Below the pieces are notes generated by a model. The model ran no database searches. It saw nothing but the letters and a program-made list of their open reading frames with translations, and was not told the origin of the DNA. From NCBI GenBank assembly GCA_016840855.1, contig JAEORO010000031.1, positions 1 through 11,170 on the forward strand: a stretch of DNA of 11,170 nt, written 5' to 3'. The position numbers and the translations under genes are program-made. How positions within the stretch are numbered: the first letter of the stretch is position 1; each line of letters opens with the position of its first letter. The stretch comes from Candidatus Thorarchaeota archaeon. GTDB lineage: Archaea; Asgardarchaeota; Thorarchaeia; Thorarchaeales; Thorarchaeaceae. This document shows positions 1 to 11,170 of the stretch, in pieces.

Positions 1-507
1 AATTGCTGCATTTCTGGAGATTTTCAATGAGTCTGGGTCATTAATTTGTGTCATTCGAATGGAAAATACTAGCTGAATTATGCATGTGGCTACAATTGTC
101 CCCATTATTATCGCAGCAATCCAAGTAATCTCAACAATAATTTGGGATACACCGAGAAAACCGATGAAGCTCACAATGGTCGTGACAAGCAGGCTGATTT
201 CTCCTATGTAGAACAGATTCAACTTGTGATAGCCCGCTTCAGGTTCAATCACTTTAGCATAATCAAGTGTTGTCCATACTGAAAGAATGATTCCAACGAA
301 AACCAATATTAATCCTGGAACTGCGGCAATGACTGTGAAGAAGGGGTCAAGAGACCATATCGCTTCTCCTGGATCACCGTGATAGACATTTGTGATGAGA
401 TAGTCAAACCTAAGTCCAGTTAGGACTATCCAGAGAAAGCCCCCACCAAAAATGCCGAGAGAAACCAATGCTGGCCCTAATGGGATTCGTCCCAATTCTA
501 ACACCAC
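1..507 (-). CDS. Multi-pass membrane protein, hypothetical (3' end runs off the window; not in the ORF track)
   Basis: Manual translation gives an open frame from GTG (507 or 504; earliest possible GTG 522) to base 1: (V)VLELGRIPLGPALVSLGIFGGGFLWIVLTGLRFDY...FFTVIAAVPGLILVFVGIILSVW...ISLLVTTIVSFIGFLGVSQII...WIAAIIMGTIVATCIIQLVFSIR. It has about four hydrophobic segments. Confidence 0.8.
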   Translation of the reverse strand, partial: MVLELGRIPLGPALVSLGIFGGGFLWIVLTGLRFDYLITNVYHGDPGEAIWSLDPFFTVIAAVPGLILVFVGIILSVWTTLDYAKVIEPEAGYHKLNLFYIGEISLLVTTIVSFIGFLGVSQIIVEITWIAAIIMGTIVATCIIQLVFSIRMTQINDPDSLKISRNAAI

Positions 508-535
508 GCATATGTTATACACCCTTTAGCTTAAT

Positions 536-556
536 CAAATCTCGCTCTCCGCACCA
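536..556 (+). repeat. tRNA 3'-end copy 1 (att-like), probable tRNA-Leu
   Basis: CAAATCTCGCTCTCCGCACCA parses as part of the T-loop (CAAAT), 5-nt T-stem 3' strand, 7-nt acceptor 3' strand, discriminator A and CCA. It is 20/21 identical to 777-797. Confidence 0.85.
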
Positions 557-589
557 ATTTCATCTATTTTCCGGAAATCATGATTTTGA

Positions 590-730
590 TTAGCTTCCAG
601 CAAGTTCTGCCTCACAGTCTTGTTGCTGAAACCACAGAATACCTCGTCTATAGTTGATGATAGTGAATAAAATAAGAAAAACAACAAAAGCTGCTATGAA
701 GAGTGGCCAATTAAAGGAGTCAAACTGCAT
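590..730 (-). CDS. Small single-pass membrane protein, 46 aa (not in the ORF track)
   Basis: ATG at 730 to TAA at 590: MQFDSFNWPLFIAAFVVFLILFTIINYRRGILWFQQQDCEAELAGS. One strong hydrophobic helix is followed by RR, and the ORF fits between repeats 1 and 2. Confidence 0.7.
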   Translation of the reverse strand: MQFDSFNWPLFIAAFVVFLILFTIINYRRGILWFQQQDCEAELAGS

Positions 731-752
731 CAATACTCACGGTTCAGTATAC

Positions 753-776
753 CGAAGATTAATCGATAAATCTTCG
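753..776. promoter_or_regulatory. 24-bp near-perfect palindrome abutting repeat 2
   Basis: CGAAGATT-A-ATCGAT-A-AATCTTCG is self-complementary except A761/A768. It lies between divergent genes and ends immediately before base 777. Confidence 0.5.
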
Positions 777-797
777 CAAATCTCGCCCTCCGCACCA
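777..797 (+). repeat. tRNA 3'-end copy 2 (att-like), probable tRNA-Leu
   Basis: CAAAT CTCGC CCTCCGC A CCA implies a parent tRNA starting GCGGAGG with discriminator A, which resembles archaeal tRNA-Leu. The parent tRNA is not in the window. Confidence 0.85.
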
Positions 798-862
798 GCT
801 CTTACTCGTAAGAAAATCCTCAAATCTATTTGTTAACTTATTCTCAGCAGGGGGATTGATTC

Positions 863-1396
863 ATGCAAGAGTCTCCTATTTCCTATTCCTACGATAAACA
901 AAGACTCATTGGAATAATCATCCCACTACTTTTACTAGGTTTTGTTGCATTCGCCTCACCAATTGCTGTCCTCGTAACCACTGAAGAACCACCTCCTTTT
1001 CCACCCCCGGGTTGGGAGTCAAGTGTCACGATTTATCTTTGGGCTGCAAGATTTACTTCCGCATTTATACAAACAGAGTATGGTTTAGAAGGCGGGATCA
1101 CAAATTTTCATACAATCCCATTTGTAATCATGACGATGCTGTATTTCATTATCCACATTGCTGTGGGGTTGAGAATAGTCCCAGCTAGATACGGTGCAGG
1201 AGTTGCTGTCATAGTCCTTATAATTTGGGTAACCATCTGTCATTTAATCTATGGCACTCTACAAGAGTGGTCACTAATCCAAATTCCAATACTACCAATA
1301 GTAGGAGTTACTATTCTGCTGGTTGTATATGGGAACCAAGTGTTTCGGCTCTCACCCACCACGCCAGCTTCTTCCTTCTATCTATCAGCATCGTAG
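863..1396 (+). CDS. Multi-pass membrane protein, hypothetical
   Basis: 177-aa ORF with about four hydrophobic segments and a Pro-rich loop (EEPPPFPPPGW). GGGGG lies shortly upstream of the ATG, and the stop is 13 bp before repeat 3. Confidence 0.8.
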   Translation: MQESPISYSYDKQRLIGIIIPLLLLGFVAFASPIAVLVTTEEPPPFPPPGWESSVTIYLWAARFTSAFIQTEYGLEGGITNFHTIPFVIMTMLYFIIHIAVGLRIVPARYGAGVAVIVLIIWVTICHLIYGTLQEWSLIQIPILPIVGVTILLVVYGNQVFRLSPTTPASSFYLSAS

Positions 1397-1409
1397 TTTC
1401 TGCATCAGC

Positions 1410-1430
1410 CAATTCTCACCCTCCTTACCA
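1410..1430 (+). repeat. tRNA 3'-end copy 3, degenerate
   Basis: CAATTCTCACCCTCCTTACCA matches 777-797 at 17/21 ungapped, in the same orientation, with ACCA retained, directly after a gene end. Confidence 0.65.
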
Positions 1431-1523
1431 CTCTTTCTAGCAATTTCATCATTTCGAGAATATCTGAAGTCAATCCTTAAGTGAAACAACCAAGATATGA
1501 AATTTACAAACAAGATTGTAAAA

Positions 1524-1688
1524 GGACCCACCCCAGGTGCGACGAGGCAAATTCGCATCCCTAATACAGGTGGGTCCGAGGGAGGGAGTTGTCTTCTGAA
1601 GTCTGATGGGACTCGACAAAGCATTGTGATCCAAGACGTGCATTGTTTTTACTGCGAGTCCCTGGTGGAAGGCGTGAATCTTGGATTC
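1524..1688. ncRNA. Putative structured non-coding RNA (long hairpin plus pseudoknot or switch), family unknown
   Basis: Complementary pairs are GGACCCACC 1524-1532/GGTGGGTCC 1569-1577, GGTGCGA 1536-1542/TCGCATC 1553-1559, GGGACTCG 1608-1615/CGAGTCCC 1655-1662 and ATCCAAGA 1629-1636/TCTTGGAT 1679-1686. The last two pairs are interleaved. The minus strand has TTTTATAT (1718-1711) upstream and TTTT (1523-1520) downstream. Confidence 0.55.
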
Positions 1689-1710
1689 ATTCATTAATGC
1701 GAAGGAGCTA

Positions 1711-1718
1711 ATATAAAA
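1711..1718 (-). promoter_or_regulatory. Candidate TATA box for a minus-strand transcript starting near 1690
   Basis: TTTTATAT on the minus strand, about 22-30 nt upstream of the first stem of the structured element. Confidence 0.35.
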
Positions 1719-1849
1719 TCGTCATGAAAACAATTGCTGCTTTTTCAACCAGCACATGCAAAATTATGGTACATTTAACACAAATTTGGAACTACGGCAA
1801 TGTATAAAGGTCAAGATGGTAGGGAGCATCTTAGACCCCTTGGGAGTGA

Positions 1850-2857
1850 TTGAGAACGTCATCTCGAAGAATTGGAATAGTCGGAACAGGCAACATGGGT
1901 CGAATACATGCACGTATTCTTAGCGACTTAGGCGCTCTTGTGGGTGTAGCTGATACTGACCATGCTACTGCGCAACAGGTAGCAAAAGAGCACAACACAA
2001 TTCCATTCAACGACTTTGAATCAATGATTGATGAAACAAAACCAGACGGTGTTGTAATTGCCACACCAACATCAACTCATGCAAATATAGCCCGAACAAT
2101 AGCCACAAAATATGAGGATATCAAGGGAATACTCATCGAAAAACCTCTAGCCAGCACATTAGAAGATGGAAAAAAGGTTGCAGAGATAGTGAAGAAACGA
2201 GGAATCGTCACTTTAGTTTCGCACTCAGAGATCTACAATCCAATTGTTGGGAGAGCACTATCACTCATAAAAACTGATGCAATTGGGAGTCCTCAGACTG
2301 TTATTTACGATAGACGAGGATTTGTACAACCAGAGAGAATCCCATCGCTTGGTGATGTCTTTGAAGATCTAGGCGTACACGACTTTGACATCATGGCAAG
2401 GATTAGTAACGGACCTGCAAAACTCTATGCTCAGAGTGACACTGTTGGTGGAATTCATAATAGTGGAGAGATTATGGTGAAGTTTGTTTCCGGAACAAAG
2501 CACATCTTTCACCTCTCTAGACAGTATGCTGGACGCCGGCGATACATGGACGTTTCAGGCTCAAAAGGGGCATTGGTTCTTGATTTGTTCGGTCAGATAA
2601 TCAAGGTACAGCATTTGGATCAAGCACCTGTTGCTAAAGGTGACACAATACAGCTTCCTGAGAGAGGAGCAACAATCAAAGTCTATGGTGAACCAGTAAG
2701 AGAAGTACTCAATGACTTTTTACGATGTATAAAGACAGGTGAAACTCCAAGGGTTAGCATAGATGATGCTCTATGCGCATTAGAGATTGTGGAAGCTTCA
2801 AGAAAGAGCGCAGAATCAGGAGATGTAGTAGATATCGAGATAAAACCTAGGAGATAA
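1850..2857 (+). CDS. Gfo/Idh/MocA family NAD(P)-dependent oxidoreductase
   Basis: Rossmann motif IGIVGTGNMG, plus ATPTSTH, EKP and DLGVHDFD motifs. TTG start, with TATAAA at 1803-1808 upstream. Confidence 0.92.
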   Translation: MRTSSRRIGIVGTGNMGRIHARILSDLGALVGVADTDHATAQQVAKEHNTIPFNDFESMIDETKPDGVVIATPTSTHANIARTIATKYEDIKGILIEKPLASTLEDGKKVAEIVKKRGIVTLVSHSEIYNPIVGRALSLIKTDAIGSPQTVIYDRRGFVQPERIPSLGDVFEDLGVHDFDIMARISNGPAKLYAQSDTVGGIHNSGEIMVKFVSGTKHIFHLSRQYAGRRRYMDVSGSKGALVLDLFGQIIKVQHLDQAPVAKGDTIQLPERGATIKVYGEPVREVLNDFLRCIKTGETPRVSIDDALCALEIVEASRKSAESGDVVDIEIKPRR

Positions 2858-4136
2858 CTTTTCCATTCAGATGGGTTCGTTTTGATGATGTAATCTCAAC
2901 ATCAACGATTGTTCCTAGTTTCAAATCCTCGTTAACAACAACTATCTTGTAAGACTCATTTCGTCCCAGCATTCCACCTTTTGAACCCTTCTCGGTAATC
3001 ATGATTGGACCAGACCATCCAACCCATGCTTCATTGGATTCTGTGATAATCTCATTTGCGATCTTTGTCAAAATCCTACTGCGGTTCTTCTTCACTGAAG
3101 TATCTACCTTTTCATTTGATTGTGAGGCAAGAGTATTAGGCCTATCGCCATACTTTGAGATATTGATGACCGATGGTCTTACACTTTGAATTAATTCAAG
3201 GGTTTCTTTGAAATCGGTTTCATTTTCACCCGGAAATCCAACTATGATGTCAGTAGCGATTGTTGGATTCTTGAATCGTTTCCTGACCCTCTCAACAATG
3301 TTCACCCAATCACTGGCAATGTACCTGCGTTTCATTGTTTTCAGAATCTTATCACTACCAGACTGGAGGGGGATATGAAAGAACTTAAAGAAATGCTCAT
3401 TTTTCATCGACTCTAGAAGGTCGTTGATTGAGCTCATCACAATGTTTGGATTAAACATACCAAGTCGATACTTGTGATTTCCTTCAATAGTAGCTATTGA
3501 CTGCATAAGCCCAGTAAGTGTTTCACCAGTGTCATTTCCAAACACTGCAGCATCTTGAGATGTTAATCGAATCTCACGGTATCCAAGATGGACACATCGC
3601 TCGATTATTCGATGGATGCTTGAAATAGAATAGCTTCGTACCTTTCCGCGGGCGAATTTCACAGCACAGTATGCGCAACTCCCAAGGCAGCCTTCACAGA
3701 TTGGGATGGTGCAAATTACACTATCAGGTGGTCCTACCAACCATTTTAGTTTGTAAGAATTATCAGATTCTATTTGCCGAATTCCTCTCGCACCATGGAG
3801 AATACGCTGAACAATAGATGCCAGTGTGTCAATTGATTGAGGACCAAGTAATGCAGCATATTCTGGAATTGCCTTCTCGATTCGATCAGGAGAGATTTTT
3901 GGCAGACATCCGGTAACAATGATTGGAGTACTGCCCTGTCCCAGTTGTTCAAGTCTATGAATGATTTTGTCCTCTGTTGGTTCCTTAACACCGCACGTGT
4001 TCAGTAAAATCAGCTCGGCTTCACGGATGTCCTTTACACGTTGTCCTTCAATAGCTTCAAGGCGTCCTATAATGATGTCAGAATCAGCCGCGTTTAGCGA
4101 ACACCCATACGTTTCAAGATAGTATTTGAGGACCAT
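2847..4136 (-). CDS. mtaB: Radical SAM tRNA methylthiotransferase, MiaB-like, archaeal MtaB/CDKAL1 type (t6A37 to ms2t6A37)
   Basis: UPF0004 N-terminal Cys motifs (ETYGC, NTCGVK, TGC), CxxxCxxC (CLGSCAYC), HIPLQSGS, TDIIVGFPGE and a C-terminal TRAM-like domain. Confidence 0.88.
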   Translation of the reverse strand: MVLKYYLETYGCSLNAADSDIIIGRLEAIEGQRVKDIREAELILLNTCGVKEPTEDKIIHRLEQLGQGSTPIIVTGCLPKISPDRIEKAIPEYAALLGPQSIDTLASIVQRILHGARGIRQIESDNSYKLKWLVGPPDSVICTIPICEGCLGSCAYCAVKFARGKVRSYSISSIHRIIERCVHLGYREIRLTSQDAAVFGNDTGETLTGLMQSIATIEGNHKYRLGMFNPNIVMSSINDLLESMKNEHFFKFFHIPLQSGSDKILKTMKRRYIASDWVNIVERVRKRFKNPTIATDIIVGFPGENETDFKETLELIQSVRPSVINISKYGDRPNTLASQSNEKVDTSVKKNRSRILTKIANEIITESNEAWVGWSGPIMITEKGSKGGMLGRNESYKIVVVNEDLKLGTIVDVEITSSKRTHLNGKVIS

Positions 4137-4147
4137 ACACTCAACAC

Positions 4148-4441
4148 CTAGCCGCCTTGAACATGAGGAAGGATGGCAATTTCATCCCCATCTTGAATGA
4201 CTATATCAATTCCTCCCAGGGTTTCAACATCTTTCTTGTTAAGCATCACAATCAGATTTCCACTGATATTATCATTGTGCATTATAAGTTTCCTGAGTTC
4301 TTCTCCTCCAATCTCAACAACTCTATTGACAACTTGTCGGACTGTTGTATTGTCAGGAACCTCAATGTCTATGATTTTTTCTTTCAGATGCCTTCGCACT
4401 GGTCCGAACGACTTGAACTTGACTTTCAAATGGTTAACCAT
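4148..4441 (-). CDS. MoaD/ThiS/SAMP/Urm1-family ubiquitin-like protein
   Basis: About 97 aa with a beta-grasp-type pattern (VKFKSFG...IVMLNKKDV...DGDEIAILPHVQGG) and C-terminal diglycine. Start placed at ATG 4441; the ORF track extends it to 4456. Confidence 0.9.
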   Translation of the reverse strand: MVNHLKVKFKSFGPVRRHLKEKIIDIEVPDNTTVRQVVNRVVEIGGEELRKLIMHNDNISGNLIVMLNKKDVETLGGIDIVIQDGDEIAILPHVQGG

Positions 4442-4461
4442 TGCAGTTGAAAGCAAGAGGA

Positions 4462-4833
4462 CTATTCAGCCTTTTGATAATACGAAATGACCTCATCCAC
4501 AAGAGCATCAACGACCGTAATGATCTCCTCAATCTCGCTTCGACTGGCATTATCATAGTGAATACCAACAGTGACAAAAGTGGGAACTTCTAGAGCTTTG
4601 CAGATTTTCTCTGCAGATGTGTTGGCCACAACATAGTCCTTGTGTCCAGGTAGAGTGAGAGTACTCACACTTATGGTTGTAGCATCTCGGTAGTGGCTCT
4701 TTGTTGGATATGCTGTGGCAACACCACCGATATGGTGTTCATCACCGCCATATATGGCAATTAGAAGGTCTCTCCCAATCTCTTTTGCTTCAAGACGGAT
4801 ATTGTGCCGGCCAGCTTTTCTTTCGAATATCAT
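4462..4833 (-). CDS. LpdD-like (prenylated-flavin chaperone / proteasome-assembly-chaperone-like) protein
   Basis: 123 aa with motifs G-x-DL...GG-x3-HIG, PGHKD and GIH-x-D-x-A, recalled as characteristic of the LpdD/PAC_bac family. Confidence 0.7.
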   Translation of the reverse strand: MIFERKAGRHNIRLEAKEIGRDLLIAIYGGDEHHIGGVATAYPTKSHYRDATTISVSTLTLPGHKDYVVANTSAEKICKALEVPTFVTVGIHYDNASRSEIEEIITVVDALVDEVISYYQKAE

Positions 4834-4884
4834 TGTTGTTTTGGTAGCTGAACTTACCTCTAATATTTTCGGTGCGCCATTTGC

Positions 4885-6453
4885 CTATTCGTTGCTTTCC
4901 TCTTTCTGGTGCTGTTGGAACATCCTATATGAGAGTGTCATGGTCTTCGGATGTGCAGATCTATACTCATCCAGAAGACCAACAGATGTGCTGTATGGTG
5001 CATTCTTCACTTTTTCAGGATCTTCATGAGCTTCTTTCGAGATTGCCTCAAGTGTGAAGATGAAGAAATCAAGATCTTGACGAGACTCTGTTTCCGTTGG
5101 TTCAATCATCAAGGCCTCAGGGACTATGAGAGGGAAATATACAGTGGGAGCATGTACACCAAAGTCAAGCAGACGTTTAGCCACATTCATGGCAGTGACT
5201 TCAGTCTTTTTCTTCAGCTCTTCAGCTGAGATGACACATTCATGCATCCGAGGAGCATCTTGTGAGTATGGAAGAGTAAATCCGGGTATATTTCGCACAT
5301 GATGTGCAACATAGTTAGCATTCAGTACTGCCACCTCAGATGCTCTTTCGAGACCTTCAGCACCTAGGGCATAGATATACGAATAGGCTCGAATTAATAC
5401 GCCAAAGTTTCCATAGAAGCTTTTGACTTTTCCAATTGACCGTGGATAGTCATAGTCCAAGTCAAAACTACCATCTTCCTTCTTCACAACACGTGGGACT
5501 GGGAGAAAGTCAATCAACTTCTCAGTGACACCGACTGGACCAGCTCCTGGTCCTCCTCCACCGTGTGGTGTTGAGAACGACTTGTGAAGGTTCAGGTGAA
5601 CAACATCAAAGCCCATATCACCTGGTCTGACCTTGCCCATTATCGCATTGAAATTGGCACCATCGTAGTATACCAGTCCACCAGCATCATGCACAATATC
5701 AGTGATCTCTTCGATATCTTTCTCAAAGACTCCTATTGTGTTAGGGTTGGTGAGCATAAGACCAGCTGTCTTTGGACCAATAACCTCTTTCAAAGCATCT
5801 AAGTCTACTAACCCTTCCTTACTTGAGGGGATTACGACTACTTTGTATCCAGCCATCGCAGCTGATGCTGGATTTGTGCCATGTGCAGCATCTGGAATAA
5901 GCATCTCAGTTCGCTGCTCACAGTTTTCTGTGAAGCAACGATGAAACTCACGTATCATCATGACTCCAGTCCATTCACCCTGAGCGCCTGCAGCAGGCTG
6001 AAGGGTGACAGCATCCATTCCAGTTATCTCACCAAGCCATCGTTCCAACTCCCACATCATTTCAAGAGCTCCTTGAGTCATAGAAGAGTCTTGAAGCGGA
6101 TGCAACCACGCAAAACCAGCTGTACTAGCAGCCCAATTGTTTTCAGCGGGATTATATTTCATCGTGCAGCTGCCCAATGGATAAGTGCCAAGGTTCACTG
6201 CGAAGTTCATCTGTGAGAGTCGAGTATAATGACGAGCAATCCCAGGCTCTGAAACCTCAGGTATTCTTGGTGATTCCTTTCGAACCATCTTATTTGGCAT
6301 AACATCCTCAATGCTACCAACCACCTTTTTCACATCAGGCTCAGGGGTTGGGAAAACATGTCCCACAATTCCAGGCATTGATCTTTCAAAGATTAGAGGT
6401 TCAATCCACTTTGCTTGGCGTACCTTGGTGTCATCAGGTCTGTCTTGCTTCAT
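4885..6453 (-). CDS. gcvPB: Glycine dehydrogenase (decarboxylating) subunit 2
   Basis: Motifs YPLGSCTMKYNP, QPAAGAQGE, AHGTNPASA, YYDGAN, PLP-lysine motif NLHKSFSTPHGGGGPG and IEPTETE. Confidence 0.97.
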   Translation of the reverse strand: MKQDRPDDTKVRQAKWIEPLIFERSMPGIVGHVFPTPEPDVKKVVGSIEDVMPNKMVRKESPRIPEVSEPGIARHYTRLSQMNFAVNLGTYPLGSCTMKYNPAENNWAASTAGFAWLHPLQDSSMTQGALEMMWELERWLGEITGMDAVTLQPAAGAQGEWTGVMMIREFHRCFTENCEQRTEMLIPDAAHGTNPASAAMAGYKVVVIPSSKEGLVDLDALKEVIGPKTAGLMLTNPNTIGVFEKDIEEITDIVHDAGGLVYYDGANFNAIMGKVRPGDMGFDVVHLNLHKSFSTPHGGGGPGAGPVGVTEKLIDFLPVPRVVKKEDGSFDLDYDYPRSIGKVKSFYGNFGVLIRAYSYIYALGAEGLERASEVAVLNANYVAHHVRNIPGFTLPYSQDAPRMHECVISAEELKKKTEVTAMNVAKRLLDFGVHAPTVYFPLIVPEALMIEPTETESRQDLDFFIFTLEAISKEAHEDPEKVKNAPYSTSVGLLDEYRSAHPKTMTLSYRMFQQHQKEESNE

Positions 6454-7856
6454 TGTGCAACACCTCCCTCTGACACAATATTTTCCACAGCTTGTATTAG
6501 TTCGTCGATGTTTTCTTTGCTATGAATCTCTGTCACGCAAAACAACATTGATTCTCCCAATGTGGGGAACTCTTCAGTGAGTATTTTACCGCCGTGGATA
6601 CCCCTCTCAAGAAGGCCTTCATGTACATCTTTGGCTGTGACCCCATTTTCAAATCGGACTACAAATTCTTTCCAGATAGATTCTCCAATAGCAGGTGCTT
6701 TTACTCCATGAATTCTGTCAAGCATTCTAGCAGTGTAGTTAGCGTTGAAGGTGATGGTCTCGCTGACTTGTTTCAAACCAGTTGGACCAAGAAGTGATAT
6801 GTAGATTGTCGCAGTAACAGCAGCAAGTGCCTGATTGGAACAGATGTTGCTTGTAGCTTTCTCCCGACGAATATGTTGCTCTCTGGGACTTAATGTTAAT
6901 ACGAATCCATCTTCATAGGGTTCTTTTTCTGTTCGTGTCATTCCGACCAATCTACCAGGCATCTGGTAAATGAGTTTACGATCATTTGTACATCCAAAAA
7001 TACCAAGTAGAGGACCACCAAATGTCATAGGAGAACCTAGGTGTTGACCTTCCGCGACAACTATGTCTGCACCATAATTACCGGGCGGTCGAATGAGTCC
7101 TAAAGACAAGACATCGACTCCAACCACCAGCAACGCTTCCTTATCATGAACGATCCTACTTATTTCATCAACCTGAGTTTCGATGAATCCTAGATAACTC
7201 GGATTTTCGATATATACTCCTGCAACTTGATTGTCAATTTTTGACTCAAGGTCAGCGAGTGACATTAGACCAGTGTGTTTGTCATAGTCTATTTTCTCAA
7301 GTTCAATATCAACTGGTTCGGTATATGTCTGAATGACCTTGTAGTGTTCAGGATTGATGGTACCTGGGACAAGGAATCTCGAGCGCTGCTTCTTGACACG
7401 TGCAGACATTCTCGCAGCTTCAGCGACTGCAGTTGCCATATCGTACATTGATGAGTTCACAACATCTATGTCTAGAATCTCAGCAAGTAGGCTCTGATAT
7501 TCAAACAGTGTCTGAAGCATGCCTTGGCTTATCTCAGCCTGATAACTTGTGTAAGATGTAAGAAATTCCGATCTTGTAGCCAGCGCAGGAACAATGGCAG
7601 GGATGTAATGTAACCCTATACCAGCACCAAGAAAGACACGTCCAGTGTCTGCAGGTTTGTTCTTAGCCGCTAGTTCTTGTATCCTCCGTGTGACTTCAAT
7701 CTCGCTGTGAGAACCTGGAAGATTCAGGTCACGGGGTAACCTGAATTTCTCAGGTATGTTCGAGAACAAATCGTCGAGACTTTTCTTACCAATAGACTCT
7801 AGCATTTCTTTCTCAGTTGCTTTTGTCATTGGTATCCAAGGATGCTTGTATTCCAT
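6450..7856 (-). CDS. gcvPA: Glycine dehydrogenase (decarboxylating) subunit 1
   Basis: Motifs FLGAG, EFLTSYTSYQAEISQG, NSSMYD, FGGP, MPGRLVG and REQHIRREKATSNICSNQ. It has an ATGA overlap with gcvPB. Confidence 0.97.
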   Translation of the reverse strand: MEYKHPWIPMTKATEKEMLESIGKKSLDDLFSNIPEKFRLPRDLNLPGSHSEIEVTRRIQELAAKNKPADTGRVFLGAGIGLHYIPAIVPALATRSEFLTSYTSYQAEISQGMLQTLFEYQSLLAEILDIDVVNSSMYDMATAVAEAARMSARVKKQRSRFLVPGTINPEHYKVIQTYTEPVDIELEKIDYDKHTGLMSLADLESKIDNQVAGVYIENPSYLGFIETQVDEISRIVHDKEALLVVGVDVLSLGLIRPPGNYGADIVVAEGQHLGSPMTFGGPLLGIFGCTNDRKLIYQMPGRLVGMTRTEKEPYEDGFVLTLSPREQHIRREKATSNICSNQALAAVTATIYISLLGPTGLKQVSETITFNANYTARMLDRIHGVKAPAIGESIWKEFVVRFENGVTAKDVHEGLLERGIHGGKILTEEFPTLGESMLFCVTEIHSKENIDELIQAVENIVSEGGVAQ

Positions 7857-7997
7857 TTTGGAGTCCTCTGAACATTAGGATGCATGAGGCGCAGCTAGTC
7901 TCCCAAATAGCCTTTCGGGTTGAACATCAGAAATAGTTGTGTGAATAATTTTTTAACGGCAACCGATTATTCGACGCCAGTCACAGATGTGATAGAA

Positions 7998-8312
7998 ATG
8001 AAACGTTGGTTGATGGATATCCTCGCTTGCCCGATAAGCGACTGTAGAAGTGAGCTTGCTCTGGAGGTCTTTACCTCGCATAATCTAGAGAGTGATGGTG
8101 AAGAAATCGAGGAAATCGACGAAGCGTTAATAACATGTCCGAAGTGTGGCAGATGGTATCCTGTCATTGATGGGATTGCTTGTATGCTTCCCGACAATCT
8201 CAGGATGGATGGTAAACAAAGGATAGAGGAAACTAAGTTTCTCGAGCGTTGGAAGGAGCGAATTGCTTCTGAGATTCTAGACAATGGTGTTCCTTTCAGC
8301 TTAAAGTCCTAA
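7998..8312 (+). CDS. trm112: Trm112-family methyltransferase activator
   Basis: MKRWLMDILACP...C...LITCPKCGRWYPVIDGIACMLPD is the Trm112 zinc-binding signature. The likely start is ATG 7998 rather than 7920. Confidence 0.9.
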   Translation: MKRWLMDILACPISDCRSELALEVFTSHNLESDGEEIEEIDEALITCPKCGRWYPVIDGIACMLPDNLRMDGKQRIEETKFLERWKERIASEILDNGVPFSLKS

Positions 8313-8336
8313 ACCTGAGTAAATGGGTTTACCTAT

Positions 8337-8412
8337 AGCCCCGTGGTGTAGCGGTCCAGCATAGCGGGTTTTGGCCTCGCTGACGGAGGTTCAAATCCTC
8401 CCGGGGCTACCA
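8337..8412 (+). tRNA. tRNA-Gln (anticodon TTG at 8371-8373), intronless, CCA encoded
   Basis: 76-nt cloverleaf with acceptor AGCCCCG/CGGGGCT (A1-U72, the archaeal Gln hallmark), anticodon stem GCGGG/CTCGC with loop TTTTGGC, T arm GGAGG-TTCAAAT-CCTCC and terminal ACCA. Confidence 0.97.
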
Positions 8413-8495
8413 CTTTTCCAAGAATTAAAATCGATGGACGCGATTCTTCTCTCGCAGTGGTTTTTAGTAGTTGATAAGAATCGGGGCTGGCAAGA

Positions 8496-10109
8496 ATGTA
8501 TCAAAATCGCCAAGAATCAAAGAAATCCTATTTCTCACTAAGAAAAAAGGGTAGGATAGCACTAATCTTAGTGATACTCTTGGCGATAGTATCATCCAAA
8601 CAGACATTATTGTTTTCAACGGATATTCAAAATAGTAGATTTACAACAATTCCCAGTAATCAAGTGTTTCATGAGAGTATTGAAATTGCCTCGGACAACG
8701 ATTTCATCCTACAAGGATGGCCAGGAAATGGGAGTGTTTCAAATCCCTTCCTAATTGAAGAACTCGAAATCAGGTCTGATGATGAGTGTATTAGGATAAG
8801 CAATACCAGAAGTCATTTCGTAATTCGCAATTGTTTCTTATCATCCATTCTCCGACAATATCATGGAACTGGTGTATACTTGAGAAATGTGACTCATGGA
8901 ACAATCGAATTGTCAAAAATATCTGGTCTTGGAGTTGGAATATACGATCGACGCAGCACCAAGAATGTCTATCGTAATAATACAATCGAAGACACATGGG
9001 ATGGAATTCTTCTTGGGTCTTGCATTGACAATATTGTTGCAAATAATTCGGTGACGGGCAATCAAGGAGGGTACGACATTCATGTTTTAGATTCTCGAGA
9101 GTGTTCGGTACTTGGAAATTTCATAAGTGGAATTGTTTTCGCGTTTTCTACTAACTGTACAGCAGGATGCAACTCTGGTCTTGTAGAAGGATTGAATATT
9201 TACAGTGAAAACCTGACTCATTGGCTGCATCGGATTTATGACAACTATTTCAATGGAAACATGCTTGGCTACTTCAGAGATACTTCTGACTTAATTATCG
9301 ATGGTAATCTCTATTCTCAACTGATATTAGTGAATGTAACAAGAGCAATAGTCAGCGGTGGAGTATTTCGATATCTATCGATGGGCGTTCAGATTATTCA
9401 TTCTGCTGATTGCAAGCTATCAGACATTGTTTCTGAGAGAAGCCTTCAAGCTGGAGTCAACATTAAGAGTTCGATAAATTGCACCATCATAAATAGTAGT
9501 ATGAATGAGAATTCGGATGGAGTGCTTGTTTCAGGTTCAGAGAGAATAAGAGTTGAAGGAACTAAATTGAATAACAATTCATTTTATGGGATCGGAGTTG
9601 ATACTTCTAATAGCTGCCATTTCATTGGAAACACAATATCGAATAATTGGCTAGGCATTTCAATCAATATGTCGAACAACTGCACGATATCAGAAAATGA
9701 CATCTTTGAAAATGACAAAGGGATTGTTCTATCCTCATCAAATCAGAGTTTAATCACAAATAATGTTGTGCACAAGAATGAGATTGGAATCTTGTTAGAA
9801 ACGACAACATCAAATAACTCGATATATTGGAACACCTTCATTTGGAATACTGAAAAGAATGCAGTTGATGATGGCACTTTCAATAGCTGGGATGATGGTA
9901 TTAGCAGGGGGAATGTCTGGAGCGATTATGCTGGATGTGGCCCTTATACAATTCCTGGACTAGCTCAGAGTGTTGACAGATTTCCTATGGCAATAGGATT
10001 TCAGATCCCAAATGTAGTAATTCCAGTTCTACTGATCATTATAACGACTATAGTATTGTTGTATTCACAGAAACAACGATTTCGTGAATTAAAATCTTCA
10101 AAGAATTAG
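8496..10109 (+). CDS. Membrane-anchored right-handed parallel beta-helix (NosD/CASH-repeat) surface protein
   Basis: N-terminal basic plus hydrophobic segment, WPGNGSVSNPFLIE, many N-x-I-x-x-N-x-x-GI repeats, GNVWSDY...DRFP, and a C-terminal hydrophobic helix followed by a basic tail. Many N-x-S/T sequons. Confidence 0.88.
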   Translation: MYQNRQESKKSYFSLRKKGRIALILVILLAIVSSKQTLLFSTDIQNSRFTTIPSNQVFHESIEIASDNDFILQGWPGNGSVSNPFLIEELEIRSDDECIRISNTRSHFVIRNCFLSSILRQYHGTGVYLRNVTHGTIELSKISGLGVGIYDRRSTKNVYRNNTIEDTWDGILLGSCIDNIVANNSVTGNQGGYDIHVLDSRECSVLGNFISGIVFAFSTNCTAGCNSGLVEGLNIYSENLTHWLHRIYDNYFNGNMLGYFRDTSDLIIDGNLYSQLILVNVTRAIVSGGVFRYLSMGVQIIHSADCKLSDIVSERSLQAGVNIKSSINCTIINSSMNENSDGVLVSGSERIRVEGTKLNNNSFYGIGVDTSNSCHFIGNTISNNWLGISINMSNNCTISENDIFENDKGIVLSSSNQSLITNNVVHKNEIGILLETTTSNNSIYWNTFIWNTEKNAVDDGTFNSWDDGISRGNVWSDYAGCGPYTIPGLAQSVDRFPMAIGFQIPNVVIPVLLIIITTIVLLYSQKQRFRELKSSKN

Positions 10110-10217
10110 ATAAAAATCTAAAGCATATTCATGATAGTTGAAAACTAGTGCAATGTAAAACGTCCAGTCTTGTTCATGGTGCGAAGAATGAAAAACCCAC
10201 AGAGGGATTGTCAATTT

Positions 10218-10242
10218 GGTTCAAATCCTCCCGGGGCTACCA
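10218..10242 (+). repeat. Duplicated 3' end of tRNA-Gln (attR-like)
   Basis: 25/25 identity with 8388-8412; the flanking bases differ on both sides. Confidence 0.95.
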
Positions 10243-10248
10243 TATACA

Positions 10249-10737
10249 TTAGTACTTGAATTGATAGTCACCCACTTGAATTTTTGAGAGGTTTTTTTCT
10301 CCAGACCAAGGTTTCCGTACTTCAACAAGATTTAGAACGTCATAACCTCGCTTCTGCAGGAATTGAATAATTCCAGCGTTATTTGGATGAACCCAATTAT
10401 AGACGGTTTCTTCTTCCAGTTCTTCGGCAAGATGTTCGACTTCAGAGTATAAGGCAGATCCAACCCCTTTTCGTCGTGCTGATGGTGTTACGTATAAAGA
10501 CTCAGCCCAAACGACTGTCTGTTCAACTTTGCAGACTATGTATCCGAGAATCTCATTATTCGCTTCCGCTACGTGAATAGAGTATTTTGGCGACAGATAG
10601 CAATCGAGTTCGCTTCTTGCTGCTTCAAGATCAGGTTCTTTTGAGAGTGATTTTAGGCTCGAGAGGAACACACGATATTCAGCGATGAGTGGAATGACTT
10701 GACCCTTGTCTTCGGGGCGATAAGTTCTGATTTCCAT
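10249..10737 (-). CDS. GNAT family N-acetyltransferase
   Basis: Acetyl-CoA motif A (LYVTPSARRKGVGSAL) and N...FLQKRGY. Confidence 0.9.
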   Translation of the reverse strand: MEIRTYRPEDKGQVIPLIAEYRVFLSSLKSLSKEPDLEAARSELDCYLSPKYSIHVAEANNEILGYIVCKVEQTVVWAESLYVTPSARRKGVGSALYSEVEHLAEELEEETVYNWVHPNNAGIIQFLQKRGYDVLNLVEVRKPWSGEKNLSKIQVGDYQFKY

Positions 10738-10826
10738 ACGAACAAATCTGTTTCATGAGATAAGTGCCTTTGGTCAAACTATATGTTGCAGTCTAGACGA
10801 GGAACGTTAAATTAACTGAACTATGA

Positions 10827-11170
10827 TTATTTCTCTGTAGGACTAAGTCCCTCACCAGCATCAGCCATCTGGACGCGGAATAACCTCTTCACATGAGAAA
10901 GAACAAGACGGTCTCCATTGACAAGAACTTCAATCTCGATGTTGTCACCTAAGCCGGATGTGGAGATTTTCTTCTCTAAGACTGCTTCCACTTGAAAAAC
11001 TCTTGCTGTGTTATCCATAGCAACTGAACTTTTCAATGGTTTCTTCTCTCCACGTTCAAGAATTACATTGTTAATCGCCATCGCACTTACGCTATGAATA
11101 TCGACCTTACCTTTCTGAAAAGGAACCTTTGTGCGACCCTTCGTTAAGTCACAGCCATCTCCAAGTTTTG
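10827..11170 (-). CDS. HD-superfamily phosphohydrolase (COG3294-like), C-terminal part; 5' end outside the window
   Basis: The frame stays open upstream of the listed ATG 11081 to the window edge: KLGDGCDLTKGRTKVPFQKGKVDIHSVSAMAI...GEKKP...VFQVE..L.KKI..SGL. This matches the recalled D-x-x-D-x-x-KGR / IHSVSA family pattern. Confidence 0.72.
   Translation of the reverse strand, partial: KLGDGCDLTKGRTKVPFQKGKVDIHSVSAMAINNVILERGEKKPLKSSVAMDNTARVFQVEAVLEKKISTSGLGDNIEIEVLVNGDRLVLSHVKRLFRVQMADAGEGLSPTEK

What the first reader, a model, noticed from the sequence alone, without database searches (positions are those of the whole stretch)
1..1430. Tandem array of single-gene cassettes delimited by tRNA(Leu-like) 3'-end repeats
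Seen: three same-orientation 21-bp repeats (536-556, 777-797, 1410-1430), each parsing as T-loop remnant, T-stem, acceptor strand and ACCA. Each inter-repeat unit (241 bp and 633 bp) holds exactly one ORF and little else, in mixed orientation. Both ORFs, and the gene left of repeat 1, encode predicted membrane proteins. The rightmost repeat is the most degenerate. Known: tyrosine integrases insert at tRNA 3' ends, often crossing over in the T-loop, and leave such duplications, but islands normally carry their integrase and span many kb. Inference: minimal non-autonomous gene cassettes were added sequentially at a tRNA to the left of the window, oldest furthest away. This would be functionally like an integron array but using tRNA att cores instead of attC sites.
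Basis: partly seen in the sequence, partly recalled or inferred. Interest (0 to 1): 0.9.

Follow-up and report, generated by a model that had tools for sequence, protein, structure and literature searches.

The report
tRNA-anchored gene cassette arrays, Thorarchaeota
In this Asgard (Thorarchaeota) archaeon and its relatives, several tRNA genes are followed by rows of mostly single-gene cassettes, each ending in a copy of the last 21-22 bases of the tRNA; these cassettes are gained, lost and reshuffled much as in a bacterial integron, but no integrase is in sight.

Summary
The three same-strand copies (536-556, 777-797, 1410-1430) are the last 21 nt of a tRNA-Leu. The predicted tRNA (GCGGAGG...CTCGCCCTCCGCACCA) exists in the genome, but not on this contig, which starts at window base 1. 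On contig C209, a 77%-identical version of this locus, an intron-bearing tRNA-Leu(GAG) is followed by at least 6 further copies.

The organism is a Thorarchaeota MAG. In 37 orthologous loci I found 60 non-tRNA copies. Of 50 units bounded by two copies (241-2808 bp), 40 hold exactly one ORF. The same cassette families recur in different order. Close relatives differ by whole units, exactly at the repeats. Distant relatives have the empty site, with the tRNA directly upstream of the flanking gene.

Cassette families are also shared among arrays at the three tRNA-Leu genes. Repeats with an A57 T-loop sit behind G57 tRNAs, so the copies travel with the cassettes and are not target duplications.

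The same architecture occurs at other tRNAs, including tRNA-Gln in this window. Cassettes carry metabolic, membrane and defence genes, never a recombinase. This genome has no detectable tyrosine or serine recombinase, reverse transcriptase, Cas1, IS110 or rve protein.

Best reading: integron-like, non-autonomous cassettes recombining at a tRNA-derived core, by an enzyme not yet identified.

The parts
1..522 (-). Cassette gene, N-terminal part of a multi-pass membrane protein (family F21). It is cut by the contig start. A homologue sits in the tRNA-Leu(GAG) array of C209 and in a tRNA-Leu(TAG) array of another genome.
   Evidence: ORF listed. 72% nt identity to C209rc 5586-6039. 59% aa identity over 167 residues. 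73% aa identity to the unit behind tRNA-Leu(TAG) in L154. Hydropathy. Weak Tetraspanin hit below the curated cut-off.
536..556 (+). Repeat R1: copy of tRNA-Leu positions 56-76 (T-loop CAAAT, T-stem 3' strand, acceptor 3' strand, A73, CCA). 1 mismatch.
557..776 (-). Body of the smallest unit (241 bp including one repeat). It holds only a 47-aa ORF (590-733) with one hydrophobic segment. The unit is absent from a related strain and from variants in public assemblies.
   Evidence: In one search an X7 contig joins 523 to 777, and contigs in X1 and X2 run from R1 into the sequence that follows R2.
777..797 (+). Repeat R2: exact copy of the tRNA-Leu(GAG) 3' 21-mer.
798..1409 (+). Cassette of family F7. 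Its single ORF (863-1396) encodes a 177-aa multi-pass membrane protein with no Pfam match, seen only in Thorarchaeota-labelled or unnamed records.
   Evidence: A distant F7 member sits directly behind tRNA-Leu(CAG) in L148.
1410..1430 (+). Repeat R3: degenerate copy with 4 mismatches, the distal end of the array.
1513..4597 (.). Conserved flank, not part of the array: a small ORF, a GFO/IDH/MocA oxidoreductase (1850-2857, +), a MiaB-like radical-SAM enzyme (2847-4136, -) and a ThiS/Urm1-like protein (4148-4456, -). It anchors the orthology of the locus.
   Evidence: 76.8% nt identity to C209rc 7134-10220. Pfam. 79 related loci.
8337..8412 (+). tRNA-Gln(TTG) gene, the anchor of a second, shorter array in the same window.
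8413..10217 (+). Single-gene unit behind tRNA-Gln. The ORF (8496-10109) encodes a 537-aa NosD/right-handed beta-helix protein.
   Evidence: The unit is absent at this site in G016, G009 and G039.
10218..10242 (+). Exact 25-bp copy of the tRNA-Gln 3' end.
10243..10827 (-). Second inserted unit at the tRNA-Gln site, holding a GNAT acetyltransferase (10249-10737). No recognisable terminal repeat. In three relatives the homologue of 10828-11170 follows the tRNA directly.

Best explanation
The window carries the distal part of a tRNA-Leu-anchored cassette array, plus a second small array at tRNA-Gln. It comes from a Thorarchaeota (Asgard archaeon) genome.

Each unit consists of a short body, usually one complete gene with its own short flanks, followed by a 21-22-bp copy of the tRNA's 3' end (T55/C56 to A76).

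Shown:
- The units are discrete modules bounded exactly by these copies.
- They are present or absent, replaced and reordered between related genomes.
- They are shared among arrays at the three tRNA-Leu isoacceptor genes, which share the 19-nt 3' end.
- They carry their own version of the copy.
- The tRNA-proximal copies are the best preserved.

Inferred mechanism:
- A unit leaves as a circle (body plus one copy) by recombination between two flanking copies.
- It re-enters by recombination between its copy and the 3' part of the tRNA gene, which is thereby rebuilt, or another copy in an array.
- The preferred entry point is the intact tRNA, so that older units are pushed outward and their copies decay.
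- The tRNA gene thus plays the role of an integron's attI, and the 21-22-bp copies the role of attC.

I commit to conservative site-specific recombination by a recombinase supplied in trans. It is not encoded in the arrays and is either borne by an unbinned mobile element or belongs to an unrecognised family. The enzyme is not identified.
For: The predicted tRNA and a full array.
- tRNA-Leu(GAG) lies at C209 9521-9635 (-), Rfam 47.7 bits.
- It is followed by copies with 2, 0, 0, 4, 4 and 3 mismatches, plus one with 6 mismatches, with one long ORF (117-373 aa) in each of the six units.

Orthology and the empty site.
- C127 and C209 share both flanks at 72-77% nt identity.
- Of 79 related loci, 22 hold two or more same-strand copies.
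- At least 13 distant loci hold just the tRNA less than 500 bp upstream of the GFO gene.

Modularity, measured in 37 loci.
- 25 tRNA copies and 60 non-tRNA copies were found.
- The conserved block is sharp, running from T-1 to CCA.
- There are 50 bounded units of 241-2808 bp.
- ORFs of at least 60 aa per unit: 0 in 2 units, 1 in 40, 2 in 6, 3 in 2.

Boundaries. In 8 genomes the F3 cassette is homologous from just after the left CCA to the right CCA. The sequence outside is unrelated.

Recent events, exactly at the copies.
- L099 equals L063 plus one 498-bp unit at the tRNA (95% identical flanks).
- L049 has an extra 615-bp unit at the tRNA compared with L050.
- L094 has an extra 670-bp internal unit compared with L033, and different first and last units.

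Order conflicts, which differential loss alone cannot produce.
- F3/F9: L029 against L033 and L094.
- F3/F8: C209 against L034 and L035.
- F5/F9: L031 against L028.

Discordant similarity. F3 of L041 is 89-91% identical to that of three genomes whose GFO gene is 71-72% identical.

The copies travel with the units.
- Arrays also sit at tRNA-Leu(CAG) and (TAG) genes.
- G57 tRNAs are followed by A57 copies in L151, L158 and L149.
- Families F7, F12, F16, F21, F33, F56 and F74 are shared between these arrays.

Population variants. A contig in run X7 lacks the 241-bp unit. Contigs in X1 and X2 run from R1 into post-R2 sequence (contigs only).

Generality.
- In this genome 7 tRNAs (Leu, Ala, Cys, Gln, Glu, Val, Asp) have 18 downstream same-strand copies, against 0 upstream apart from a genuine tRNA pair.
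- The tRNA-Gln site of the window is empty in 3 relatives.
- 19 of 22 genomes of the genus have more than 3 Leu copies.

Gradient. Mean mismatches by rank are 0.16, 1.1, 2.4, 2.1 and 3.2.
Against: No enzyme.
- This genome (92% complete) has no hit to PF00589, PF16795, PF00239, PF00078, PF01548, PF01867 or PF00665.
- phmmer with ORFs from the genus's recombinase loci found no recombinase.
- Only 9 of 28 genus genomes and 23 of 59 genomes of the order have any tyrosine recombinase.
- None of 12 + 14 such loci carries a tRNA-end copy, and only 1 lies next to a tRNA.
- No IMG/VR contig carries the Leu or Gln core.

No conserved partner arm. The sequence left of the copies is not conserved and does not mirror the T-stem. 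The copies therefore lack the symmetric second arm expected of a classic core site.

Age. Most shared cassettes are about as diverged as the core gene (70-82% nt, r 0.3-0.9). Much of the array content is therefore old and vertically inherited, and turnover may be slow enough for rare homologous recombination to account for it.

No intermediate. No circular junction was observed. The runs available were contigs, not reads.

Composite bin. The bin holds two versions of the locus and has 6.3% contamination.
Confidence: 0.5

Rival explanations
1. The architecture is the same, but no dedicated recombinase is involved. The copies are relics of old integrations, kept identical by gene conversion against the selected tRNA gene. 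Units are deleted, circularised, re-inserted and swapped by general homologous recombination across the 19-22-bp identity, within a genome or with imported DNA from relatives.
For: No recombinase of any known family was detected in this genome. Exchange is confined to sites sharing the acceptor-stem part, namely the three tRNA-Leu genes; no Leu-array family was seen in the Ala, Cys, Val or Asp arrays of this genome. Cassette divergence mostly tracks core divergence, so events are rare. Copies that lose identity appear to fuse units, as in F8-F3 and F5-F7 without a copy between them. Loss of the 241-bp unit between R1 and R2 is the expected product of recombination between direct repeats.
Against: It does not explain how a new gene first acquires a tRNA 3' fragment. 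It does not explain the sharp common left boundary in the T-loop across many families. It does not explain the preference for the tRNA-proximal position: 2 of 3 close pairs differ there, and there is a mismatch gradient. Twenty-one base pairs is very short for efficient homologous recombination (established knowledge, not tested here).
Confidence: 0.3
2. The units are not mobile as such. Each is the decayed remnant of a larger integrase-bearing virus or plasmid that integrated at the tRNA. Successive integrations pushed older remnants outward, and deletions trimmed each to about one gene.
For: Tandem integration at tRNA genes and integrase loss are documented for archaeal elements (passages of PMC8371274 and PMC6563490) and for Prochlorococcus tycheposon islands (passages of the preprint). 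Sporadic tyrosine recombinases exist in the group. The first Ala-array unit (2.6 kb) holds PLD-nuclease, TIR and methylase-fragment genes, which is island-like cargo.
Against: Among roughly 50 array ORFs scanned there is no integrase fragment and no replication or virion gene. Units are compact, intact genes with short flanks: median 3' gap about 18 nt, and 40 of 50 units hold one ORF. The same ~513-bp unit with identical boundaries recurs at different array positions in 8 genomes, which independent decay would not produce. Order conflicts and sharing between three tRNA-Leu sites require movement of the small unit itself.
Confidence: 0.1
3. The copies are target-site duplications made by a transposase or casposase-like integrase that cuts the tRNA 3' end with a 21-22-bp stagger. 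Alternatively, the units are cDNAs primed by the tRNA 3' end.
For: Casposons insert at tRNA 3' ends and form tandem arrays (passage of PMC6563490). On the opposite strand the copy reads like a primer-binding site complementary to the tRNA 3' end including CCA (my reading of the sequence). Single-ORF units are mostly antisense to the tRNA, 29 of 40.
Against: A57 copies lie behind G57 tRNAs, so the copy is not a duplicate of the local target. No Cas1, rve, IS110 or reverse transcriptase was detected. Eleven of 40 units are in the sense orientation. No terminal inverted repeat is visible in the F3 unit, by eye on one family only.
Confidence: 0.04

Closest known systems
Sedentary chromosomal integrons (IntI, attI, attC cassette arrays), including the integrons reported in Archaea (PMC9668308; search listing and abstract only)
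   Same: Arrays of compact, mostly single-gene, non-autonomous cassettes in fixed orientation relative to a recombination site. The cargo is a diverse accessory set (GNATs, cupins, hydrolases, membrane proteins, unknowns). Arrays are reshuffled and differ between close relatives. There is a primary site at one end, where the newest units tend to sit.
   Different: No intI next to the array or anywhere in this genome. The separators are 21-22-bp copies of a tRNA 3' end with no hairpin potential (mean z -0.15), not imperfect-palindrome attC sites. There are many anchors per genome (at least 7 tRNAs) instead of one attI. Both gene orientations occur, so a single Pc-type promoter cannot serve the array.
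Tycheposon islands of Prochlorococcus and tRNA-linked 'additive' flexible genomic islands of marine bacteria (bioRxiv 10.1101/2020.12.28.424599, passages; PMC4119200, passages)
   Same: A conserved tRNA is the insertion target. Successive elements are separated by partial tRNA copies and push older ones outward. Remnants and extra partial tRNAs accumulate. Islands differ between close strains.
   Different: Tycheposons are multi-kb elements that carry their own tyrosine (or large serine) recombinase and often replication genes, with att sites of about 40 nt. Here the units are 0.24-2.8 kb, 40 of 50 hold one ORF, and no recombinase was found in roughly 50 ORFs. The host is an Asgard archaeon.
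Archaeal integrated mobile elements at tRNA genes (SSV-type and other tyrosine-recombinase elements; cryptic integrated elements of Thaumarchaeota, PMC6563490; review PMC8371274)
   Same: The direct repeats are attL/attR derived from the tRNA 3' part. Tandem integration at one tRNA occurs. Integrase-less integrated elements are known.
   Different: The smallest described cryptic element is 2.6 kb with four genes including the integrase, and the integrase defines the class. The units here are smaller, lack an integrase, and behave as an exchangeable pool.
Casposons (Cas1-dependent, target-site duplications at tRNA 3' ends)
   Same: They insert at tRNA 3' ends and form tandem arrays.
   Different: Casposons have Cas1, PolB, terminal inverted repeats and 14-15-bp duplications (figures recalled, not from a call). 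No Cas1 was found here, and the copies are not duplicates of the local target.

Membership tests
Integron | Integron-type tyrosine recombinase gene (intI) adjacent to the array | tested here: not met
   PF00589: 0 hits in this genome. Genes upstream of tRNA-Leu in L032 are radical-SAM and AIR-synthase-like, and genes downstream of the array are GFO, MiaB and ThiS.
Integron | attC sites: imperfect inverted repeats that fold as single-stranded hairpins at cassette ends | tested here: not met
   81-nt windows at 59 copies give a mean z of -0.15 against shuffles, with 5% below -2. Rfam found only tRNA in the window and in C209. No IntegronFinder attC model was available.
Integron | Array of mobile, mostly single-ORF cassettes that vary between relatives | tested here: met
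   40 of 50 units hold one ORF. Whole-unit indels and order conflicts are seen. Cassette families are shared between three anchors.
tRNA-targeting integrative element (tyrosine-recombinase iMGE, tycheposon) | Flanking direct repeats identical to the 3' part of a tRNA gene, with the tRNA regenerated | tested here: met
tRNA-targeting integrative element (tyrosine-recombinase iMGE, tycheposon) | Element-encoded integrase (tyrosine or large serine recombinase) | tested here: not met
   No recombinase domain in the array ORFs scanned. Genome-wide, PF00589, PF16795 and PF00239 gave no hit.
tRNA-targeting integrative element (tyrosine-recombinase iMGE, tycheposon) | Excision as a circle and re-integration | not testable with these tools
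   Only assembled contigs of public runs were available. They show the form lacking a unit, but cannot show circles.
Casposon / transposon with target-site duplication | Cas1 or a DDE transposase; the duplication equals the local target | tested here: not met
   PF01867 and PF00665 gave 0 hits. A57 copies lie behind G57 tRNA-Leu genes.

The most novel reading that the evidence does not exclude
Thorarchaeota of this genus run a genuine gene-cassette system, an Asgard analogue of the integron. tRNA genes serve as primary attachment sites. A 22-bp tRNA-derived core serves as the cassette site. A recombinase of an unrecognised family, or a host enzyme that reads the T-loop/acceptor region, captures, stockpiles and shuffles single genes at many tRNAs. 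Among the genes seen in array positions are eukaryote-like ones such as an arrestin/Vps26-like protein.
Probability: 0.3. Interest if true: 0.9.

Novelty: new variant of a known kind. Interest (0 to 1): 0.8.

Why it matters
Asgard archaea have large, flexible genomes, and how they take up and reshuffle genes bears on models of eukaryote origins. Here, a well-defined share of the flexible genome of a whole Thorarchaeota genus appears to sit in compact cassette arrays behind tRNA genes.

The system has the dynamics of an integron but uses a different site and has no recognisable integrase. If a dedicated enzyme exists, it would be a new site-specific recombination system that targets a short, nearly universal kind of sequence. 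If none exists, the arrays show how far 20-bp repeats and general recombination can go in building an integron-like gene store.

There are also practical consequences:
- The arrays break assemblies; many copies lie at contig ends.
- They mark flexible genes in MAGs.
- The 22-bp core offers a handle for cassette-targeted PCR from sediments, as is done for attC.

I found no description of this architecture in eight full-text searches or in the passages read of five Asgard or archaeal mobilome papers. Subscription journals and supplementary files were not searchable, so prior description cannot be excluded.

Tried and rejected
T-loop specificity. In this genome all 7 tRNAs with downstream copies have the TTCAAATC T-loop, and none of the 13 with other loops do. 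I considered an A57-specific recognition rule. I rejected it because other genus members have arrays behind G57 tRNA-Leu(CAG/TAG) genes.

Search for a helper element:
- Tyrosine-recombinase loci of the genus (12 short loci; 12 longer stretches) and of the family (14 stretches) carry no tRNA-end copies. Only one lies beside a tRNA.
- IMG/VR scans with the Leu 22-mer and the Gln 21-mer found nothing.
- The Ala 21-mer hit three phage contigs, where it is the end of a tRNA-Lys gene inside tRNA clusters. These are irrelevant.
- Bins with the most recombinase hits (G034, G035, G015, G011) also have the most Leu copies. They are also the most fragmented bins, so I draw nothing from this.

Other recombinase families in this genome. 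IS110, Cas1, rve, resolvase, RT and the SSV-type integrase gave no hits. One TnpB-like ORF lies on C54 and is not a recombinase.

Hairpin (attC-like) structure at the copies: none (mononucleotide shuffles).

Cassette exchange between arrays at different amino-acid tRNAs. Within this genome only an SSB-like OB-fold gene (F1) next to tRNA-Glu on C161 matched Leu-array genes. It has no recognisable right-hand copy, so this is left open.

Extending the window to the left. No contig of the bin overlaps it.

Unit 1's 47-aa ORF has no homologue in any fetched sequence, so I cannot say it is a gene.

Read laying. The depth holes in runs X1 and X14 over 1132-1566 and elsewhere are uninformative, because these are contigs.

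Rows dropped. The array statistics use 37 loci: 35 of the 79 fetched, chosen because they had at least 2 copies or a closely related GFO gene, plus the two contigs of this genome. The other 44 fetched loci, with single or no copies or no upstream sequence, were left out. ORF calls there are my own greedy longest-ORF calls, not gene predictions.

Supplementary files of papers were not consulted.
Full report
THE OBSERVATION

The window is the first 11,170 bases of contig C127, and the contig starts at window base 1. The genome bin is 3.36 Mb in 259 contigs, 42% G+C, 92% complete and 6.3% contaminated.

None of 200 shuffles gave two matches at up to 3 mismatches.

ARAGORN and Rfam find tRNA-Leu genes that start GCGGAGG and end ...GAGTTC[G/A]AATCTCGCCCTCCGCACCA:
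- tRNA-Leu(TAG) on C8;
- tRNA-Leu(CAG) on C250;
- a 115-nt gene on C209, minus strand 9521-9635, Rfam 47.7 bits.

By my reading of the anticodon loop TTGAGGG, the C209 gene is tRNA-Leu(GAG) with an insertion of about 30 nt in the variable-arm region. ARAGORN's intron mode mislabels it Ser(TGA). Only this gene has the TTCAAATC loop found in the window's copies.

THE HOMOLOGOUS ARRAY

Read on its minus strand, C209 carries tRNA-Leu(GAG) followed by copies with 2, 0, 0, 4, 4, 3 and 6 mismatches.

Each of the six units between these copies holds one long ORF, of 161, 356, 169, 373, 117 and 199 aa. After the copy with 3 mismatches comes a 240-aa membrane-protein gene.

C127 1513-4597 aligns with C209rc 7134-10220 at 76.8% identity; this is the flank with the GFO-family oxidoreductase, a MiaB-like enzyme and ThiS. 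C127 78-528 aligns with the 240-aa membrane-protein gene at 72%.

The window is therefore the distal part of the same kind of array, in a second and related version of the locus. The bin is either composite or the genome holds two such segments. Duplicate tRNA genes on other contigs favour a composite bin.

THE ORGANISM AND THE COMPARATIVE SET

The GFO protein recovered 79 loci. Nearly all are from records titled Candidatus Thorarchaeota or Promethearchaeota MAGs, at 59-93% identity.
- 22 of the 79 loci hold two or more same-strand copies of the 21-mer at up to 4 mismatches.
- At least 13 of the more distant loci (GFO 59-65% identical) hold just the tRNA less than 500 bp upstream of the GFO gene. 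This is the empty site.

Counts of the 19-mer at up to 1 mismatch, across 59 genomes of the order that are at least 85% complete:
- 19 of 22 genomes of the genus have more than three copies, up to 15.
- Most genomes of other genera have exactly three, which is the three tRNA-Leu genes.
- 13 of 37 genomes outside the genus have more than three.

THE UNITS ARE DISCRETE MODULES

I analysed 37 loci: 35 fetched ones chosen for copy number or relatedness, plus C127 and C209. I counted 25 tRNA copies and 60 non-tRNA copies.

The conserved block runs from one T before the 21-mer to the final CCA. It falls off sharply on both sides and is followed by a T-rich stretch.

Properties of the 50 units bounded by two copies:
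- Size is 241-2808 bp.
- ORFs of at least 60 aa: 40 units hold exactly one, 6 hold two, 2 hold three and 2 hold none.
- Of the 40 single ORFs, 29 are antisense and 11 sense to the tRNA.
- Each family keeps its orientation.

The roughly 513-bp F3 unit (a CxxCxxCC-domain protein) was aligned from 8 genomes. Homology starts right after the left CCA and ends with the right CCA. The flanks outside are unrelated, because the unit sits at array positions 1 to 4 with different neighbours.

THE UNITS MOVE

Three pairs of close relatives differ by whole units, exactly at the copies:
- L063 and L099 have flanks 93-95% identical. L099 has one extra 498-bp unit at the tRNA.
- L049 has an extra 615-bp unit at the tRNA relative to L050. 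L050 has about 1.1 kb extra at the far end.
- L033 and L094 are about 90% identical. L094 has a 670-bp unit inserted between two shared units, and the first and last units differ.

The relative order of shared families conflicts between genomes (F3/F9, F3/F8, F5/F9). Differential loss cannot produce such conflicts.

Most shared cassettes are about as diverged as the core gene. The exception is F3 of L041, which is 89-91% identical to that of three genomes whose GFO gene is 71-72% identical.

Other genus members have arrays behind tRNA-Leu(CAG) and tRNA-Leu(TAG) genes as well.
- Several of those tRNAs have a G57 T-loop yet are followed by A57 copies.
- Families F7 and F21 (both present in the window), F12, F16, F33, F56 and F74 occur in these other arrays too.

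The copy therefore belongs to the unit and is not a duplication of the local target. The three sites that share the 19-nt 3' end share one cassette pool.

F3 was not found at E <= 1e-5 in 4 of 5 high-quality Thorarchaeota genomes without arrays. The fifth has only a 30%-identical relative.

POPULATION DATA

Twenty public runs from six studies hold the region, all as assembled contigs. I laid four runs from four studies.
- Run X7 has a contig of a roughly 91%-identical strain that joins 523 to 777 with 11 other letters between. That strain lacks the 241-bp unit.
- In X1 and X2, contigs identical to the window up to the end of R1 continue with the nine letters that follow R2.
- One X1 contig continues after R2 with different sequence.

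This is presence/absence variation at the copies. Contigs cannot show circles or frequencies.

THE PHENOMENON IS GENERAL

In this genome, 7 of 34 detected tRNA 3' ends have 18 same-strand downstream copies within 15 kb: Leu-GAG 6, Ala-GGC 6, Cys 2, and Gln-TTG, Glu, Val and Asp 1 each. The only upstream copy is a genuine tRNA-Arg pair. The only opposite-strand hit lies downstream of tRNA-Gly(TCC), a tRNA that has no same-strand copy.

The duplicated block is 21-23 nt for Leu and Ala, 25 nt for Gln, and longer for Cys, Asp and Val.

The tRNA-Gln case lies in the window. The tRNA is at 8337-8412. A single 537-aa NosD/beta-helix gene follows, then an exact 25-bp copy at 10218-10242, then a GNAT gene.

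In G016, G009 and G039 the homologue of window 10828-11170 follows the tRNA directly. Window 8413-10827 is therefore an insertion. G005 has the GNAT unit behind a Gln copy.

WHAT THE UNITS CARRY
- Nucleic-acid and metal-binding proteins: an SSB-like OB-fold protein, a CxxCxxCC protein, DUF2284.
- Enzymes: GNAT acetyltransferases, a cupin, an acyl-CoA thioesterase, prephenate dehydratase, an ATC hydrolase, an S9 peptidase, alpha/beta hydrolases, an ICMT-type methyltransferase.
- Others: a PrcB_C protein, a TauE exporter, an arrestin/Vps26-like protein, a wHTH regulator.
- Several membrane proteins and several ORFs with no match.
- One 2.6-kb Ala unit with a PLD-like nuclease, a TIR-domain protein and a methylase fragment.

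None has a recombinase, transposase, replication or virion domain.

THE MISSING ENZYME

This genome gave no hit for any of the following families, while the control genomes did:
- Phage_integrase;
- the SSV-type integrase;
- Resolvase;
- RVT_1;
- IS110;
- Cas1;
- rve.

One TnpB-like ORF exists. phmmer with ORFs from the genus's recombinase loci found no recombinase.

Tyrosine recombinases are sporadic: 9 of 28 genus genomes and 23 of 59 genomes of the order have one. A single-contig genome and several 97-99%-complete genomes have none.

The 26 recombinase-bearing stretches I fetched contain no copy of a tRNA end, and only one tRNA gene. The copies show no excess single-strand folding.

INTERPRETATION

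Shown:
- tRNA-anchored arrays of discrete, mostly single-gene units, each carrying a copy of the tRNA 3' end.
- Gain, loss, replacement and reordering of whole units at the copies.
- A cassette pool shared between sites that have the same acceptor end.
- A decay gradient away from the tRNA: mean mismatches by rank are 0.16, 1.1, 2.4, 2.1 and 3.2 (Spearman 0.62, n=83). Related genomes are not independent, and detection required at most 6 mismatches.

Inferred:
- Units move as circles.
- They enter preferentially at the intact tRNA gene.
- A recombinase acts in trans.

I give this reading 0.5. A purely homologous-recombination and gene-conversion regime acting on relic sites gets 0.3. That rival explains the absent enzyme and the slow turnover. 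It does not explain how genes first acquire a tRNA fragment, nor the common T-loop boundary.

Decay of larger integrase-bearing elements without unit mobility gets 0.1. It fits poorly with identical unit boundaries at different positions and with the absence of any element-type gene. Target-site duplication or tRNA-primed cDNA gets 0.04, and is contradicted by the A57/G57 hybrids and the absence of Cas1 or RT.

COMPARISON WITH KNOWN SYSTEMS

The system works like a sedentary integron. It fails both of the integron's defining features that I could test (intI and attC), so it is not one.

It shares its site logic with tRNA-targeting integrative elements and with tycheposon or 'additive' islands. 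It lacks their integrase and their size. The smallest archaeal cryptic integrated element described in the passages I read is 2.6 kb and includes an integrase.

I therefore rate it a new variant of a known kind: tRNA-site accretion reduced to integrase-less single-gene cassettes with integron-like dynamics, in Asgard archaea.

Eight full-text searches and the passages read of five relevant papers gave no prior description. Subscription literature and supplements were not covered.

Noticed in passing
window 1-4597 versus G000 contig C209 (locus L001): The bin holds two versions of the same locus at about 77% nt identity. It also holds duplicate tRNA genes on separate contigs: Cys on C60 and C225, Arg-TCT on C69 and C165, Leu-TAA on C36 and C128. 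It probably merges two related Thorarchaeota populations (contamination 6.3%).
   Followed up: partly
59 genomes of the order: 36 of 59 Thorarchaeales genomes that are at least 85% complete, including a single-contig one and several at 97-99% completeness, have no Phage_integrase (PF00589) match at all. All 14 control genomes have one. The group appears to lack a core XerA-type recombinase.
   Followed up: partly
L001 (C209) 9521-9635, minus strand: tRNA-Leu(GAG) carries an insertion of about 30 nt in the variable-arm region, probably a non-canonical intron. Default ARAGORN misses the gene, and intron mode calls it Ser(TGA).
   Followed up: partly
L001 (C209) about 10035-10075, minus strand: About 450-540 bp upstream of tRNA-Leu there is a tRNA 3' half ending GGTTCGAATCCCGCCCGGGGCTCCA that no tool called as a tRNA. 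Weak matches at the same relative position occur in several relatives. It may be another intron-bearing or split tRNA.
   Followed up: no
L001 (C209), reverse-strand coordinates 5284-6006: The 240-aa membrane-protein ORF (F21) reads through the adjacent repeat, whose complement encodes RAEGEI, and stops 46 nt into the neighbouring unit. Recombination at the copy has apparently given the protein a new C-terminus.
   Followed up: no
L048 6768-7670 (+): A 300-aa arrestin/Vps26-like protein (Arrestin_N 1.5e-17, Vps26 2.6e-13, Arrestin_C 1.4e-11), a eukaryote-signature type of protein, sits directly behind tRNA-Leu in the array position of one Thorarchaeota MAG.
   Followed up: no
L117 (C201) 9230-11691: The first unit (2.6 kb) of the tRNA-Ala(GGC) array holds a PLD-like nuclease, a TIR-domain protein and a fragment of an N6/N4 DNA methylase. 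This is defence-island-like cargo.
   Followed up: partly
L121 (C161) 7464-8835: tRNA-Glu(TTC) is followed by one small membrane-protein unit, one copy, and then an SSB-like OB-fold gene with a Gly/Arg-rich tail. That gene is 82-88% aa-identical to the one found in tRNA-Leu arrays of other genomes, and it is missing from the window's own Leu locus. This may be relocation between anchors of different acceptor sequence, but no right-hand copy is recognisable.
   Followed up: partly
G035 contig C116 (loci L014, L023): Three tyrosine-recombinase genes lie in tandem on a 2.7-kb contig of a genus member.
   Followed up: no
G000 contig C72 35074-35164: A tRNA-Sec (anticodon TCA) gene is present, so the organism probably uses selenocysteine.
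   Followed up: no
window 4462-4833 (-) and 7920-8312 (+): Core genes near the arrays include a proteasome-assembly-chaperone-like protein (PAC_bac, 8e-36) and a Trm112-like zinc-ribbon protein immediately upstream of tRNA-Gln. The two glycine-cleavage P-protein subunits lie at 4885-7856.
   Followed up: no

Follow-up and report, generated by a model that had tools for sequence, protein, structure and literature searches.

The window, that is, the whole 11.2-kb contig of an archaeal MAG (11,170 nucleotides), holds two arrays of short repeats, one of tRNA-Leu type and one behind a tRNA-Gln gene (Table 1). The Leu-type repeats, which read CAAATCTCGC(T/C)CTCCGCACCA, occupy 536-556 and 777-797; sequence comparison within the window revealed a third, degenerate copy at 1410-1430. 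All repeats of the window, in both arrays, start in the T-loop and stop at CCA, a property described in the initial annotation and confirmed by repeat comparison. That annotation also placed the repeats at two different tRNAs within 10 kb; there are indeed two arrays, but Gln-TTG is the sole tRNA gene in the window. The contig begins inside the Leu-type array, and the parent tRNA of these repeats lies off the contig; its type is indicated by three tRNA-Leu isoacceptors (C209, C250, and C8) that have the same 3' end. The stretch between the arrays (1850-8312) consists of conserved, syntenic core genes and is outside the feature. In agreement with the earlier claim that the window contains no recombinase, no recombinase domain was found among its ten largest ORFs.

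Table 1. Coordinates of the repeat cores, cassettes, and associated genes in the window
Feature	Position	Strand	Description
Cassette cut by contig start	1..535	-	ORF 1..522 (-), multi-pass membrane protein, 174+ aa
Core	536..556	+	tRNA-Leu 3' end copy, T-loop to CCA, 1 mismatch
Shortest unit	557..776		221 bp between 20-nt cores; small ORFs only
Core	777..797	+	tRNA-Leu 3' end copy, exact from CAAATC to CCA
Cassette	798..1409	+	ORF 863..1396 (+), 177-aa product with about 4 predicted membrane segments and no match to a Pfam family
Degenerate core	1410..1430	+	76% to the copy at 536
tRNA-Gln(TTG)	8337..8412	+	CCA encoded; attachment core formed by the final 22-25 nt (8388-8412)
Gln cassette 1	8413..10217	+	ORF 8496..10109 (+), 537 aa, NosD/right-handed beta-helix
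Core	10218..10242	+	exact copy of the 25-nt 3' end of tRNA-Gln
Gln cassette 2	10243..10806	-	GNAT acetyltransferase gene 10249..10737 (-)
Probable decayed distal core	10807..10826	+	TTAAAT...CTATGA; from junction comparison
Conserved flank gene	10827..11168	-	similarity with the empty site starts again at 10827

The membrane protein truncated by the contig start has one homologue (54% identical) carried between cores in a unit of locus L127 and another (58%) in the C209 array, at its distal end, and homologues of the 177-aa protein (68% and 57%) occur in the same array of two relatives (G006 and G002). The expectation of one gene per unit is borne out by these discrete single-gene modules but not by the 221-bp unit, in which the ORFs are only 47-50 aa long; one of them (590..733, minus strand, 47 aa) has a single hydrophobic segment. 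Similarly, the four cargo proteins originally named are of predicted membrane type or have a beta-helix domain of surface type (the NosD-like protein has hydrophobic segments at its N- and C-terminus), but the Gln array, taken at first for one enclosed gene, includes an overlooked second cassette with a GNAT gene of cytoplasmic type, the distal core of which has probably decayed.

Both Gln cassettes are missing at the Gln site in all 19 relatives compared. G001 has a NosD-like homologue (32-38%) whose insert sits on the opposite side of the tRNA, and in G005 (contig C101) two Gln cores enclose a GNAT that is 66% identical to the one in the window. Because the flank gene begins within ~40 bp of the end of tRNA-Gln in 15 of the 19 same-genus loci compared, the 2.4-kb stretch separating the two in the window (2414 bp) represents an insertion. 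In the closest relatives, the stop codon of the flank gene is found 0-8 nt past the CCA of tRNA-Gln and thus marks the empty site, and smaller inserts occur at tRNA-Gln in G014, G003, and G007.

The data consist throughout of MAGs and metagenome contigs. As to phylum, the GcvPA protein of the genome is nearest to clusters of Bathyarchaeota/Nitrososphaerota, one cargo homologue occurs on a Promethearchaeota record, and VPS28 (PF03997) gave no match in a search that returned none for its controls either. Searching the own genome with the 3' 20-mers of its 43 tRNAs (37 distinct) at up to 3 mismatches yielded 38 extra matches versus 1 for reversed queries, and the repeats are therefore not a product of chance; the reversed pattern of the Leu 20-mer had 0 matches in 28 genomes and in 87 genomes. 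Arrays are present behind 8 of the 43 tRNAs, always downstream and on the same strand, so the pattern is genome-wide, as had been proposed. An empty and a filled site can be compared directly at a tRNA-Cys pair (C60 and C225, respectively), where flanks that are 92% identical differ by 835 bp plus a 25-nt core. In the tRNA fragments, the T-stem is without its 5' half and the acceptor without its 5' strand, and the start position in the T-loop is constant. An origin of such fragments from split tRNA genes, tandem duplication of tRNAs, or chance was rejected on these grounds. All 43 tRNA genes found encode their CCA, which makes a repeat ending at CCA uninformative with regard to mature tRNA.

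The arrays extend across the genus: two or more copies of the Leu core lie within 5 kb on one strand in at least 20 of the 22 listed genomes, and Leu-core arrays also occur on many metagenome contigs. The scenario that the two loci of the window are isolated cases, with large integrase-bearing islands in relatives, did not hold, as the arrays are widespread and such islands were absent from these sites in relatives. Amongst 101 loci, there are 82 tRNAs, 113 fragments, and 5 cores at contig edges, and the full tRNA is the first core in 38 of 52 arrays listed (the others start with a fragment or a contig edge). The 92 unique units have a median length of 581 bp, with 71 of them no longer than 1 kb. 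The longest ORF occupies a median of 82% of the unit, and a single ORF fills at least 60% of it in 76 of the 84 units of up to 1.7 kb; a few units measure 2-4.6 kb and contain defence-type genes. Cargo genes face both ways relative to the array (36 same, 48 opposite). By a crude hydropathy count, 49 of 78 cargo proteins (63%) have a predicted membrane segment compared with 27% of size-matched ORFs, which favors the initial idea of a system for varying surface proteins; however, this idea is too narrow, since the cargo also comprises GNAT, CxxCxxCC, PrcB_C, OLD-type nuclease, HEPN/AbiV, and thioesterase proteins. The suggested check for homologous cargo at different tRNAs revealed no close homologues, the best similarities being 26-34% identity in a comparison for which the non-Leu arrays came from one genome.

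The edges of identity between modules are constant, at (T)TCAAATC on the left and CCA on the right. A CxxCxxCC cassette found in 8 loci, at array positions 1 to 4 and sometimes directly beside the tRNA, is alignable solely between its two cores, with unrelated flanks on both sides. In the C201 and C209 arrays, core variants (including a G-type T-loop and another T-stem) are interleaved, a pattern more easily reconciled with cores carried by the cassettes, or with exchange between arrays, than with duplicated ends of the resident tRNA. Cassette identity is incongruent with that of the neighbouring core gene, a comparison comprising four genomes only. Every core is followed by a pyrimidine tract of 8-9 nt, and no conserved positions were detected upstream of the cores. 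The half-site next to the T-loop on the cassette side shows no conservation, which is unusual for the attP of a tyrosine recombinase and counts against a site-specific reading.

The first (newest) core is often unlike the tRNA, and later cores are exact; decay of the cores with distance from the tRNA was considered and rejected (rank versus mismatches, rho -0.09, p 0.46). Cores appear better conserved than third codon positions in a set that was chosen by core detection and is consequently biased. In an unbiased set of 14 orthologous cassettes, the cores range from exact to lost at a decay rate compatible with neutrality, meaning that the cores do not establish ongoing activity. Terminal overlaps of the kind expected from free circular cassettes were found in 0 of 80 metagenome loci.

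The search for an enzyme returned no candidate within the arrays. PF00589, PF16795, PF00239, and PF00078 had 0 matches in the own genome, which is 92% complete, and tyrosine or serine recombinases, reverse transcriptase, and Cas1 were all absent from it. In the genus, PF00589 is represented by 20 matches in 8 of 28 genomes, none of which was on a contig with a Leu core among those listed. A tRNA-like core was missing from 16 of the 17 integrase contigs fetched; scanning these contigs and 15 PF00589 loci for tRNA 3' cores revealed only one true tRNA, which lies beside a tyrosine recombinase at a contig end in G018 (C202). Reverse transcriptase and Cas1 are each present in 1 of 28 genus genomes. 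No recombinase accompanies the cassettes in the array ORFs tested: there was no integrase or integrase fragment among the 25 commonest of 57 families matched by 90 cargo ORFs, no integrase among 10 further ORFs of large units, and none when all ORFs of at least 80 aa in 100 loci (L066-L165) were searched with phmmer. In phmmer searches with ORFs of the PF00589 loci, the matches were confined to non-integrase neighbours. Viral contigs contained 0 Leu A-type, Leu G-type, or Gln cores; an Ala-like core matched 3 large viral contigs, where the matches are probably the tRNA genes of those contigs.

The favored reading, considered somewhat probable, is that these loci are tRNA-anchored, additive arrays of miniature, mostly single-gene, non-autonomous cassettes that arose by site-specific integration. 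Each cassette would enter by conservative site-specific recombination in the T-loop or 3' part of a tRNA gene. Integration would regenerate the tRNA, and a displaced copy of its final ~22 nt (TCAAATC...CCA) would come to lie beyond the insert. Further rounds of integration, combined with losses and inter-lineage exchange, would then produce the rows of 1 to 7 cores spaced 0.24-4.6 kb apart. A cassette presumably carries its own core and pyrimidine tract, and the tract would act as the tRNA trailer when the cassette adjoins the tRNA. Since a recombinase is found in neither the arrays nor most genus genomes, it must act in trans or belong to an unrecognised family; a supply in trans would most likely come from transient viruses or plasmids, and the process may still be continuing.

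Alternatively, the units could be decayed remnants of successive integrase-bearing viruses, plasmids, or islands that inserted at tRNAs and were deleted down to one gene and an att repeat. Repeated tandem use of tRNA att sites is well documented, as are scattered partial tRNAs (passages of 10.1101/2020.12.28.424599 and PMC6563490). Tyrosine recombinases do circulate in the genus, in one case beside a tRNA, some cores are decayed, and the few larger units with defence-type genes would be expected from such a history. This explanation is nevertheless unlikely, since with units so regular in size and single-ORF content, deletion would hardly have halted each time at a gene and a core. In addition, the ORFs tested from about 100 array loci revealed no integrase or fragment of one, and the boundaries of the CxxCxxCC cassette are exact in all 8 loci, including beside the tRNA.

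Fixed repeat edges on both sides would also result from a staggered-cut, target-duplicating integration similar to that of casposons or CRISPR adaptation, in which a coreless insert is joined to a ~22-nt T-loop-to-CCA segment duplicated by gap repair, and the origin of the core of each cassette would need no further explanation. Casposons insert at the 3' ends of tRNAs and do so in tandem. A passage of PMC6563490 likewise refers to casposons in tandem. This mechanism is quite improbable here, however, given the rarity of Cas1 in the genus and its absence from the own genome, as well as the lack of terminal inverted repeats or conserved cassette ends. Moreover, with first cores often unlike the tRNA and variants interleaved, the mechanism would have to be supplemented by exchange at a later stage or by insertion into internal cores. 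Similarly low probability is assigned to homologous or microhomology recombination as the only process, with the 22-nt cores serving as portable blocks of homology after DNA uptake and no dedicated enzyme. The failure to find a recombinase, the incongruent cassette identities, and the differing neighbours on both sides of a conserved cassette are all consistent with such exchange, which could also overlay site-specific integration, but it leaves unexplained how a gene first gained a core and why the left edge in the T-loop is constant behind different tRNAs. Finally, capture of RNA, suggested by the initial annotation, in which cDNA would be either primed from or attached to the 3' ends of mature tRNAs and yield one-gene units with repeats stopping exactly at CCA, is highly improbable because CCA is genome-encoded, reverse transcriptase is missing from the own genome and nearly so from the genus, cargo lies in both orientations, and the fixed T-loop start resembles that of DNA att sites.

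If the cassettes are mobile, they would provide this archaeal lineage with a main route to gain and swap small accessory genes (e.g., membrane proteins, acetyltransferases, defence genes), and an enzyme that inserts gene-sized DNA precisely behind tRNA genes would await discovery. This would matter for understanding how uncultured archaea expand their pangenomes and how integrons and other cassette systems originated, and possibly for developing site-specific insertion tools. Even as mere footprints, the units differ from the kb-scale islands reported to date in being very small and regular, and they offer exact markers for gene flow between populations in metagenomes.

The arrays resemble both bacterial integrons and tRNA-linked islands, but without a recognisable recombination enzyme. 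The openly accessible literature searched contained no account of archaeal tRNA arrays built from single genes and lacking an integrase. The initial impression of an undescribed archaeal system stands to that extent, but bacteria have additive islands that are anchored at tRNAs and contain tRNA-fragment repeats, as passages of PMC4898812 and 10.1101/2020.12.28.424599 document. Archaeal viruses and plasmids of the SSV, pNOB8, and SNJ2 types share the attachment at tRNA 3' ends, the direct repeats, and the re-use of sites, but they encode their own integrase (PMC5861418; PMC6563490), the smallest cryptic element cited in the latter measuring 2.6 kb with its integrase. The window and its relatives exhibit an intact tRNA with a displaced 3' copy as direct repeat and empty sites in relatives (tRNA-Gln, tRNA-Cys), as in islands formed by tyrosine integrases, but no integrase in the window, the own genome, or the array ORFs tested. 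The additive flexible genomic islands of Alteromonas, as portrayed in sections of PMC4898812, share the tRNA-gene hotspot and accessory cargo and consist of bacterial gene-cluster cassettes with integrases, ICEs, or MGIs involved. Here, tRNA-adjacent hotspots with tRNA-fragment repeats and cassettes that vary between close relatives are likewise observed, but in an archaeon, with one-gene units of median 0.58 kb, up to 7 cores, and no recombinase found. The tycheposon islands of Prochlorococcus (sections of 10.1101/2020.12.28.424599) use the 3' part of a few tRNA genes and have stacked elements with partial tRNAs between them, further partial tRNAs scattered through the islands, and mostly material without element genes, as here, whereas tycheposons themselves are kb-scale and carry their own tRNA-specific tyrosine (or serine) recombinase and replication genes. 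An element of this type, with a tRNA-specific recombinase and a replication module, was not found in the cargo families examined.

The CIMEs of ICE families are att-flanked, integrase-less, mobilised in trans, and form tandem accretions with an autonomous element. The arrays share with them the att repeats, the lack of own recombination genes, and the tandem accretion, but CIMEs derive from a known ICE, are kb-scale, and have an identified helper integrase, unlike the cassettes here. Integrons, which are also reported in Archaea (10.1101/2022.02.06.479319), have in common with the arrays the rows of small, mostly one-gene modules of promoter-poor size, each closed by a recombination site, and a diverse cargo, often of no known function, that includes GNATs, small membrane proteins, and defence genes. 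They differ in that no intI lies beside the arrays (in keeping with the lack of PF00589 in the own genome), the attC hairpin is replaced by a tRNA 3' end from which the 5' T-stem half is missing, cassettes have mixed orientations instead of a single one behind a shared promoter, and the anchor is a functional tRNA gene. It is possible, though doubtful, that the arrays constitute a host-level gene-capture platform of this (possibly Asgard) archaeal lineage that uses the 3' ends of several tRNA genes as attachment sites for single-gene minicassettes, by way of an unrecognised recombinase family or a recruited host enzyme, and would represent an independently arisen functional analogue of integrons.

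The repeats listed in the initial annotation are present in the window, which is an entire contig (C127, 11170 bp), and comprise three 21-nt copies of Leu type, one of them degenerate, and one copy of the last 25 nt of tRNA-Gln that matches it exactly. Such copies, running from the T-loop to CCA, are termed cores (fragments, when outside a full tRNA), and the stretches between them units or cassettes. The parent of the 21-nt cores lies off the contig, which starts within the array, and is assigned on sequence grounds to tRNA-Leu because the GAG, CAG, and TAG isoacceptors (contigs C209, C250, and C8) have exactly that 3' end. The genes between the two arrays are ordinary (Gfo/Idh/MocA oxidoreductase, MiaB-like radical-SAM enzyme (rSAM), PAC-like chaperone, GcvP subunits, and a Trm112-like protein), with synteny kept in relatives. 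The 420 bp from the degenerate Leu core to the Gfo gene hold short overlapping ORFs only and may represent an older, decayed unit; in relatives, 0.4-3.3 kb separate the last detectable core from Gfo. Two weak Rfam matches in the window (sR32 and PhrS) were taken as chance, their scores being far under the gathering thresholds. The source archaeal MAG (G000; 3.36 Mb, 259 contigs, G+C 42%) is 92% complete with 6.3% contamination. Every sequence considered comes from a MAG or a metagenome contig; at least two related populations are mixed in the G000 bin.

Coordinates of the array features and loci discussed (window positions unless a contig is named)
Feature	Position	Remark
Leu-type cores, 21-nt tRNA 3' end	536-556; 777-797; 1410-1430	third degenerate
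Pyrimidine tracts after CCA	557-565; 798-806; 8413-8421	window examples
C/D-box sR32 match	1383-1456 (-)	E 0.98
Degenerate core to Gfo gene	1431-1849
PhrS match	1786-1946 (+)	E 0.48
Inter-array stretch	1850-8312
tRNA-Gln(TTG)	8337-8412	sole tRNA gene in window (ARAGORN + Rfam)
tRNA-Gln to flank gene	8413-10826	in order: NosD/beta-helix gene, exact core copy, GNAT gene, 20-nt apparent decayed core
Gln core, exact 25-nt copy	10218-10242
Flank gene	10827-11168	empty-site homology picks up again at 10827
tRNA-Cys haplotypes, G000	C60, 2030-2459; C225, 374-1830	empty; filled
Second Leu locus, G000	C209 (L041), 1-10220
G001 Gln locus	G001:C21 (L032), 934-8008	oriented
G005 Gln array	G005:C101 (L228), 600-2026
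Core-free paralogue, G000	C126, 10499-10822

The arrays extend well beyond the window. The genome has 43 tRNA genes (Infernal and ARAGORN combined), all encoding CCA; many of them contain introns, and a 2026 preprint is said to deal with CCA-adding enzymes in Asgard archaea. The 37 distinct tRNA 3' 20-mers of G000 gave 38 extra matches (at most three mismatches) versus one with reversed queries. Of these, 18 follow a tRNA that shares their contig and strand, and three resemble tRNAs that escaped detection. Among the other 17 are two Leu cores from the window and a number of orphans with three mismatches, possibly chance hits. Eight of the 43 tRNAs have an array behind them (Val-GAC on C100; Gln in the window; two on C161; one on C249; Ala-GGC on C201, Leu-GAG on C209, and Cys on C225, with five, six, and two fragments, respectively), and the window's Leu array is additional; units in this genome span 221-2590 bp and mostly hold one ORF. 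Contig C209 carries a diverged second copy of the window's tRNA-Leu/array/Gfo/rSAM locus with another cassette set (amino-acid identity 84% for Gfo and 79% for rSAM), and probably derives from a second population in the bin. The Leu 20-mer was found in all 28 genomes of the genus (2-18 copies each; none for the reversed pattern), and among the matches listed, 20 of 22 genomes have at least two same-strand copies within 5 kb (not G012 and G041). A syntenic locus, running from tRNA-Leu through one to seven cores to Gfo and rSAM, occurs in 13 relatives. In a class-wide scan (87 genomes, 17 genera), arrays were most frequent in this genus and were also seen in g19 and g22, and the 22-nt core, when used to scan metagenomes, returned at least 115 stretches, from which 80 loci were retrieved.

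The Trm112/tRNA-Gln neighbourhood was compared in 19 same-genus genomes with the tRNA and flank gene both readable (G005, where only the initial 32 nt of the tRNA are on the contig, was left out). The flank gene begins within ~40 bp of the tRNA-Gln end in 15 of the 19, its stop codon falling 0-8 nt past CCA in the closest relatives, and 2414 bp separate the two in the window, whose Gln site thus holds an insertion. The GNAT unit is a separate cassette within it: a 66% identical GNAT sits between two Gln cores in G005. Other inserts at this site measure ~1.3 kb (G014), ~0.5 kb (G003), and ~0.1 kb (G007). In G001, ~7 kb lie between Trm112 and tRNA-Gln. A ~13-nt 5' fragment of the tRNA remains next to Trm112, which places this insertion on the 5' side; a NosD-like protein and a nucleotidyltransferase are among its cargo, and no recombinase was found in it by Pfam. 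A second clean pair is found within the G000 bin, where the flanks of two tRNA-Cys haplotypes share 92% identity: in C60, the gene for a 119-aa membrane protein directly follows the tRNA, and in C225 an 835-bp unit, which lacks a long ORF, and a 25-nt core are inserted exactly at CCA. Overall, few genomes have an occupied Gln site; pairs of Ala cores occur in several genomes. In the G005 array, cores from two variants of tRNA-Gln stand together, one with a CCTGG and one with a CCTCC T-stem, and the first unit and the window's NosD cassette open with identical words.

Across 101 loci, 200 cores were distinguished, of which 82 belong to full tRNAs, 113 are fragments, and 5 lie at contig edges. 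Of the 52 arrays listed, 38 open with a full tRNA that has same-strand fragments behind it, and the other 14 with a fragment or at a contig edge. After duplicate removal, the 92 units have a median length of 581 bp (IQR 483-830), 71 of them being no longer than 1 kb and 8 longer than 2 kb; cores with more than three mismatches escape detection, and old units therefore fuse into larger apparent ones. The longest ORF spans a median of 82% of the unit (84 units up to 1.7 kb), oriented with the tRNA in 36 cases and against it in 48. The 97 top ORFs form 54 clusters, and Pfam searches of 90 cargo ORFs identified CxxCxxCC (10), PrcB_C (8), GNAT (5), and OLD-type nuclease (2) families, with single cases including LVIVD, ApbA, thioesterase, and TPR, and the majority without a family. 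Larger units additionally carry HEPN/AbiV and beta-propeller proteins. In C201, inspection by eye suggested an N-terminal TIR-like motif, with a neighbour that looks methylase-like. The initial annotation had proposed surface-protein cargo; at least one membrane segment was counted in 49 of 78 unique cargo proteins versus 27% of 1466 size-matched genome ORFs, a crude hydropathy count on crude ORF calls whose enrichment is statistically overstated, as homologous cassettes are not independent. Paralogues of cassette genes at core-free places (CxxCxxCC 42% identical, GNAT ~53%; G000:C126, G001:C3, G007:C29, G003:C16, and G017:C50) could be source genes for cassettes.

The units have sharp boundaries. 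At eight loci, the alignable part of the CxxCxxCC cassette begins just past the upstream CCA and stops at the downstream core, with unrelated neighbours on either side; the cassette stands right behind the tRNA in two loci and after one to three cassettes in the others. Its similarity between genomes is incongruent with the adjacent Gfo (four genomes only): G024 is the outgroup by Gfo (72-73%), yet its cassette is the closest (85-87%). In nearly all fragments, the match to the tRNA begins at (T)TCAAATC (the two exceptions, on C100 and C249, are ~45 and ~60 nt long), and no conserved positions were found upstream of cores. Every core, in a tRNA or a fragment, is followed after CCA by an 8-9-nt pyrimidine tract (G ~2%), probably a tRNA trailer/terminator carried by each cassette.

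This fixed T-loop edge, together with restored tRNAs and empty sites, is the classic mark of site-specific integration at the T-loop sublocation of tRNA genes, reportedly as set out by Williams in 2002. The initial annotation had offered a recombinase in trans or RNA-based capture. We lean slightly towards the former, with the units as non-autonomous cassettes, because the payload is unusual (one small gene, no integrase, many stacked, genus-wide). Each cassette would bring its own core and trailer, and an enzyme acting in trans would integrate it site-specifically into the T-loop sublocation of a tRNA gene. Decay of larger elements is an unlikely source of the units; no recombinase, transposase, or reverse transcriptase is among the commonest 25 of the 57 families matched in the 90 cargo ORFs. 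Target duplication at a staggered cut is more doubtful still: core variants are interleaved in the C201 and C209 arrays, which favours cassette-borne cores or inter-array exchange over simple duplication. Recombination acting on the cores alone is rated just as doubtful. The RNA route is highly improbable, with reverse transcriptase matched in 1 of 28 genomes.

No integrating enzyme was found with the families searched. PF00589, PF16795, PF00239, and PF00078 have zero matches in G000, and across the genus PF00589 is matched in 8 of 28 genomes and Cas1 in 1 of 28. The 20 genomes free of PF00589 include one 97% complete in 50 contigs; a XerA-type recombinase is therefore undetectable there too. 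No Leu core lies on the contigs of the 20 integrase matches among the matches listed, and 16 of 17 integrase contigs scanned lack a tRNA-like core. The four genomes with at least three integrase matches are the four with most Leu cores, a coincidence that is only a lead, since they are among the more fragmented bins. Separately, a 2.7-kb contig (G020:C116; L048, L056, and L060) holds three tyrosine-recombinase genes in tandem, resembling recombinase-in-trio elements, and may be a mobile element or contaminant. Counted against continuing activity of the arrays are the lack of polarity in core decay, decay compatible with neutrality, and the absence of circular cassettes and of viral contigs with Leu or Gln cores in the material searched. 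Three large viral contigs (L218-L220; 50-304 kb) match the Ala-type 22-nt core exactly, which most likely belongs to their own tRNA genes.

A full-text literature search, with most subscription journals and the supplements outside it, turned up no account of tRNA arrays in archaea whose units hold one gene and lack an integrase, nor is one given in the accessible parts of two papers on mobile elements of Asgard archaea (PMC8813620; 10.64898/2026.08.12.739948). The tRNA-anchored additive islands with tRNA-fragment repeats of Alteromonas (PMC4898812) and tycheposon-seeded islands (10.1101/2020.12.28.424599) are the closest known kinds to the present arrays, and integrons provide the nearest functional analogy.
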